From Chromatiaceae bacterium (GTDB taxonomy: Bacteria > Pseudomonadota > Gammaproteobacteria > Chromatiales > Chromatiaceae): a stretch of 44,502 bases of DNA. The position numbers were made by a program, and so were the translations under genes. Under the pieces are notes generated by a model. It was given only the letters and a program-made list of their open reading frames with translations, was not told the DNA's origin and searched no databases. Location of the stretch: assembly GCA_041307365.1 (NCBI GenBank), contig JBFZDM010000058.1, positions 1-44,502 of the forward strand. The letters are read 5' to 3'. Below, piece after piece: positions 1-44,502 of the stretch (position 1 is the stretch's first letter; each line of letters opens with the position of its first letter).

Positions 1-12
1 CCCCCGCTCGCT
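1..12. repeat. Terminal 12-nt direct repeat CCCCCGCTCGCT (second copy at 44489-44500). It may be a cohesive end / cos junction or an assembly overlap.
   Basis: The same 12-mer occurs at both window ends, and a gpA-type (cos-family) large terminase is encoded nearby. The last 2 nt of the window (AG) do not fit a simple overlap. Confidence 0.45.
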
Positions 13-23
13 CGCGCTATTTT

Positions 24-129
24 CGTATGAAAATCATACGGATTTGGGTTTTCTAAGTGGTGTTTTTGACCAACTCGTATGATAACCATACACCTGTGCG
101 TATGTATGACTTTCATACGGATCATACGG
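24..129. promoter_or_regulatory. Left-end cluster of CGTATG(A)/(T)CATACG palindromic sites that look like protein-binding sites
   Basis: Sites are CGTATGAaaaTCATACG at 24-40, CGTATGataacCATACa at 76-92, CGTATG-n9-CATACG at 99-119 and an extra TCATACGG at 122-129. The 17-mer at 58-74 is the exact inverted copy of 44396-44412. Confidence 0.6.
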
Positions 130-165
130 CACTGACACTTTTTGTCACTTCGAGGGTCTAAGGGC

Positions 166-801
166 ATGAGCACCAAACGTAAACCCACCTTGCCAGATGT
201 CCAGTTTGTTGTCATGAAGCTCGCCGACCTTCGCCCGGCCGCCTACAATCCCCGCACCATCTCAGACGACGCCATGGCTGGCCTGGAAGCCTCGATCACT
301 CGCTTCGGCCTGGTCCAGTGCCCGGTGTTCAACCGGCGGTCTGGTACGCTGGTCGGCGGCCACCAGCGGGTCAAGGTGCTCGAGAAGGCCGGCATGACCG
401 AGACCATGACCGCCGTGGTCGATGTGGACGAGACCAGCGAGAAGGCGCTCAACCTGACGCTCAACAACCCGGCCATTGCGGGGGAGTTCAACGAGCGGCT
501 AGCCGACTTGCTCGGGATCATCCAGGCCGAGGACGAGAAGCTGTTCGGGGAGTTGCGCCTTGACGTGCTGCTGCCGGCGGAGCCCGACAAGCCAGAGGAC
601 GAATGGCAGGGTATGCCGGAGTTTGAGCAGGAGGATCAGGGCCCGTGGAAGACGGTCCATGTCCACTTCCGGGGCAAGGAAGACCTCGACGCCTTCGCTG
701 CGTTGGTCGGCCAGGCCATGACGGAGAAGACCAAGTTTGTCTGGTATCCGAAGGCCGAGATCGGTGTCTATCGCGACAAGGGCTACGTCGATGAACCCTA
801 G
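166..801 (+). CDS. ParB-like nuclease (ParB N-terminal) domain protein
   Basis: Contains the motif LRPAAYNPRTI...LVGGHQRVKVL typical of the ParBc domain. ATG at 166; the ORF is also open from TTG at 142. The stop overlaps the next gene's start. Confidence 0.75.
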   Translation: MSTKRKPTLPDVQFVVMKLADLRPAAYNPRTISDDAMAGLEASITRFGLVQCPVFNRRSGTLVGGHQRVKVLEKAGMTETMTAVVDVDETSEKALNLTLNNPAIAGEFNERLADLLGIIQAEDEKLFGELRLDVLLPAEPDKPEDEWQGMPEFEQEDQGPWKTVHVHFRGKEDLDAFAALVGQAMTEKTKFVWYPKAEIGVYRDKGYVDEP

Positions 802-1633
802 GCATCCGGTGTACATCATCAGCAAGGGCCGATGGGAATCAAGATATACATCAAATGAGCTTGAGCGGATCGGGGTGCCGTACCATATCGTGATCGAGCC
901 GCAAGAGTACGATCAATATGCAGCGGTCATCGCCCCAGAGAAGATACTTGTGCTCCCGTTCTCGAACCTAGGCCAGGGCTCAATACCGGTGCGCAATTGG
1001 GTCTGGGAGCATTCAATCGGGCTCGGTGCAGAACGACATTGGATAATGGATGACAACATATTGAAATTCTATCGATCCAATAGAAATTCAAAGATACCGG
1101 TGCAATCTGGAACGATTTTCCATTGCGCAGAGCAGTTCATTGATCGGTATGAGAACATAGCGATGGCTGGCTTCCAATATGAATCGCTATCGCCAAGAAG
1201 AGATATCAAAAAACCATTGGCTTTTAACACGCGCATCTATTCTTGCATCCTGTTGTTGAACTCGCTGAAGCACCGCTGGCGGGGCCGGTACAACGAGGAT
1301 ACAGACTTGAGCTTGCGACTGCTCAAGGATGGTTGGTGTACTGTGCTGTTCTATGCTTTCCTCGCGAACAAAGTGGCAACAATGCGAGTCAAGGGCGGCA
1401 ACACCGACCAGCTCTATAAGCAGGACGCAACCTTCGATGGCCGGCTGGAAATGGCCCGGTCGCTTGCCCGGCAGCACCCGGACGTGACGAAGATCAAGTG
1501 GAAGTGGGGCCGGTGGCAGCATGTCGTGGACTATTCTCGGTTCAAGCGAAACAAGCTCAAGCGGCGTCCTGGGGTCGAGATCCCTGATGGCGTGGACAAC
1601 TTTGGGATGACGCTGAAGGTGTTCGAGCAATGA
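791..1633 (+). CDS. GT-A-fold glycosyltransferase-like protein (possibly TAGT/GREB1-like)
   Basis: Has an N-terminal VYIISKGR strand, a DxD-like IMDDNI and a second acidic motif NEDTDLSLRL. GC is clearly lower (mid-40s % by eye over 820-1260) than in the flanking genes. ATGA overlap with terS. Confidence 0.5.
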   Translation: MNPRHPVYIISKGRWESRYTSNELERIGVPYHIVIEPQEYDQYAAVIAPEKILVLPFSNLGQGSIPVRNWVWEHSIGLGAERHWIMDDNILKFYRSNRNSKIPVQSGTIFHCAEQFIDRYENIAMAGFQYESLSPRRDIKKPLAFNTRIYSCILLLNSLKHRWRGRYNEDTDLSLRLLKDGWCTVLFYAFLANKVATMRVKGGNTDQLYKQDATFDGRLEMARSLARQHPDVTKIKWKWGRWQHVVDYSRFKRNKLKRRPGVEIPDGVDNFGMTLKVFEQ

Positions 1634-2298
1634 CCAAACCATCGGATTCCGAGCGCAAACAGCAACAGCTACTCTCCACGCTCCTTGTCTTGGCCAAGGC
1701 CGGCGACCCGCGTGCCGACTGGCTGATCAACGCCCTCACCGAAGCCGGCTACCGCCAGGCCGGGCTCTATACCCAGCACGAGATCATGCGCGGCTTGGGT
1801 GTGACCCAACGCACGATCACGAACTGGTGCCGCGACGGCCTGCCCAGGGCGCGCGAGAGTAAGGGCCGGATCCCGGCGCTGTTCGACGTGTTCGCCGTCT
1901 GCCAGTGGCGGATCGAGCACATCGAAAGCAAGGTCCGCGCCAAGCTGGAAGACGACCCGCTGTTGGGCGGCGAGACCAGCCCGGCGCTCGAGAAGTACAG
2001 GCGGGAGAAGTGGCGGCAGGCCAAGCGCGAGAACGACGTGGCCGAGGGCCTGCTGATCTCGGTGGCCTACGTCTTGGAGTACATGCGCGTGATCGCAGGC
2101 GCGTTCCGGCAGCGGGCTGACATGGCCCAGAGAACATTCGGCCGGGAGGCCGGCCAGTTTATCGCGGAGACCATCAATGAAGCCGCAGCGGCGCTTGAGC
2201 GGCTCGCCGCGCGGCAAGAGAACGGCGAGCAGCCACCGAAGAAACGCGGACGCGGCAGACCGCGTAAGAGCCCTATCGACCGTCCGCCTGGGGGTTGA
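1630..2298 (+). CDS. terS: Terminase small subunit (HTH N-terminus, Nu1-like arrangement)
   Basis: Lies immediately upstream of and overlapping terL. Has HTH-like HEIMRGLGVTQRTITNWCRDG, a coiled-coil middle region and a basic tail. Confidence 0.6.
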   Translation: MTKPSDSERKQQQLLSTLLVLAKAGDPRADWLINALTEAGYRQAGLYTQHEIMRGLGVTQRTITNWCRDGLPRARESKGRIPALFDVFAVCQWRIEHIESKVRAKLEDDPLLGGETSPALEKYRREKWRQAKRENDVAEGLLISVAYVLEYMRVIAGAFRQRADMAQRTFGREAGQFIAETINEAAAALERLAARQENGEQPPKKRGRGRPRKSPIDRPPGG

Positions 2299-4231
2299 GC
2301 GGTTCAGGGTCCGCGTCCACCGGTCCTATCTGCAGTTCGCGGAGGAAGAGTTCGTGTTGCCGACCGGGCCGAGGGCTGGGTTCCGCTTCGCGGCTTCCTT
2401 CATGCCGTGGACAGGCTTGGTGTTGCGGGCGTTCGATGACGAGCGGTATCGACGGTTTTGGGGCAGCGGGCCAGCACAGAGCAGCAAGACGGTTCTATTT
2501 TTCTTGATCCCGATCCTCTACCATCTGTTCGAGGTGGCCGAGACTGTGATCGTCGGGACACCGCGCATGGAAGACGCCTATGCCATTTTCACTGACCGTC
2601 TGCTACCTGCCATCCGGGCCAACCCGGCATGGGCCGCTCTGCTACCGTCAGAGGGCGCTGGCAGCCGTGGCGGACGGTTCCATGCGATTCGGTTTCGCAA
2701 CGGGGCCATCCTCCGGTTCATGTCCGGGGCAGGCCGGGACGAAGAGCGCAGCTCGCACACGGCCCGCGTGGTTGTCTTGACGGAGGTGGACAAGTTTGAC
2801 GAGGCCGGCACGACCTCGCGCGAGGCAGACCCGATCAGCCAGATCGAGGCGCGTACCCGGGCGTTCGGCGGGCGGGCTCGGGTGTTCGCGGAATGTACCA
2901 TGTCCACGAAGGAAGGCCGCGTCTGGCGGGAGATCTCGGACCACGGTACCGACTCGCAACTGTGGCTTGCATGCCCGCACTGCGGGCGGTGGGCGGCGCC
3001 CGAGCGCGAGCAGTTCACCGGGTGGCAGGGTTGCGAGGATGTGAACGCCGCGCGCGACCACGGCGCCTATACCTGCGGCGAGTGTGGGGCGGCGTGGTCG
3101 GAGGCAGATCGACGCGCTGCGCTCGAGCGTCCGGTCATGGTCGCGGCAGGGCAGACGGTGACGGCGGGGCTGGTGACCGGAGAGCCGCGGCGCACCAACA
3201 CATTCGGGGTGCGGTGGAACTCGCTGCACTCGGCCATGACGGATCAGGCCGACATCGCCGAGGACGAATGGCGCGCCCAACAGCTCGACGATGAGGCCAG
3301 CAAGAAGCGCCTCGCCCAGTTCGTCTGGGGCTTGCCCTACGAGGCGGAGAAGGAACAGACGCTTGACATTACCGAGCAGACCATGTACCGGCGCATCACT
3401 GATCGCGCCCGCGGGATTGTCCCGGCCAATACCGAGAAGGTGACCGTCTTCGTGGACTTGGGCTTGTACCGCTGTTGGTGGTCTGCGTGGGCCTGGTCTG
3501 AAGGCATGCGGGGCCATTGCCTGGACTATGGATGCCTGTTGGTCGAGCATGGTGCCCGGTCGGAGGACGCCGCGATCCTAGCGGCCCTGCGCGAGTTCAG
3601 GGACGATATCCTGACCCCGGGCTGGGCCAACTCTGAGGGCGTGCGGCGCGGGGCGGATATGGTGCTCGTCGACCGCAACTGGAAGCCCGAGGTAGTGTCG
3701 GTGTTCTGCCGGGAAAGCGGCCCGGGCTACATGGGCGCGCATGGCCGCGGGGCGGTGCGCGGCCTCAAGTCGTGGACGGAGCCGAACCCGACCAAGGCCA
3801 AGCTGATCGGTGAGGGCTGGTATGTGACGCCGAGCTCGCGGGGCGGGTGCGTGGTCCTCATGGATGGCGATCGGTGGAAGGGCCGCGTACATGCTGGCTT
3901 CGTGGCGGCCGAGGGTGCGCCTGGATCGCTGACGCTCTACAAGGGCCAGCCGCGGGAACACAGCACGTTTTGCCGGCACATCCTCGCCGAGCACCAGATA
4001 GAGGAGTGGGAACCAGGGAAGGGGCCGATCGTGCGCTGGCACCAGAGCAGCCGCTCGAATCACTACCTCGATACCGCGTACGGGGCAATGGTCGCGGCGT
4101 CGATCTGCGGCATGCGGCTTGTGGTGCCGGCCAAGGTTCCGCGGCGACCGAAGCTCGGGGGCGGGTATCAACACCAGAATGGACCATACCAGAGATCCGC
4201 CGCGGGCGGCGGGTGGAGGATAGGACGGTGA
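2177..4231 (+). CDS. terL: Terminase large subunit, lambda gpA family
   Basis: Walker A-like GSGPAQSSKT; the gpA-like N-terminal segment FAEEEFVLPTGPRAG; a Zn ribbon CPHCGRW...CGECG. Start is uncertain: ATG 2177 has GGAG 7 nt upstream but overlaps terS by 122 nt, and GTG 2354 is the alternative. Confidence 0.9.
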   Translation: MKPQRRLSGSPRGKRTASSHRRNADAADRVRALSTVRLGVERFRVRVHRSYLQFAEEEFVLPTGPRAGFRFAASFMPWTGLVLRAFDDERYRRFWGSGPAQSSKTVLFFLIPILYHLFEVAETVIVGTPRMEDAYAIFTDRLLPAIRANPAWAALLPSEGAGSRGGRFHAIRFRNGAILRFMSGAGRDEERSSHTARVVVLTEVDKFDEAGTTSREADPISQIEARTRAFGGRARVFAECTMSTKEGRVWREISDHGTDSQLWLACPHCGRWAAPEREQFTGWQGCEDVNAARDHGAYTCGECGAAWSEADRRAALERPVMVAAGQTVTAGLVTGEPRRTNTFGVRWNSLHSAMTDQADIAEDEWRAQQLDDEASKKRLAQFVWGLPYEAEKEQTLDITEQTMYRRITDRARGIVPANTEKVTVFVDLGLYRCWWSAWAWSEGMRGHCLDYGCLLVEHGARSEDAAILAALREFRDDILTPGWANSEGVRRGADMVLVDRNWKPEVVSVFCRESGPGYMGAHGRGAVRGLKSWTEPNPTKAKLIGEGWYVTPSSRGGCVVLMDGDRWKGRVHAGFVAAEGAPGSLTLYKGQPREHSTFCRHILAEHQIEEWEPGKGPIVRWHQSSRSNHYLDTAYGAMVAASICGMRLVVPAKVPRRPKLGGGYQHQNGPYQRSAAGGGWRIGR

Positions 4232-4245
4232 GCGAAGATAAAACA

Positions 4246-4437
4246 ATGGACATCGGAGAGATCGATCGGCTCGCAGAAGAGATGGCAATGGATCATGGTG
4301 TCGTGTCGATCCGCAACGTCATGTCTCGGTGCGGCTGTTCGGAGCTTGATGCCCAACGTATTCTGACTCAGATGTTTGCTCTGCTGCGGCTGACGGTTGT
4401 CATGTTGCGGCAACGATCCGTAGAGGTGATGGCATGA
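4246..4437 (+). CDS. Hypothetical small protein
   Basis: 63-aa ORF between terL and the next gene, with an ATGA overlap downstream. GTG 4228 is an alternative start. Confidence 0.45.
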   Translation: MDIGEIDRLAEEMAMDHGVVSIRNVMSRCGCSELDAQRILTQMFALLRLTVVMLRQRSVEVMA

Positions 4438-4739
4438 GCGGCAAACGAAGACGGCACCAGCGAGCTCCAGACCCGATCCCCGATCTCGAGACACAGGAGC
4501 CCGAGGTCAGGTGGCAGGAGATCGGCGTCACCGTCCGGGTCGGGGACATGTGGCCCAAGGACGTGCCGTTGCCAGACGTCTACCTACGCCAGCGGCCGAT
4601 GCCCTGCCCTGAGTGCATGGCCGTCTTCGCCCCGGGGGATGGGCGCGCGGCGGTGCTGGTGTCGAGCCGCACCTCGATTGTCTATATGCGGTGCAAAGTA
4701 TGCGGGCACAGGTGGAAGCTGCCGGTGAGGGAGATTTGA
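4434..4739 (+). CDS. Zinc-ribbon protein, Ogr/Delta-like arrangement
   Basis: CPEC-x27-CKVCGHRW with the pattern VYMRCKVCGHRW, which resembles Ogr/Delta late activators. Confidence 0.45.
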   Translation: MSGKRRRHQRAPDPIPDLETQEPEVRWQEIGVTVRVGDMWPKDVPLPDVYLRQRPMPCPECMAVFAPGDGRAAVLVSSRTSIVYMRCKVCGHRWKLPVREI

Positions 4740-4827
4740 CCCGGATCCAGATCTGTAATCCGCCGACACCTATCACTTGCCTGATGCCGTACGCTGTGGG
4801 TTGAGCCCCTAGCAGACGGCCCCATCC

Positions 4828-5103
4828 TTGACTACCTCGGTAACCGAAGCCAATTTCCGCACGGCGTGCGGCGAAGTCTACGACGCGATCGCGTCGGAGT
4901 CCTGGGCCAGCGCCCACAAGTGGGCAGCCAAGGCCGAGGCCATGAACGCCGGCCTCGATCTCCAGCTCGCCGACGAACGCGCATCCAAGGCCCGGCGCGA
5001 GACGTTGCGCGGTCTGCGCGACGCCATCGACGCGGCAGAGAAGGCGGTGAGCAAGTACAGCAACACCGCCGGCCGATTCGTCACTACGCGGGTGCAATTT
5101 TGA
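4828..5103 (+). CDS. Hypothetical protein (occupies the head-completion, gpW-like position)
   Basis: 91-aa ORF with a TTG start and weak RBS. Sits between terL and the portal gene as lambda W does. Its stop overlaps the portal start. Confidence 0.4.
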   Translation: MTTSVTEANFRTACGEVYDAIASESWASAHKWAAKAEAMNAGLDLQLADERASKARRETLRGLRDAIDAAEKAVSKYSNTAGRFVTTRVQF

Positions 5104-6851
5104 GCTGGCCCACCAAGCTCGCCGACGGCGTGGTCGGCCTGTTTTCGCCGCGCCGTGCGGCGCTCCGCAAGGTCTGGCGTGATCCAGAGACTCAACGTAT
5201 TTACTCGGCCATGCTCCGCGCCCGTAGCTACCGCGCGGCGTCCAGCAGCCCGCAGAAGTGGCTCCAGAACGAGAGCGCCCCGGACTCTGACGCCAGCGAC
5301 TTGGCCGCCATGCGCAAGCGTTCCGCCGAGCTTGAGCGGGATGACTCGATCGCGTGCGGCCTGGTCAAGACGTTCACCGACAACGTCATCGGCAGCCGCG
5401 GCCTTGAGCCGCAGGTGCGGACGCAGGACCGCACCTTGAACGACGCGATTGAATCGGTCTGGCATGAGCGCGCCGGCCAGCTCCACCCGGTCGATCAGCT
5501 GACCTATGGCCAGGCCCAGCGCCTCAAGTTCCGACGCGCCCTGGTTGACGGCGACGTGCTAGTGGTAGCCAGCTCAGACCCGGGCGAGCCGATCTCCTTC
5601 GAGATCGTGGAAGCCCCGCGGATCCAGACGCCGGCCGGCAAGATCAACGACCCGAGTATTGTATCCGGTGTCGAGCGTGACGCCCGGAAGCGGCCTATCG
5701 CCTACCACGTCGGCGACTACGGCGGCGAGTATGGCGGCGGCGGCAAGCCAGTCCGCGTGGAAGCCGAGCGCGCCCACATGCTACGGCATGTCCTGCGTTC
5801 TGGCCAGAGTCGCGGCGTTAGCTACTTCCACGCCGTGCTACAGGACATCCGCGACCTTGACCTTCTGTTGGTCGCGTCGCTCAAGCGTACTCAGATTGCG
5901 GCATGTCTGGCCCTGTTCATCGAGTCGGAGCTGCCGATCACTGATCTCACCGAGGCCACCGAACAGACCTACGGGTACAAGCTCGACCAGGCCATCGAGC
6001 CCGGCATGATTTTCAAGCTCTTCCCCGGCGAGAAGGTTTCCTCGCTGCTCCCCAATTTCCCGGTGCCGGAGCTTGTCCCGTTCACCGTGGCCATTGCACG
6101 GCGGATCGGGGTGGCGCTTGGCGTGTCGTGGCAAACGTTGCTCAGGGACTTTAGCCAGTCCAACTATAGCTCCGCGCGCACAACCTTGCTCGACGATCGG
6201 CGCACCTTCCAGGCCCTACAGGAATGGTTTATCCCGCTGCTCGATTGGGAATGGGCGCAGGTCATGGCAGATGCCCGGCTGCGGGGTGATCCGCGGCTGG
6301 CCAATGTCGATGACGCTGCGATCCGGTCTGTGCGCTGGGTAGCGCAGGGGTGGCAGTGGGTCGATCCGCAGAAGGAAGCGCTAGCGATCCAGCTCGAGCT
6401 CCAGCTGGGCACCACGACCTTGCGCGATGTGTGTCAATCCATGGGCAAGGATTGGGAGCAGATCACAAGCCAGCGAGTGGAAGAGGCCGCGTTGCTGAAG
6501 CAGATGCGCCTTGAAGCCGGGCTCAAGCCGTCAGATATGCTGGGCTTTGCCGGTCAACGATTGACCGCGCGGGCGACCGTGGGCGAAGAGGTGCCGGAGC
6601 TGGAAATGGAAGAGGGCTGGGAACAAGTGCAGGACCGGCGCCAGACACGCGAGCAGCGATTCCGGCAGCAGCGCGACAAGCTCGGCCTGCCGCCCAGGTA
6701 CACGCTGGACGAATGGCGGTACGCGGTGACGACCCGTGGCCAGATCGAGGCTGAGGAAGAACTTAGCCCTGAGGAACCAGCAGACCCGGACGAGGCGGCC
6801 GATTTCGCCACGTCGGAGACAGACGACGAGGAACCCGCCAATGAAGACTGA
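5100..6851 (+). CDS. Portal protein, lambda gpB family
   Basis: GVSWQTLLRDFSQSNYSSARTTLLDDRR matches the lambda portal segment GVSYEQLSRNYAQMSYSTARAS. Also contains RKRSAELERDDSIACG. TTG start at 5100; acidic C-terminus. Confidence 0.9.
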   Translation: MSWPTKLADGVVGLFSPRRAALRKVWRDPETQRIYSAMLRARSYRAASSSPQKWLQNESAPDSDASDLAAMRKRSAELERDDSIACGLVKTFTDNVIGSRGLEPQVRTQDRTLNDAIESVWHERAGQLHPVDQLTYGQAQRLKFRRALVDGDVLVVASSDPGEPISFEIVEAPRIQTPAGKINDPSIVSGVERDARKRPIAYHVGDYGGEYGGGGKPVRVEAERAHMLRHVLRSGQSRGVSYFHAVLQDIRDLDLLLVASLKRTQIAACLALFIESELPITDLTEATEQTYGYKLDQAIEPGMIFKLFPGEKVSSLLPNFPVPELVPFTVAIARRIGVALGVSWQTLLRDFSQSNYSSARTTLLDDRRTFQALQEWFIPLLDWEWAQVMADARLRGDPRLANVDDAAIRSVRWVAQGWQWVDPQKEALAIQLELQLGTTTLRDVCQSMGKDWEQITSQRVEEAALLKQMRLEAGLKPSDMLGFAGQRLTARATVGEEVPELEMEEGWEQVQDRRQTREQRFRQQRDKLGLPPRYTLDEWRYAVTTRGQIEAEEELSPEEPADPDEAADFATSETDDEEPANED

Positions 6852-7713
6852 GCTTTGTTATCGATCGTTCGCGGACGCCGAGATCGAGCCACACGAGAGG
6901 GCCATAGACGAAGAGAAGAGGACGGCTCGATTCGTGGCGGCCACAGAGCGCGGCGTTCCGACCGGCGAGCTCGGCGTTGAGGTGTTGCGGATCTCCGGGG
7001 CCAAGCTCGGGCGCTACGAGAAGAACCCTGTCGTGCTCGACAGCCATGGCCGCGACGGCGTGGAGTCTGTGATCGGGCGCGCGACCCTGACACCAGCGGG
7101 CAAGAAGCTGCTGGCCAATGTCGAGTTCGCCTCGACGCCCCGGGCCGAGGCCGCTTGGCAGCTTGTCCGCGGCGGCTTCGTGCGCGGCCTGTCCGTCGGG
7201 TGGCGCCCGACCAACCAGAAGAAACTGATCCGCCTCGCCGCTGGCGAGACGGACGGCGAAGGGCCGGACCTGGTGAAGGGGCCGGCGGTGGTCGTCCGGG
7301 AATGGGAGCTGGTCGAGATCAGCGTTGTCCCGGTCCCGGCCGACGAAGACGCGCTTCGGCGCTCGTTCTATGGAGGACTGTTTGTGGACGAAACCAAGCA
7401 AGAGGAGGCCACGGTGGTAGAGACCACGACCACGCAGACCTCCGTCGAGAACGCCGAGGAAGTGCGCGTCAGAGCCGAGCAGGCCCGCCGCGACATGATC
7501 CTGGCGATTGCTCCCCAATCGTTGCGCGTCCTGGCCGAGTGCCTGGTCCTGCGCGGCGCGACTGTGGACGAGGCACGGGCCGAGCTGTTGAAGGCGCATG
7601 AAGCCAAGCTGGCGCCCGTCGGAACCCCCGAACCCAAGGTCATGGCCGACACCGGCGAGCGCCTCCGCGCGATCTCGGATGCCGAGTTCTTGACCGTTCT
7701 GTGTGGAGGCTGA
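6841..7713 (+). CDS. HK97-family prohead protease with a scaffold-like C-terminal extension
   Basis: Motifs DSHGRDGVESVIGRA, VRGLSVGW and ELVEISVVPVPAD. The helical Ala/Glu/Arg-rich tail is consistent with a scaffold. Confidence 0.85.
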   Translation: MKTELCYRSFADAEIEPHERAIDEEKRTARFVAATERGVPTGELGVEVLRISGAKLGRYEKNPVVLDSHGRDGVESVIGRATLTPAGKKLLANVEFASTPRAEAAWQLVRGGFVRGLSVGWRPTNQKKLIRLAAGETDGEGPDLVKGPAVVVREWELVEISVVPVPADEDALRRSFYGGLFVDETKQEEATVVETTTTQTSVENAEEVRVRAEQARRDMILAIAPQSLRVLAECLVLRGATVDEARAELLKAHEAKLAPVGTPEPKVMADTGERLRAISDAEFLTVLCGG

Positions 7714-7716
7714 GAC

Positions 7717-8241
7717 ATGGCCAGTGGAGCCAAGTTCGTACGAAATTTGATTTGCCCGGACAAGGTCACGCCGACCCCGTTTATGGGCAAGTTCGGGGCG
7801 CCGGGTACGGCCATCGCCGTGGGCGACATCCTCGAGATGACCGGCAACACCAATACCGAGTTCGTCCCCCTCGACTCGGATTACGACATGAGCGCGAACG
7901 GCGGCGACGTGGCCATCGCGGCCTGCGATGTCAAGTCTGGCGACCGGGCCGGCTACTACCCGATCTGGTTGATTACCGAAGGCGACGTGTGGGAAGTGGA
8001 CCTGGCCGCGGCCGGGGCCAACGCCTATGCGGCGAGCCTCTACTACAGCGCCAAGAACACGCTGACGACCTCTGGCACCCATATCGTCGGCGTTGTCAGC
8101 GACATTCGCAACGTCCCCGAACAGGGCCATCTGAGCGTGGACGGCAGCCCGGATGCGGGCACGACGTTCCGCACGATCAGTCGTGTCGGTGTGACCTTCC
8201 AGCGTTCCAACATCTACGCCGCGCGTTTCATCACGGCCTGA
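7717..8241 (+). CDS. Putative head decoration / cement protein
   Basis: Lies between the protease and the major capsid gene. GGAGG RBS. The beta-rich composition is loosely DUF2190-like. Confidence 0.45.
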   Translation: MASGAKFVRNLICPDKVTPTPFMGKFGAPGTAIAVGDILEMTGNTNTEFVPLDSDYDMSANGGDVAIAACDVKSGDRAGYYPIWLITEGDVWEVDLAAAGANAYAASLYYSAKNTLTTSGTHIVGVVSDIRNVPEQGHLSVDGSPDAGTTFRTISRVGVTFQRSNIYAARFITA

Positions 8242-8265
8242 TAGGCCAACAGAAAGGAGCATACT

Positions 8266-9489
8266 GTGGACGAGAAGAAAACTACCGCTCCGGTCTGGGC
8301 CTCGGGCGTGCGCGTGCACGGAACCGGCCTCAGTCTGGACAGCCTGCGCAGCCTGATGCGCGAGAACCCGCGCGACGGCTTTGCGAGGGCCAAGGATCTG
8401 ATCGACAAGGGCGAGTTTACCTGGGCGCGCGTGCGCGATCTGCGCGGCCTGTACGACTCGCTCTGGGGAATGCAGATCGAGCACCGTGTGCCGATTGCCG
8501 GGCGCGAGCGCGCGATCACCTCGGCGGCCTTCCCGCTGCTCTGCGGTGAGCTCTCGGTATCTGGGATCAACGCGGCCTACATGGCGATCCCTGACCCGAC
8601 TGCCGGCCTGGTGACCGAGTTCGAGGACAACAAAAAGTACTCGCACATTGCCGAGCTGCGGCCTGACAGCCCGGGCACTGAGGGCGTGGCCGAGGGTGAT
8701 GCCTATCCGCTCGTGTCGGCCAATGAGAGGCGGTACACGATCGGGCACTTCAACGATGGTCTTCGCATGGCCGTCACCACGCAGATGATCGAGGAAAACG
8801 ATATCGCGGGGATCGTGGGCCAGCTCAATTTCATCGGCGAGACGCTCGCCAAGCGCAAGGCCAAGCGCACCATCCGCCGGCTGACGGACCATGACGGCTC
8901 GAAGGCCTCGCCGGCCCCGATCTATGCCCTCACCCTGAATGGCACCGGCACCGCGCTGTACAGCGCGACGGCCAACACGCCCGGCGTCGAGGTGCCGTCG
9001 GGTAACCGCGTGAACAACAATGCGCTGGTTGATGAGACCGACCTGTCGAATGCCCGGATCCGGTTGACCACGTTCATCGATTCGGAAGGTTTCCCGACCG
9101 CGGCCGATGTGTCGAGCATGGTCTTGCTCGTGCCCGAGGCCTTGAGCGCCGTGGCGCAGAAGATCCTGGGTAGCGAGCTGATCCCGGGCGAAGTGAACGC
9201 CATGAACCCCTGGGGCCCGCGTGGCGCCTATCGGCCCACTCTGATTGCGACCCGGTACCTCGACCAGCTCTCGACCTCGGCCTGGTATCTGGGCGACTTC
9301 AGGCGGCAGTTCCGCCGGAAGATCAAGCGCCGGCTCGTGAACTACACGCTGGGCGCCGAGGGTCAAGCGTACCTGGAGCGCGACATCGCCTTCCAGGCCC
9401 GCGCGTCCGAAGACTGCGAAGTCGGCGCCATCAGCTTCAACCAGGTGGTCCAGTGCCTGTCCGGCACCACGGCCCCCGCTGACGAGTAG
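8266..9489 (+). CDS. Major capsid protein (presumed HK97 fold)
   Basis: 407 aa at the canonical position after protease and decoration genes. GTG start with an AAAGGAG RBS 6 nt upstream. Confidence 0.65.
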   Translation: MDEKKTTAPVWASGVRVHGTGLSLDSLRSLMRENPRDGFARAKDLIDKGEFTWARVRDLRGLYDSLWGMQIEHRVPIAGRERAITSAAFPLLCGELSVSGINAAYMAIPDPTAGLVTEFEDNKKYSHIAELRPDSPGTEGVAEGDAYPLVSANERRYTIGHFNDGLRMAVTTQMIEENDIAGIVGQLNFIGETLAKRKAKRTIRRLTDHDGSKASPAPIYALTLNGTGTALYSATANTPGVEVPSGNRVNNNALVDETDLSNARIRLTTFIDSEGFPTAADVSSMVLLVPEALSAVAQKILGSELIPGEVNAMNPWGPRGAYRPTLIATRYLDQLSTSAWYLGDFRRQFRRKIKRRLVNYTLGAEGQAYLERDIAFQARASEDCEVGAISFNQVVQCLSGTTAPADE

Positions 9490-9500
9490 GAGGCCGGCCA

Positions 9501-11573
9501 ATGACGAGCGGACGGGACGAAGGGAAGCTCTACGAGCAGTACCGCGCCGGCTTGGCTCTGGCCTGGCCGGACGGTCACGTCATCTTCGTCTCCAGCACCA
9601 ACGGCAACGACGGGAACGACGGCGAGTATCCTTGGCGCGCGCTGAAGACTCTGGCGCGTGCCGAGGCCGTTGCCACGGCTGGAGACACGATTATCCTGGA
9701 GCCGGGCGGATCCGAGACCTTGACGGCTGGGATCACGCTCAATGTGGATCATGTCAAGATCGTCTGCCCCGTGGCCAATCCGCGCCAGGGCTACAAGCTG
9801 ACCGGGTCTGGAGCGCTGGACCTTCTGGCGATCAGCTCCGACGATTGCCATGTCGAGGGCCTGTGGTTCTACCCGTCGGCCGGCACGACTCACAGCGCGG
9901 CTGGGATCCAGCTCGCGGCGGGGGCCGATCGGGCTGTGATCAAGAACTGCCTCTTCGACAACACCGCCATCACCACGACCTACCAGGGTTGGGGCGTTGA
10001 GCTGGTCGGCGCGGTCGTGGACACGGTCATCGACGGGTGCGAGTTCCGCGATTGCATGTACGGTGTGACTTGGTTGACCGGGACAAGCGACACCGTGATG
10101 CGGACCAAGATCAAGGATTGTCTGTTCTATGTCGGGCAAACCGCGGCCTTCGGTGTTGGGTCTCAGATCACGGGATCCGGCGCGATCCAGGGCGTCGTCC
10201 TGGACGGTTGCTCGTTCGTGGAGGCCAAGGGTTCTGGCGCGGCTGCGGCTGCTGCCTGGAACGGCTCGACTGGCGCCGACGCGACCCGTGGCCCTATCCT
10301 GTTCGAAGCCGGTGTCGATCAGTTCCTCGTGCAGAACTGCCGGGCGTATACGGCGCTGGCACAGGCGTTCTCGACCTTGAACGCGATCAACGCGGGCGCG
10401 GCCGGCGACTTGGTGAATTGCGCCTCCGGCGTGGGCTCTGACACGACGGCGGCGGTGGATAGCGTGGGCGTGGTGGCCAGCGGCGGGATGTCGGCGGCTG
10501 TCAGTGCGGCGTCTGGGGTGGCGTCTCTCGGGACCAGCAACAGCACGGCGAACAGCTCTACCCTGTCTGTGGCGACCTCGGCCTATTCCGGGATTGTCAG
10601 CCTGGCGACGAGCAATAGTGGAGCCCACAGCTCTACCCTGTCCGTGGCGACCTCGGCCATGTCCGGGATCGTCAGCCTCGCAACCTCGAACGCCCTGTCG
10701 CATAGCTCTTCGCTGTCGGCGGTTGTCTCGACGGGGTCGGGCGTGGTGAGCTTGGCTGCCTCGAATACTCTATCGCACAGCTCCACCCTCAGCGCGGTGG
10801 CGTCTGCGGGCTCTGGTGTGGTGAGTCTCGCGACCTCGAATGCCCTATCACATTCGTCCTCGTTGAGCGCGGTTGTCAGCCTGGCCACGAGCAACGCCCT
10901 GAGTCACAGCTCTAGCCTGAGTGCGGTTGTCTCGACGGGGTCGGGTGTGGTGAGCTTGGCGGCGTCGAATACTCTATCGCATAGCTCTAGCCTTAGCGCG
11001 ATCGTTTCGACGGGGTCGGGCATCGTGTCCTATGCCGCCAGCGGCAGCGCGGCGCACAGTTCTACCCTGAGCGTGGCCACCTCTGCCATGTCCGGGATCG
11101 TCAGCATGGCTACGAGCACTAGCGTTGCCTTCTCGGCGAGCTTGGTCCAGCAGACCAAGGCCGGGCGCTGGGTCGCGGTTAAGGATACCATGGCTGATAC
11201 CGACATGGGGAACAACGCGCAGCAAGCCCAGGGTGCCTTCGCCACGGCCACAGGCGGGGATGTGATGATCGAGGAGATCATCTTCCAGAAGGACGGGACG
11301 GCCTTGGACGGTTGCACGAACATCGAGGTAACGTGCGACAACGTCAACGGGCCGACCGGCGCCACCAACTTGATGGCGAACGTCAAGGCAGGGCTTGCCG
11401 CGAATCTGAAGCTCCTGGCCACGGCGGGCGGGGTGACAGCCTTCACGCGGATGGTTCTCGAGTCTGGCAAGAAGCTCTATGCGCAGGGCAACGACGGGGC
11501 GCCGACCGATGCCGGGGCAACGGTCATCTATACCTACGGTATGGCCATGACCGATGGCGCGTATCTGGCCTAG
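9501..11573 (+). CDS. Right-handed beta-helix (pectate-lyase-like) protein with a central Ser-rich 25-aa repeat array; fibre or spike-like
   Basis: N-terminus VFVSSTNGNDGNDGEYPWRALKTLARAEAVATAGDTIILEPG (DUF1565/beta-helix pattern). About 8.5 repeats of SGIVSLATSNALSHSSSLSAVVSTG. AGGAGG RBS. Confidence 0.7.
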   Translation: MTSGRDEGKLYEQYRAGLALAWPDGHVIFVSSTNGNDGNDGEYPWRALKTLARAEAVATAGDTIILEPGGSETLTAGITLNVDHVKIVCPVANPRQGYKLTGSGALDLLAISSDDCHVEGLWFYPSAGTTHSAAGIQLAAGADRAVIKNCLFDNTAITTTYQGWGVELVGAVVDTVIDGCEFRDCMYGVTWLTGTSDTVMRTKIKDCLFYVGQTAAFGVGSQITGSGAIQGVVLDGCSFVEAKGSGAAAAAAWNGSTGADATRGPILFEAGVDQFLVQNCRAYTALAQAFSTLNAINAGAAGDLVNCASGVGSDTTAAVDSVGVVASGGMSAAVSAASGVASLGTSNSTANSSTLSVATSAYSGIVSLATSNSGAHSSTLSVATSAMSGIVSLATSNALSHSSSLSAVVSTGSGVVSLAASNTLSHSSTLSAVASAGSGVVSLATSNALSHSSSLSAVVSLATSNALSHSSSLSAVVSTGSGVVSLAASNTLSHSSSLSAIVSTGSGIVSYAASGSAAHSSTLSVATSAMSGIVSMATSTSVAFSASLVQQTKAGRWVAVKDTMADTDMGNNAQQAQGAFATATGGDVMIEEIIFQKDGTALDGCTNIEVTCDNVNGPTGATNLMANVKAGLAANLKLLATAGGVTAFTRMVLESGKKLYAQGNDGAPTDAGATVIYTYGMAMTDGAYLA
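10512..11147 (+). repeat. In-frame tandem repeat, 75-nt (25-aa) unit, about 8.5 copies, with one 18-aa partial duplication
   Basis: Read directly from the translation (aa 338-549). The units are conserved at the protein level but heavily recoded at synonymous sites. Confidence 0.85.
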
Positions 11574-11574
11574 T

Positions 11575-11613
11575 AGCGGGCACCGGTGGCGGGGTTCGAT
11601 TCCCCGGCCCGCT
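11575..11613 (+). other. tRNA-like minihelix: acceptor stem plus T-arm, with no D-arm or anticodon arm
   Basis: AGCGGGC-accggtgg-CGGGG-TTCGATT-CCCCG-GCCCGCT. It has a 7-bp acceptor-like stem and a canonical T-loop, and starts 2 nt after the stop codon of the 9501-11573 gene. Confidence 0.6.
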
Positions 11614-11650
11614 GTTGTTCTGTGGCGTCTAACACAGGAGGGTAGAGGGC

Positions 11651-11881
11651 ATGACGGATCAACAGTTCGCAACGTTCCTCGATTGGTGCGCGTCCAGCCG
11701 GTTCATCGACTTCGGCCACCAAATCAAGATGGCCGAACTCCTGGTCAAAGGCGGGCATTGGGACGTGTCGCTCAAGAGCGCGCCGTCTCAGATGCTCCTT
11801 CGCCAAGCAGATGGGACGTTCACTCATCGAGACTCAGAGGCTTGCAGGGCAGCCGCCGCGGCCGGGGTGCGGAAAATATGA
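11651..11881 (+). CDS. Hypothetical protein
   Basis: 76-aa ORF with an AGGAGGG RBS and an ATGA overlap with the downstream glycosyltransferase. Confidence 0.55.
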   Translation: MTDQQFATFLDWCASSRFIDFGHQIKMAELLVKGGHWDVSLKSAPSQMLLRQADGTFTHRDSEACRAAAAAGVRKI

Positions 11882-12960
11882 AGGTCATCCATTGGGCGCC
11901 GTTCGCGCCGTTCCGCTGCGGCCTGTACGAGGCCGCCCGAGACATGGCCCACGCGGACGCGATCGCGGGCCATGACGTGAAGTTCTGCGACCTCGGCGTC
12001 CCCGAGGGCCGAGACAAGCCACGGCCCCAGGGCGACCCAGAGCAGCTCGGGGGCAAGATCGACGACCGCGCGGGTTGGCAGCTGGTGACGAGCGGCTGGG
12101 CCTGTAGCCATGACGCGGACTTGTGGATCTGCCACGACGGTATCCCAAGCTGGGTCAGCGAGCGCAACCTTGTTCCGCAGCTCTGGATCGTACACGGTAG
12201 GCCGATCTACTCATGGAGGCTCGAAGTGTTCGGTGGTTGGCCAGGCGCGTTCTCACTGCATACGGATCTGGCCCTACGCCGCCGCACGTTCGGCTTCGTC
12301 ACAATGTGGCCAGAGCTCGTTCCGGTCTGGAGCTCTATGAGTGCCGGCAAGCTCCGGTGCATTGACCATCCATGTCTGGACTTGGCGCGCTACAGCCACG
12401 ACGGGCCGAAGTACGAGATCAAGAAGGAGTCCCGCGGCGAGTTGAACATCCTGATCTGTGATACCGAGCGGGAAGACATCGGTTGTCTGGAGGTTGCTAC
12501 CGCCGCCCTTGAGGCCGCGCGCTCGGCGCCCGGGCGGGTCAAGGTGCATTTCTGGGCGATCGAGGAAAAACATGGGCCGGCCTGGCAACCCATGTTCCAG
12601 CTGCTGCGGCAGTGCAACGGGCTCGGCGAGATCCATGGGCGCGAGCCAGACATCGAGAAGGTGTTCCGCGCCATGGACGTGATGGCCAGCCCTCACCGGA
12701 TCGGCACGCGCACGCTTCTCGAGGCGCTGGCCTGCGGCCTCGAGGTGGTGTCCGATACCGAGTGCAGGTATACGCGATACCAGGCCGACCCGAGGCACAC
12801 GGCGGACTATACCGCCGAGCTGTTGCGGGCCATGGATCAGCGCCGGTCGCCGGAAGAGATGCGCCGCCCGTTGGAGCCCTGCGGCCTTGGCCCGTTCGGG
12901 GCGCGCATGAGCAAGATCTACGACGCGGTGTTGCACCGGGAGGCGACACATGCCGTATAG
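11878..12960 (+). CDS. GT-B fold glycosyltransferase (GT1/GT4-like)
   Basis: C-terminal signature VFRAMDVMASPHRIGTRTLLEALACGLEVVS matches the GT4 pattern xPSxxExfGxxxlEAmAxGxPVv. The internal ATG at 11878 overlaps the upstream stop. Confidence 0.7.
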   Translation: MKVIHWAPFAPFRCGLYEAARDMAHADAIAGHDVKFCDLGVPEGRDKPRPQGDPEQLGGKIDDRAGWQLVTSGWACSHDADLWICHDGIPSWVSERNLVPQLWIVHGRPIYSWRLEVFGGWPGAFSLHTDLALRRRTFGFVTMWPELVPVWSSMSAGKLRCIDHPCLDLARYSHDGPKYEIKKESRGELNILICDTEREDIGCLEVATAALEAARSAPGRVKVHFWAIEEKHGPAWQPMFQLLRQCNGLGEIHGREPDIEKVFRAMDVMASPHRIGTRTLLEALACGLEVVSDTECRYTRYQADPRHTADYTAELLRAMDQRRSPEEMRRPLEPCGLGPFGARMSKIYDAVLHREATHAV

Positions 12961-13561
12961 CGACAACACCGCGCACCCGGCATTTGTGGCCGCTCTCAAG
13001 GGAATGGTTGACCCAGGCGCCGCGCATACTTTTTTGGACTGCGGCGTAGGCGCCGGCTGGACGGCGGTACTGATCCGGCAGGCGTGCCCCGAGGCACGGA
13101 TCACAGGGCTTGAGATCTACGCGCCGTATGTCCTGGACACCGCCAAGCGGGCCGAGGTCGAGGCAGAGTGTGGTCTATACCATCATCTGTACGAGTCGAT
13201 GATCGTCGGCCGGTTGGGCGACTTCCGGGCGTTCCTGCCGGAGCAGGCCAGCGGGTCATTCGACTTCGTGGTGTTCGGGGACAGCTTGGAGCACGTCGCC
13301 CGGTCCGAGGGTGAGGAGGCGCTAGCCGCTGCGCAGGCCGTTGCCCGGCGGGCGGTCGTGGCCGTGGTCCCGTCAGTGCGGCGGATCGAGGGCCAAGACT
13401 ACGCGTTGACTCAGGGCACTGCATTCGGGAACCAGCACGAGGCACACCTGGCGCACTGGTGGCCGAAGCAGCTGGAGGCGCTTGGCGGGCGGGCGGCCGG
13501 CCATGGGCAGTTTGCGACCGTCTATGTGTGGGAGAATCAACGCGCGGTGGTCTACCGGTAG
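12950..13561 (+). CDS. Class I SAM-dependent methyltransferase
   Basis: Motif I LDCGVGAG, post-I ITGLEI and FDFVVFGDSLEHV. Confidence 0.75.
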   Translation: MPYSDNTAHPAFVAALKGMVDPGAAHTFLDCGVGAGWTAVLIRQACPEARITGLEIYAPYVLDTAKRAEVEAECGLYHHLYESMIVGRLGDFRAFLPEQASGSFDFVVFGDSLEHVARSEGEEALAAAQAVARRAVVAVVPSVRRIEGQDYALTQGTAFGNQHEAHLAHWWPKQLEALGGRAAGHGQFATVYVWENQRAVVYR

Positions 13562-13612
13562 GACGGGGGCTTCATGCGCCCCAGATAGCCGGTTCGATTC
13601 CGGCCCGCGCAA
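13541..13612 (+). tRNA. tRNA-Met (anticodon CAT); could also be an Ile2-type CAU tRNA
   Basis: Hand-folded cloverleaf: acceptor CGCGCGG/CCGCGCA (C1-A72 mismatch), D-arm GTCT-ACCGGTA-GGAC, anticodon arm GGGGC-TTCATGC-GCCCC, variable loop AGATA, T-arm GCCGG-TTCGATT-CCGGC. No CCA is encoded. Overlaps the last 21 nt of the methyltransferase CDS. Confidence 0.75.
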
Positions 13613-13627
13613 TAGGAGATCGGCCCC

Positions 13628-13996
13628 ATGATTTGTCTCGATTTCGACGGCGTCATTCATGACTACGCGGCGTCTAGCCGGGCCGATATTCCGGACGGGC
13701 CGCCGATCCACGGCGCAATCGAGGCGCTGAAGGAGATCGGCGAGTTCATTGTCTGGACCTCGCGGCCCGAGAGCCAGGCTGACGGCGTGCGAGCGTGGCT
13801 GATGTCGCGTGGTCTCGCGGCCACTGTGTCAGCTTGCAAGCCCACGGCGCTAGTGTACGTTGACGACCGCGCTCTACGATTTTCCGGGTCATGGGAAGAA
13901 ACTAAGCGCGCGCTGGCCAGCCCGGCCATGCTGCGGCCCTGGTGGTCGAAGCCGTTGCGAAAGTTCGTGCGGTTCGTTACGCCGCGGAGGCTGTGA
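13628..13996 (+). CDS. HAD-superfamily phosphatase-like protein
   Basis: Motif I LDFDGVIH, motif II VWTSRP and motifs III/IV CKPTALVYVDDR. AGGAGA RBS. Confidence 0.65.
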   Translation: MICLDFDGVIHDYAASSRADIPDGPPIHGAIEALKEIGEFIVWTSRPESQADGVRAWLMSRGLAATVSACKPTALVYVDDRALRFSGSWEETKRALASPAMLRPWWSKPLRKFVRFVTPRRL

Positions 13997-14811
13997 TGGA
14001 CCCGCGTCAGCTACTGCTCCAGATCCGCACCCTGATGCGCGCGCTCGTCTGGACGGGCACGAGCACGAAGGTGTTCGGCTCTGACGGCAGCCAGTTCGAC
14101 GTGGGGCAGTGGTATGCGCTCCTGATCCTCGGCCAGGCTGCCAGCGCGGCGGACTATATCGCGGGCGCGGCGTGGCTCGGCAAGGCCGATTACGACACTG
14201 ATGACCCGCAGCTGTGCGAGCAGGAGCTTCTGATTCGGATCGTGGCCATCCACGCGCTGAACGAGACCTCGGACCCTGGAATAGAGCTCCCGTTGGTAGC
14301 GTGGCGCACTACGAGCCGACAGCCCGGCTTGCTCCAGGTCCAGCAAGAGGTGATGCGCGCGATCAGGTATCTCGGTATCGACGACGCGATCAACATCCAG
14401 CTCCTGGCCACGGCCGATGACGAGCTGGAGCTTGTGCCGGGCGGCTATGCCCGGACCTTGAAATTCCAGGTCTGGTGCAATAGCCTACCCTACTACCCGC
14501 CATGCCGCACGCTGAACGCGACGGCGGCCGGGTCGGGGAATGTCTCCCTGACCTGGGTGCTCCCGCAGGGCACGCGGTACGACCGGGTGGGCCTCGTGCT
14601 CAGGTACGCCGCGGGCTCAACTGCTCCGACGAGTGCAACCGCAGGGACAAGTGGCGGCGTGCTCACGATCAACCAGGCCTCGGCCACGGTGGCAACCGGC
14701 GCCGGGGCGTTTGCGTTCGCGATCTTCGCTTCGTATGACGACGATTGGCCTCTCGACGGAACGGCTGATTCCTACTCGGCATCGGCCACAGACACGGTGA
14801 CGGCAACATGA
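13996..14811 (+). CDS. Virion structural protein with an FN3/Ig-like C-terminal domain
   Basis: The ATG overlaps the upstream TGA. The C-terminus NATAAGSGNVSLTWVLPQGTRYDRVGLVLRYAAGSTAP is FN3-like. Confidence 0.5.
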   Translation: MDPRQLLLQIRTLMRALVWTGTSTKVFGSDGSQFDVGQWYALLILGQAASAADYIAGAAWLGKADYDTDDPQLCEQELLIRIVAIHALNETSDPGIELPLVAWRTTSRQPGLLQVQQEVMRAIRYLGIDDAINIQLLATADDELELVPGGYARTLKFQVWCNSLPYYPPCRTLNATAAGSGNVSLTWVLPQGTRYDRVGLVLRYAAGSTAPTSATAGTSGGVLTINQASATVATGAGAFAFAIFASYDDDWPLDGTADSYSASATDTVTAT

Positions 14812-16079
14812 CGGCTTCAGCGGCAGAGTGTAGGACACAGATCAATAATGCGGTCGCAATCTTCCATGCGATTTACACGGCGATCGAGTCGGGGACAAGC
14901 CTGGTTGGCCTGGTGGACAGCTACGTCCAGGCTCTCGAGACGGCAACGCCCGGGATCGCGGCGCAATTCCCTTCGAGCATGCGCTCGAATCTGGCCGCGC
15001 TGATCTCGCCGAGCGTGGTTGCGGCGGCGTTCGCGCCGCATCTCGAGGACTACGCGGCTGTCCTGGCGGTCCCGTACGAAGGCCCGGAGGCGTTCATCGG
15101 TAGACTCTACAGATACATGTACGACAACTCTGAGGACGTGAATGGGCGCGGGATCAGCTTCGGCACGCCGGCGGCTGCGTCGGCCAATGTCGGGACCGGG
15201 ACGATGTACCGCGTGACCACGGATGCCTATGGGTTCCCGATCGAGAGCGGGATCCTGGCTACCGAGGCCTTCGAGGCGTACTGCGACGTTGACCAGCTCG
15301 GCACCTCGCGGCACGAAGAGAGCTTCACCCTCCGCGGCGGGCCGGCATCACCGGACGGGCTCGAACGGAAGGGCTCGGGGTTGGTGACCACGATCCGGTC
15401 ATTGTCCTGTCGCGACAGCCTCCTCCAGAACGCGGGCTTCGCGGACGGGACTTCGGGATCAGACATCACTAGCTGGACGGTGGCAAGCGGGAGCGTGGCC
15501 AACACAGCTCTCGACACGACGAACGTGTACCGCGGGGCCGAGGGGATTACCGCGACCTCTCTACGCCTGAACACGTCCACCATCAGCCTGCAGCAGAAAA
15601 TCCACACGATCGGGATCGACTTCGATCCCAGTGTACCATATATGTATAGGATCGCGTGGAATCGCTCGGTAGGCACGGGCGCTGGAACTCTAGCTATCGC
15701 GCTCGGCAGCAAGAGCAACAGCGTGGTGGCATCGGCTCAATCCGGGTGGCAGCTCCTGCTCGTTGTCGCGACGCCCGGCCAGAACAACTGGTCCAGGAAC
15801 TTCTACGAGGACGACCTCGACATCACGATTACTTGGACATACACGTCAGGCTACGTCCTGATCGCAGACGCGATCCTAGCCCCGTTCCAGCGACTCGGGA
15901 ATGGGTCGTTCGCGCAAGTCATCGGTGGGGCCACGCCATTCGCCGTCGGCGACAAGTTCACCTGGACGGACACGATTGCCAGCGATTCCAAGGTCCAATT
16001 CTGGCTTCAGCGCGGCTTCCCTGGCCTGTACTTGCCGAGCCAGAGCGATGCTTCTGAGACCTGGACCGACCCATCATGA
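14808..16079 (+). CDS. Hypothetical virion structural protein
   Basis: 423-aa ORF, ATGA-coupled within the late operon. Confidence 0.55.
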   Translation: MTASAAECRTQINNAVAIFHAIYTAIESGTSLVGLVDSYVQALETATPGIAAQFPSSMRSNLAALISPSVVAAAFAPHLEDYAAVLAVPYEGPEAFIGRLYRYMYDNSEDVNGRGISFGTPAAASANVGTGTMYRVTTDAYGFPIESGILATEAFEAYCDVDQLGTSRHEESFTLRGGPASPDGLERKGSGLVTTIRSLSCRDSLLQNAGFADGTSGSDITSWTVASGSVANTALDTTNVYRGAEGITATSLRLNTSTISLQQKIHTIGIDFDPSVPYMYRIAWNRSVGTGAGTLAIALGSKSNSVVASAQSGWQLLLVVATPGQNNWSRNFYEDDLDITITWTYTSGYVLIADAILAPFQRLGNGSFAQVIGGATPFAVGDKFTWTDTIASDSKVQFWLQRGFPGLYLPSQSDASETWTDPS

Positions 16080-16088
16080 GGTGACGCC

Positions 16089-16376
16089 ATGGCGCGACGA
16101 TCGAAGAAGGTGCGGCCGATCACGGACATGTTCAACGATCAGATCTCGGATTTGTCGCCGATCACGCAGCAGATCGCGGACGCCATCGTGGCGGCGCACT
16201 CCAAGGATCTGTGGCCCAGCTCCAAGCTCGTCGGGAAAGGGTTGAAAAAAAAGGTCAAGGTTACCCGGGTGATGAAAAAGCACAAGGTCGCCTACCCCAA
16301 CCCGCAGCTGTTGCGATTGACGGCAGAGGACATACAGATAGCGGTCGATCTATTGACGGAGCACGTCAGTGAGTAG
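16089..16376 (+). CDS. Hypothetical small basic protein
   Basis: 95-aa ORF with a GAGGTGA RBS. Contains an A8 run at 16245-16252. Confidence 0.5.
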   Translation: MARRSKKVRPITDMFNDQISDLSPITQQIADAIVAAHSKDLWPSSKLVGKGLKKKVKVTRVMKKHKVAYPNPQLLRLTAEDIQIAVDLLTEHVSE

Positions 16377-16926
16377 CGCCAATGCGGCCCGCATGGTGTT
16401 CAACGGGGGAACGATCATCATCACCCCGACCAACCTGTCGGCGGCGTCGCCGTATGGCGGCACCGTGCTGGGCTCGTGCAAGGAGAACATACTACGGCGT
16501 ACCGAGCGGAGCTTCGTGGTGTCGTGCCCGGCCGACTTCGGGGCGGGGCAGCCGGTCGAGCGGATCAGGCTCGGTACGGCGTGGGCAATGACAGCCAGTT
16601 TCCGCACCTGGGACAACGACCAGGTCTCGACGCTGTTCCCGCTTACTGCCACGGGATCCAGCGGGCTCAAGTATGTGGCCGAGTTGGGCTCGACATACGC
16701 CGGCGACAAGGGCACCGCTCGGGCGGTCAAGGTACTCTATGCGCCCGACAACCCGAAGGCGCACCCGGCCATTCTATTCCTCTCGGCGATCCCGGTCCTG
16801 GCCGATGACGCCGAAATCAAGCTAGACTACATCGACGAGATGATGCTTCCGGGCGTGTTCCTGGCGTTGCCGGCGTCGAGCGGGAACTCAGTACAGATGG
16901 GCCTGTTGGAGGATTTGACGCTGTGA
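16369..16926 (+). CDS. Virion structural protein (possible tail tube)
   Basis: 185 aa, beta-rich, GTG start overlapping the upstream stop. The call rests on position only. Confidence 0.4.
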   Translation: MSSANAARMVFNGGTIIITPTNLSAASPYGGTVLGSCKENILRRTERSFVVSCPADFGAGQPVERIRLGTAWAMTASFRTWDNDQVSTLFPLTATGSSGLKYVAELGSTYAGDKGTARAVKVLYAPDNPKAHPAILFLSAIPVLADDAEIKLDYIDEMMLPGVFLALPASSGNSVQMGLLEDLTL

Positions 16927-17189
16927 CCGAGACCGCAGACGACATCATGGTTCTGGCCGCCCGTAGCGGGCTGGTGCGGCTCAGCCTCAACGATTGGCTG
17001 GAGTTGCGCCCTGACCAGCGCGCGCGACTCGCGGAACTCGGAGAGCAGGCACAGATCGGGCGTACTGTCGCGGCGCTGGCTGCGTGCCTGCAGGCCATAC
17101 TCGCGCCCGCGCCCGCGCACGGGATGACTCGAGAGCAGAGGATAGCGGCCATGGATCGGCGGCTAGAGGAGGCGTTGAGCCATGGCTAA
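16923..17189 (+). CDS. Hypothetical protein (occupies a chaperone-like position)
   Basis: 88 aa with a GTGA overlap upstream. Confidence 0.45.
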   Translation: MTETADDIMVLAARSGLVRLSLNDWLELRPDQRARLAELGEQAQIGRTVAALAACLQAILAPAPAHGMTREQRIAAMDRRLEEALSHG

Positions 17190-17748
17190 GGGCGGCGGCG
17201 GCAGCAAGCGGGCCGAAATCCTGCTCAATTTCAACACGGATTACGCACGGCGTCAACTGCGCGAGTTGGACGGAGACGTGTCGAAGCTGCAGAAGGCAGC
17301 GGGCGGCGGACCTGGGGGGAAAGGCGGAGCGGCGGAAAAAGAGAAGCCCGGATTTCTGTCTGGCGTTGGCCAGACCGCGCTAGGATTCGCCACGGGCACG
17401 GCCATGAGCTACGCGACACAGGGCATCACAGACGCCTTGCCTGGTGCCTTCGCCGGGGCCATGGATAAGGTGGTCGAGCTAATCAAGCGCGGGCTCGAAG
17501 CATTGGGCGTCGATGTGAATGCCGTCAACGCCTGGCAGCTGGCCAAGGAGATGGTGGGCGAGCAAGAGGGTAAGCGCCGGGCTGCTGGCCTTGAGCCTAT
17601 GACGGATCAGAGGATGTATGATATCATGTTTGCGATCAAGACAATCCTCGAACGCCAGGAAGCGGGCCAGAGAGCAGCACAGACAATCTACGAGCAGAGG
17701 TATGTTGTCCCTCCAACGCCAGCAAGCGAGCTAGGATTGGGCCGATGA
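17182..17748 (+). CDS. Hypothetical Gly/Ala-rich structural or internal protein
   Basis: 188 aa with a hydrophobic Gly-rich core, FLSGVGQTALGFATGTAMSYA. Confidence 0.5.
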   Translation: MAKGGGGSKRAEILLNFNTDYARRQLRELDGDVSKLQKAAGGGPGGKGGAAEKEKPGFLSGVGQTALGFATGTAMSYATQGITDALPGAFAGAMDKVVELIKRGLEALGVDVNAVNAWQLAKEMVGEQEGKRRAAGLEPMTDQRMYDIMFAIKTILERQEAGQRAAQTIYEQRYVVPPTPASELGLGR

Positions 17749-19220
17749 CCGATGTAACCCAGAAGGTCACGATTACCTATGCCGGCGTCACGATCGGTGC
17801 CAACAGCGCTAGCTACCGCGTGGCCGGGGAACTGCTGTACGATGCCAGCTACGAGGTTGGCCGGTTCGAGACGCAGGTGCTAGTCTACGGATCGACGCAC
17901 GCCAACCTGGCCAGCGCCGAGGCGGCCTTGCGCACGGCATTTCAGACGCCGCGCGGCGACTTGGTCGTGTCGATCAATTCGAGTACATTCCTGACCTGGA
18001 GCCAATCCAGCAACACCGGGATCAATGCCAGGCCGAGGTGCGAAGATCGCGGCGACGGGCAAAGCCCGCTGACTCGCGTCTACCGGATCGTCGTGGAATG
18101 CGATCTCCCGGCGTCCCTGTCCGGTGTCTCCGGCCGGCAGTCCGGGTCAGTGCGAGTACGGTACAGCGCGAGCCGCGTCCTAGAGGCCACGCTCTCGGCG
18201 GTCTACACGGCCTTGACGACCAACAGCGCAACAGCCCAGTATGCCGCGGCCATGAGCACATGGGCGGCGGCGGTGCAAAGTGCGCTCGGTATAACGGCCT
18301 GGGAGCTTGTGGATGAGGACTACTCGTTCGACGATGTCAACAAGAAGCTGACGGCCACGCACAGATACGCCGAGGTCTGGGCCAACCAATCCATCGGCAC
18401 CCTGAACAACACCTCGATCGTTGACCCGCTCCTGCAGATCCGGGTCACGATCACATCCCCGGACGATTATGACGGCGCCAAGGTCAACCGTCTGCAGGAG
18501 GTGACAGCAGACTTTTCCTGTGCCGTCAATCGGACCGTGACCACGAACATGTCCACGCTCTGGACAGGCACGGTACGCCCGCACATAATCTCCCAGGCCT
18601 TCGCCGCGTTCGGCAGCAGCTCGAAGGCGGCGCTGATCAGTCAGAGCCCGTTGAAAGAGGTCTACACTAACCGGCTATCGGCGAGCCTGACGTTCCTCGT
18701 GCTCGGCGGCGGAAACCTGCTCGAGCAGAGCTGGCAGCAGACCACAGAATGCCGGACGGGGAAGGTTGGTTGCCCGGTGTGGTCCAGGGATCCGCTCTCG
18801 AAGGTCGTGTTCCAAGGCCCTGCGAGCATTGTGCAGACCCAGAGATGGCGCCGGGTGTCACTCGTCGAGAGCGGCAGCTCGATGGGCGGATTCTCCGCGG
18901 GCGGCCTCAGTCAGTACATGCCGGGTGGCGGGTCTGGCGCGTTCAACAATTTCGCCGGGACGGTAGGTACCACAGCCGGGAAGGGCTTCGGGACCGGGTG
19001 GCGCGTGGTCAGGCGCCCAACTGTGATCGGCCAGCTCAACTATCGGTTGAGCAAGGTGGAGGTCGAAATCGAGTACACCTCGGAGCTCTACGTTCAGCCG
19101 TCGGCCGGGGGCTTCGTCGCGGGCACCGCCTCGCAGATCCCGGCGATCCCTGACCCGAGTCTGGCGCCGGGTGCGCAGCTCGCGGCGACGATGCCAGTCC
19201 CGATCCCGGGTGGCCCATGA
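17745..19220 (+). CDS. Tail / baseplate structural protein
   Basis: 491 aa, ATGA-coupled, in the late operon. Confidence 0.55.
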   Translation: MTDVTQKVTITYAGVTIGANSASYRVAGELLYDASYEVGRFETQVLVYGSTHANLASAEAALRTAFQTPRGDLVVSINSSTFLTWSQSSNTGINARPRCEDRGDGQSPLTRVYRIVVECDLPASLSGVSGRQSGSVRVRYSASRVLEATLSAVYTALTTNSATAQYAAAMSTWAAAVQSALGITAWELVDEDYSFDDVNKKLTATHRYAEVWANQSIGTLNNTSIVDPLLQIRVTITSPDDYDGAKVNRLQEVTADFSCAVNRTVTTNMSTLWTGTVRPHIISQAFAAFGSSSKAALISQSPLKEVYTNRLSASLTFLVLGGGNLLEQSWQQTTECRTGKVGCPVWSRDPLSKVVFQGPASIVQTQRWRRVSLVESGSSMGGFSAGGLSQYMPGGGSGAFNNFAGTVGTTAGKGFGTGWRVVRRPTVIGQLNYRLSKVEVEIEYTSELYVQPSAGGFVAGTASQIPAIPDPSLAPGAQLAATMPVPIPGGP

Positions 19221-21313
19221 GCGCGTCGCTGGCCGGGCAACCGCTCCTGGCCGATCAGGCCATCAGCTGGGCGATCAAGGAAGGTATCGCCCCGCAGACG
19301 GCGACATTCCGGCTCGCATTCGATGACGCCGCGCGGGCGTGGAAGGCCGGCCGCGGGCTGACGCCGGTGTCTCTCGTGGTCGGCGGTGCCAAGTATGACA
19401 ACCTTCTGATCATTCGTCGCGAACCGACAGAGGATCCGCGGATCGGGGCGCTTCTCGTTGCCGACCTGCGGTTCCTCTGGCCTTGGGTGCGGTTCGGGCC
19501 GAAAGCGTACAACAAGACCCGGAAGTCAGGAGACAGGCGGTATTTCGGCTCAACCGACGAGATCGGGAACCGCGACACAACGTCAGTGGCTGATGACATA
19601 GACTACATTGCCCACACCACGAAGTATGGATTGGGGCCTGCAGGCGGCGGGGTCGTGCCCTGGGACGCGCGGAGCGTCCTGATTGACGTGTTGACCGCCG
19701 TCAAGGATGACCTGGCCTATCGGATTGCCTACAACCTCAGCGCGCCCGGTACGGGCGGCGTGGGCTCGATGCCGATTCGTGACCTGATCATTGCGGGCAA
19801 CGGTGCTCAAGCGATCCAGCAGGCTCTATCCCACATGCCGACCGTGGCCGTAATTGTGACCGCGGACGGGAACGTCCGGGTCAAGCCGCGGCTCGACGGG
19901 CGCGAGGTCGAGGCGATCGACAGCGGCCCGGCGATGGTTGTCGGCCCGGAGCTCCCAACCTGGATCGACCGGCGCAACATGCGCCCGCAGGCCATCGACG
20001 TGCTGTTCACGCCAGAGGTAGAGCTGCGCTTCGACTTCGACGAAGCGGGCTCGATCGGGGCCAGCTCCAGCTACCGCCGCCTCGAGAACGTGTGCCAGGT
20101 GCGGCGGCCGTACATGACGATCGGGGGCGTTGAGCGGACGGCGGGGACCTGGGTGCTACTGACTGACTTCGTGACGGCGTTGGCCGCGTTGCCGCTGCCT
20201 GGCACGGCGCGCGCTCCAATCTCGATGGACGTGATCAAGGAGCGGTTCTGCGGCGGGATGCTGGAGCTCGAATATAGTGGCTCGGTAGGATCTGCTGTTG
20301 CCGCCGACCCGCTATGGATGGCCGACATCCGGGAGATCCAGAACAGCTTCCGGCAGAAATTCAGGATCGACAAGCGGTGGGTGGACCGGTTCTCTAAGTG
20401 GTCGGCAACCCGCGTGGCCACGCTCGACGAAGAGAGCGGTCGGCAGGGCAAGGCATTCTGGGCAGCGGACTACGCAGTCCGCTGGCCGCAAGACAGGCTG
20501 GCGCGGGGCTCGGGGCAGAATGACACCACGCATACCAACATCGCCGGGTACTCGGCCGACACCTCCGAGTGCTACGATTCCGCGGCCGAGCTCCAGATCC
20601 TAGATCAGGATGTGGGGATTTTCGGGGTCAAGTATATTGGCTCGACGTGGGGCCTCGCGGCGAAGGTCTACCCGTCGTCGCTGGCCAACCAGGTCGGGCG
20701 GTGCATGTCCTCCTACAACCTGGCCGACAACCCGATCGTCGAGTCATCCTTGCACCTGTCGAGCAACCAATGGGGTTGCACGATCTTCCGCGCGATCCCG
20801 TCCGAAGTCGGGAAGGACAGCCTCTACCGTGTGCGAGTGACGCCAGCTCAGGCGGCGGCCAAGCTCCCGGGCGTGGCGAGTTCGCGCATGGGCGCCTGCA
20901 ACGGCCCGCTACTGGAGGTCTATGTCCAGCCAACGACCATGACCGCGCGATTCGGGTGGCTCGACGCCGGCAAGACGATGTCTGAATCTATCTTCGGCTG
21001 GCACGGCCCGGTGAGCTGGCCGGAAGACCACCTTGTGAACGGGGCGCAACTGCGAGACCTGGCCGTCTCGACCGCCGCGACCGAGTATGCACGGCTGATC
21101 GACGGGGTCGTGGGCGCCGCGGTGCATGCCGGGGTATCGGCCTATCGCGAGCCGCTGGGCCTCGCGAACGAGACACGGATCGTCCTTCAACCTGACGGGA
21201 TTGTGACCACAACCCACAAGCACACGCCGGAAGGGCCGGGCATTGACTTTACCTATTTCCTGAACGAGGGCACCAGGCGGTTCCTGCGCCTACAGTTGGG
21301 GCCAGATCAATGA
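19217..21313 (+). CDS. Tail / baseplate structural protein
   Basis: 698 aa, ATGA-coupled at both ends. Confidence 0.55.
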   Translation: MSASLAGQPLLADQAISWAIKEGIAPQTATFRLAFDDAARAWKAGRGLTPVSLVVGGAKYDNLLIIRREPTEDPRIGALLVADLRFLWPWVRFGPKAYNKTRKSGDRRYFGSTDEIGNRDTTSVADDIDYIAHTTKYGLGPAGGGVVPWDARSVLIDVLTAVKDDLAYRIAYNLSAPGTGGVGSMPIRDLIIAGNGAQAIQQALSHMPTVAVIVTADGNVRVKPRLDGREVEAIDSGPAMVVGPELPTWIDRRNMRPQAIDVLFTPEVELRFDFDEAGSIGASSSYRRLENVCQVRRPYMTIGGVERTAGTWVLLTDFVTALAALPLPGTARAPISMDVIKERFCGGMLELEYSGSVGSAVAADPLWMADIREIQNSFRQKFRIDKRWVDRFSKWSATRVATLDEESGRQGKAFWAADYAVRWPQDRLARGSGQNDTTHTNIAGYSADTSECYDSAAELQILDQDVGIFGVKYIGSTWGLAAKVYPSSLANQVGRCMSSYNLADNPIVESSLHLSSNQWGCTIFRAIPSEVGKDSLYRVRVTPAQAAAKLPGVASSRMGACNGPLLEVYVQPTTMTARFGWLDAGKTMSESIFGWHGPVSWPEDHLVNGAQLRDLAVSTAATEYARLIDGVVGAAVHAGVSAYREPLGLANETRIVLQPDGIVTTTHKHTPEGPGIDFTYFLNEGTRRFLRLQLGPDQ

Positions 21314-24300
21314 CGTTCATTTCGGACCCGCAGAACCGTGGCATCGATCCCATGCAGTTCTTCGACCCGCGGACGCGGGTCAATATGGTGCCGGTCCCGC
21401 GCTGCGTGCGGGTTCTACTGCGGCATGACAACGGGGAATATGAAATCGAGCCGGAGAGCTACGGCCCGTATGCCTGCTGGGTCATGTGGCCGGCGGCGTC
21501 ATCTACTGGATTCCCACTCTGGAGCCCGATCTTCCCCGCGGCGGTCGAAACCCCGCGCAACTACGACCAGATCAAGCGGGCGTCCAGGCCGACGCAATTC
21601 GCCGTAGATGCGATTTCGGCTGGGGATTTCAGCACAGCAGCCCACCTGCGGGCTGTTCTACCAGCCGTGCCGGACTGGGCAGGAACATTCCCCGCCATGT
21701 GGCCCGGCGTCATTACTGCCGGCACGGATCAATCATCTGCCCAGCACGAGATCTGGATGCCTGCCGGATACGGCCTGGTGAGCGTGGGCCAGGACGGCAC
21801 CAACCCTGACTGCTCCACCCGGGTATTCGCCACCCGCCTCGAAGACCTGGACCCGGAGACCTGGGCCAGGATCTCGACGGCGTGGCGCGTGTGCCGTACC
21901 GGCTGGCCGCTGCGGCACCCAATCGCGCACCTCGCCTTACCCGTCTCGCTCGCGGGTGGCGTCAGTGGCGTTCTGTCAGATCCCACGAAGCGGCCGCCGC
22001 AACAGAATTTCGATCGGTACGGCCTAGCGTGGGAGCTCGGCCAGCCCAATGGTGGGCTGCTCGGGTTCGGGCTGTGCGTCCATGACGATCCAAACCCGGG
22101 AGGAACGATCGTCCGCGGCCAGGTGCCGCGGGTCTGGGGCACAGCTTCGGCCATGGCTGGTGGCCCGCTGGTGATCCCGCCAACGTGCTGCGTCCATGAG
22201 CTCGGGGCGACCGACGACGGCGAGCCGATCCGGGCGGTGCATCTGTCGTGTGATTCGATGTTCTGGTCCACTCAGGCCCACTGGGACCATCCATTGTACT
22301 TCGAGGACAAGTACATTGACCGGGTGAACGCTGAATCCGGCTCGCCTTGGATCGTCCGCCTGCAGCGCGGCGCACCAGACGGCAGCAGATCTCAGGCCGG
22401 TAAATTCGCCGGGCCTGGAACAGGTGTCACCGGACGATCGGGGAATGTCGGCCGCTGGGTCGTTCACCTCCCGATCGACGATGACGAGCTCGGGACGCCG
22501 AGCACACCGGGCGGGAAGATCATTCCCGCGCCAGGGGGCGGAACTCCTCTTCCAGGGTTCACCGTCCCCGGCACGCCGCCGACCACGTCGGGGACACGCC
22601 CACGGCCACCTGGTACGCCCAAGCTCCCGACGGACGCATGCGATCCCGATCTAGCGGTAGCGCGGGCCAATGGCACCCTGCAGCAGTCTAGCACCTCGGT
22701 TTCAACGGACCCGCTTGAAACCTATGTCGAGCCGGGGAAGGAGCCGGCCACGATTACGGGCGACCGGCGCCCGCGCCCGCTGCTCAGCACGCCCCGGGAG
22801 CTCGCAGTTCCTGCGCTCGTGCTCAGGGCGCAACCGGTGGTCGGCGTCGGTGCTGCCGGCGACCTGCGCAACCGGCAGGGATACTCGCAAGCCGATGTCG
22901 AGCGATACCGCCGCAACCCGATCCAGGCCCGGATCGAGGTGATCGGGAAGGAAGGCGGCGGCGGTCAATACACACGCACATCTGACGATACATACCAGAG
23001 GTACGCCGGGCGGCCGGGGCATTCTGACGGTGTTGTAGCGATCCTGCCCGGCAACGTGGGCGCCGAAGATCACGCGACAAACTACGCGCCGGCGGATCGG
23101 ACGATCCCGGACGCCTCACTGGCCGTTCTCCCGGGGCACCGCGGGTATCAGATCGGGTATCCTGACCCGGCCAAGGGCCTCGTGCGCGATGGTTGGCGCA
23201 ACGACGCCGACACGAGCCAGGTCATGCGCTGGCGTTCGCTAGATTCTGCCGGCGCCGCGACCGAGAAGATGCGCCTCTCGACGACGGCCCTGCGCCTCGC
23301 CTCGATCCCATTCGAAGCGGCAGAGGTCGCCACCCCGGCGACGCCCGACAGCGGCCATTCTCGTACCTACCCGAAGGCGGACGGCGCATGGTACGAGCTG
23401 GATGACGCCGGGTATGAGGTGCGTTCGGACAAGCGCGGCGTGGGCGCGCGCGTCGATAACCAGGCCGACTGGACCCTGAGTTATGATGAGACCACGCGTA
23501 AACTGACAGTCACCGCAACGGCCGCTGTGGCCTGGTACGACGGGCGCCGGGTGGCGCATACCTTCGCGGCGGTGGAATCTACCGCCCACGCGGCCACGAC
23601 CGGGACGTACGTGTTTTATCTGCAGGCAGACGGCACTCTGGCCAACACCACTCGCGCGCTGTTCGATTGCCTTGGCAGCACAACCGCCCCGCTCGCGACG
23701 GCCTATTACAACGCTACCACGGCGAAGGGGTTCGCGTTCAATTGCCTGCACGAAGCGACCATGGACAGCCATGTCATGCTCGCCCTGCTGACCCGCGGGT
23801 CCGCCTACGTTTCGGGCGGCGTGATCTCGGGGGTCACGGTAGACACCGGTGGCTCGGCCGCGCAGCAGCTGGCGCTGACGGCGACCACGTTCGAGGGTGC
23901 TGGGTTGACGCACGCCAACAACGCCCTGGTGGCGGGAACCTACATGGTCGCCTACCGCTCGGGCGCGGACGTGAACGGGGAATGGTCGTGGGCTGCGACC
24001 GAGACCGAGCCGGCCTCGGATGACGGCACCAACGTCTATTACAATCAGCTCTCAGGCGGCAACTGGAGCCGCACGGCGGTAACAGCTAACAACCGCTGGG
24101 TCAACTATTTCGTCGTGGCCATGCCCTCGCTGGCCGGCCCGCAGTACGCCTGCATCATGGGGCAGACGCTGCATAGTAGCTACGAGGCGGCCAGAGACGA
24201 GACGATCCAGACGATCGATTGGGGCGACTTCCAGTTCGCTGACCTGTTTTGCCCCATGTATCAACTGATCTACCGCCGCGCCGTGGCCGCGGGCGCCCCG

Positions 24301-26082
24301 AGCAACGCCTACATCGATGACTATCTGGCGATTTACGGCGGGACGATCGCGCTCGGCACGACTGCCGCGTCGAGCCCGGTGGCCGTGACTACCTTCCAGG
24401 ATGACCAGTTCCGGGTCTATGGCAGCGTTGACGCCACGAAGCAACTCGCCCTCGAAGTGGACGGCCTGACCACGGCGACCACGCGCACGATCACGATGCC
24501 GGACTCGAATGTCGACCTGACGGCCAACACCGGCACGTTCGCGGCGGCCAGTCATGCGACGCGGCACACCAACGGCAGCGACGACATCCAGAGCGCGACC
24601 GCAGCCCAGAAGGGGCTGATGAGCCTGGCCTATGCGGCCAAGCTCGATGGAATCGAGGCCGGGGCGGACGTGACGGACGAAACCAACGTTACCGCGGCGC
24701 ACCCGATCTCGGACGCGACGGCGCTGGTCAAGGATCCGGTCGCGCCCACGAAGCTGGGCCGGATCGACGTGGGCGCGGTGACGGCCGGGGCGACGCGGGT
24801 CATCACCATGGGCGACCGCGATGTGAATCTGGCCAGCGGCGGCACCTTCTCGGAGCTGGTACACGCCTCGCGGCACCAGAATGGCGGCGCTGATGAGGTC
24901 GCGACCGCTGCCGCTGCCGCCAACGCGATTCCCAAGGCCGGGGCAGGCGGCACCCTCGCGGCGGGGTGGTTGCCTGCGGCGACAGCAGCCGCGGCCGGGG
25001 CGGTGGAGCTGGCCACTCAGGCCGAGGTAGACGCAGGCGCGGACGCGGGGCGCGTGCTGACGCCGGAGACGTTCGCCGCGTCGAGCCTGCTCGGCGGCAC
25101 CAACAATGGCCCGTGGGGCTCGGCGATCGACGGGGACAGGACGATCAATGCCGACCCCTCGACCGTGCTCGCGGCGGACACGGTGTACGAATATGACGAC
25201 CTGACCCTGAATGCCGCGTGGACGATCGACTGCGCCGGCTACGCGCTTGTCATCCGGGTCGCGGGGACACTGACGATCGCTGCGTCCCAGGTGTTGCAGG
25301 TCTACCGCGACGGCTCGGGCGGCACGGCCGGGGCTGCAGGTGCGGCGCCAGGGGCGGGCGGGGCCGGGGGGAACGGATCACTCGTCACGTCCTGGACCTG
25401 TTGTGCGGCAGGCGGCGGCGGCGGCGGCGGATCCTGCGACGGGAACCAGGGCGGCGCCGGGGGCAACGGCGCCAATCGTTCGAGCCTATGGCTTGGGGCC
25501 GCTGCAGGCGGCGGCGGCGGCGGTACCGGTGGCCCGCTGGACAATGGCGACGGCGCGGACGCCAGCGCCGGAGCCACGCTCACAGCCCCGTACACGCGAT
25601 ACAAGATGGTTGCCGAGGCAGCCCAAATGATTTGGCTTGGCTACGGGGCAGGTGGCGGAGGCGGCGGGGGCGGCGCTGGATCTGAATGGGGCGGCGGGGC
25701 GGGCGGGGCAGGTGGCGACGGCGGCGGGCAGCTCCTGCTCGCGGCGCGCGCAATCAGCTTCGGGGCCGGGTCATCGATCACGGTAGCAGGAGCGGACGGG
25801 GAGGATGGGGAGGACGGCGCCGGGATTGACTCCGCGGGCGGCGGCGGGGGTGGTGGAGGCGGCGGCGGATACCTCGGGGTGGTCACGAGCTCGCTGAACG
25901 GCACCCCGGACACGACGACCGGGAACCTCGTGACGATCACGCTCGGGGTTGGGACGGCTACCCTGACATCTGCCGGAGGAGCGAAGGGGATCGGCGGCCG
26001 AGGGATGGGCGGCGGTGGCGACGGCGGCGATGGTCTCGGTGGAGAAGCGGGAGCAACTACCCTCGTAATGTACGGCGACTAG
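21310..26082 (+). CDS. Large tail fibre / central spike protein with a Gly-rich C-terminal region
   Basis: 1590 aa. Carries fibre-type motifs ATRHTNGSDDI, ASRHQNGGADEV and GAVELATQAEVDAGADAGRVLTPETF. The C-terminal 250 aa are dominated by poly-Gly runs. Confidence 0.7.
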   Translation: MTFISDPQNRGIDPMQFFDPRTRVNMVPVPRCVRVLLRHDNGEYEIEPESYGPYACWVMWPAASSTGFPLWSPIFPAAVETPRNYDQIKRASRPTQFAVDAISAGDFSTAAHLRAVLPAVPDWAGTFPAMWPGVITAGTDQSSAQHEIWMPAGYGLVSVGQDGTNPDCSTRVFATRLEDLDPETWARISTAWRVCRTGWPLRHPIAHLALPVSLAGGVSGVLSDPTKRPPQQNFDRYGLAWELGQPNGGLLGFGLCVHDDPNPGGTIVRGQVPRVWGTASAMAGGPLVIPPTCCVHELGATDDGEPIRAVHLSCDSMFWSTQAHWDHPLYFEDKYIDRVNAESGSPWIVRLQRGAPDGSRSQAGKFAGPGTGVTGRSGNVGRWVVHLPIDDDELGTPSTPGGKIIPAPGGGTPLPGFTVPGTPPTTSGTRPRPPGTPKLPTDACDPDLAVARANGTLQQSSTSVSTDPLETYVEPGKEPATITGDRRPRPLLSTPRELAVPALVLRAQPVVGVGAAGDLRNRQGYSQADVERYRRNPIQARIEVIGKEGGGGQYTRTSDDTYQRYAGRPGHSDGVVAILPGNVGAEDHATNYAPADRTIPDASLAVLPGHRGYQIGYPDPAKGLVRDGWRNDADTSQVMRWRSLDSAGAATEKMRLSTTALRLASIPFEAAEVATPATPDSGHSRTYPKADGAWYELDDAGYEVRSDKRGVGARVDNQADWTLSYDETTRKLTVTATAAVAWYDGRRVAHTFAAVESTAHAATTGTYVFYLQADGTLANTTRALFDCLGSTTAPLATAYYNATTAKGFAFNCLHEATMDSHVMLALLTRGSAYVSGGVISGVTVDTGGSAAQQLALTATTFEGAGLTHANNALVAGTYMVAYRSGADVNGEWSWAATETEPASDDGTNVYYNQLSGGNWSRTAVTANNRWVNYFVVAMPSLAGPQYACIMGQTLHSSYEAARDETIQTIDWGDFQFADLFCPMYQLIYRRAVAAGAPSNAYIDDYLAIYGGTIALGTTAASSPVAVTTFQDDQFRVYGSVDATKQLALEVDGLTTATTRTITMPDSNVDLTANTGTFAAASHATRHTNGSDDIQSATAAQKGLMSLAYAAKLDGIEAGADVTDETNVTAAHPISDATALVKDPVAPTKLGRIDVGAVTAGATRVITMGDRDVNLASGGTFSELVHASRHQNGGADEVATAAAAANAIPKAGAGGTLAAGWLPAATAAAAGAVELATQAEVDAGADAGRVLTPETFAASSLLGGTNNGPWGSAIDGDRTINADPSTVLAADTVYEYDDLTLNAAWTIDCAGYALVIRVAGTLTIAASQVLQVYRDGSGGTAGAAGAAPGAGGAGGNGSLVTSWTCCAAGGGGGGGSCDGNQGGAGGNGANRSSLWLGAAAGGGGGGTGGPLDNGDGADASAGATLTAPYTRYKMVAEAAQMIWLGYGAGGGGGGGGAGSEWGGGAGGAGGDGGGQLLLAARAISFGAGSSITVAGADGEDGEDGAGIDSAGGGGGGGGGGGYLGVVTSSLNGTPDTTTGNLVTITLGVGTATLTSAGGAKGIGGRGMGGGGDGGDGLGGEAGATTLVMYGD

Positions 26083-26115
26083 CCTACCAGGCCGATACTC
26101 AGCCCGAAGCGATTA

Positions 26116-26140
26116 GAGCCCCATTACGGGGCTCTTTTTT
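26116..26140 (+). terminator. Intrinsic terminator closing the late operon
   Basis: GAGCCCC-attac-GGGGCTC followed by T6, preceded by an A-poor tract. Lies between convergent gene ends. Confidence 0.75.
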
Positions 26141-26179
26141 CGATGGTGTGATTGGTAGGGCGAGGCGATCATCCTCGCG

Positions 26180-26434
26180 CTATGGGGCTGCGGCGGGGTC
26201 GGGCTCGAGAATGGGGCGCCTGGCGACCGGGAACCACCAATCTTGCACCATCTGCTCGATGAGCTCCCGGCGATCCAACCGGAGCCCGTCCGCGACCGTC
26301 AGCACCTCGACGATCGTCGGGCACCTGACGTGGTCGCGCCAGGCGACTAGCCGGTGCATCCAGGTAGATTCCGCCTCGCCCGTGTGCCGGGCGAGGGCGC
26401 GCGCGGACGCGCGCAAGCCGAGGGGGAGGTTCAT
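26180..26434 (-). CDS. Hypothetical protein (last gene of the leftward operon)
   Basis: 84-aa ORF with an ATGA overlap to the upstream gene. Confidence 0.5.
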   Translation of the reverse strand: MNLPLGLRASARALARHTGEAESTWMHRLVAWRDHVRCPTIVEVLTVADGLRLDRRELIEQMVQDWWFPVARRPILEPDPAAAP

Positions 26435-26583
26435 GCGCGCCTCATGGCCGCGACGACCTCGGCCTCGCTGCGAGTCTCGAACAACTCCGACCCTGCGGGC
26501 GGGGTCTCATTCAGGCCGAGTTCAAAAACCCAGATCTCCCTGGGCTCGCCCCGCAACCTCAATGCCTCATGCACTACCCACAT
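26431..26583 (-). CDS. Hypothetical micro-protein
   Basis: 50 aa, taken from the internal ATG of the 127-aa ORF. The upstream part of that ORF looks non-coding. Confidence 0.4.
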   Translation of the reverse strand: MWVVHEALRLRGEPREIWVFELGLNETPPAGSELFETRSEAEVVAAMRRA

Positions 26584-26641
26584 GTCTATCCCCCCGCCGC
26601 GAACCGCGCGGCACGGGCGGGCGTGAGCCCCGCGGGTGGTG

Positions 26642-26809
26642 TCATTCGCCGGTGTGCCCGACCGTGAACGGCCAGGAGCTGCAGGTAGGATGCTCTTCGT
26701 CGCCGACCCATACGAGCCGGGCTCCACACTTCCGGCAGGCGCCGGGCGCGGCCCAAACGCCACACCCGCACTGTTCCGCCGCCCGCGCTGTCCTGTGTCT
26801 AATGCACAT
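26642..26809 (-). CDS. Cys-rich micro-protein (zinc-ribbon-like)
   Basis: 55 aa, below the ORF-track cutoff and translated by hand: MCIRHRTARAAEQCGCGVWAAPGACRKCGARLVWV... GGAGGGG RBS. Confidence 0.45.
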   Translation of the reverse strand: MCIRHRTARAAEQCGCGVWAAPGACRKCGARLVWVGDEEHPTCSSWPFTVGHTGE

Positions 26810-26827
26810 CGCATCCCCTCCGGTTAT

Positions 26828-26845
26828 GGCGCCCCTCGGGGCGCC
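26828..26845 (-). repeat. Intercistronic hairpin GGCGCCCC-nn-GGGGCGCC (copy 1)
   Basis: A perfect 8-bp stem lies between a stop codon and the CCGGAGG RBS of the next gene. The paralogous copy is at 27039-27056. Confidence 0.6.
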
Positions 26846-26851
26846 TGGCCT

Positions 26852-27025
26852 CTAGTCGCTCAATCCCTCGACCACCGCTCGCCTGTCCTGCCACTCCTTG
26901 ACCCTGAGCTCCAAGAAGTAGCAAGCACCCTCATCCTTCTCGTCTTGCGCCACCCGGAGGGCGGCGCACAGGTCTCTGATCGTCTCGGTCATGGTCGCGG
27001 CTATCTGCTGGTTCGTCATGGTCAT
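26852..27025 (-). CDS. Hypothetical micro-protein starting MTM
   Basis: 57 aa, translated by hand. Start context GGAGGGATGACCATG is shared with the gene at 27063-27212. Confidence 0.5.
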   Translation of the reverse strand: MTMTNQQIAATMTETIRDLCAALRVAQDEKDEGACYFLELRVKEWQDRRAVVEGLSD

Positions 27026-27038
27026 CCCTCCGGTGTTG

Positions 27039-27056
27039 GGCGCCCCGAGGGGCGCC
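27039..27056 (-). repeat. Intercistronic hairpin GGCGCCCC-nn-GGGGCGCC (copy 2)
   Basis: Same stem sequence and same stop-hairpin-RBS placement as copy 1. Confidence 0.6.
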
Positions 27057-27062
27057 GGGTTT

Positions 27063-27212
27063 CTATTCCTGCCACACCCACCCGGTGCGGCTCTGCCACT
27101 CGATCACCAGCCGGGCCCGCTCCATGCGGGCCGCCGTGCTCCTGGGTGCGGGGGCGGCGTCCAGCTCAGCCACCCGCTCCTCGATCTGCTCGCTCCGCGT
27201 CCTCATGGTCAT
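27063..27212 (-). CDS. Hypothetical micro-protein starting MTM
   Basis: 49 aa, translated by hand, with the GGAGGGATGACCATG start context. Confidence 0.5.
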   Translation of the reverse strand: MTMRTRSEQIEERVAELDAAPAPRSTAARMERARLVIEWQSRTGWVWQE

Positions 27213-27330
27213 CCCTCCTGTTTTTCTCGTCCCTCACGCCCTACCATACAGCAACAGGCGTGCCATATTCCGGCACACCACAGACTCGGCCTGTATGGCC
27301 GATCCACGTTTTTTGTGCTCGGGTAGCCGC

Positions 27331-27465
27331 ATGCAGAATGCAACACGGGTTTTGGGTGTCTGGCGTCTGGAATGCCGAGAGCTGGCATAGCAGGCCACGT
27401 CGCGGGCGTATGCAGAATGCTACACGGTTTTGGGCTGGTGTTGCAGAATGCAACTGGTGTGAGAG
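27331..27465 (-). promoter_or_regulatory. Three direct repeats TGCAGAATGC(A/T)AC; operator- or promoter-like
   Basis: Copies start at 27332, 27411 and 27442. The first two extend to ATGCAGAATGCwACACGG(G)TTTTGGG. They lie in a roughly 360-nt gap between minus-strand genes. Confidence 0.5.
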
Positions 27466-27571
27466 TCTAAGTATTCACCGATGGCACCGCAGGGGAGCGC
27501 GGGAGCGGCGACCAAGCCCTAGGATCTCCCGCGCCCCCGGCCAACACGGCCGGGCTAGCCCCCGTGGTGGA

Positions 27572-27739
27572 TCAGTAGGGTACACCCTGGAATGAATACA
27601 ACACGCCGTCTACCTCGATGTCCTGGGTGTGCTCCAGGATCACTGGATAGGATATCTCAGCCCAGTGGGCGGTGCCTTCCCGCCTCGCCCGCGCGGCCTT
27701 CCTGCGCGCGTTGCGCGCGTGTCGCTTGACCCAACTCAT
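27572..27739 (-). CDS. Hypothetical basic micro-protein
   Basis: 55 aa from an internal ATG, with an ATGA overlap to the upstream gene. Confidence 0.45.
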   Translation of the reverse strand: MSWVKRHARNARRKAARARREGTAHWAEISYPVILEHTQDIEVDGVLYSFQGVPY

Positions 27740-28137
27740 AGCGGTTCTCCCTTCGCGCACGAGTCGTGCGCCCATGTGACCCCGTGGTGCGAGTATCTGT
27801 ACCGGCACAGCGCGTGTATCTCGATGGTCCCGCCGCAAATCGCGCACGGGTGGCCGCCCCGCACCCCGCACCGCGACAGCGGCATCTGATCCCACCGCTT
27901 CCGCGCCCCGAATCCGCGGCGCCCACCGCGCGCGTACCAAGCGTCTACGCGGGCGAGCAGCCGCTGTACGTACTCCGTGGGCCGCGCCAGCCTGTCGGTC
28001 TGCGGCATCCGCTCGTACTCCCAGACCTCGACGATCCAGCCTCCGGTGAGCCGGGTCAGGCCGAGCAGCGCCAGGCCCTGTTCCGAGAGCTGGTCCAGGT
28101 GGTCGCGGAGCCAGGCGAGCTGGTCAGGATCGGGCAT
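27736..28137 (-). CDS. Hypothetical protein with a Cys/His-rich C-terminus
   Basis: 133 aa with a GGGAGG RBS. C-terminus is CGVRGGHPCAICGG...HHGVTWAHDSC. Confidence 0.55.
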   Translation of the reverse strand: MPDPDQLAWLRDHLDQLSEQGLALLGLTRLTGGWIVEVWEYERMPQTDRLARPTEYVQRLLARVDAWYARGGRRGFGARKRWDQMPLSRCGVRGGHPCAICGGTIEIHALCRYRYSHHGVTWAHDSCAKGEPL

Positions 28138-28279
28138 CTTTCTGCCTCCCGTACTGAACCGGGCGGAACTCCGTAAGGCAGTTGGCACACCGGATCATCT
28201 TTACCGCCTCGAACGGCAGACTAACCCGCATCCGGCACTTGGGGCAGACATCCCAGGTATATCCCCACGAATCGATCAC
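28124..28279 (-). CDS. Zinc-ribbon micro-protein
   Basis: 51 aa, translated by hand, with CPKC-x15-CANC. The GTG start comes directly after the dcm stop (TAAGTG) and is preceded by the 25-nt RBS repeat. Confidence 0.4.
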   Translation of the reverse strand: MIDSWGYTWDVCPKCRMRVSLPFEAVKMIRCANCLTEFRPVQYGRQKDARS

Positions 28280-29008
28280 TTACGTTCCTCCACTACCACG
28301 CACCCGCGGCCGTCGCAACAGGCGCCATGCGAGCGCAGCCACAGCCGGAACCTGGCCGTTCCCAGTGGCTCTAAGGCGGTCCATCCTAGAGGCCACCCCA
28401 TCAGCCATTCGACCCACATCGGGTTCAGATCGCCACCAACCACTTCCGACAGGGGTCTGGAATTTTTGGCCATCGTCTTGGCACTCGCCTTGCCGCTCCT
28501 CCAATCTCGTGCGATCGGCGTTGGCCACAAGCCAGAGCCGGTTCCTCCTGTGGGGAGCGGAGACGTGATGCGCTCCGACAATTCCCCATCGAGAAGCATA
28601 CCCCATTTCGGCAAGATCACCGAGGACCACGGCAAGACCTCGTCGAACAAGGAGTGGGCTGTTCTCCACGAAGACGAAGCGAGGTCGTACCTCGCTGATG
28701 ATTCGCGCCATCTCTGACCAGAGCCCGCTCCGTGGCCCGGAGATCCCGGCTCCGCGCCCTGCACAGCTGATGTCCTGGCAGGGGAATCCGCCAGAGATGA
28801 CATCGACGTGTCCGCGCCAGGGCCGCCCGTCGAATGTCCTAACATCATCCCAGATCGGGAACCGTGGCAGGTGGCCGTCTCGCTGCCTGGCGAGCAGCAC
28901 GGATCGGCAGTAGGGATCAATTTCGACAGCGCAGATGGTGCGCCAGCCAAGGAGGATTCCGCCCAGGATGCCGCCTCCTGCCCCTGCAAATAGTGCCAGC
29001 TCATTCAT
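28280..29008 (-). CDS. dcm: DNA (cytosine-5)-methyltransferase, unusually compact (242 aa)
   Basis: Motif I FAGAGGG, motif IV GGFPCQDIS, motif VI ENSP, motif VIII RRNRLWLVA and motif X GNGQVP. Only about 40 aa are available for a target-recognition domain. Confidence 0.9.
   Translation of the reverse strand: MNELALFAGAGGGILGGILLGWRTICAVEIDPYCRSVLLARQRDGHLPRFPIWDDVRTFDGRPWRGHVDVISGGFPCQDISCAGRGAGISGPRSGLWSEMARIISEVRPRFVFVENSPLLVRRGLAVVLGDLAEMGYASRWGIVGAHHVSAPHRRNRLWLVANADRTRLEERQGECQDDGQKFQTPVGSGWWRSEPDVGRMADGVASRMDRLRATGNGQVPAVAALAWRLLRRPRVRGSGGT
28285..28309 (-). repeat. 25-nt direct repeat (copy B) flanking dcm
   Basis: TTCCTCCACTACCACGCACCCGCGG matches 29011-29035 at 24 of 25 positions. 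On the minus strand it ends in the RBS GGAGGAA. Confidence 0.8.
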
Positions 29009-29130
29009 CTTTCCTCCACCACCACGCACCCGCGGTCATCCCGCGTGGTCCATCGGTATATGACGACGCCCTTATGCCCGCGCATGGCCTCCCAGGCGGC
29101 GGTGAAGCTAGGGTATAGGGTGGCCATCAT
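29005..29130 (-). CDS. Possible 41-aa micro-ORF
   Basis: ATGA overlap with the dcm start, but it overlaps the upstream gene by about 20 nt. Weak support. Confidence 0.3.
   Translation of the reverse strand: MMATLYPSFTAAWEAMRGHKGVVIYRWTTRDDRGCVVVEER
29011..29035 (-). repeat. 25-nt direct repeat (copy A) flanking dcm
   Basis: TTCCTCCACCACCACGCACCCGCGG lies immediately upstream of the dcm ATG on the minus strand. Confidence 0.8.
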
Positions 29131-29338
29131 GGTACCTCAATATCTGATGCAAAACGTCGATCAATTTTTCGACCTCGTAGACCGAAAGCGTGACCGCCCA
29201 CTGCGGATGAGGTTCGAGCCGGAGCTCGAATTCGCCGTCATGTGCGGTGATGGCGATGTAGGGGATGATGTCACTCCCGCGCCGTTGCTGCCATCTCGGC
29301 CCCAGGCAGGCCAAGTGGTATCCTATTTTGTCAGCCAT
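29108..29338 (-). CDS. Hypothetical protein
   Basis: 76 aa from the internal ATG (MADKIGYHLAC...). Its start overlaps the upstream stop (ATGGCTGA). Confidence 0.5.
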   Translation of the reverse strand: MADKIGYHLACLGPRWQQRRGSDIIPYIAITAHDGEFELRLEPHPQWAVTLSVYEVEKLIDVLHQILRYHDGHPIP

Positions 29339-29477
29339 GTCGCACCCGCATCCACAGGTCGAAGACCTCCTGCCGCTCGGCTTCGGTCTGATACGCCGCG
29401 TCGATCGTCCGCTGCGCATGCCGGTCGGCGGCATCATACTCGCCGCCGGCCAGAGCCCACAAGATCAGCCACATCAT
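29331..29477 (-). CDS. Hypothetical micro-protein with a hydrophobic N-terminus
   Basis: 48 aa (MMWLILWALAGG...) with an AAGGAGG RBS and an ATGA overlap upstream. Confidence 0.5.
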   Translation of the reverse strand: MMWLILWALAGGEYDAADRHAQRTIDAAYQTEAERQEVFDLWMRVRHG

Positions 29478-29833
29478 GCCCTCATCCTCCTTAGTTTCGC
29501 GGCGGCTTGGCATAGTTGTTGCCGACGCACATGGATCGGCAACCAGGTGCGGCAGAATCCCCAGCTGGCCTCGATCTGGACGTGCGCCCCCAGCCTCGTG
29601 CGCCAGTCGGCCTCCCAGGCGTCGAGCTGGGCAACCGCAGGGTGCTCCGGCCAGGGGTTCCCGTCGCGGCAATCGAGGCAGAGCGCGCGGCTGCGCCGGT
29701 CTGCCCACGGCCATGGTGCCCAGGGGGCACTGCAGGCATAGCAGACATCTGACTGCAGCCCAGCGCCCACGCGCTCCCCGCACGCGCACGCGGGGCAGGG
29801 GTCCAGGACACCGTGCCAGTGGGGGCAGGTCAT
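29474..29833 (-). CDS. Cys/Trp-rich protein (multi-zinc-binding-like)
   Basis: 119 aa with a GGGAGG RBS. Contains CPHWH...CPACAC...CYAC...CLDC. Confidence 0.55.
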   Translation of the reverse strand: MTCPHWHGVLDPCPACACGERVGAGLQSDVCYACSAPWAPWPWADRRSRALCLDCRDGNPWPEHPAVAQLDAWEADWRTRLGAHVQIEASWGFCRTWLPIHVRRQQLCQAAAKLRRMRA

Positions 29834-30021
29834 CGTTGCGCCTCCCTACAGCTCCGGCACCGCAGCATCCAGCCGCCGGTATCCTCGCGTTCCAACCGCT
29901 CGTTTGGCCACAGGTAGCAATACCATCCGCCTGTTGGGCCGCTCCTGGCCCAACGGCAAGCCGCTTCGGGGCTTGATGCGCAAGTGATCTCGCCGCAGTC
30001 GGCCTCGATGTGTAGGATCAC
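29830..30021 (-). CDS. Cys-rich micro-protein
   Basis: 63 aa from a GTG with a GGAGGGG RBS and a GTGA overlap. Contains C..C pairs (CGEITC...CRSC). Confidence 0.45.
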   Translation of the reverse strand: MILHIEADCGEITCASSPEAACRWARSGPTGGWYCYLWPNERLEREDTGGWMLRCRSCREAQR

Positions 30022-30227
30022 GTGCGCCCCTCCGCTTCTGCCGCCGCCCAATCCCTCAATTTCGCGGCGCATTTCTCACACCGCGCCATTTCTGGCGGTG
30101 CTTCTTTCACCTCGTTCTGTGACCAGTACCGGCCGCAGAGCGTCCGCCAACCGAGGTCCAACGACGAGCACTCATTCATCCAATGCGCGATATTCCGATA
30201 GGTGTAATGCCGCCAGCCGCCGGTCAT
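30018..30227 (-). CDS. Zinc-ribbon-like micro-protein
   Basis: 69 aa with a GGAGGAA RBS. Contains NECSS...CGRYW...CEKC. Confidence 0.5.
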   Translation of the reverse strand: MTGGWRHYTYRNIAHWMNECSSLDLGWRTLCGRYWSQNEVKEAPPEMARCEKCAAKLRDWAAAEAEGRT

Positions 30228-30601
30228 CGCCGTTCCTCCGCCCATGTCTGCAGCTTCTCGGCGCAACAGTCGCCGCAGATCGTCACCAGATACCCACCGT
30301 CGCGCCACGACAGCGCCCACGGCCGGCGGTTTCGGCGCCAGAGCACCACCGGAATCTGGCCGGGTGCCGCCTCGCGCTCGCTCTGCTGGAGGGCGAGCTC
30401 CAGGGCGGCGCTGCCGAGGTCCATCCCCTGGACTCGCTTGCATTCGATATGCAACCATGGCCAGTCCTGGACGACCACGTCCGGGCTGTGCGGGCCGCCG
30501 CGGTGTTGAGCTCCGCGCTCGGCGTAGATGTCGTGTTTCCGCAGCCAGTGGACCAGGTCGAGCTCGCCGGCCTTGCCCTTGCGGCGCTGTCGTAGGGCCA
30601 T
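30224..30601 (-). CDS. PD-(D/E)XK nuclease, Hjc-like Holliday junction resolvase
   Basis: KGKAGELDLVHWLRKHDIYAERGA...PDVVVQDWPWLHIECK follows the archaeal Hjc pattern (G.A.E..l...L...G....R...S...D.i......iEvK). Confidence 0.5.
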   Translation of the reverse strand: MALRQRRKGKAGELDLVHWLRKHDIYAERGAQHRGGPHSPDVVVQDWPWLHIECKRVQGMDLGSAALELALQQSEREAAPGQIPVVLWRRNRRPWALSWRDGGYLVTICGDCCAEKLQTWAEERR

Positions 30602-30638
30602 CTTGGATCTCCTGTTGTTCCTTGCCTGCCGGGCCTTG

Positions 30639-30923
30639 CTAGCCCTGACCCGGCCCAACCATGCCTGTCATGGGCCATGGGATGATCGCCTCCTTCTGAT
30701 TCTTCAGTCGCCAAGCCAGGACCATGGCTCCCATCGCGTCATACTCGACGAATGGCGCGGCCTCCGTCTCGTCCGTGACGAGCAGGCAGAGGAACCGGTC
30801 TGACGAGAGATCACACCGCGTGCAGACCTTCATCTGCTTCAAATCGCGCTCGACGAGGAACGCGGCCGGGCCAGGGTGTTCCTGGCACTGGCAGCCCTGC
30901 CGGCATTCGCAGAGTTCGATCAT
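30639..30923 (-). CDS. Cys-rich hypothetical protein
   Basis: 94 aa with a GGTGGAG RBS. Contains CECRQGCQC...CTRC. Confidence 0.5.
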   Translation of the reverse strand: MIELCECRQGCQCQEHPGPAAFLVERDLKQMKVCTRCDLSSDRFLCLLVTDETEAAPFVEYDAMGAMVLAWRLKNQKEAIIPWPMTGMVGPGQG

Positions 30924-31162
30924 GCTCCACCATGCTTCCCGCAGCTGTCCGGGCCAAGCTCCCGGCAGGTGCATGCGGGATCGTCGTCGCCGACCGCCTC
31001 TGCCAGCTCCGCCCCGTCGGCCCATGTGCCCAGCCGTTCGATCAGGTATCCGAGAGATTCCCGGATCGCCACCAGCTCATGGTGCTTGGCAGTGTACAAG
31101 TCATACTCGGCATTCTTGAGCTGACGCACCACGTCCCACGCAAGCCTTGTCTCGGTAGTCAT
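30920..31162 (-). CDS. Hypothetical protein
   Basis: 80 aa. GGAGG lies 9 nt upstream of the ATG. ATGA overlaps at both ends. Confidence 0.5.
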   Translation of the reverse strand: MTTETRLAWDVVRQLKNAEYDLYTAKHHELVAIRESLGYLIERLGTWADGAELAEAVGDDDPACTCRELGPDSCGKHGGA

Positions 31163-31287
31163 CGCGTCCACCTCCTCAGCCGCCGCAACACCTCGATCAG
31201 GGCTTCGCGCTCGGCGATCGTCAGCACCTTGGATTTCTCGGTCTCGGCCAACGGGGCCAAGATATACAGGATGTCGGCGTTCGTCAT
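31159..31287 (-). CDS. Hypothetical micro-protein
   Basis: 42 aa with a GGAGGGG RBS and ATGA coupling. Confidence 0.4.
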   Translation of the reverse strand: MTNADILYILAPLAETEKSKVLTIAEREALIEVLRRLRRWTR

Positions 31288-31430
31288 GGCTTCCCCTCCG
31301 GGGCCGGCTCCGGCCATCTGATACACACCAGGATCTCTCGGCACCTCGCCTCGAACCTCTGCCGATCCCGCGCCAAGTCTCGCGCTCGCGCCTGAGCCCT
31401 CATCTTGCGTTTCCGTCGGCCGGGCCTCAT
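31284..31430 (-). CDS. Arg-rich micro-protein
   Basis: 48 aa, translated by hand, with a GAGGAGG RBS and ATGA overlaps at both ends. Confidence 0.4.
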   Translation of the reverse strand: MRPGRRKRKMRAQARARDLARDRQRFEARCREILVCIRWPEPAPEGKP

Positions 31431-31795
31431 GGCGCCTCCTCGACGGTCACCTCACCATCATCCACCGTCAGGATCTCCTCGTCTCCGCTCTCCCAGATCA
31501 TCTTGACCCGCAGTCGGCCTGTGCTGCGTCTGAGCAGCCCCTTGAGCTCATCGAAATGGGTGCCGCTGAATTCGCCCCAGTATTGCAGATGGCTCACAAG
31601 CACAGATTCAACCTCCCATTTGCCGGATAGCTCGAATCCTTCCGCCAAGCCATAAGCCGATAGCCATACTGCCTCCTCGTCATCCTCAACATTTGAACAT
31701 GCATATTCAATTTCTGGGATGGATCCAAGAGCATCCACAGGGATCCGCAGCCCGTCTAGCTCCTTGACCTTCCAGTGTTCGATGTTGAGTGTCAT
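31427..31795 (-). CDS. Strongly acidic hypothetical protein
   Basis: 122 aa from the internal ATG, with a GGAGG RBS. Hand count gives 27 Asp/Glu against 10 Lys/Arg. Confidence 0.55.
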   Translation of the reverse strand: MTLNIEHWKVKELDGLRIPVDALGSIPEIEYACSNVEDDEEAVWLSAYGLAEGFELSGKWEVESVLVSHLQYWGEFSGTHFDELKGLLRRSTGRLRVKMIWESGDEEILTVDDGEVTVEEAP

Positions 31796-31932
31796 GGTGC
31801 CTCCATCGGCCCAAAGGCCCGCGCCAGGCTCTCGGCGTCCAGCGCCCGCAGCGTCTCCACTGGGACATTGCCCAGGTGCCCGAGCCGGATCATCGCCCGG
31901 CAGATACGGGATTTGCGCTCTCGGTCGGTCAT
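31792..31932 (-). CDS. Hypothetical micro-protein
   Basis: 46 aa with a GGAGG RBS and ATGA coupling. Confidence 0.4.
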   Translation of the reverse strand: MTDRERKSRICRAMIRLGHLGNVPVETLRALDAESLARAFGPMEAP

Positions 31933-32105
31933 GGCTTGGCCTCCTGGAACGGGTCGGGGAATACGACATAGATCGTTTTCCGGTTGACGCGCCGCGTCTT
32001 GAGTTTGCCGAGCCGGATCCATTCCAGCACCGTCTCGACCGTCTTCCCGAGCCGGACCGCAGCAGCGGCCGGGCTCAGGTACTCGGGCTTAGTAGATTCG
32101 GACAT
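31929..32105 (-). CDS. MerR/excisionase-type HTH DNA-binding protein
   Basis: 58 aa, translated by hand. LSPAAAAVRLGKTVETVLEWIRLGKLKTRRVNRKTIYV fits the HTH_17 pattern. Confidence 0.55.
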   Translation of the reverse strand: MSESTKPEYLSPAAAAVRLGKTVETVLEWIRLGKLKTRRVNRKTIYVVFPDPFQEAKP

Positions 32106-33096
32106 GGGCGCTCTTCCTCCCCGTGCTCACGATGCCGGCCCCGCGAAGCACGTCCACGAGCCCGGTATCATAGTCCTTGAGCTTGCTCAAGCTGATCGAC
32201 TCTCGCCCGGCAGTCGTCACGATCCGGGCCAGCACCTTCTTGCCCTCGGCGTCGGTGGTGCGCAGCCCGATCGACCCTGCCGCCGCCGCGATCAGCTCGG
32301 TCTGGAGCTCCTTTTCGCGGGTCTCGAGTTCCCGGATCTGGGCTTTGATCCGGGCGAACTCGAGGACCATGGGCGCTTGCTCCGGCGTGGCTTCGATGGG
32401 CTTAGCGGCGCGATCCAAGGTGGCAGCCCAGGCCAAAAACTCGTTCGACGCGTCCGGCGCCGGCGGCTCGCCGCGTACCAGGTGGCGCTCGCGCCACGCC
32501 TCGACATAGGCCAGGATCCGATCGATGACCTTCTGGTCTCGCACCAGACGCAACACCCGGACGTCCACGAGCTCCTGGGGGTCGGGGATCCCGACCACGA
32601 AATCGACCCAGTCGGCCTCGGGCACCGTCGCGAGCTCGGCCATGGCCTGGATCGCATAGTGCGGCGGGATCTGGCGCGCGCCGTCGGTGTCCCAGGTCAG
32701 TACCTGGGTCGTGTCCTCGCCCCAGCCGTCCGCCCGGGCGCTCGTCTTGGCTTCAACGATCCCGCCAGGCACCAGGCCGTCGGGTGAAGTGCGCAGCCAT
32801 GGCCTGGCGTCAGCCCAGCATCGGGTCAGGGTAGTGTCTACGCGCGCGCCGGTGACTTCCTGGTAACGCGCGATCAGCCACGGCTCCCACCTGTGCCCGC
32901 GGGCTTGGATGGCCGTCTGCTCGTCTGCCTTGACCTCGCCCTTGGCGCGAGCCCAGATATCCCACGGCGTGGACCAGGGCGACAGCCCGAGCACCGCCGC
33001 GATAGACGAGCCGCCAAGGCTGTAGTCTGGTGCCTGCGCCTGGAAGTCAGCATACCATGCGGCGCGATCGGTGTACGTCTTGGACGGCATGGTCAT
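32089..33096 (-). CDS. YqaJ-type (lambda Exo-like) recombination exonuclease
   Basis: GGSSIAAVLGLSPWSTPWDIW and SPDGLVPGGIVEAKT (PD-(D/E)XK). ATGA overlap with recT. Confidence 0.8.
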   Translation of the reverse strand: MTMPSKTYTDRAAWYADFQAQAPDYSLGGSSIAAVLGLSPWSTPWDIWARAKGEVKADEQTAIQARGHRWEPWLIARYQEVTGARVDTTLTRCWADARPWLRTSPDGLVPGGIVEAKTSARADGWGEDTTQVLTWDTDGARQIPPHYAIQAMAELATVPEADWVDFVVGIPDPQELVDVRVLRLVRDQKVIDRILAYVEAWRERHLVRGEPPAPDASNEFLAWAATLDRAAKPIEATPEQAPMVLEFARIKAQIRELETREKELQTELIAAAAGSIGLRTTDAEGKKVLARIVTTAGRESISLSKLKDYDTGLVDVLRGAGIVSTGRKSAHVRIY

Positions 33097-34040
33097 GCTC
33101 CCTTCTGGCCGGCCCAACGGCCGCGGGCTTCCAGGTGGCGCTGCCGGATCGGGTTGAGCGCGGCGAGATCCGCGGCGCCTTCGCCGGCCAGGACGGCATC
33201 GACCTCGATCTGGGTCAGGCGACCGGCGGCCAGGTGCTCACGGATCTTCCCGACCAGCTCCGAGTCCGGGGTGGGCTGCACGGGCTTGGCCTCTACGAGG
33301 CGGCGCGCAGCCCATTCCTGCAGTTTGATCAGCTTGGCGGGGTCTTTCCCCGCCCGGGTCAGCAGCTCGGTACCTTGGACCGCCGCGGGGCCTTCCAGCT
33401 GTGACAGCAGCTCGACGGCGGCGTCATACTCGGGCGGGTCGATCGGGGTGGGCTGTTCGTCGGCGGCGTCCGGGATCGGGGTGGCCACGACCGGCACGAG
33501 TTCGACGACGCGGGCCTGGACCGGCACGGGATCCGCCTGCTCGATCTCGCCGTCCACGTAGACGGCCGCCTCGAACACGTCAGGCGTGTACGTCCGATAT
33601 CCCGAGCTAATGCACCTGGCGAAGAGCATCGCCGCCGGGTGCGCAGCCCAGGTGCCCTTGCCGGCCAGGCCGGCGCGCTTGGCGTCGTCGATGGTCCAGG
33701 TTTCTTCGCCGAGCGATTCCCACCGGTCGTTGACGCGCTCGAGGAACCGGATCCGGCACTCTGTGGCAGACTTGGCCAGGACGCGGTAGTCGTATTTGGG
33801 GCTGCGCTTGAGCGCGCTGGCGATCAAGTGGGCGCCCACCTCCGGCCGGCCCTGGATGAGGTGTAGCCCGGTCATCGAGGCGAACGGGCCGATGCCCAGC
33901 TCGCGGCCGGCGATGATCTTCACCAGGGCTTGCGCGGCCTTCGGGATCGACGGGAACATGCCGCTTGCGGCGAAGCGCTCGGCGAGCTCCGGCAGGGACA
34001 GGTTGATGGGTAGGGTCATGAGTTCATTTGTCATGGGCAT
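33093..34040 (-). CDS. recT: RecT-family single-strand annealing protein
   Basis: AAQALVKIIAGRELGIGPFASMTGLHLIQGRP and GTWAAHPAAMLFARCISSGYR. Paired with the YqaJ exonuclease. Confidence 0.85.
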   Translation of the reverse strand: MPMTNELMTLPINLSLPELAERFAASGMFPSIPKAAQALVKIIAGRELGIGPFASMTGLHLIQGRPEVGAHLIASALKRSPKYDYRVLAKSATECRIRFLERVNDRWESLGEETWTIDDAKRAGLAGKGTWAAHPAAMLFARCISSGYRTYTPDVFEAAVYVDGEIEQADPVPVQARVVELVPVVATPIPDAADEQPTPIDPPEYDAAVELLSQLEGPAAVQGTELLTRAGKDPAKLIKLQEWAARRLVEAKPVQPTPDSELVGKIREHLAAGRLTQIEVDAVLAGEGAADLAALNPIRQRHLEARGRWAGQKGA

Positions 34041-34043
34041 CTC

Positions 34044-34556
34044 CTAGAATGGGCAGTCATCGGCCGGCGGCGCGCCGTCCTGGGTGGTGTCGATCTGTTG
34101 CTGCTTGGGGCGCGGCGGCAGCGGCTTCCTGAGCTCGCCGGTCTGCGCTGGCGTCTCGGCGGGCGCGGCCTGGATCAAGCCATTGACCCAGACGACCTGG
34201 TATTCCTTGCCTTTGGCGCTCTCGCGCAGCTCCACCTTGACCTCGATCTCGCGCCCTTCCAGGGCTAGGCGCTTCTCTTCCAGCTCGGCCATGGTCCTGG
34301 CCGCCACACCGCAGCGGCCAAGATCCTGGAAGAGATAGTGACGCTTGGCGCGGTCCAACGAGGACCACTTGAGCAGGATTTGGCGGGCGTACTCGCCGCC
34401 CTGGATCTCGAACGACCACCGCGCTTGCTCTTCTCCGAACGCCGGATGGTTGGCCGTGATCAGCTCGATCACGCGGACCGTGTACGTGCCCTCCGGCACG
34501 TCCGCGGAACGCCGCGGGTCGTATTCGTAGTCGTCGTTGTAGTCCCCGAAACTCAT
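34044..34556 (-). CDS. Putative ssDNA-binding protein with an SSB-like C-terminal tip
   Basis: Sits next to recT. N-terminus VPEGTYTVRVIE is DUF669-like. Has a Pro/Gln-rich linker and the terminal residues ADDCPF (compare the bacterial SSB tip DDDIPF). Confidence 0.45.
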   Translation of the reverse strand: MSFGDYNDDYEYDPRRSADVPEGTYTVRVIELITANHPAFGEEQARWSFEIQGGEYARQILLKWSSLDRAKRHYLFQDLGRCGVAARTMAELEEKRLALEGREIEVKVELRESAKGKEYQVVWVNGLIQAAPAETPAQTGELRKPLPPRPKQQQIDTTQDGAPPADDCPF

Positions 34557-34559
34557 ATG

Positions 34560-34865
34560 CTACTCCAATCTGATCACAAGGCGCGCCTTCAGCGCGCTGA
34601 TGTCGGACACGGCCTGATCGAGCGTCCAGCCGCCGTCTCGGGCATTCGCCGCGAGCGGTACGGCCAGGACGACCTCGCCGACCTCTTGGCCGGCGAACAA
34701 CTTGGTGGGCGCGGGCACCGCGCCAAGCGCCTCGATCAGGGCCTTGGTCGCGGGGTGGCCGATGTAGTGGGGTATTCCCGCGAGACTCGCGGGGAATGGG
34801 ATCGTACCGACGCGGTACGTCCCGTCCAGGGGCAGGACTGTCGTACTGAGGATCGCGACGATCAT
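34560..34865 (-). CDS. DUF1874 (STIV B116-like) family protein
   Basis: MIVAILSTTVLPLDGTY...HYIGHPATKALIEALG fits my recollection of the DUF1874 pattern. AGGAGGTG RBS. Confidence 0.45.
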   Translation of the reverse strand: MIVAILSTTVLPLDGTYRVGTIPFPASLAGIPHYIGHPATKALIEALGAVPAPTKLFAGQEVGEVVLAVPLAANARDGGWTLDQAVSDISALKARLVIRLE

Positions 34866-34906
34866 ATGCACCTCCTATGCGCCGGGAATGGCGCGGGGAT
34901 AAGGGT

Positions 34907-34934
34907 AGTATGACGGGGGATCGAACGGTGTCAA
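34907..34934 (-). promoter_or_regulatory. Sigma70-like promoter with a T-rich UP-like tract
   Basis: Minus strand reads TTTTTTTTC-TTGACA-n16-CATACT, about 35 nt upstream of the DUF1874 gene. It is an AT-rich island in a GC-rich genome. Confidence 0.5.
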
Positions 34935-34954
34935 GAAAAAAAGCGGGGAATTTT

Positions 34955-35110
34955 TCAGCGGCCTGCGGACATGACGAGCAAGAGCAAGGTACCCAGGATG
35001 GCATGGCCGAACACAGCGTCCAGCTGGATGAGGACAAGCAGCATGCCCAGCCACACGAGGCAGCCGAGACGGGTGGAGATGCGGCGCAGGTTGGGGTCGG
35101 GGTGGGGCAT
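34955..35110 (-). CDS. Small hydrophobic (two-TM-like) protein
   Basis: 51 aa, translated by hand: ...LGCLVWLGMLLVLIQLDAVFGHAILGTLLLLVM... The overlapping 82-aa ORF looks non-coding. Confidence 0.4.
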   Translation of the reverse strand: MPHPDPNLRRISTRLGCLVWLGMLLVLIQLDAVFGHAILGTLLLLVMSAGR

Positions 35111-35119
35111 GGTGGGGCC

Positions 35120-35710
35120 TCATTCAATGAAATCGAAGTGCTGTTGGTTTTGGTCGGAAGGTCGCTGTGGCGTCGGGAATACACGTCTCGGCGGCGGGTT
35201 CCCGTCGTGGCCCAGGATGACTTCCTCTGGCACCATGGGGCGTCGTGCCAGTGTTCGATCTGACATCCAGCGGAAGGCCCTGAACCGTGTTCCATCGCCG
35301 TTGTCTTGCTCGAAGCCGGCAACAGTACCGCTCTGCTTCCAGAGATCCCATACCCAGGTGCGGAACTTCGACAGATCGCAGATGACCCAATGCGCGAGCG
35401 CCCCGCCATCCTCTGATCTCAGGCCATAGAAGAAGAGATCGCCAAACCCCTCCATGACCTTCTTGAACTCGGTCTTCGTCCCGCTGTCTCTGCGGCTCCG
35501 CAGGGTAAATTCGCCCCAGTATTTCTTGTAACTTGGCCTTCTGATCCTGACCGCAATCCGAAGATCCTTGGCGATGATCAGTTTCAGATCCGTGGCCTTG
35601 AGCGCGTCATCCTCGAACGGTGCTTCGATCAGAAGATACTCGGCGAGGAGGCGCTTGACCTCCGGCATGTACCTGTCTGCCTCGATCTTGTCTCGTTCCC
35701 AGGCCATCAT
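35120..35710 (-). CDS. Hypothetical protein
   Basis: 196 aa with an ATGA overlap to the upstream methyltransferase stop. I recognise no family. Confidence 0.6.
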   Translation of the reverse strand: MMAWERDKIEADRYMPEVKRLLAEYLLIEAPFEDDALKATDLKLIIAKDLRIAVRIRRPSYKKYWGEFTLRSRRDSGTKTEFKKVMEGFGDLFFYGLRSEDGGALAHWVICDLSKFRTWVWDLWKQSGTVAGFEQDNGDGTRFRAFRWMSDRTLARRPMVPEEVILGHDGNPPPRRVFPTPQRPSDQNQQHFDFIE

Positions 35711-36870
35711 GATTCTTTCCCCCACACGTCGAAGTCCTCAATCGGGCGGCGGTTGAACATGTCGATCCGGCGCCCTGCGGTCACTCGGCGCAAGGTCTCG
35801 TAGAACGCTTCCGGCTTGGCGCTGTGCTCGGCACGCGGCGCCTGGAAACAGGTCGGAAACGCCTTCGTGTCGATGAATTGCGGCGTCCCGCGGCGGCCGT
35901 AAAGGCAAAACTCGCAGTTGTACTGTGGCAGGCCGAACGGCTGCGGCCCGCCTGGCTTGTGCCAGACGAAGGTCAAGACATACTTGACAGCCCAGGCCGC
36001 CAGGATCGAAAAAGCGTCTGGCAAGAAGCGCTGGGTAGTCCACAAGAAGACGTGGGCGTCAGGTGCCGCGGGGATCTTGATGGCCTCGATCTCGGCGAGG
36101 TCCATGGTCGGATAGTCGAGCTCGGCTTGCTGGTTCGGGCGGCAGTCACGCTCGATCTTCGCCATGGGCCATGGCGGATCAACCACAACCACGTCATAGA
36201 CGCCCACGGCTGCCTTGGCGGTCTTCGCCTCGATCGATTCGAGGCGCTGCACTACCTCGGCGCGCTTGGTCTCGCGGACGGCGGCAGCCAACGGCATTTC
36301 GCCCGATTGAACCCTGGCCGCGAGTTCGGGGGCGTTGCGCTTGAGGCTGATGGCCTGGCGGATCTTGCGCTCGGGCAGGTTTGAACTTTTGGCGGCAGTC
36401 GTAACTTTTGGCTCTGCCCGGGTTCGTTGTTTAGGTGCAAGCTCTGATCGCTTGCTGGACACGTCGTCCAGCAAGCGATCGGTGATCTGTTCTGGCGTCG
36501 CTTTACCGCCGGCTGCTCTTCCAGCCTTCGCCCGTTCCTGCTTTGCCCTCTCAATCTCGAGGTCCACCAGCGTCGCCTTGACCATGGCCCGCTGGTCATC
36601 GGTCAGGTTCCGGCGTTGCAGCTGGTTCTTGCTGACCCAGATCTTGGCGACCAGGCGATCCTGCAGGCTCAAGCGGGTCTCGCGGTACGGCTTTCCGAGC
36701 CGGTCGCAGATCCCGACTCGCTGGTGACCGTCAAGCAGGATGCCAGTCTCATCCCAGACGATGACAGGGTCACGACAGCCCTCGTCGGCGATGCTGGCCT
36801 CAAGCAAGGCCAGCTCGGCAGGTGTGGATAATGTGAGTAAGCTCTGGAATTCAGGGTCGATGGTGAACAT
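35707..36870 (-). CDS. ParB N-terminal domain fused to an MT-A70-family (N6-adenine type) DNA methyltransferase
   Basis: N-terminus ILLDGHQRVGIC (ParBc). C-terminus VVVDPPWPM (DPPW motif), LWTTQRF and SAKPEAFYE. Confidence 0.85.
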   Translation of the reverse strand: MFTIDPEFQSLLTLSTPAELALLEASIADEGCRDPVIVWDETGILLDGHQRVGICDRLGKPYRETRLSLQDRLVAKIWVSKNQLQRRNLTDDQRAMVKATLVDLEIERAKQERAKAGRAAGGKATPEQITDRLLDDVSSKRSELAPKQRTRAEPKVTTAAKSSNLPERKIRQAISLKRNAPELAARVQSGEMPLAAAVRETKRAEVVQRLESIEAKTAKAAVGVYDVVVVDPPWPMAKIERDCRPNQQAELDYPTMDLAEIEAIKIPAAPDAHVFLWTTQRFLPDAFSILAAWAVKYVLTFVWHKPGGPQPFGLPQYNCEFCLYGRRGTPQFIDTKAFPTCFQAPRAEHSAKPEAFYETLRRVTAGRRIDMFNRRPIEDFDVWGKES

Positions 36871-36952
36871 GGCGTCCCATGGCTGTCGCTGGCAGGCGAC
36901 TCGGTTGCTGTGTTTTGGTGGGTCAGCCCCGCTGCCACGGGACGCCAGACAT

Positions 36953-36980
36953 ATTCTACCCTACATGCCGTCCCCGTCAA
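36953..36980 (-). promoter_or_regulatory. Sigma70-like early leftward promoter
   Basis: Minus strand reads TTTTTC-TTGACG-n16-TAGAAT, about 85 nt upstream of the ATG at 36870. Confidence 0.5.
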
Positions 36981-36986
36981 GAAAAA

Positions 36987-37029
36987 CCCCGCCACGCCCC
37001 GGCTGCGGCCTGGGTGGCCGGGGGCGGTA
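36987..37029. other. GC-rich imperfect hairpin flanked by A5 and T-rich tracts
   Basis: CCCCGCCacgCCCCGGC-tgcggcctgggtg-GCCGGGGGCGG, with gaaaaa on the left and tattt on the right. Lies between divergent promoters. Confidence 0.45.
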
Positions 37030-37071
37030 TTTGATGGGTGTTTGCCAGAACCGTCAAACTCGAAAAAGCTA

Positions 37072-37101
37072 TTGACAGGGCACAACACCTCGTGGTATGG
37101 T
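37072..37101 (+). promoter_or_regulatory. Sigma70-like early rightward promoter (extended -10)
   Basis: TTGACA-n18-TATGGT, with TGg immediately upstream of the -10 element. Lies about 28 nt before ATG 37129. Confidence 0.5.
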
Positions 37102-37128
37102 AGCCTCATCCCCATCGGAGGATCTGCC

Positions 37129-37305
37129 ATGTACTCTGTCTCTCGCGTCGCTGCCCAGCTCGGCGTCACGGCGTCTGTCGTGCGCTACTGGATCCGGGCC
37201 GGCAAGGTCCGGGCCATTGCCACCCCCGGCGGCCACTACCGCATTCGCCAGGACGAGCTTGACCGGCTACTGTCGGCCGTCACGGCGGGAGGCGCCACAC
37301 AGTGA
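37129..37305 (+). CDS. MerR/excisionase-type HTH DNA-binding protein
   Basis: MYSVSRVAAQLGVTASVVRYWIRAGKVRAIATPGGHYRI fits the HTH_17 pattern. GGAGGA RBS. Confidence 0.65.
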   Translation: MYSVSRVAAQLGVTASVVRYWIRAGKVRAIATPGGHYRIRQDELDRLLSAVTAGGATQ

Positions 37306-38732
37306 TCGATCCTCATGCGTCCGCGCGCGTACTGCTCGGGTCGGTCCTACTGCGCCCGGAGCTCTATGCGCAACTCGAGGCCGTGCCGCCATACGCGTTT
37401 CCGGGCCGCCTGCGCCCGATCTATACCGCCATGGGGGAATGTTCCAGGGCGGGTGAAGATCCGGGCCTCATGGAGGTCAGGCGGCGCTTGAACGGGCATG
37501 CTGATGGGTTGGGCCTGCTTGATCTCTGTGAGGAGATCCGCGGCGAGGGCGTCAACGCTAAGCTGTTCGTGCGGCTGGTCGAAGACCTTGCCCCGATCGC
37601 GCGCCAAAACAAGGTACGCGAGATCCTGGACGCGGCGGCGTCCAAGGCACTTGGGCTGGACGGTCATGACCTCGAGCGGTTGGGGCGCGACACCGGCGAG
37701 CTTTTGCATGCGGCCATGGCAGACCGCGGCGGTTCCAACCTCGTGACACGATGTCTAGCCGACATCGAACCGCTGCCGACTGATTGGCTCTGGACCGACC
37801 GCATCCCACTCGGCATGCTGTCGCTGTTGGCGGGGCATCCCGGGCTCGGCAAGACCTGGCTGTGTCTGTACCTAGCCGCGTGCGTGTCGCGCGGCACCGA
37901 GCTCGCCGACGGATCGCCCTGCCCCATGGGGCGCGTGGTGATCCTGACGGCAGAGGACGATGCCGCCCGGACGATCCGGCCACGGATCGACAAGCTCGGC
38001 GGCGACCCATTCGCCATCACCGTGGTAGATGCCTATCGAGGCCAGGACGGCAAGGAACGCGCGCTGCACCTCGACACGGACGTCTCGGAGCTCGATCGGC
38101 TCTTGGGCCAGCTGGATAACGTCAAGCTGGTGTTCTTCGACCCGATATCGGCCTACCTCGGCAACGTGGACAGCCACAACAATGCGGACGTGCGCGGGGC
38201 GCTGGCGCCGGTCTCGGCGTTGGCGTCCAAGCATGGATGCGCGGTTGTGTTGGTCTCGCACCTGAACAAGGGCGGCAAGGATAGCAAGTCGGCTGTCCAC
38301 GAGCGGATCATGGGCAGCACGGCATTCGTAGCGGCCTGTCGGTCGGTGTACGGTGTCTGGCGCGACACCGCGAACCCTGCGGATCGGCTGTTTCTGCCAG
38401 TCAAGGTCAACATCGCCCGGGAAATGCTAGGTCTGATGTACCAGGTGGATTCGGACGGGATCCGCTGGTCTGCGGTACCGACCGAGCAGACCGCGGAACA
38501 AGCCTCGGCGGCCAACCCGGCGACAGAAGACGAGCGGTCGGCGTTGAAGGACGCGCAGGATTTCTTGCGCGACACCCTGCGGGCGGGGCCGATGTCGTCG
38601 AAGCAGGCGCTGAAAGAGGGCGCCGACGCCGGGATCTCGGCCCGGACGCTGAACCGCGCCAAGGTGGTGTTGGGCGTCCTGTCCCTGCGGGTGGATGGTC
38701 AATGGTCTTGGCAGCTCCCCATGCCCCTATGA
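37302..38732 (+). CDS. Replicative helicase-like protein: DnaB-N-like domain plus RecA-like (AAA_25/RepA-type) ATPase
   Basis: N-terminus ARVLLGSVLLRPELY, Walker A AGHPGLGKTW and Walker B-like KLVFFDPISAY. GTG start overlaps the upstream stop. Confidence 0.75.
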   Translation: MIDPHASARVLLGSVLLRPELYAQLEAVPPYAFPGRLRPIYTAMGECSRAGEDPGLMEVRRRLNGHADGLGLLDLCEEIRGEGVNAKLFVRLVEDLAPIARQNKVREILDAAASKALGLDGHDLERLGRDTGELLHAAMADRGGSNLVTRCLADIEPLPTDWLWTDRIPLGMLSLLAGHPGLGKTWLCLYLAACVSRGTELADGSPCPMGRVVILTAEDDAARTIRPRIDKLGGDPFAITVVDAYRGQDGKERALHLDTDVSELDRLLGQLDNVKLVFFDPISAYLGNVDSHNNADVRGALAPVSALASKHGCAVVLVSHLNKGGKDSKSAVHERIMGSTAFVAACRSVYGVWRDTANPADRLFLPVKVNIAREMLGLMYQVDSDGIRWSAVPTEQTAEQASAANPATEDERSALKDAQDFLRDTLRAGPMSSKQALKEGADAGISARTLNRAKVVLGVLSLRVDGQWSWQLPMPL

Positions 38733-38739
38733 TATGCAT

Positions 38740-39035
38740 CCCATCATACGCGCGCGCGCGCGCGTACCCTCCGGGGGATGCTTGGCAACCTTGGCAACCT
38801 TACCGTAAGATCCTTACTGCAGGCCAGGTTGCAAGATGGCCAAAGTAAGATGGCCATGGCCATCTTGGTGGTCACCTTGGACATCTTACATTGCGTGTCA
38901 ATTTGACATTGAAAGTAAGATTGCCAACTAGGTTGGCAACGTTGCCATTGGCAACCTTACACTAACTACATACTATATATATATATATAACAAGGTTGCC
39001 AAGCTTCCCGGGGGCATCGCGCGCGCGCGCGAGGG
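38740..39035. other. Candidate replication origin with (CG)n-capped inverted arms, iterons, a perfect palindrome and a (TA)n tract
   Basis: (CG)8 at 38749-38764 and (CG)7 at 39018-39031. The roughly 40-nt arms ending in GCTTGGCAACC are inverted. TTGGCAAC/GTTGCCAA and GTAAGAT motifs occur repeatedly. A 20-nt perfect palindrome lies at 38847-38866, and an AT tract ending in (TA)n at 38961-38990. Confidence 0.55.
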
Positions 39036-39183
39036 CAGATCATATTCCCCCCGCTCAATTCCTATTTGCGCCCGCCGGCCGACTCTGGTACCCTGGCAGG
39101 GATGCCCGGGTTGCGCTGGTCCATCACCCATTCAACGCAACCCTTCCCCGCGCGGCCCGGGCTCCTTACACGAGGGCTCTGCC

Positions 39184-39570
39184 ATGGCTCAGGCTGTCAA
39201 TCAAGTCATCCTGCTGAATGAGGTGGCGTCCACGACCACGGGCGCGGCTGTGGACGTGAGCAAGTATCAGTACGTCTCGGTCGCGATCGCTTCGATAGGC
39301 GGCACCGCGACTGTCAAATTCCGCGGCGCGGTAAAAAAGGACTCGGCCTGCACCGGGACGATCAGCGCAACCAACATGTGGGACTACGTCGGGTATATCG
39401 ACTGCCAGACGGTCACGGCCACGGCCGGGGATACGGGCGTGAGCCTCACCAATGGCGACTGCCGAAACCTCGTGATCTATACCGCCGGCCTCGACGCGAT
39501 CATGGGCGAGGTGACGGCCGTCGCGGGCGCCAAGGTCACCGCCTACGTCGTCTTCACTGACAACCGCTAA
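39184..39570 (+). CDS. Hypothetical beta-rich protein (first gene of the late rightward block)
   Basis: 128-aa ORF with a GAGGG RBS. Confidence 0.55.
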   Translation: MAQAVNQVILLNEVASTTTGAAVDVSKYQYVSVAIASIGGTATVKFRGAVKKDSACTGTISATNMWDYVGYIDCQTVTATAGDTGVSLTNGDCRNLVIYTAGLDAIMGEVTAVAGAKVTAYVVFTDNR

Positions 39571-39582
39571 CGAGGGCCCGCC

Positions 39583-40890
39583 ATGCTACCCATCCCCTAC
39601 TCGGATGCTCTCGCCCTCGCCCAAGCCCAGGCCGCTATCGCGGCCGTGAAGGCTCAGGCCAGCGGCCTAGCGAGCCTCGACGCGAACAGCCTCGTGGTCC
39701 AAAACCCCGCCAACGCCGTGGACACTGCCACGGCGAGCAAGATCGTCAAGCGCGACGCCTCGGGCGACATTGCCGTTCTGAGCACGGCCACCGCCGGGAA
39801 CAACGCCATCGGCAAGACCGAGGCCGGCAGCCTGGCAACAACCAACGCCGGCACCGTGTTCCAGGCCCGCACTGGCCTCTACTCGATCGGCACCGGCGGC
39901 GATTACGCTGACGTCGCGGCCATGATCGCTGCCGGCAAGTACCGCGGGCGGTTGGTGGCCAACGTCACAGAAGACAGCAACATCACGGTGGACGCCAACG
40001 GCCTGTACCTGGAGCTGGCCGGCTTCACGCTGACGATGGGCGCCTACCAGATTCACCAGAGCACGACTACCCGGATCGAGATCCACGGGCCAGGCGAGGT
40101 TGACTATACGGCTGTAAATGCAGGATATCCTTGGATTTACACGGACACGAAAGAAACCATAGTCATTGTTGATGGGTTCACGTTCGACAACAACAGTGGG
40201 GTCAAGGGGTCAGCGCTGGCCGAGTCGTCTGCCATCGTCACAGCATCCAACATGGTATTTGACGCCCCCAATGTTGTTGGCGAGGTAGATTACCCTACCG
40301 GTCTATATTTGGTGAATGGATGTGCAACCAATATAGAAATTGTCGGTGGGGGGTCAAACACTGCATATGTTATTTCCGCTTGGGGTGGGGTGATTAGCAA
40401 CATTCGGCATAAGGGGACATTCAGTACAACTGCCCCGACAGTGGCAGCGTATGGCGGGGTCATCAATGGGCTCGGAGGAAACGTAAGCATAGTGGCCTTG
40501 TCATACCTGAGCCCATTGTCGAACGCCAGAAATATAAGGTCTATTCTTGGCGCAAGCGAATCAGGGGTATACGCATTTTGCACTGTTGCATCATCTGTAA
40601 CATTGACAGGTGATTACAACGTCTTCGACAGCTGCATCTTTAACGCTTTGGTGACCGTCTCTTCCGGCGCCGTGCGCAACCATTTCACGAATTGCCAGTT
40701 CATCGCCGGCATCAGTATCAGTGACCAGACCATGCTGACGGCCTGCCGTGCCGGCGCCGCGGCCGGTAGCGGGGCGGCTACCATCACCGTAGCGGCTGGT
40801 ACCGGCACCGTGCTGACCGGCTGCCTCACTGACGCCGCGATCAGCGACGCGGGAACAGACACAGTCATCACCGGCTGCGCGGTGTACTAG
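39583..40890 (+). CDS. Tail fibre / tailspike-like protein
   Basis: N-terminus SGLASLDANSLVVQNPANAV is a fibre-type motif, and the body resembles repetitive beta-helix. GC is low over 40090-40640. Confidence 0.6.
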   Translation: MLPIPYSDALALAQAQAAIAAVKAQASGLASLDANSLVVQNPANAVDTATASKIVKRDASGDIAVLSTATAGNNAIGKTEAGSLATTNAGTVFQARTGLYSIGTGGDYADVAAMIAAGKYRGRLVANVTEDSNITVDANGLYLELAGFTLTMGAYQIHQSTTTRIEIHGPGEVDYTAVNAGYPWIYTDTKETIVIVDGFTFDNNSGVKGSALAESSAIVTASNMVFDAPNVVGEVDYPTGLYLVNGCATNIEIVGGGSNTAYVISAWGGVISNIRHKGTFSTTAPTVAAYGGVINGLGGNVSIVALSYLSPLSNARNIRSILGASESGVYAFCTVASSVTLTGDYNVFDSCIFNALVTVSSGAVRNHFTNCQFIAGISISDQTMLTACRAGAAAGSGAATITVAAGTGTVLTGCLTDAAISDAGTDTVITGCAVY

Positions 40891-40899
40891 GGGAATGAC

Positions 40900-42396
40900 A
40901 TGACAGCGTTGAACAAGAACCAGACTACCTACACCTCGGCCGGCATCACGGCGTCTACGACCCAGACGCAGGGTCAGCAGCCGTTGGCATACGGGATCAA
41001 CCAGATCTCCGTTTGCGCCAACGCCAACGATACGGTCACCCTGCCGGCGGCCGAGGCCGGGGCGTCGTGCCGGATCATCCATTCCGGGGCGCAGACCCTG
41101 CAGATCTTCCCGGCTTCGGGCGACAATTTGGGCGCTGGCGTCAACACCAGCACGACCCAGACAGCCGGATCAGACTCGGTCTGGGAGGCATACGACGGCA
41201 CGAACTGGCGCAAGATCCTTGGCGCGACAGGGGCGGCGGGAGCTGCTGGGGCTGCGGGAGCTGCGGGGGCCGATGGCACCGATGCCAGCGCCGTGATCAA
41301 CCTGGCCAAGCTCTTGAGCCTGCCCGGCCTGGCCGGCGGCTGGTCATCGGCCTCGTACGCGCACTGGTGGTCCACGAGCAACGCGACCGCCATCCTTGTC
41401 TTGCCGAATCAGGTCGATTTCACCATCGCGGACAGCGGCCCAGACGCGAGCCTAGACGCCATCTACTACGAAACAGACTCGAACACCCGGCGCTTCCGGG
41501 TCCAGCGGCGCAAGGTCTCGGCCGACGGGGCGCTGTCGCTGGTCTGTACGCAGATCGGCGGGGCCAGCTATCCGACCGTCGGGGCCACGCATACCCTGAC
41601 GAAAGTCTCGGGCACCGGTGACGCCACCATCGACTATTCGGCCGTCGCTACCTACGGCCCGCTGGCGCTGTCCACGACGGCGCCCATGCGCCTGAAGGTC
41701 ACGGCCACCAGCGACAACGGCTATGCTTACATGCGCCTGCTGCACGGCTGCGATCCAGTCTATGCGGGCGACACGGTCTCGGCTCGGGCCTATATGGCCG
41801 TCGCTGCGGCCGGGGATAGCGCGGCGCTTGGCCTCTACGACGGGGCCGGTACCCTAATCAACGCCGCCACCGCCATTACGGCCACGGCCTGGGCTCAGAG
41901 CACAACGGCCAGCGGCACGGCGGTCGGAGACTATACCGACCTGCGGATCACGCTCGCGGCGAGCGGGGATATCGTCTACATCGACATGCCGGAGGCCTGG
42001 GAAGGGGCTGTGGCGCCGACGGTGTACAGGGCGCGGGGGATCGGGCCGATGGTCAGTGTCGTTGGATGCCCAGCCATCGGGTGCGCTGAAGCGAATGAAA
42101 CACTGGTCAGCGTGGCCCCGTACTGCTCTCCCAATGCTGTGCTGATTCTTGCGAAAATACAAGTATATGAAACAAACACCACTAGCACATCGCATATGGG
42201 AATGCTGAACCCGTACACGAAGGTGTACGAGGACTATGCGAGCTGCGCCGGGAATGTGTATATATTCGCGTGTAATGAAACTCATGTGACCTCTGCGGGG
42301 GACGCAATGTATACTCTCTATGAGGCAGACTCGGATAATGACATCTTAGGGTATATGTATGCCAATGGTTATCGTTCATGGGAGGGCTCAGTATGA
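40900..42396 (+). CDS. Tail fibre protein with a short collagen-like segment
   Basis: Seven G-X-Y triplets (GATGAAGAAGAAGAAGADGTD) at nt 41221-41283. The C-terminal roughly 100 aa have low GC. Confidence 0.6.
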   Translation: MTALNKNQTTYTSAGITASTTQTQGQQPLAYGINQISVCANANDTVTLPAAEAGASCRIIHSGAQTLQIFPASGDNLGAGVNTSTTQTAGSDSVWEAYDGTNWRKILGATGAAGAAGAAGAAGADGTDASAVINLAKLLSLPGLAGGWSSASYAHWWSTSNATAILVLPNQVDFTIADSGPDASLDAIYYETDSNTRRFRVQRRKVSADGALSLVCTQIGGASYPTVGATHTLTKVSGTGDATIDYSAVATYGPLALSTTAPMRLKVTATSDNGYAYMRLLHGCDPVYAGDTVSARAYMAVAAAGDSAALGLYDGAGTLINAATAITATAWAQSTTASGTAVGDYTDLRITLAASGDIVYIDMPEAWEGAVAPTVYRARGIGPMVSVVGCPAIGCAEANETLVSVAPYCSPNAVLILAKIQVYETNTTSTSHMGMLNPYTKVYEDYASCAGNVYIFACNETHVTSAGDAMYTLYEADSDNDILGYMYANGYRSWEGSV

Positions 42397-42752
42397 TCGA
42401 CCTAGCACGCTACACGGCCGGGAAGCGCGTTGTTCTGCGTTCTGAGCCTACCATGGCCGCGCTCAAGACCTGGCTCGTGGCCGAGATCGCGGCCGGGCGT
42501 ATTGAGCCCGAGAGCCGGTGCAGCCCGTATCCGGGCGCGCCGAAAGGCGACGGCTGGGGAATCGAGGCTCAACCCGGCCACGTCGAGCCAGACCAGGGCG
42601 CGGCCTATGCGGCGACTCTGCAGCTCGCAGCGGCTCAGGGCGACGCCGGGGAAGAGCCTGCCGGCAGCAAGCGGCCTGCTCAGCTGCGGGCGCAAGCTGA
42701 AGCCCTCGAGAAGGGCCAGGTGACGGTGAAGCAACTGATGGGGGTGCGCTGA
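42393..42752 (+). CDS. Hypothetical protein
   Basis: The internal ATG overlaps the fibre stop (ATGA). 119 aa. Confidence 0.45.
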   Translation: MIDLARYTAGKRVVLRSEPTMAALKTWLVAEIAAGRIEPESRCSPYPGAPKGDGWGIEAQPGHVEPDQGAAYAATLQLAAAQGDAGEEPAGSKRPAQLRAQAEALEKGQVTVKQLMGVR

Positions 42753-43060
42753 TGGACCTCGAATACGCCGACGGTGAGCCCAAGCCCCGCCCGCGCGACT
42801 GGATCAGCGGCCTCCTCCTGGTGCTCACGGTCGTGATCCTCGCGGCCATCGTGGTCCTATCCCAGGGCTGCGCTGCCGTCTCGGCCGACTACGCCGCGGC
42901 CGACCGCATGACCTACGACGTGCTCGCCCCGCTCGCCCGCGACCGCTGGATACCCGGCGACAGCCTGCTGACGGATGACGAGCGGGACGCCCTCTTCCTC
43001 CTCCTCCAGAGCTGGGATTTCCGCATCCGGGCGGCGGAGGACTCGACCGATGGCCAGTGA
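42752..43060 (+). CDS. Single-pass membrane protein (possible lysis or spanin-like component)
   Basis: TM segment ISGLLLVLTVVILAAIVVL followed by SQGC. Confidence 0.45.
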   Translation: MDLEYADGEPKPRPRDWISGLLLVLTVVILAAIVVLSQGCAAVSADYAAADRMTYDVLAPLARDRWIPGDSLLTDDERDALFLLLQSWDFRIRAAEDSTDGQ

Positions 43061-43409
43061 CTTCGACGCCCTCTACGACCAGGTCCGATCCCGCCTCATG
43101 GTCGAGGTGCGCGCCCTTTGCGACGTGTGGAACCGCCTGCCGGCGATCGACCATGCCGCTATGGTCCAGGTCGTGCGGAACCTGGCCAGCTGCACCACCG
43201 CAGAGGCGCTAGGCCTGCCGTACTCGCGGCTTGAGCTCGACGCGGCCACGGCTGCGCTCGCGAATTTCAAGGTTGGCCTCGAATTGATCGCACGCCGCAA
43301 CCTGCTAGCCGCGGCCAAGCGCGTGGGCGGGTGGCTGCTAGATCAGGCCTGGGAGCTCGGGTCGAAGTGGCTGACGGCGTGGGCCGAGGCCCAGCTGGCG
43401 AAGCTGTGA
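43050..43409 (+). CDS. Hypothetical helical protein
   Basis: 119 aa from the internal ATG, with GGAGG 9 nt upstream. Confidence 0.5.
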   Translation: MASDFDALYDQVRSRLMVEVRALCDVWNRLPAIDHAAMVQVVRNLASCTTAEALGLPYSRLELDAATAALANFKVGLELIARRNLLAAAKRVGGWLLDQAWELGSKWLTAWAEAQLAKL

Positions 43410-43615
43410 AACGGCCACGCGAGCTGGCAGAGCGGATCGTCTACGCGCTCGAATGCTGGCACGACCGCATGCATGGGGAGAACGAGGTAGCCGAGGCCGA
43501 CGCCTCGGCCATTTGCTGGGCCTACAAGGCCGGCAAGCGCGCCCTAGGCTGTCTGGAGGCGTCACGGCAGGCTCAAATTGAGTTCGTGGCGCAGGTGCTA
43601 CGGGAGGCGGAATGA
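43406..43615 (+). CDS. Hypothetical protein
   Basis: 69 aa with a GTGA overlap upstream. Confidence 0.4.
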   Translation: MKRPRELAERIVYALECWHDRMHGENEVAEADASAICWAYKAGKRALGCLEASRQAQIEFVAQVLREAE

Positions 43616-43755
43616 CCAACGGCCAGGGCTGGGAACGTGTGTTCTGTACGGGCTGCGGGGCCGACGTCCGGGTGTACCCGATCGACCCTGCTACGTTCCC
43701 GTGTCCCAAGTGCGGTAGGCTGATGACGCCCGTGCGGCTGCTGAAGCCATGTTGA
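43612..43755 (+). CDS. Zinc-ribbon micro-protein
   Basis: 47 aa, translated by hand, with CTGC-x17-CPKC and an ATGA overlap. Confidence 0.45.
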   Translation: MTNGQGWERVFCTGCGADVRVYPIDPATFPCPKCGRLMTPVRLLKPC

Positions 43756-43895
43756 CCGCCTCGCTCAACTGCCCCAAGTGCGGGGCCAAGGTGCGGATAG
43801 TGGCCTGGCCAGCGGAGCGAGTGACCTACGTCGATCGGGTGTGCGACTGTGCGGTACGGTTCGGCGTGGTAGTCGAGCCAGAGACGGAGACCTAG
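43749..43895 (+). CDS. Zinc-ribbon micro-protein
   Basis: 48 aa, translated by hand, with CPKC-x19-CDC. Confidence 0.45.
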   Translation: MLTASLNCPKCGAKVRIVAWPAERVTYVDRVCDCAVRFGVVVEPETET

Positions 43896-44128
43896 TGGAG
43901 CTCAAGGACATCGCCGACATCCTCGCCAGCGTGGGCATTGCGGGCGTATGCGGCTTCGCGACATGGGTGCTGTACCGCGCGCGCGAAGCCGACCGCTTGG
44001 CCTTCGAGACCAAGTGTACGAGCTGCCCAGTGCGGGCGCAACGGGATCGGGTGTTTGAGCTCGTGATGAAGCGGATCGAGGCCAATGGGTCGGTATCTGG
44101 AGACAGCCATGGGGCAGCTAAGCCATAG
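43895..44128 (+). CDS. Small single-TM protein (holin-like by size and topology only)
   Basis: 77 aa with a GTG start overlapping the upstream TAG. TM segment ILASVGIAGVCGFATWVLY. Confidence 0.4.
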   Translation: MELKDIADILASVGIAGVCGFATWVLYRAREADRLAFETKCTSCPVRAQRDRVFELVMKRIEANGSVSGDSHGAAKP

Positions 44129-44264
44129 GCCAGAAGCGGAGTACAGAGACAGTGAAGCGCAGGTGTCGAGCTACCTACGCGGGCTGACGTGGACGCTAGG
44201 CGACCTCGACGAGCTGGGGCAGGAGATCCTTGCCGAATTGTTGGGCGAGGGGGTGGAGGGATGA
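44109..44264 (+). CDS. Hypothetical acidic micro-protein
   Basis: 51 aa, translated by hand. Last ORF before the right-end non-coding zone. Confidence 0.35.
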   Translation: MGQLSHRPEAEYRDSEAQVSSYLRGLTWTLGDLDELGQEILAELLGEGVEG

Positions 44265-44300
44265 GGTCTGCTCATGTAATGGGCGCGATACATCTATGGG

Positions 44301-44455
44301 CGTATGATAACCATACGCGCAAAGATAGTGGGCAGACAAGTGTATGTTTATCATACTCTGCCCAAAGGCTTGGCGTATGAGTGTCATACGCTGTAGTTGG
44401 TCAAAAACACCATGCGTATGACCAAAAAGTTGGCAAGTCGTATGAAAATCATACG
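44301..44455. promoter_or_regulatory. Right-end cluster of CGTATG(A)/(T)CATACG palindromic sites
   Basis: Sites are CGTATGataacCATACG at 44301-44317, tGTATGtttatCATAC at 44341-44356, CGTATGAgtgTCATACG at 44374-44390, a half-site at 44415-44421 and CGTATGAaaaTCATACG at 44439-44455. The 21-mer at 44438-44458 is identical to 23-43. Confidence 0.6.
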
Positions 44456-44488
44456 GATGGGTCCTCCCGGGGGCCTCCTACGGGTCCC

Positions 44489-44500
44489 CCCCCGCTCGCT
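44489..44500. repeat. Second copy of the terminal 12-nt repeat CCCCCGCTCGCT
   Basis: Identical to positions 1-12 and preceded by three further C residues. Confidence 0.45.
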
Positions 44501-44502
44501 AG

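What the first reader, a model, noticed from the sequence alone, without database searches (positions are those of the whole stretch)
166..1633. ParB-nuclease-domain gene plus a low-GC GT-A glycosyltransferase-like gene wedged between cos and terS; possible DNA-modification glycosyltransferase
Seen: the 280-aa ORF at 791-1633 has GT-A hallmarks (N-terminal VYIISKGR strand, IMDDNI DxD-like motif, NEDTDLSLRLL). Its GC is visibly lower (mid-40s % by eye across 820-1260) than in its neighbours, which marks it as a recent acquisition. Its overall pattern reminds me of the TET/JBP-associated glycosyltransferase (TAGT, GREB1-like) family, which glycosylates modified DNA bases; this is recollection, not a search result. 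The same genome encodes a C5-cytosine methyltransferase (28280-29008) and a ParB-MT-A70 adenine methyltransferase (35707-36870). I found no TET/JBP dioxygenase or hydroxymethylase. Inference: either the phage carries a three-layer DNA-modification repertoire with a non-canonical route to a glycosylatable base, or this is a second protein or glycan glycosyltransferase working with the cassette at 11.6-14 kb.
Basis: inference. Interest (0 to 1): 0.62.

Follow-up and report, generated by a model that had tools for sequence, protein, structure and literature searches.

The report
ParB-adaptor plus orphan DNA-type glycosyltransferase
Just before its DNA-packaging genes this uncultured soil phage has two overlapping genes, a sugar-adding enzyme of the family that decorates phage DNA and a ParB-like helper joined to it through a small undescribed adaptor; the pair is very widespread, but this complete genome has no known enzyme to make the base such enzymes normally sugar-coat, so the target is unknown.

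Summary
ORF 791-1633 is a clear member of Pfam TAGT (PF20691; E 1.9e-42, full profile). It keeps all 52 positions that are at least 95% conserved in its clade. ORF 166-801 is a ParB-N (CTPase-fold) domain plus an acidic C-terminal domain of about 70 aa (CTD) that no Pfam model covers.

New here: the CTD is the constant partner of this TAGT clade. In 171 assessable TAGT genes from two collections it lies directly upstream (123), usually with the window's 11-nt overlap, or is fused to TAGT (36). One ORF fuses ParB-N, CTD and TAGT. The module usually sits just before terS and terL.

DNA-linked contexts recur: UDG-like fusions, N6/N4 methylases, and two Tet_JBP clusters. A sister ParB|TAGT pair is intact in 889 of 5426 complete E. 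coli genomes.

The complete 44.5-kb genome shows no Tet_JBP/5mYOX, other 2OG oxygenase or thymidylate-synthase homologue. The best reading is a late, ParB-assisted DNA glycosylation module whose acceptor is unknown (about 0.6). Protein glycosylation remains a live rival.

This is a new variant of a known kind, and this scan has met it many times already.

The parts
1..141 (.). Non-coding genome-end region with CGTATGA / TCATACG palindromes, directly upstream of the module. It continues at 44265-44502. It may be cos or a regulatory region; its role for the module is unknown.
   Evidence: half-sites at 24, 34, 76, 113 and 122. A 20-nt repeat, TCGTATGAAAATCATACGGA, occurs at 23 and 44438. The first 12 nt recur at 44489-44500.
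166..801 (+). Gene for the 211-aa ParB-N plus adaptor (CTD) protein.
   Evidence: phrog_620 ParB-like, E 6.5e-28. Pfam ParB_N scores 22.1 bits, below the 26.3 cut-off. phmmer against PDB finds B. subtilis Spo0J (6sdk), E 1.1e-5.
220..468 (+). ParB-N (ParB/Srx, CTPase-fold) domain, residues 19-101. Box II reads GGHQR where Spo0J has GERR. The last arginine is kept.
   Evidence: HMM built from the N-terminal regions of 37 CTD proteins, E 1.3e-21. Alignment to Spo0J. The AF2 model of the homologous fusion matches ParB-N structures 5k5d, 7nfu, 7bm8 and 7bnr.
589..771 (+). Adaptor domain (CTD), residues 142-202, with the motif EWQGMPEF..HVHF..DAFAALVGQ..KTKFVWYP. The C-terminal tail that contains it (residues 136-211) is acidic, pI 4.6. 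No Pfam model covers it.
   Evidence: CTD HMM, E 1.2e-33. No Pfam hit. Adjacent or fused to TAGT in 159 of 171 assessable cases. The family has 3371 clusters at 50% identity.
791..801 (+). 11-nt overlap between the stop of the ParB-CTD gene and the ATG of TAGT, which suggests translational coupling.
   Evidence: The same 11-nt overlap is seen in 49 of 66 split pairs and in 22 of 57.
791..1633 (+). Gene for the 280-aa TAGT-family GT-A glycosyltransferase. The protein is basic, pI 9.6.
   Evidence: Pfam PF20691, E 1.9e-42, profile positions 2-205 of 205. phrog_842, E 1.1e-37. More than 8000 homologues, the best at 73% identity. pI.
809..832 (+). VYIISKGR, the first strand of the fold and the conserved S11-K12-x-R14.
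   Evidence: at least 95% conserved in 154 distinct clade sequences.
1043..1060 (+). IMDDNI, a DxD-type motif (H83 W84 x D87 D88 N89).
1277..1324 (+). WRGRYNEDTDLSLRLL, the conserved W163-T171 block. It corresponds to the ED motif of phage GT-A DNA glycosyltransferases.
   Evidence: The R...DDD...EDY/F motif is described in bioRxiv 10.1101/2023.12.21.572611.
1630..2298 (+). Small terminase subunit gene, with a 4-nt overlap with TAGT.
   Evidence: phrog_57, E 1.1e-12.
2177..4231 (+). Large terminase ORF, gpA type. This is the longest ORF; the true start may lie further downstream.
   Evidence: Pfam GpA_ATPase, E 1.4e-28, and GpA_nuclease, E 2.7e-18.

Best explanation
The two genes form one late-expressed, translationally coupled module. 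The TAGT-family GT-A enzyme (791-1633) transfers a sugar from a nucleotide-sugar. The acidic C-terminal adaptor (CTD) of the upstream protein docks onto this basic enzyme and tethers it to a ParB-N (CTPase-fold) domain. By analogy with the ParB-like activators of phage thymine dioxygenases, the ParB-N domain gives the enzyme access to duplex phage DNA. The sugar would then be added to replicated DNA shortly before packaging, to shield it from host nucleases.

Shown: family membership; retention of the conserved motif residues; the obligate CTD-TAGT pairing, including natural fusions; the position before terS and terL; and the absence of any known hydroxylating enzyme in this genome.

Inferred: DNA as the target, the tethering and activation role of ParB-CTD, and the timing.

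Unknown: the acceptor atom and the sugar.
For: Family membership:
- Pfam TAGT, E 1.9e-42 over the full profile.
- All 52 clade-invariant positions are kept.

CTD pairing:
- The CTD is directly upstream of TAGT or fused to it in 87 of 93 assessable cases and in 72 of 78.
- Fusion ORFs exist for ParB-N+CTD+TAGT (L050) and for CTD+TAGT+UDG-like (L017, L044).
- The CTD's larger carriers in 1.84 billion representative proteins are TAGT or ParB_N proteins.

Structure:
- The AF2 model of the L050 fusion has pLDDT 88.4 and pTM 0.75. The CTD segment is mostly at pLDDT above 80 although largely extended.
- The model matches GT-A and ParB-N folds.
- The pI values are complementary, 4.6 for the CTD tail and 9.6 for TAGT.

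DNA-linked contexts:
- terS and TerL lie at +1 and +2.
- UDG, N6_N4 methylases and DNA polymerase A are neighbours in L089.
- L011 carries Tet_JBP-ADDT-kinase-CTD-TAGT, and L158 carries Tet_JBP+TAGT+CTD-TAGT.

Published precedent:
- A ParB-like activator of a DNA-modifying enzyme on dsDNA (PMC13229309).
- T2/T6 TAGT and 5mYOX-linked GT-A enzymes act on DNA (PMC13216743; bioRxiv 2023.12.21.572611).
Against: - No Tet_JBP, other 2OG oxygenase, Thymidylat_synt or ThyX hit appears in any called gene or in any open frame of at least 110 codons in the unannotated regions. A TET seed finds nothing in the window. Every characterised phage DNA glycosyltransferase needs a pre-existing hydroxyl (bioRxiv 2025.06.16.659550).
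- Only 2 of 169 related loci carry a TET within 10 kb.
- A 2023 preprint from a group that studies these phage DNA glycosyltransferases judged such orphan GT contigs 'less likely' to act on DNA.
- From my own knowledge, not checked here: animal GREB1, of the same superfamily, glycosylates a protein.
- No activity, sugar or modified nucleoside has been measured for any member of this clade.
Confidence: 0.6

Rival explanations
1. The module glycosylates a protein, not DNA. Candidates are a packaging or virion protein, a host protein, or the ParB-CTD partner itself. In this reading the CTD serves as substrate-recruiting subunit or as acceptor.
For: - No acceptor-making enzyme exists in the genome.
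- The module sits beside terminase and head genes.
- The CTD has invariant Thr, Tyr and Trp positions.
- From my own knowledge, not tested here: the superfamily includes the protein O-GlcNAc transferase GREB1.
Against: - The recurrent partners are DNA-handling domains: ParB-N, UDG-like domains, N6/N4 methylases, and Tet_JBP/ADDT/kinase clusters.
- TAGT is strongly basic, pI 9.6.
- The module also occurs inside replication clusters, away from structural genes.
Confidence: 0.2
2. The module does glycosylate DNA, but on a hydroxylated or otherwise activated base made by an unrecognised enzyme. That enzyme could be one of the unannotated early proteins, a non-canonical activity of the short C5-MT, or a host activity.
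For: - Several early ORFs have no family match: 27736-28188, 31427-31969 and 35120-35725.
- The clade can sit in TET-based clusters, so it can use hydroxymethyl-type acceptors.
- The genome encodes a C5-MT and a ParB-MT-A70.
Against: - None of the unannotated ORFs is as long as the two TET proteins seen in related clusters (288 and 289 aa), and none matched an oxygenase or thymidylate-synthase family.
- On my own reading of its sequence, 35120-35725 has no H-x-D triad.
- The orphan state is the rule in 167 of 169 loci of very different phages. A hidden common partner should have shown up as a conserved neighbour. Only CTD, ParB-N, terS and TerL recur.
Confidence: 0.15
3. The TAGT is a recently acquired passenger gene with no role in this phage. 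The low GC marks a cassette that is not integrated into the phage's biology.
For: - GC is 0.52 against 0.645 for the genome, and GC3 is 0.65 against about 0.82.
Against: - All 52 invariant positions are intact.
- The 11-nt coupling to a partner gene with native GC3 is intact.
- The same sequence is found in independent samples.
- A GC deficit is seen in all 31 GC-rich carriers.
Confidence: 0.05

Closest known systems
TET/5mYOX-associated GT-A DNA glycosyltransferases (Pfam TAGT, PF20691), for example gp27 of Nonlabens phage P12024L next to its Tet_JBP gp26, and the metavirome enzymes of bioRxiv 10.1101/2023.12.21.572611
   Same: - Same Pfam family and GT-A fold.
- Same R / DD(D/N) / ED motif pattern.
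- Phage-encoded.
- In two related loci (L011, L158) the window's clade sits in such TET clusters.
   Different: - Only 27% identity to P12024L gp27 for the clade member L011; the window protein is 26.6% identical.
- No TET or ThyS in the window genome.
- The gene directly upstream is ParB-CTD, not a dioxygenase.
- The clade has an obligate adaptor domain, which was not found with the canonical TAGTs of P12024L and L158.
T2/T6 beta-glucosyl-HMC-alpha-glucosyltransferase (the characterised TAGT member; PMC13216743)
   Same: - Same Pfam family and the same PHROG annotation (phrog_842).
- It transfers a sugar to phage DNA after replication.
   Different: - The T2/T6 enzyme adds a second glucose to glucosyl-hmC. 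It needs dCMP hydroxymethylase and alpha-GT, and neither is present here.
- It is too distant to appear in tblastn at E 1e-3.
ParB-dependent phage thymine dioxygenases (5mYOX176 with ParB176; O'Toole et al., PNAS 2026, PMC13229309)
   Same: - A ParB-N-fold protein without an HTH is encoded beside a post-replicative DNA-modifying enzyme.
- The neighbourhoods are rich in GTs, ParBs and terminases.
   Different: - The partner enzyme here is a glycosyltransferase, not a dioxygenase.
- The link is made by a dedicated CTD that also exists without ParB-N.
- No activation has been shown.
ParB-N fused DNA methyltransferases of phages (phrog_498; PMC12704722)
   Same: - A ParB-N head is coupled to a DNA-modifying catalytic unit.
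- This phage has one such fusion itself (ParB-MT-A70, 35707-36870).
   Different: - The catalytic unit here is a separate polypeptide, recruited through an adaptor.
- The chemistry is glycosyl transfer, not methyl transfer.
ParB/Srx-N protein plus 'GREB1-related protein' pair of E. coli lambdoid (Rac-type) prophages; K-12 ynaK/ydaY appear to be its remnant
   Same: - Same gene order: ParB-N protein | TAGT (overlapping) | terS | terL.
- The second gene is Pfam TAGT, E 3.6e-34.
- No known acceptor pathway has been described for it.
   Different: - It is a different TAGT clade; phmmer with the window's TAGT finds no match at E up to 10.
- The tail of its ParB protein does not match the CTD HMM.

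Membership tests
TAGT (Pfam PF20691) | Profile match above the curated cut-off over the whole domain | tested here: met
   145.9 bits against 27.5; profile positions 2-205 of 205; E 1.9e-42.
TAGT (Pfam PF20691) | GT-A fold with the conserved R / DxD-type / ED motifs | tested here: met
   S11 K12 R14, D87 D88 N89 and N168 E169 D170 are kept and are at least 95% conserved in 154 sequences. The fold was modelled on a natural fusion homologue that is 63% identical, not on the window protein itself. That model matches GT-A structures (ColGalT1 9evj, E 1e-6) and BFVD TAGT proteins.
TAGT (Pfam PF20691) | Genomic association with an enzyme that makes the hydroxylated acceptor base (TET/JBP-5mYOX or a thymidylate-synthase homologue) | tested here: not met
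   No Tet_JBP, 2OG oxygenase, Thymidylat_synt or Thy1 hit in gene calls, in alternative frames or in structural genes. A TET seed finds nothing in the window.
TAGT (Pfam PF20691) | Sugar transfer to DNA | not testable with these tools
   Needs biochemistry or nucleoside mass spectrometry.
ParB/Srx N-terminal domain (PF02195, ParB-CTPase fold) | Sequence or profile match to ParB-N | tested here: met
   Pfam scores 22.1 bits, just below the 26.3 cut-off. However, phrog_620 gives E 6.5e-28, Spo0J 6sdk gives E 1.1e-5, and the homologue model matches ParB-N structures.
ParB/Srx N-terminal domain (PF02195, ParB-CTPase fold) | Box II GxxR phosphate-binding arginine and the catalytic glutamate | tested here: inconclusive
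   GGHQR aligns with GERR of Spo0J. The last arginine is kept. The glutamate is replaced by His and the first arginine by Gln. NTP binding is possible; hydrolysis is doubtful.
Canonical partition ParB (ParABS) | HTH DNA-binding domain, C-terminal dimerisation domain and a parA partner | tested here: not met
   Only ParB-N and the CTD are found. No ParA-type family appears in any scan of the genome.
ParB-dependent 5mYOX system (PMC13229309) | A 5mYOX dioxygenase encoded beside the ParB-like activator | tested here: not met
   The gene after ParB-CTD is TAGT, and the genome has no Tet_JBP.
T-even glucosyl-hmC pathway | dCMP hydroxymethylase plus alpha- or beta-GT | tested here: not met
   No thymidylate-synthase-fold hit and no T4-type GT family hit in the Pfam scans.

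The most novel reading that the evidence does not exclude
The ParB-CTD plus TAGT pair is a self-sufficient DNA glycosylation system that needs no hydroxymethyl or hydroxy precursor. With a ParB-fold NTP switch giving access to duplex DNA, the GT-A enzyme would put a sugar directly on a canonical or merely methylated DNA component, such as an exocyclic amine, a ring position or a DNA end made at packaging. That would be a kind of DNA modification not yet described. It would be carried by thousands of phage lineages across bacterial phyla, and a sister form would be present in about a sixth of complete E. coli genomes.
Probability: 0.2. Interest if true: 0.9.

Novelty: new variant of a known kind. 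Interest (0 to 1): 0.55.

Why it matters
Recent papers note that a large share of phage TAGT/GT-A genes are 'solitary'. One counts 288 of 753 genomes. Another finds about 65% of 25,000 GT contigs without a nearby 5mYOX or ThyS. Their function is left undefined.

This window is a complete genome in which that orphan state can be asserted. The work here also shows that the orphan clade has a dedicated adaptor domain. That domain is fused or coupled to ParB-N and in some cases to UDG-like domains, which argues that the enzyme still works on DNA.

If so, either there is an unknown route to a glycosylatable base, or there is a new chemistry of DNA glycosylation. Both would bear on phage counter-defence and on tools for DNA labelling.

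The question is directly testable. Intact modules exist in cultivable systems: the E. coli W prophage, the Pantoea stewartii ATCC 8199 prophage, Lactobacillus phage phi jlb1 and haloarchaeal virus HHTV-2.

Tried and rejected
- Megablast of 1-6000 against INPHARED found nothing. The closest cultured-phage TAGTs are only 40-44% identical.
- The founding TAGT paper (Iyer et al. 2013, PMC3763556) is not held.
- The bulk Pfam scan of 150 neighbour proteins shows only the top 25 families. It can therefore say only that Tet_JBP is not matched by two or more representatives. Sets B and C of neighbour proteins were not scanned.
- I suspected that the C5-MT was frameshifted, because a second frame (28279-29004, minus strand) resembles what I recalled as methylase motifs and hits annotated methylase loci. 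Rejected as a frameshift: frame A aligns end to end with the S9-5 enzyme. The other hits lie in that gene's alternative frame too.
- A weak likeness between the CTD and a beta-alpha-beta piece of the MT-A70 domain (E 0.038) was not confirmed. None of the 10 larger CTD carriers scanned was a methylase.
- The public runs that hold the phage are kept only as contigs, so no read-level sign of modification could be sought.
- A literature search for ynaK, ydaY and GREB1-related proteins found nothing on function.
Docking is inferred from pLDDT only.
Full report
**Observation.** The window is a 44,502-nt, 64.5% GC genome of an uncultured phage. Its first 12 nt recur at 44489-44500. The longest contig carrying the protein is 44,578 nt. 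Both fit a closed genome.

Two overlapping ORFs follow the non-coding end region. ORF 166-801 encodes 211 aa (P0002) and ORF 791-1633 encodes 280 aa (P0001). Next come terS at 1630-2298 (phrog_57, E 1.1e-12) and a gpA-type TerL.

The GC dip is real. Windows of 300 nt read 0.457-0.50 across 800-1400. The TAGT gene has GC 0.52 and GC3 0.65, against GC3 0.83 for the upstream gene.

The sequence recurs without differences in soil runs. Identical pieces that span the gene junction occur in a wetland metagenome from another study.

**What the two proteins are.** P0001 matches Pfam TAGT (PF20691) at E 1.9e-42 and 145.9 bits over the whole profile. It matches phrog_842 at E 1.1e-37. No solved structure is related by sequence.

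P0002 has an N-terminal ParB/Srx domain. Pfam scores it just under the cut-off, but phrog_620 gives E 6.5e-28 and Spo0J gives E 1.1e-5. Its box II reads GGHQR where Spo0J has GERR. There is no HTH.

The last 70 residues or so match no Pfam model.

**The adaptor domain.** Homologues of P0001 are very numerous. More than 8000 candidates were scored, and the best is 73% identical.

In the first contigs examined, the gene upstream of TAGT had a variable N-terminus. Its C-terminus was strongly conserved: EWxGMPEF..HVHF..FAxLVGQ..T..WYP.

I then took a census of two collections.
- Mainly IMG/VR viral contigs, with a few other metagenome and NCBI contigs: of 96 TAGT ORFs, 36 have a ParB-N+CTD protein directly upstream. 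A further 30 have a short CTD-only protein upstream. In 20 the CTD is fused to the TAGT N-terminus, and one ORF is a ParB-N+CTD+TAGT fusion. Six lack an upstream CTD and three lie at contig edges. Of the 66 split pairs, 49 show exactly the window's 11-nt overlap.
- Species-representative genomes, 80 loci at 40-71% identity from many phyla, including cultured Pantoea, Erwinia, Chryseobacterium, Rhodovulum and Marivivens. The counts are 36, 21, 14, 1, 3 and 3 in the same order.

All 37 CTD proteins in the first set with a long N-terminus carry ParB-N.

A profile of stand-alone CTDs finds 3371 clusters at 50% identity in 1.84 billion representative proteins. I scanned 10 of the larger carriers. 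Among them are CTD-TAGT fusions, a 979-aa protein with two TAGT domains and several CTD copies, a TAGT with a C-terminal CTD, and ParB_N-CTD. None is a methylase.

The CTD is therefore a dedicated partner of this TAGT clade, and the ParB-N head is optional.

**Structure.** I modelled the natural triple fusion L050:6105-7652, whose TAGT part is 63% identical to the window's, with a 137-row alignment. The model has mean pLDDT 88.4 and pTM 0.75. The CTD segment is mostly at pLDDT above 80, although it is largely extended apart from one helix.
- Foldseek finds GT-A enzymes (ColGalT1, LH3, heparosan synthase, ppGalNAc-T) and ParB-N CTPase-fold structures (pNOB8 ParB, Noc, Caulobacter and Myxococcus ParB).
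- In BFVD it finds TAGT and ParB proteins of many phages.
- The CTD tail is acidic (pI 4.6) and TAGT is basic (pI 9.6).

I infer that the CTD docks on the enzyme. I could not measure contacts.

**Context.**
- The TerL cluster lies at +2 from TAGT, with terS at +1, in most loci that contain it. A 48-kb relative has ParB_N, TAGT, TAGT, terS, gpA TerL and portal_2 in that order.
- Other loci place the module in replication or modification clusters. L089 carries CTD-TAGT-UDG-N6_N4 methylase-DNA polymerase A, with two more methylases upstream.
- Two ORFs fuse a UDG-like domain to the C-terminus of CTD-TAGT.
- N6_N4 methylase is the commonest family among the 150 neighbour proteins scanned.

**Acceptor problem.** The namesake arrangement is visible in Nonlabens phage P12024L: Tet_JBP gp26, TAGT gp27, then a methyltransferase.

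In the window no such enzyme exists. Pfam scans covered three sets: all called non-structural genes; every stop-to-stop frame of at least 110 codons in the unannotated regions, at E up to 0.5; and ten structural genes. None gave a Tet_JBP, other 2OG oxygenase, Thymidylat_synt or Thy1 hit. A TET seed finds nothing in the window. PHROGs adds only RecT, RusA and SSB.

Across the 169 related loci the TET seed hits only L011 and L158. These two are informative.
- L011 carries Tet_JBP, ADDT, a P-loop kinase, CTD and TAGT.
- L158 carries Tet_JBP, a canonical TAGT and a CTD-TAGT fusion.

So the clade can belong to DNA hypermodification pathways, but usually it stands alone.

**Literature.**
- T2/T6 beta-glucosyl-HMC-alpha-GT is a TAGT. 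Of 753 phage genomes, 288 have a solitary TAGT of undefined function (PMC13216743).
- About 65% of some 25,000 GT contigs lack a nearby 5mYOX or ThyS. ParB and terminase genes are frequent neighbours (bioRxiv 2023.12.21.572611).
- A ParB-like protein without an HTH activates a phage thymine dioxygenase on dsDNA (PMC13229309).
- A survey of ParB-CTPase fusions does not mention glycosyltransferases (PMC12704722).
- The known hypermodified pyrimidines need a pre-existing hydroxyl made by ThyS homologues or 5mYOX (bioRxiv 2025.06.16.659550).

I found no paper that describes the CTD or the ParB-CTD|TAGT module.

**A sister module in E. coli.** The ParB-N part of the Pantoea gene is about 71% identical at DNA level to E. 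coli ynaK.

In E. coli W, a ParB/Srx-N protein overlaps a 310-aa 'hypothetical' protein that is Pfam TAGT (E 3.6e-34). A small ORF, terS and terL follow. The pair is covered at 80% or more in 889 of 5426 complete E. coli genomes. K-12 retains only the ynaK/ydaY remnant.

The same TAGT clade occurs in other cultured viruses. Annotated ParB-like genes lie beside it in Escherichia and Salmonella phages, Lactobacillus phage phi jlb1 and Haloarcula virus HHTV-2. Its ParB tail does not match the CTD HMM.

**GC.** In all 31 loci whose flanks have GC of 0.60 or more, TAGT is GC-poorer than its flanks. The mean difference is -0.059, and the window's -0.128 is near the extreme. No such difference exists in AT-rich phages. 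The deficit is thus partly a property of the gene. The low GC3 still fits later acquisition, or replacement, of the TAGT ORF relative to its partner.

**Verdict.** The 'neighbouring genes' are one conserved module.

The most likely mechanism is ParB-assisted, adaptor-tethered glycosylation of phage DNA late in infection (about 0.6). The acceptor is unknown. Protein glycosylation (0.2) and a hidden precursor pathway (0.15) remain open.

Earlier notes of this scan reach the same reading for other genomes. They are not independent evidence. I reproduced the key points before reading them.

Noticed in passing
window 1-141 and 44265-44502: The genome ends carry an array of CGTATGA / TCATACG palindromes. 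A 20-nt repeat, TCGTATGAAAATCATACGGA, occurs at 23 and 44438. The first 12 nt recur at 44489-44500. The array lies directly upstream of the ParB-like gene. It could be cos or terS sites, operators, or sites used by the ParB-N protein.
   Followed up: partly
window 28279-29035 (minus strand): The short C5-MT (249 aa) is intact, 59% identical end to end to the 244-aa enzyme of Salmonella phage S9-5. A second frame is open for 242 codons over the same DNA. Its translation hits annotated methylase loci in phages (E 8e-22), in the alternative frame of S9-5 too. This is probably a by-product of DNA conservation in GC-rich sequence, but it was not resolved.
   Followed up: partly
window 35707-36870 (minus strand): This is a second ParB-N domain in the same phage, fused to an MT-A70 methylase. 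Its ParB-N is 38% identical over 47 aa to that of 166-801, and it has the same GHQR box II.
   Followed up: partly
L171:4083-5796 (E. coli W chromosome, NC_017664.1): A ParB/Srx-N protein overlaps a 310-aa 'hypothetical' protein that is Pfam TAGT (E 3.6e-34), just before terS and terL of a lambdoid prophage. The pair is intact in 889 of 5426 complete E. coli genomes. K-12 Rac ynaK/ydaY appear to be its remnant.
   Followed up: partly
L011:225-3982: In a relative of Nonlabens phage P12024L, the canonical TAGT after Tet_JBP is replaced by ADDT (amino acid:DNA transferase), a P-loop kinase, a stand-alone CTD and a TAGT of the window's clade.
   Followed up: yes
L158:533-3409: A Winogradskyella MAG contig carries Tet_JBP and a canonical 256-aa TAGT on one strand, and a divergently oriented 375-aa CTD-TAGT fusion. 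This suggests two successive sugar additions.
   Followed up: partly
L017:9647-11287, L044:9286-11022, L037:8273-8725: A UDG-like domain (motifs GQAPG and HPSG; Pfam UDG hits below the cut-off) is fused to the C-terminus of CTD-TAGT or encoded nearby. Canonical UDG or UDG-DNA polymerase genes follow TAGT directly in L037 and L031, and after one small ORF in L089.
   Followed up: partly
P0175, P0122 and other hits: The CTD also occurs as tandem copies. Examples are 157-200-aa proteins with two copies and a 979-aa protein with two TAGT domains and five CTD stretches. This parallels the tandem TAGT genes seen in several loci (L031, L049, L055, L070, L076, L087).
   Followed up: partly
L119:7719-9256 (Pantoea stewartii ATCC 8199 prophage): A GT9-like glycosyltransferase and a SAM methyltransferase lie directly upstream of ParB-CTD|TAGT|terS|terL. 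This may be a larger glycan-building cluster.
   Followed up: no
L069:11446-12402 and L018:1525-2616: An NAD-dependent sugar epimerase/dehydratase (six loci) and a radical-SAM/SPASM protein (five loci) recur within a few genes of TAGT.
   Followed up: no

Follow-up and report, generated by a model that had tools for sequence, protein, structure and literature searches.

A glycosyltransferase family linked to Ser/Thr-rich repeat proteins in uncultured tailed phages points to a possible route for coating virion fibres with methylated sugars

Why translationally coupled genes for a glycosyltransferase (GT) and a methyltransferase (MT) should be flanked in a phage by capsid genes and downstream structural genes, and which molecule their products modify, is the question raised by positions 11575-13996 of a 44,502-nt stretch of DNA from Chromatiaceae bacterium (GCA_041307365.1 JBFZDM010000058.1:1-44502), the whole of which is referred to here as the window. 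The features that bear on this question are as follows.

9501-11573, plus strand: 690-aa fibre-like protein of three-part architecture, candidate glycan acceptor
9558-10430, plus strand: N-terminal right-handed beta-helix of the 690-aa protein (aa ~20-310; AF2 pLDDT 80-90)
10455-11165, plus strand: Ser/Thr-rich 25-aa repeats of the 690-aa protein (aa 319-555)
11166-11570, plus strand: conserved C-terminal domain of the 690-aa protein (aa 556-690)
11575-11613, plus strand: tRNA-like minihelix (weak match to the mascRNA-menRNA Rfam model, E 0.2, its 22.5 bits falling short of gathering)
11651-11881, plus strand: 76-aa ORF (orf76) with its own GGAGG Shine-Dalgarno sequence, its stop overlapping the GT start
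11878-12960, plus strand: 360-aa GT-B glycosyltransferase, soluble, with invariant donor-site Glu282 (AF2, Foldseek)
12950-13561, plus strand: 203-aa class I SAM-dependent methyltransferase (Pfam above gathering)
13541-13612, plus strand: tRNA-Met, anticodon CAT (ARAGORN; Rfam tRNA 53.8 bits against a gathering value of 29, E 4e-10)
13628-13996, plus strand: 122-aa minimal capless HAD-like phosphatase (phrog_1238, 2e-13)

The four ORFs of the cassette, the tRNA-Met, the minihelix and the Ser-rich 25-aa repeats all lie where the initial annotation of this DNA had placed them, and the motifs quoted there were recovered (SPHRIGTRTLLEALACGLEVVS, LDCGVGAG, FDFVVFGDSLEH and DFDGV...CKP...VDD). The same annotation had described the cassette as translationally coupled into the structural operon. 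This was borne out for orf76 and the GT gene, which overlap by 4 nt (ATGA), for the GT and MT genes, which overlap by 11 nt, and for the HAD gene and the gene that follows it (1 nt, TGATG), but the HAD gene is not coupled to the MT gene, since the tRNA sits between them. No promoter or terminator delimiting the cassette was found at its boundaries, and the fold stability of the 101-nt intergenic region was not above that of shuffled sequences (z = -0.93). Searches of GenBank phages with the DNA and proteins of the window returned no match.

The gene for the 690-aa protein is located directly 3' of the major capsid gene, and it is from this gene order that a position in the virion is predicted for its product. 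Foldseek matches of the protein included Pel9A, rhamnogalacturonan lyase, tailspikes and adenovirus LH3. No assignment was obtained from PHROGs, Pfam or NCBIfam for this protein or for the downstream structural genes, and a PDB sequence search with it gave nothing useful. Residues 319-555 consist of approximately nine 25-aa units, one of them being 18 aa (SGIVSLATSNALSHSSSLSAVVS and DSVGTLVSTGNSKV are examples of repeat peptides), with a Ser content of 33% and a combined Ser and Thr content of 42%, in agreement with the 40-45% claimed initially. Tandem Repeats Finder (TRF) identified no DNA-level tandem repeat underlying these protein repeats. Periodicity analysis revealed a heptad/hendecad pattern, which suggests that the repeats form a coiled-coil-like rod and are more than a simple disordered Ser-rich linker. 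With AF2 pLDDT values of 25-35 in the repeats, the models of the repeat and C-terminal parts were unreliable; as the beta-helix was the only part modelled, the rod is proposed from sequence periodicity. The repeat region could also have a purely structural role.

The product of the GT gene had been called a GT-B glycosyltransferase from its sequence signature. The AF2 model (pLDDT 84, pTM 0.86) shows alternating beta/alpha elements in two halves, and comparison with the PDB using Foldseek placed it among GT4 enzymes, the matches including BshA, MshA, PimA and glycogen synthase (E 1e-10 to 3e-12, TM ~0.65) as well as SdgB (E 7e-9), at identities of 9-17% (~9% to SdgB). The call is upheld at the level of fold. 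Most of the neighbours (BshA, MshA, PimA, WaaG) glycosylate small molecules or lipids, and the fold therefore does not by itself identify a protein acceptor. A profile of the family aligns with the C-domain of MshA and PimA, with Glu282, invariant across the family, corresponding to the second Glu of the EX7E motif and to the Glu of 'MEAQASG' in MshA (profile-to-PDB alignment). The first Glu of EX7E is absent; 8-9 residues before Glu282, all members have His273 in its place, and the next residue is Arg or Val, the window GT having Arg274. An alignment of eight family members contains 56 invariant columns, among them the donor-site Arg, Glu and His. The window GT itself falls below the Pfam cut-off (Glyco_trans_1_4, 20.6 against 27 bits), while other members pass Pfam (P0091 at 28.5 and P0111 at 29.9 bits). 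The family comprises 509 clusters at 50% identity, and tblastn with three diverse members against 50,697 GenBank phages gave no match at E 1e-3; both it and the repeat family are absent from PHROGs and from these GenBank phages. The family is new and GT4-like, with the window GT as a founder-type member.

Assignment of the neighbouring gene product as a SAM-dependent methyltransferase was confirmed by Pfam matches above gathering (Methyltransf_25, 30.0 bits with a cut-off of 27; Methyltransf_11, 29.5 bits with a cut-off of 21.2) and by the SAM motif LDCGVGAG. No membrane-spanning segments were predicted for either the GT or the MT. Orthologues of the MT adjoin the GT in three related loci (L004, L009, L014), and in a fourth (P0008) the two are fused. 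Among the ten longest members of the GT family, eight carry MT domains of the class I or FkbM type, four of these eight having further GT domains, and the remaining two have an extra GT domain only. The MT is the probable sugar O-methyltransferase of the system, and it is on account of these fusions that a methylated glycan, as had been proposed initially, is predicted here by comparative genomics.

Relatives were then surveyed for co-occurrence of the GT with the repeat gene. Forty-three GT loci from metagenomic viruses were compared; at 90% identity they fall into 33 lineages, and at 60% into 31. In all assessable lineages (31/31), a repeat protein rich in Ser and Thr, of period 7n or 7+11, was found upstream of the GT on the same strand. 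A low-GC example is the 267-aa protein of L011. The repeat gene either directly precedes the GT gene or is separated from it only by an MT gene or by two small genes for possible enzymes, one of ~165 aa that resembles SAM-motif proteins and one encoding DUF7164. The DSVG/SxGxxxSTxNS motif was enriched in only 27 of the 2546 six-frame ORFs of the GT loci, and all 27 precede the GT, at upstream distances of -31 to +1360 nt. The reverse search, starting from the N-terminus of the repeat protein, found a GT no more than 1.2 kb downstream in 17/17 assessable loci, six of them new. The module always has capsid genes on one side and neck/tail genes on the other, in phages whose capsid lineages differ (lambda-like, Mu-gpT-like and others).

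Which part of the fibre-like protein the GT accompanies could be read from homologues that share only some of its parts. Two loci encode a beta-helix 45-48% identical to that of the window with other repeats or none (P0011, P0012), two encode homologues of the C-terminal domain, likewise with other repeats or none (L053, L058), and all four lack the GT. A further 50 beta-helix loci contained neither the repeats nor the GT (0/50). Proteins consisting of the repeats, without beta-helix and C-terminal domain, were always accompanied by the GT. The presence of the GT follows the repeats and not the beta-helix or C-terminal domains. Comparative genomics supports a functional tie between the GT, with its MT, and the upstream repeat protein, as had been supposed, although the unit itself is smaller and more general than first proposed. 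It is a module of two to three genes, namely a heptad-periodic Ser/Thr-rich repeat protein, a GT4-like glycosyltransferase and, usually, a SAM methyltransferase. Synteny demonstrates linkage and not the identity of enzyme and substrate.

The reading that we favour, and judge somewhat better than an even chance, is that the enzymes carry out cytoplasmic O-glycosylation and sugar methylation of a fibre rod associated with the head or neck. The module genes would be transcribed together with the head genes, the enzymes being produced by coupled translation. The GT would transfer a sugar from a host NDP-sugar onto exposed Ser/Thr hydroxyls of the repeat rod, the predicted acceptor, and the MT would then O-methylate the rod-bound sugar. 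In relatives the glycan may be lengthened by the extra GT domains (GT2, GT11, DUF7164). The glycosylated protein would become a fibre of the virion, attached at the head or neck, where a mucin-like, glycan-coated rod might stiffen the fibre, improve solubility, protect against proteases or immune recognition, or serve in adhesion. More tentatively, at slightly below an even chance, this would be a self-contained 'glyco-fibre' module common to many uncultured tailed phages of low and high GC content and of different capsid types, in which the rod is densely O-glycosylated and methylated.

An unlikely alternative is that the GT and MT modify a glycoconjugate of the host envelope, such as a receptor or O-antigen, so as to cause superinfection exclusion or to prevent progeny from sticking to debris, and travel with the fibre gene as both are specific to one receptor. 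Among the nearest folds are WaaG and PimA, whose acceptors are LPS or lipid-linked, and the depolymerase-like beta-helix of the 690-aa protein means that it may be receptor-binding. It is the repeat rod that the GT follows, however, with the putative receptor-binding domains occurring without it and the repeat-only proteins that lack them always having it; neither enzyme has membrane segments, and the location within a head-neck structural block is unlike that of known seroconversion cassettes.

It is also rather improbable that capsid, tail-tube or other virion proteins are the ones modified, with the repeat protein not being the sole substrate or any substrate at all. Phage precedent (PMC12619734) concerns the C-termini of capsid and tail-tube subunits, and the major capsid protein of the window ends in SGTTAPADE. 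Against this, GT-positive and GT-negative relatives have similar C-termini in this protein, and it is with the repeats that the GT strictly co-occurs, however different the capsid lineage (lambda-like, Mu-gpT-like and others). The major capsid protein was considered as a specific target of the GT and is unsupported in that role, because no GT-specific C-terminal extension was found.

That tRNA-like elements delimit a single system of sugar activation, transfer and tailoring made up of orf76, GT, MT and HAD, as the initial annotation had it, is very unlikely. The four genes do follow one another on the same strand, all four HAD motifs can be read by eye (D5-F-D7-G-V, T43/S44, K71 and D79-D80), and PHROG 1238 carries a heptose-pathway label. 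In the closest relative (L009), however, the HAD homologue is found at 446-820 between TerS and TerL, ~9 kb from the GT, other homologues neighbour genes of DNA/RNA metabolism (RecU, RNase_T, DNA methylase, AAA_33 kinase), and no HAD gene was found near the GT in any other locus. Nor did the HAD protein give an above-threshold match to sugar-phosphatase families, or to any curated HAD family in Pfam or NCBIfam that would assign a substrate class (HAD_SAK_2, E 0.0057, 17.4 against 27.5 bits; BT0820, E 0.053, 13.9 against 165 bits) or any PDB sequence match. No Pfam, PHROG or NCBIfam match was obtained for orf76, which has no counterpart in any related locus examined, and the tRNA is absent from 10 related loci. 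The HAD gene is probably independent of the glycosylation module; like orf76, the tRNA-Met and the minihelix, it is a separate insertion that is specific to this lineage and does not belong to the conserved module. What stands of the original interpretation is the tie of GT and MT to the repeat protein, and membership of the HAD, orf76 and tRNA genes is not supported.

That the GT-like protein is inactive and helps the fibre to assemble as a chaperone, or partners it structurally, is highly improbable, for while it has lost the first Glu of EX7E and is always encoded just 3' of the gene for the fibre, where tail-fibre chaperones are also encoded, the 56 invariant columns include the donor-site residues and its repeated fusion with MT and further GT domains fits only an active glycan pathway.

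The module that this leaves resembles both mycobacteriophage virion glycosylation and the glycosylation of bacterial Ser-rich-repeat adhesins, and is homologous to neither. Virion glycosylation is described for mycobacteriophages Che8, Corndog and clusters O/F (PMC11600133, PMC12619734 and PMC13313380, citing Freeman et al. 2023), with GT and O-methyltransferase genes among or beside structural genes, as here, and with glycans on virion proteins either proposed or shown. The acceptors there are the C-termini of capsid and tail-tube subunits (PMC12619734), whereas the linked partner in the present module is a dedicated repeat-rod protein. Furthermore, no GT homology to these phages was detected (tblastn of three members against the 50,697 GenBank phages, a set that contains mycobacteriophages; no PHROG match), and the hosts here are probably other than actinobacteria.

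Among bacterial adhesins, the GtfA/GtfB and SdgA/SdgB systems have a gene for a cytoplasmic GT4-type GT-B enzyme beside a Ser-rich repeat gene, the repeats of which are O-glycosylated; in the case of SdgB, of family GT4, these are Ser-Asp repeats. The module has the same adjacency of a GT4-type gene to a Ser-rich repeat gene (31/31 and 17/17), but is without a GtfB-like partner and without SecA2/Y2 export, and its heptad-periodic repeats (DSVGTxxSTxNS-like) differ from the SD or SASxSAS repeats of the adhesins. Similarity of the GT to SdgB is at fold level only.

Virus-encoded, host-independent glycosylation of the virion surface is found in chlorovirus PBCV-1 (A064R) and in giant-virus fibrils (PMC4691112). 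The multidomain enzymes of these systems unite GT and sugar-methyltransferase domains, and the GT-MT fusions described above follow the same logic; these viruses differ in having eukaryotic hosts and in their glycans, which are N-linked or atypical and are carried by fibrils or by the major capsid protein, and their enzymes have no sequence relation to this GT family. A likeness was also noted between the 690-aa protein and the phage head fibre phi29 gp8.5 or snake adenovirus LH3, whose genes directly follow the major capsid gene and whose products are fibrous, repeat-bearing and trimer-like. LH3, recovered above by Foldseek, is a beta-helix capsid decoration of snake adenovirus. There is no sequence homology to either protein, and a virion location is in the present case a prediction. 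We know of no dedicated glycosyltransferase for phi29 gp8.5 or LH3-type proteins, and our literature search found nothing on glycosylated head fibres in phages.

To our knowledge, phage-encoded virion glycosylation has been demonstrated essentially in mycobacteriophages only, where it changes immune recognition. The module points to a previously undescribed phage route for coating a virion fibre with methylated sugars. If this is correct, glycosylated virion appendages would be widespread among environmental phages, given a separate enzyme family of 509 clusters that is paired, in at least 31 lineages, with a repeat substrate of its own, and a mucin-like glycan brush on the virion would constitute a new class of phage surface structure. 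It would also be the first case beyond actinobacteriophages of a substrate and an enzyme dedicated to each other in virion glycosylation, bearing on adsorption, adhesion to mucus and particles, and resistance to proteases and antibodies, and also on phage engineering, since the rod could act as a programmable glycan scaffold. As a two-gene substrate-enzyme pair, the module is readily testable by heterologous expression. A function would be gained for two unannotated protein families, and perhaps for DUF7164. Literature searches found nothing on DUF7164, and PDB sequence searches with it and with the MT gave nothing useful. The ~165-aa family encoded beside it was considered as a methyltransferase, an identity that was not confirmed, the resemblance being confined to motif I (hhalign probability 17%), with one member matching Methyltransf_24 at E 0.084.

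Some minor observations concern the RNA elements. The tRNA-Met overlaps the final 21 nt of the MT ORF and has a C1xA72 mismatch, an initiator-like feature. The minihelix consists of an acceptor stem and T arm only, and was not called as a tRNA by ARAGORN. Its acceptor stem pairs AGCGGGC with GCCCGCU over 7 bp, the linker is of 8 nt, and the T arm has a 5-bp stem with a UUCGAUU loop. The two elements have the 11-mer GGTTCGATTCC in common; as att-like direct repeats flanking an inserted cassette they are not supported, as this generic 11-nt T-loop core is all they share. In the closest relative only a weak tRNA-like remnant is retained.

The window (44.5 kb, GC content of approximately 65%) carries in its left half a late operon whose head module is lambda-like. 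All of the elements named in the initial annotation, namely four ORFs, a tRNA-Met, a tRNA-like minihelix and the repeats, were identified in the window, arranged as follows.

Left half, head module: small terminase and GpA-type large terminase
Left half, head module: portal protein (Phage_portal_2)
Left half, head module: S78-type prohead protease
Left half, head module: D-like decoration protein and Phage_capsid_4-type major capsid protein (MCP)
9501-11573: 690-aa fibre-like repeat protein, directly 3' of the capsid gene
11575-11613: tRNA-like minihelix, within a 77-nt spacer
11651-11881: orf76 (76 aa)
11878-12960: glycosyltransferase (GT, 360 aa)
12950-13561: methyltransferase (MT, 203 aa)
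13541-13612: tRNA-Met
13628-13996: HAD-like protein (HAD, 122 aa)

Overlaps were observed between orf76 and the GT gene (4 nt), between the GT and MT genes (11 nt) and between the HAD gene and the next gene (1 nt), and no promoter- or terminator-like sites delimiting the block were found. The structural-looking genes downstream of the HAD gene gave no database matches.

The GT scored 20.6 bits against Pfam Glyco_trans_1_4, below the threshold of 27 bits. Its AlphaFold2 model, built from eight homologues, was confident (pLDDT 84, pTM 0.86), with Foldseek neighbours being the retaining GT4 enzymes of GT-B fold BshA, MshA, PimA, glycogen synthase and WaaG (E values 3e-12 to 1e-8), along with SdgB (7e-9), the staphylococcal Ser-Asp-repeat O-glycosyltransferase. 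The family profile aligned to the nucleotide-binding region of MshA/PimA, with the second EX7E position being an invariant Glu282 and the first Glu being replaced by His/Arg. No membrane segment was predicted in any of the four proteins (orf76, GT, MT and HAD). A word-indexed search of 5.8 billion proteins recovered only eight GT relatives; a full HMM scan of 1.84 billion representatives defined a family of 509 clusters, 194 with E values below 1e-30.

The 690-aa protein is predicted with confidence by AlphaFold2 to form a right-handed beta-helix over residues ~20-310, for which Foldseek matches included Pel9A pectate lyase, rhamnogalacturonan lyase, phage tailspikes and also LH3, the capsid-decorating protein of snake adenovirus. 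Residues 319-555 comprise about nine 25-aa repeats (Ser 33%, Ser+Thr 42%), followed by a conserved C-terminal domain (residues 556-690). The repeats were left unmodelled by AlphaFold2 (pLDDT 25-35). Their hydrophobicity period is 3.6 residues (25 = 7+7+11), the repeat proteins of relatives have spectral peaks at 3.5 and 2.33 residues, and most of their units are 7, 14, 18, 21, 25 or 28 long. From this periodicity we infer that the repeats may form a coiled-coil-like rod and not a disordered linker.

Forty-three GT-carrying loci were recovered (33 lineages when clustered at 90% identity, 31 when clustered at 60%). A Ser/Thr-rich repeat protein, encoded on the same strand as the GT, was found in all 31 lineages with upstream DNA available, with a recurrent motif approximating DSVGTxxSTxNS. 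Its gene lies immediately 5' of the GT gene, or the two are separated by nothing more than one methyltransferase gene or a pair of small genes, for a member of a ~165-aa family and for a DUF7164 protein. Motif enrichment was seen in only 27 of 2546 six-frame ORFs of these loci, all 27 at that upstream position. For the reverse test, IMG/VR was scanned from the conserved N-terminus of repeat-only proteins, and a GT was identified within 1.2 kb downstream in 17/17 assessable loci, six of which had been missed by the GT scan. The GT was absent where the fibre carried other repeats or none, both in proteins with a beta-helix 45-48% identical to that of the 690-aa protein (P0011, P0012) and in loci sharing its C-terminal domain (L053, L058); 50 further beta-helix loci had neither motif nor GT. 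The module always lies between capsid and neck/tail genes, in phages of differing capsid type and GC content.

The MT gave above-threshold Pfam matches to Methyltransf_25 and Methyltransf_11, and its orthologues flank the GT in three related loci (L004, L009, L014). In P0008 it is fused to the N-terminus of the GT. The ten longest family members are all fusions, eight with class I or FkbM methyltransferase domains, of which four add further GT domains (GT11 or Glyco_trans_1_2); the other two add a GT domain only (Glyco_trans_1_2 or GT2). As these MT-GT fusions form a Rosetta-stone pattern, the MT is predicted to tailor the sugar and is assigned to the module. Among the long multidomain members (P0041, P0063, P0065, P0074, P0089-P0091, P0093, P0111, P0114), one of 1159 aa combines GT, Methyltransf_11, GT11 (fucosyltransferase-like) and Glyco_trans_1_2 domains; other architectures include FkbM-MT + GT + MT and GT + GT2, and one member ends in a ParB_N domain.

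Synteny strongly supports a link between GT, MT and repeat protein. In the best-supported reading, the GT would O-glycosylate exposed Ser/Thr along the rod in the cytoplasm using a host NDP-sugar, the sugar would then be methylated, and the glycosylated fibre would be assembled onto the head or neck. Modification of the host envelope by GT and MT, linked to a receptor-binding protein, is disfavoured, since synteny in both directions and the negative controls indicate that the GT goes with the repeat rod rather than with those fibre domains that have putative enzymatic or receptor-binding roles. The capsid could instead be the target, but MCP C-termini are the same in GT-positive and GT-negative relatives. 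A non-catalytic chaperone role for the GT is at odds with its conserved donor-site residues and its fusions to enzymes.

GT-less homologues of the 690-aa protein (L047-L049, L063-L065; P0011, P0013) have 38- to 45-aa repeats (PTADxTTNTxxRDVVGNKTDAAV...SLMAYLKG) instead of the Ser-rich rod, and the next gene is a head-tail joining gene of lambda FII type (Phage_attach). This supports a position near the head and a rod that is exchanged as a module.

The initial annotation had proposed a glycosylation cassette of orf76, GT, MT and HAD bounded by tRNA-like elements. This reading is supported in part: strong synteny bears out the tie of GT and MT to the repeat protein, while inclusion of the HAD and tRNA boundaries is contradicted by homologue placement and by absence in relatives. 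The HAD has all four HAD motifs and matched phrog_1238 (2e-13), with no match above cut-off among curated families. In the closest relative (L009) its homologue lies between terminase genes, ~9 kb from the GT, and other homologues have RecU, RNase_T, DNA methylase and AAA_33 kinase genes as neighbours. As homologues occur away from the GT in DNA/RNA-metabolism settings, it appears to be a small gene separate from the module, whose product has nucleotides or RNA ends as more probable substrates than sugar phosphates. Its family, with members also in L059-L062, is sparse (16 matches in 5.8 billion proteins) and occurs in early regions of phages or in their nucleic-acid-metabolism regions; one member lies near an AAA_33 kinase, recalling polynucleotide kinase-phosphatase arrangements, and that of the window adjoins a tRNA gene.

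Neither orf76 nor the tRNA-Met had a counterpart in the related loci examined. The tRNA-Met(CAT) has an unusual anticodon loop (G37) and, atop the acceptor stem, the C1xA72 mismatch that is characteristic of bacterial initiator tRNAs. The last 21 nt of the MT ORF lie within it, so that the MT would lose its stop codon if the tRNA were cut out of the late transcript. The minihelix has a 7-bp acceptor stem and a T arm whose loop (UUCGAUU) is canonical. It gave only a weak model match and could be the remnant of a decaying tRNA gene or a site of RNase P-type processing. In L009 (IMGVR_UViG_3300036713_000542, 9896-9961), the spacer between the repeat protein and GT genes also contains a tRNA-like element, but a different and degenerate one, with a T arm (GGAGG-TTCGAAT-CCTCC), a 7-bp acceptor stem, a weak tRNA-Sec model match (18.5 bits, E 2.6) and no ARAGORN call; the presence of such an element at this junction may be a conserved feature of these two closest phages.

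No match to the module was found among 50,697 GenBank phages and PHROGs, nor was a paper describing it found in the literature. Functionally closest, with no homology, is mycobacteriophage virion glycosylation, in which, as relayed from Freeman 2023 in PMC11600133, PMC12619734 and PMC13313380, GTs and an O-methyltransferase act and glycans occur on capsid and tail-tube C-termini; the present module differs in its dedicated repeat substrate. Glycosylation of bacterial Ser-rich-repeat adhesins by GT4 enzymes follows the same logic of adjacent enzyme and repeat substrate, and chlorovirus GT-MT multidomain enzymes (PMC4691112) the same fusion logic.

The insertion of ~165-aa family and DUF7164 genes between repeat protein and GT was identified in L018 (8683-10004) and in 11-13 other loci (L022-L024, L028-L030, L033-L035, L040, L044), with DUF7164 occurring without the ~165-aa family in L019 and L036. 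The ~165-aa family has a SAM-motif-like sequence (ELGAGLGST) and is only putatively a methyltransferase; the DUF7164 proteins matched PF23741 (E 1e-40). Either protein is a candidate for an additional enzyme of glycan building, and the placement of its gene here may point to a function for DUF7164. A 39-kb viral contig with the module (L046/L027; JASFEO010000012.1, also IMGVR_UViG_3300035130_000073) was deposited in a 'Candidatus Pacearchaeota archaeon' MAG, and another GT-family member is labelled as from a Planctomycetota MAG; these labels are probably due to misbinning or are weak indications of the host.

Most other window ORFs, including that of a 1590-aa protein (21310-26082), had no Pfam or PHROGs match. 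A 298-aa TET-associated glycosyltransferase (737-1633, +; TAGT, PF20691, E 2e-42; phrog_842) is encoded just 5' of the small terminase gene and preceded by a weak ParB_N-like ORF (142-801, +); no TET/JBP gene was identified among the window ORFs scanned. These two ORFs suggest a putative DNA cytosine hypermodification (glycosylation) system. The right arm encodes an MT-A70-type DNA adenine methyltransferase (35707-36870, -; E 1e-15) and an AAA_25 (RepA/DnaB-like) ATPase (37302-38732, +; E 9e-35).

Follow-up and report, generated by a model that had tools for sequence, protein, structure and literature searches.

The stretch of DNA analyzed here in its entirety (44.5 kb, 64.5% G+C, referred to as the window) is the near-complete genome of an uncultured phage, and an essentially identical contig was recovered from several independent assemblies. 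The packaging and head gene set includes the large terminase (2177-4231), the portal (4866-6851) and protease/capsid genes, and a leftward early block encodes a RecE-like exonuclease, RecT, SSB and an MT-A70 methylase. A rightward pair of genes encodes a 58-aa HTH_17 protein (37129-37305) and a 476-aa AAA_25 helicase (37302-38732). The helicase gene is followed by a gap of 451 nt (38733-39183), beyond which the first gene of the tail-fibre module is found (39184-39570). The genes from 39184 on are tail-fibre-like, including those for a beta-helix-like 435-aa protein and a 498-aa protein with the collagen-like GAAGAAGAAG repeat, and they are succeeded by small, probably lysis-related genes and then by the packaging/head genes. 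Gene and domain scans of the window, with 38 genes called across 25708-44511, found no integrase, ParA, polymerase or primase gene. A 450-aa ORF (34057-35409) was considered as a missing replication gene and rejected, since gene calling divides it into four smaller genes. GC skew tracks gene orientation and marks no origin. In database comparisons, blastn returned no DNA-level match of the window to deposited phages, peptide scans of viral, genome and metagenome collections gave no close helicase relatives, and the helicase relatives detected by tblastn in deposited phages and plasmids were all below 40% identity.

The helicase is encoded on the + strand and belongs to the DnaB-like SF4 helicases with a RecA fold (Pfam AAA_25, E=9e-35). 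Its helical N-terminal domain covers aa 4-141 and its RecA core aa 162-389; the winged helix at the C-terminus (aa 410-471, coding region 38529-38714, + strand) is the proposed reader of the iterons described below. The core matches RSF1010 RepA (1g8y, E=9e-6), its closest solved sequence relative, and the N-terminus weakly matches the N-domain of the DnaB-like protein 3bgw (E=0.027). The AF2 model of the helicase has a pLDDT of 82 and shows the two-tier architecture of the DnaB type; the GLGKT Walker A motif is conserved. The top 50 Foldseek matches of the model are DnaB-type replicative helicases, including bacterial DnaB, B. subtilis DnaC and the phage DnaB-like 3bgw, and its alignments to full-length DnaB reach E-values down to 9e-16 over ~450 columns. 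The last ~70 residues are an extra element predicted by AF2 to fold as H-H-H-strand-strand, with a core pLDDT >90. When this tail was searched in isolation, all 50 of the listed PDB matches were winged-helix or related small DNA- or protein-binding domains, with weak E-values of 0.03-0.25. Of the 120 best homologues, 118 possess the tail, and R452 in its third helix is invariant. The N-termini of the homologues vary, and many carry a Toprim or Prim-Pol primase domain instead of the DnaB-like domain. The small gene upstream, also on the + strand, encodes an HTH_17/MerR-like protein of the AlpA/excisionase type (Pfam HTH_17, E=1e-9). It is the first gene of the rightward early operon, the 58-aa gene call recurs in L001-L003 and L026, and L027 carries an AlpA homologue upstream of its helicase.

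Alternating CG tracts cap the repeats in the gap. The left one, TA(CG)8TA (38747-38766), is a perfect 20-nt palindrome which begins 15 nt past the helicase stop codon and contains (CG)8 at 38749-38764; the right one is (CG)7 at 39018-39031. A first reading of the DNA made from sequence only (the sequence-only reading) had placed both tracts correctly. All matches to (CG)n of at least six units in the 44.5-kb window fall within these two caps (0.15 expected), a nearest-neighbour stability scan ranked (CG)8 as the single most stable of all its 16-mers, and the single-stranded hairpin energies are -10.2 kcal/mol for the left cap and -9.7 kcal/mol for the right cap. ATCATA adjoins both caps in the window. 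The inverted arms of about 40 nt noted in the sequence-only reading are also present: the repeat finder reported 41-nt arms (38753-38793 and 38991-39031) with 78% complementarity. Their CCGGGGG part is not conserved in L004, the one informative relative (helicase 78% identical at the amino acid level), whereas the outer iterons that face inward are conserved there. TA(CG)8TA was considered as a telRL-like site and rejected; it is palindromic in the window but broken in L004.

Between the caps, several short repeats turned out to be fragments of one longer unit with the consensus TTGGCAAYCTTRS. At least six copies of a short iteron had been claimed originally. The exact TTGGCAAC occurs five times, always within 38749-39031 (0.82 expected in the window), and the figure of six holds for the 7-mer TTGGCAA/TTGCCAA, read by eye in the block. 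The claim of at least four GTAAGAT/ATCTTAC copies was borne out, all four window copies of GTAAGAT lying within 38749-39031. Eleven of the 12 window matches to the 13-mer TTGGCAACCTTAC (<=3 mismatches) are in the block, in both orientations, as are 8 of the 14 exact matches to TGGCNNNCTT, which has the skeleton TGGC-N3-CTT. Altogether the block holds ~11 iterons in both orientations, and the outermost copies beside the CG tracts point inward. The left outer iterons are an overlapping pair, TTGGCAACCTTGGCAACCTTAC (38782-38803, + strand), both directed inward. The inner-left iterons span 38831-38889 (38831-43 (-), 38845-57 (-), 38857-66 (+) and 38877-89 (+)), and the inner-right iterons span 38915-38960 (38915-27 (-), 38933-45 (+) overlapping 38936-48 (-), and 38948-60 (+)). 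The right outer iteron, TTGGCAACCTTGT (38990-39008, - strand), points inward and has a degenerate overlapping copy alongside. Two palindromes that had been noticed before were recovered by the repeat finder at the same positions: the perfect 20-nt palindrome AAGATGGCCATGGCCATCTT (38847-38866), which is made of two iterons back to back, and the 13-nt central palindrome TGTCAATTTGACA (38896-38908), which is the centre of a 51-bp imperfect palindrome (38877-38927). The region of the central palindrome has a single-stranded fold z of -3.7. Inspection of the block by eye revealed no TTATCCACA-like DnaA box.

Three further contigs could be aligned over the region and are identical except for one G/T difference in L002, and a fourth further contig holds the same genome. 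Since the region is shared by these contigs and the tract lengths differ in L004, the CG tracts are not assembly artefacts. L004 retains both CG caps, the iteron positions, the central palindrome and the TA tract; its left alternating tract is CGCGCGTGCGCGCGCGCG, its right cap is (CG)9, and in both genomes 253 bp separate the inner edges of the caps. It has ten iterons at the same positions and in the same orientations as in the window, with the equivalents of the left outer iterons at 1795 and 1814 and a tandem iteron pair (2012 and 2021) at the right outer site, and the GTCAATTTGACATTGAA core is 100% conserved. Identity to L004 amounts to 83.5% in the right half of the block and 61% in the left half, where iteron positions and orientations are kept, compared with 59% at the third-codon positions of the helicase gene and 41%, with 23 gap columns, in the 152-nt spacer beyond the right cap (39032-39183, + strand). 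The gene downstream of this spacer is homologous in the window and L004, so the spacer, a 5' leader, is simply unconstrained. This contrast indicates that the inter-cap block, a real, selected element, is under purifying selection with the caps at its edges. The 88%-identical relative P0002 has a gap of 463 nt after the helicase gene. When the core DNA patterns were searched for in the viral collection, only chance matches were obtained, in low-GC contigs without TTGGCAA clusters or CG tracts, and the metagenome and genome collections gave no matches.

Boundaries of this kind could also be produced by a mobile or recombinationally exchangeable cassette, MITE-like or slippage-prone, bounded by (CG)n direct/inverted repeats that would be scars or recombination hotspots and not working parts. 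The arms are inverted repeats, ATCATA next to each cap could be read as a target-site duplication, and the homology between L004 and the window stops exactly at the right cap. In addition, L114 carries one (CG)7 whose right flank is L004-like and whose left side is of different sequence. But no other copy of the block was found in the window or in any scanned collection, so that the element is single-copy, unlike a MITE, and the candidate duplication is not conserved, being missing from the right side of L004. Different lineages keep the cap-to-cap spacing and the placing of the iterons, (CG)n tracts turn up distally at comparable positions in lineages that are unrelated, and the 15-nt similarity of L114 to the left flank is not significant; a cassette is very unlikely on this evidence. 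L114 was separately considered as a relative with a natural deletion of the block, which would speak against the origin reading given below, but this lead did not hold, the 15 nt left of its CG tract matching the left flank no better than shuffled sequence does.

The (TA)n tract CATACTATATATATATATATAA (38969-38990), flanked by the iterons at 38948(+) and 38990(-), is the proposed DNA-unwinding element (DUE). At 20, 30, 50 and 100 bp alike, no other duplex in the 44.5 kb is less stable, and its value at 20 bp (-15.0 kcal/mol, against a mean of -30.1 and sd of 2.7) lies 5.6 sd below the mean. The sequence-only reading, in which the tract was a candidate DUE, is in this respect strengthened, the tract being the easiest-melting site of the genome; it is also a conserved promoter-like site. 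A sigma-70-like promoter, TTGGCA-N17-TACTAT (38948-38976, + strand), faces the tail-fibre/late genes; its -35 hexamer TTGGCA belongs to the iteron at 38948 and TACTAT sits in the TA tract, with a spacing of exactly 17 nt. The equivalent in L004 is TTGGCA-N17-TATAAT (11/12), accompanied by a mirror-image site on the minus strand. Because this site is conserved and faces the late genes, a dual role is likely and the tract is probably not solely a DUE; RNA polymerase bound at the DUE could contribute to late transcription, to activation of the origin, or to the two together. Two further promoter readings were rejected by eye: the sigma-54 reading of TGGCA...GC has the wrong spacing, and the central TGTCAATTTGACA has no -10 element 16-18 nt away on either strand that would make it a sigma-70 promoter.

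The promoter-like site raises the question of whether the block is a transcriptional control region only, made up of a late promoter, operators for a phage regulator such as the 58-aa HTH protein, and CG hairpins in RNA which would end the early transcripts and structure the late leader. The gap lies between the early genes and the tail-fibre/lysis/late block, and a late promoter is expected in it since fibre, lysis-like and packaging genes follow. The TTGGCA-N17-TACTAT site, with its TATAAT version in L004, meets this expectation, and in L141 and L133 the (CG)n tract stands 30-50 nt ahead of the start codon of the next gene. However, no intrinsic terminator was predicted on the + strand, and neither CG hairpin is followed by a U-tract. 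The iterons occur at a single locus in the genome, and promoters within origins are common and compatible with origin function. In distant elements, moreover, the same skeleton follows the helicase gene ahead of unrelated genes.

This distant set comprises 117 loci, in which the skeleton is densest directly past the end of the winged-helix coding region. Of these, 79 are bacterial genome or MAG loci with helicases 37-45% identical to that of the window and 38 are viral. At the 79 loci, TGGC-N3-CTT occurs at 5.0-5.5 per kb within 100 nt either side of the stop of the helicase ORF, at 1.5-2.4 per kb in the next 100 nt out, and at ~0.1-0.6 per kb elsewhere. The independent 38 viral loci have 3.4 per kb in the 200 nt past the winged-helix end. 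Counting against the origin reading, at least three exact skeleton matches were found in only ~18 of the 117 loci, the remaining loci having other repeats or none detected; in 20 of 80 loci the commonest downstream 8-mer beats every control window. Opposed iteron sets around an AT-rich core are frequent and are clearest in L146, which has four TGGCACCCTT units, a 40-nt AT-rich stretch and then inverted AAGAGTGCCA/AAGGGTGCCA units. They were also observed in L081 (AAGGTTGCCAAGATTGCCAAGTTTGCCA ... TGGCAATCTTGGCAACCTT), L099, L162, L047, L033/L029 and L132 (66% G+C; TTGGCAACCT units interleaved with TATATATA), and the layout in L103 and L062 is similar to that in L099, L047, L162 and L033/L029. 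(TA)n or AT-rich patches lie between the iteron sets in L122, L130, L132, L133, L141 and L146, and the iteron triplet varies within single loci. Many of the relatives are located in integrase-AlpA-helicase islands.

The genes after the helicase differ among these elements, being a methylase gene in L027, a HATPase gene in L029 and fibre genes in the window, and upstream of a fibre-gene homologue in L110 both the helicase and the iterons are missing. The iteron array thus travels with the helicase gene, which argues against control of the late genes as the sole function of the block, and a pure transcriptional control region is unlikely. As a plasmid parallel, pCG2 of Corynebacterium glutamicum has a related ATPase gene followed by iterons. 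It was rejected as proof of a plasmid replicase role, since pCG2 is classified with the rolling-circle pBL1 family (PMC4379921) and its helicase may accordingly not be its replicase.

Recognition sites for partition (centromere-like) or packaging typically consist of repeat arrays in both orientations, and two ParB_N-like domains are encoded in the window. Such a site is, however, highly improbable here: neither ParA nor integrase is among the 38 genes called across 25708-44511, and seven GTATGA-N3-TCATAC palindromes elsewhere in the window are a better candidate, their array adjoining a ParB_N-like gene, a possible Nu1-like small terminase and the contig ends. A structured non-coding RNA would account for the dense palindromes, the promoter-like sites on both strands and the strongly negative fold z-scores of sub-segments. 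No Rfam family matched, the best hit being Qrr (22 bits, E = 0.26; gathering score 50), and conservation follows short DNA-symmetric repeats in both orientations and not the helix pattern of a single strand, which makes an RNA the least credible of the explanations considered. A protelomerase site (a large palindrome centred on a TACGCGCGTA-like sequence) was rejected, because no protelomerase/tyrosine-recombinase match was obtained among the genes of 25708-44511 and the adjacent scanned ORFs.

We therefore favour, with a probability of roughly two-thirds, the reading of the block 38747-39031 as a phage replication origin of the self-loading helicase type, recognised by the winged helix of the helicase itself. 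An origin of iterons and a DUE beside the helicase gene had already been proposed in the sequence-only reading, and this core of the proposal is the best-supported explanation, favoured by purifying selection on the block, the iteron skeleton after the helicase gene in distant relatives, and the TA tract as the easiest-melting site. What had to be revised are the initiator, the precedent for the caps and the dual role of the TA tract. No initiator had been obvious at first and the 58-aa HTH protein had been named as the nearest candidate; a helicase with a conserved C-terminal winged helix fits better. The SaPI/PICI-type layout likewise suggests that the likely initiator is the helicase itself, and the 58-aa HTH_17 protein is possibly a regulator and not the favoured initiator.

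The sequence anatomy, its conservation, the fold predictions and the association of this helicase type with 3' iterons across the family are results; from them we infer the steps of binding, melting, loading and priming, and any role of the caps, as follows. The winged-helix domain of the DnaB-like hexameric helicase encoded upstream would read the ~11 iterons, and helicase assemblies on the iterons would melt the (TA)n tract and then load onto the strands so separated. The DnaB-like domain at the N-terminus is a possible recruiter of the host primase, as is suggested by the lack of a primase gene among those found in the window. RNA polymerase at the promoter-like site of the TA tract may assist either opening or priming, and late (tail-fibre) transcription probably begins there as well. 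The constrained block is bounded by the two (CG)n tracts.

The closest known design is that of SaPI/PICI elements, in which the iterons lie directly 3' of rep in two sets around an AT-rich region, numbering 6-12 short copies with at least two per side in opposite directions (PMC9371898, PMC6092414). Their Rep binds the iterons by a C-terminal winged helix and uses no separate loader, and in Gram-negative PICIs an AlpA/HTH gene precedes that of Rep (PMC9371898; PMC6092414, which also covers P4 alpha). The window element resembles them in lying immediately 3' of the helicase gene, a place it also has in the distant relatives, and in its opposed iterons flanking an AT-rich tract, the layout of the window being more complex and L146 representing the simple form. 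The window helicase has a predicted and conserved winged helix at its C-terminus, a putative binder of the iterons. In contrast to SaPI Rep, an AAA+ protein of the pre-sensor II insert clade, the window helicase has the RecA fold of the AAA_25/DnaB-like type, so the likeness is architectural and functional and not by descent. Moreover, the window element belongs to a complete phage and not to a satellite, and its iterons, at 10-13 nt, exceed those of SaPI/PICI both in length and in number; neither (CG)n caps nor a pure (TA)n DUE form part of the SaPI/PICI layout as summarised in PMC9371898 and PMC6092414.

The oriV of the IncQ plasmid RSF1010 is likewise an iteron origin with a related motor, RepA, and offers a precedent for hairpin-forming elements in a symmetric pair: as the helicase unwinds outward, the elements ssiA and ssiB become exposed on complementary strands and serve for priming (PMC8567376). 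It differs in using a separate initiator, RepC, and a dedicated primase, RepB'; a gene resembling either was not found in the window. The ssiA and ssiB elements are complex 40-nt signals and not (CG)n, and RSF1010 RepA, unlike the window helicase, is without both the N-terminal DnaB-like domain and the winged helix. In lambda, the O iterons adjoin an AT-rich region and nearby transcription activates the origin; this origin lies inside the initiator gene, the initiator is no helicase, and host DnaB is delivered by P. The window iterons adjoin an AT-rich region as in lambda, whereas the site is outside the gene and the candidate initiator is a helicase.

In the alpha protein of satellite phage P4 (ori/crr) and in ORF904 of the archaeal plasmid pRN1, one polypeptide unites a helicase with a C-terminal winged-helix/origin-binding function, and the cis site is situated downstream of or near its gene, as is proposed for the window. 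They differ in being SF3 helicases fused to primase domains, with unrelated iteron sequences; the window helicase has a DnaB-like N-terminus, and no primase domain was detected in it. For ORF904, 166 bp downstream are reported to be essential (PMC4234260). As of 2022, AAA_25 proteins had no described function (PMC8965321), and we found in the literature no mapped origin for the group combining AAA_25 with a winged helix.

If the block is an origin, as is most likely, its design is a known one, and new here are the DnaB-like AAA_25 family and the unusual CG-repeat ends. The arrangement of helicase, initiator and adjacent origin has so far been established experimentally mainly in SaPI/PICI, P4 and pRN1, which use AAA+/SF3 helicases, while members of the AAA_25 family abound in prophages, genomic islands and phages across many phyla. 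A shared TGGC-N3-CTT skeleton would provide a simple rule of origin prediction for thousands of unannotated mobile elements, would mean convergent evolution of self-loading helicases, and would equip vectors for high-GC hosts with a compact rep-ori module.

The symmetric caps had not been recognised from described phage origins. Within the family, several distant lineages have one (CG)5-7 tract on the far side of the AT-rich patch, comparable tracts being those of L141, L133, L109 and L124, whereas the symmetric pair is lineage-specific, having been seen only in the window lineage and L004; among the loci compared, the left cap is specific to the window lineage. Ten (CG/GC)n tracts of at least five units were found in 502 kb from 132 relative loci, and four of them lie 170-310 nt past the winged-helix end (~0.8 expected; p ~0.005, a rough binomial estimate). 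The order in L141 and L133 is iterons, an AT-rich patch with (TA)4, a last iteron, (CG)5-6 and the next gene, which matches the right half of the window block. Candidate roles for the caps are clamps that confine melting, supercoil-buffering Z-DNA, priming hairpins or R-loop anchors. It is a tentative and rather doubtful extension of the origin reading that the (CG)n tracts function within a widespread, uncharacterised class of origins, at which a DnaB-like winged-helix helicase loads itself at 3' TGGC-N3-CTT iterons. The distal (CG)n, doubled in the window lineage, would then be a structural switch beside the unwinding element, operating through a B-to-Z transition, through hairpins extruded on the unwound strands, or as the anchor of an R-loop that starts at the TA-tract promoter. 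If so, the switch would set the limits of melting or give a leading-strand priming site in a phage without its own primase. The caps set the most and the least stable duplexes of the genome ~30 bp apart, and the block thus offers a natural system in which to test if tracts prone to Z-DNA or hairpins contribute to opening or priming at an origin.

A second repeat array, made up of (C)GTATGA-N3-TCATAC(G) palindromes, is located at both ends of the contig (window 44302-44454 and 25-118). This palindrome is present in seven copies in the window, compared with 0.5 expected by chance, and the array runs across the two window ends, which have a 12-nt overlap, CCCCCGCTCGCT, in common. The array adjoins a ParB_N-like gene (142-801) and the gene of a weakly Nu1-like HTH protein (1630-2298), and it is probably a packaging (cos/pac) region or a ParB-binding region. 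It is also the main alternative to the block downstream of the helicase gene as the site of the replication origin. An AT-rich patch at 940-1200 (G+C about 0.40-0.47), with the ParB_N-like gene on one side and the gene of the putative small terminase on the other, ranks second in the genome for low stability; the ORF that encloses it (737-1633) does not show the codon-position G+C expected of a gene.

Related motifs also occur at the proposed origin block itself. The left flank of its left CG cap contains TATGA-N11-TCATAC (38723-38753), and the half-site TCATACG lies directly against this cap, an arrangement similar to the terminal palindrome motif. In L114, a retrieved contig (ENA ERZ27245627 k141_951158, positions 1-60) that starts 15 nt ahead of its single (CG)7, the sequence CGTATGACCCCATACG immediately adjoins this tract (1-30). 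Judging from these motifs, a connection between the binder of the terminal palindromes and the CG caps is possible. The right flank of the L114 tract is clearly akin to the spacer beyond the right cap in the related phage sequence L004 (an estimated 85-90% identity), and the 15 nt on the left, which are all that precede (CG)7 in the contig, are dissimilar to the inner end of the origin block. L114 could be a variant without the iteron block, produced by a cap-to-cap deletion, or its inner end could have diverged.

Divergent early promoters were predicted on both strands at 36953-37101: TTGACG-N16-TAGAAT on the minus strand, and TTGACA-N18-TATGGT with an extended TG, which is kept in L004, on the plus strand. 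The -35 element of the latter is overlapped by an inverted repeat, GTCAA-N14-TTGAC, whose half-sites are also found in the central palindrome of the origin block, TGTCAATTTGACA; therefore, the same regulator might bind both. An MT-A70 adenine methyltransferase is encoded on the minus strand (35707-36870), and its N-terminus also matched ParB-like and methyltransferase PHROG families.

Repeats following related helicases were detected elsewhere. In the C. glutamicum plasmid pCG2 (NC_004534.1), placed among the rolling-circle plasmids of the pBL1 family (PMC4379921), the gene of a 622-aa AAA ATPase, a relative of the window helicase that includes the winged-helix region, is followed by a 465-nt gap (2338-2802) crowded with ATGTATGTAAGTGG repeats in both orientations. 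In two viral contigs (L122 and L130, 2747-2780), CTACTTGCTCAC iterons surround a (TA)11(TG)5 tract 3' of the helicase relatives, which is likely a second example of a pure alternating tract serving as the unwinding element.

Downstream of the proposed origin block, putative fibre genes encode 435-aa and 498-aa proteins (39583-42396), neither of which had a sequence match in Pfam, PHROG or PDB. The former resembles a beta-helical fibre or spike protein, and the latter carries a collagen-like GAAGAAGAAGAAGADG repeat. Local G+C is as low as about 0.49-0.52 over 40050-40650 and 0.46-0.48 in 200-nt windows starting at 42121-42201, which suggests that receptor-binding modules here were recently exchanged. 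In L110, a locus with a fibre-gene homologue and no helicase gene, the 156-nt gap upstream of this homologue (1300-1455) contains GGCAAATGATTAAACTTAATCTAGATG twice; this gap is a putative different control element in the position equivalent to the origin block. A tRNA-Met (CAT) gene was also found within the structural module (13541-13612).
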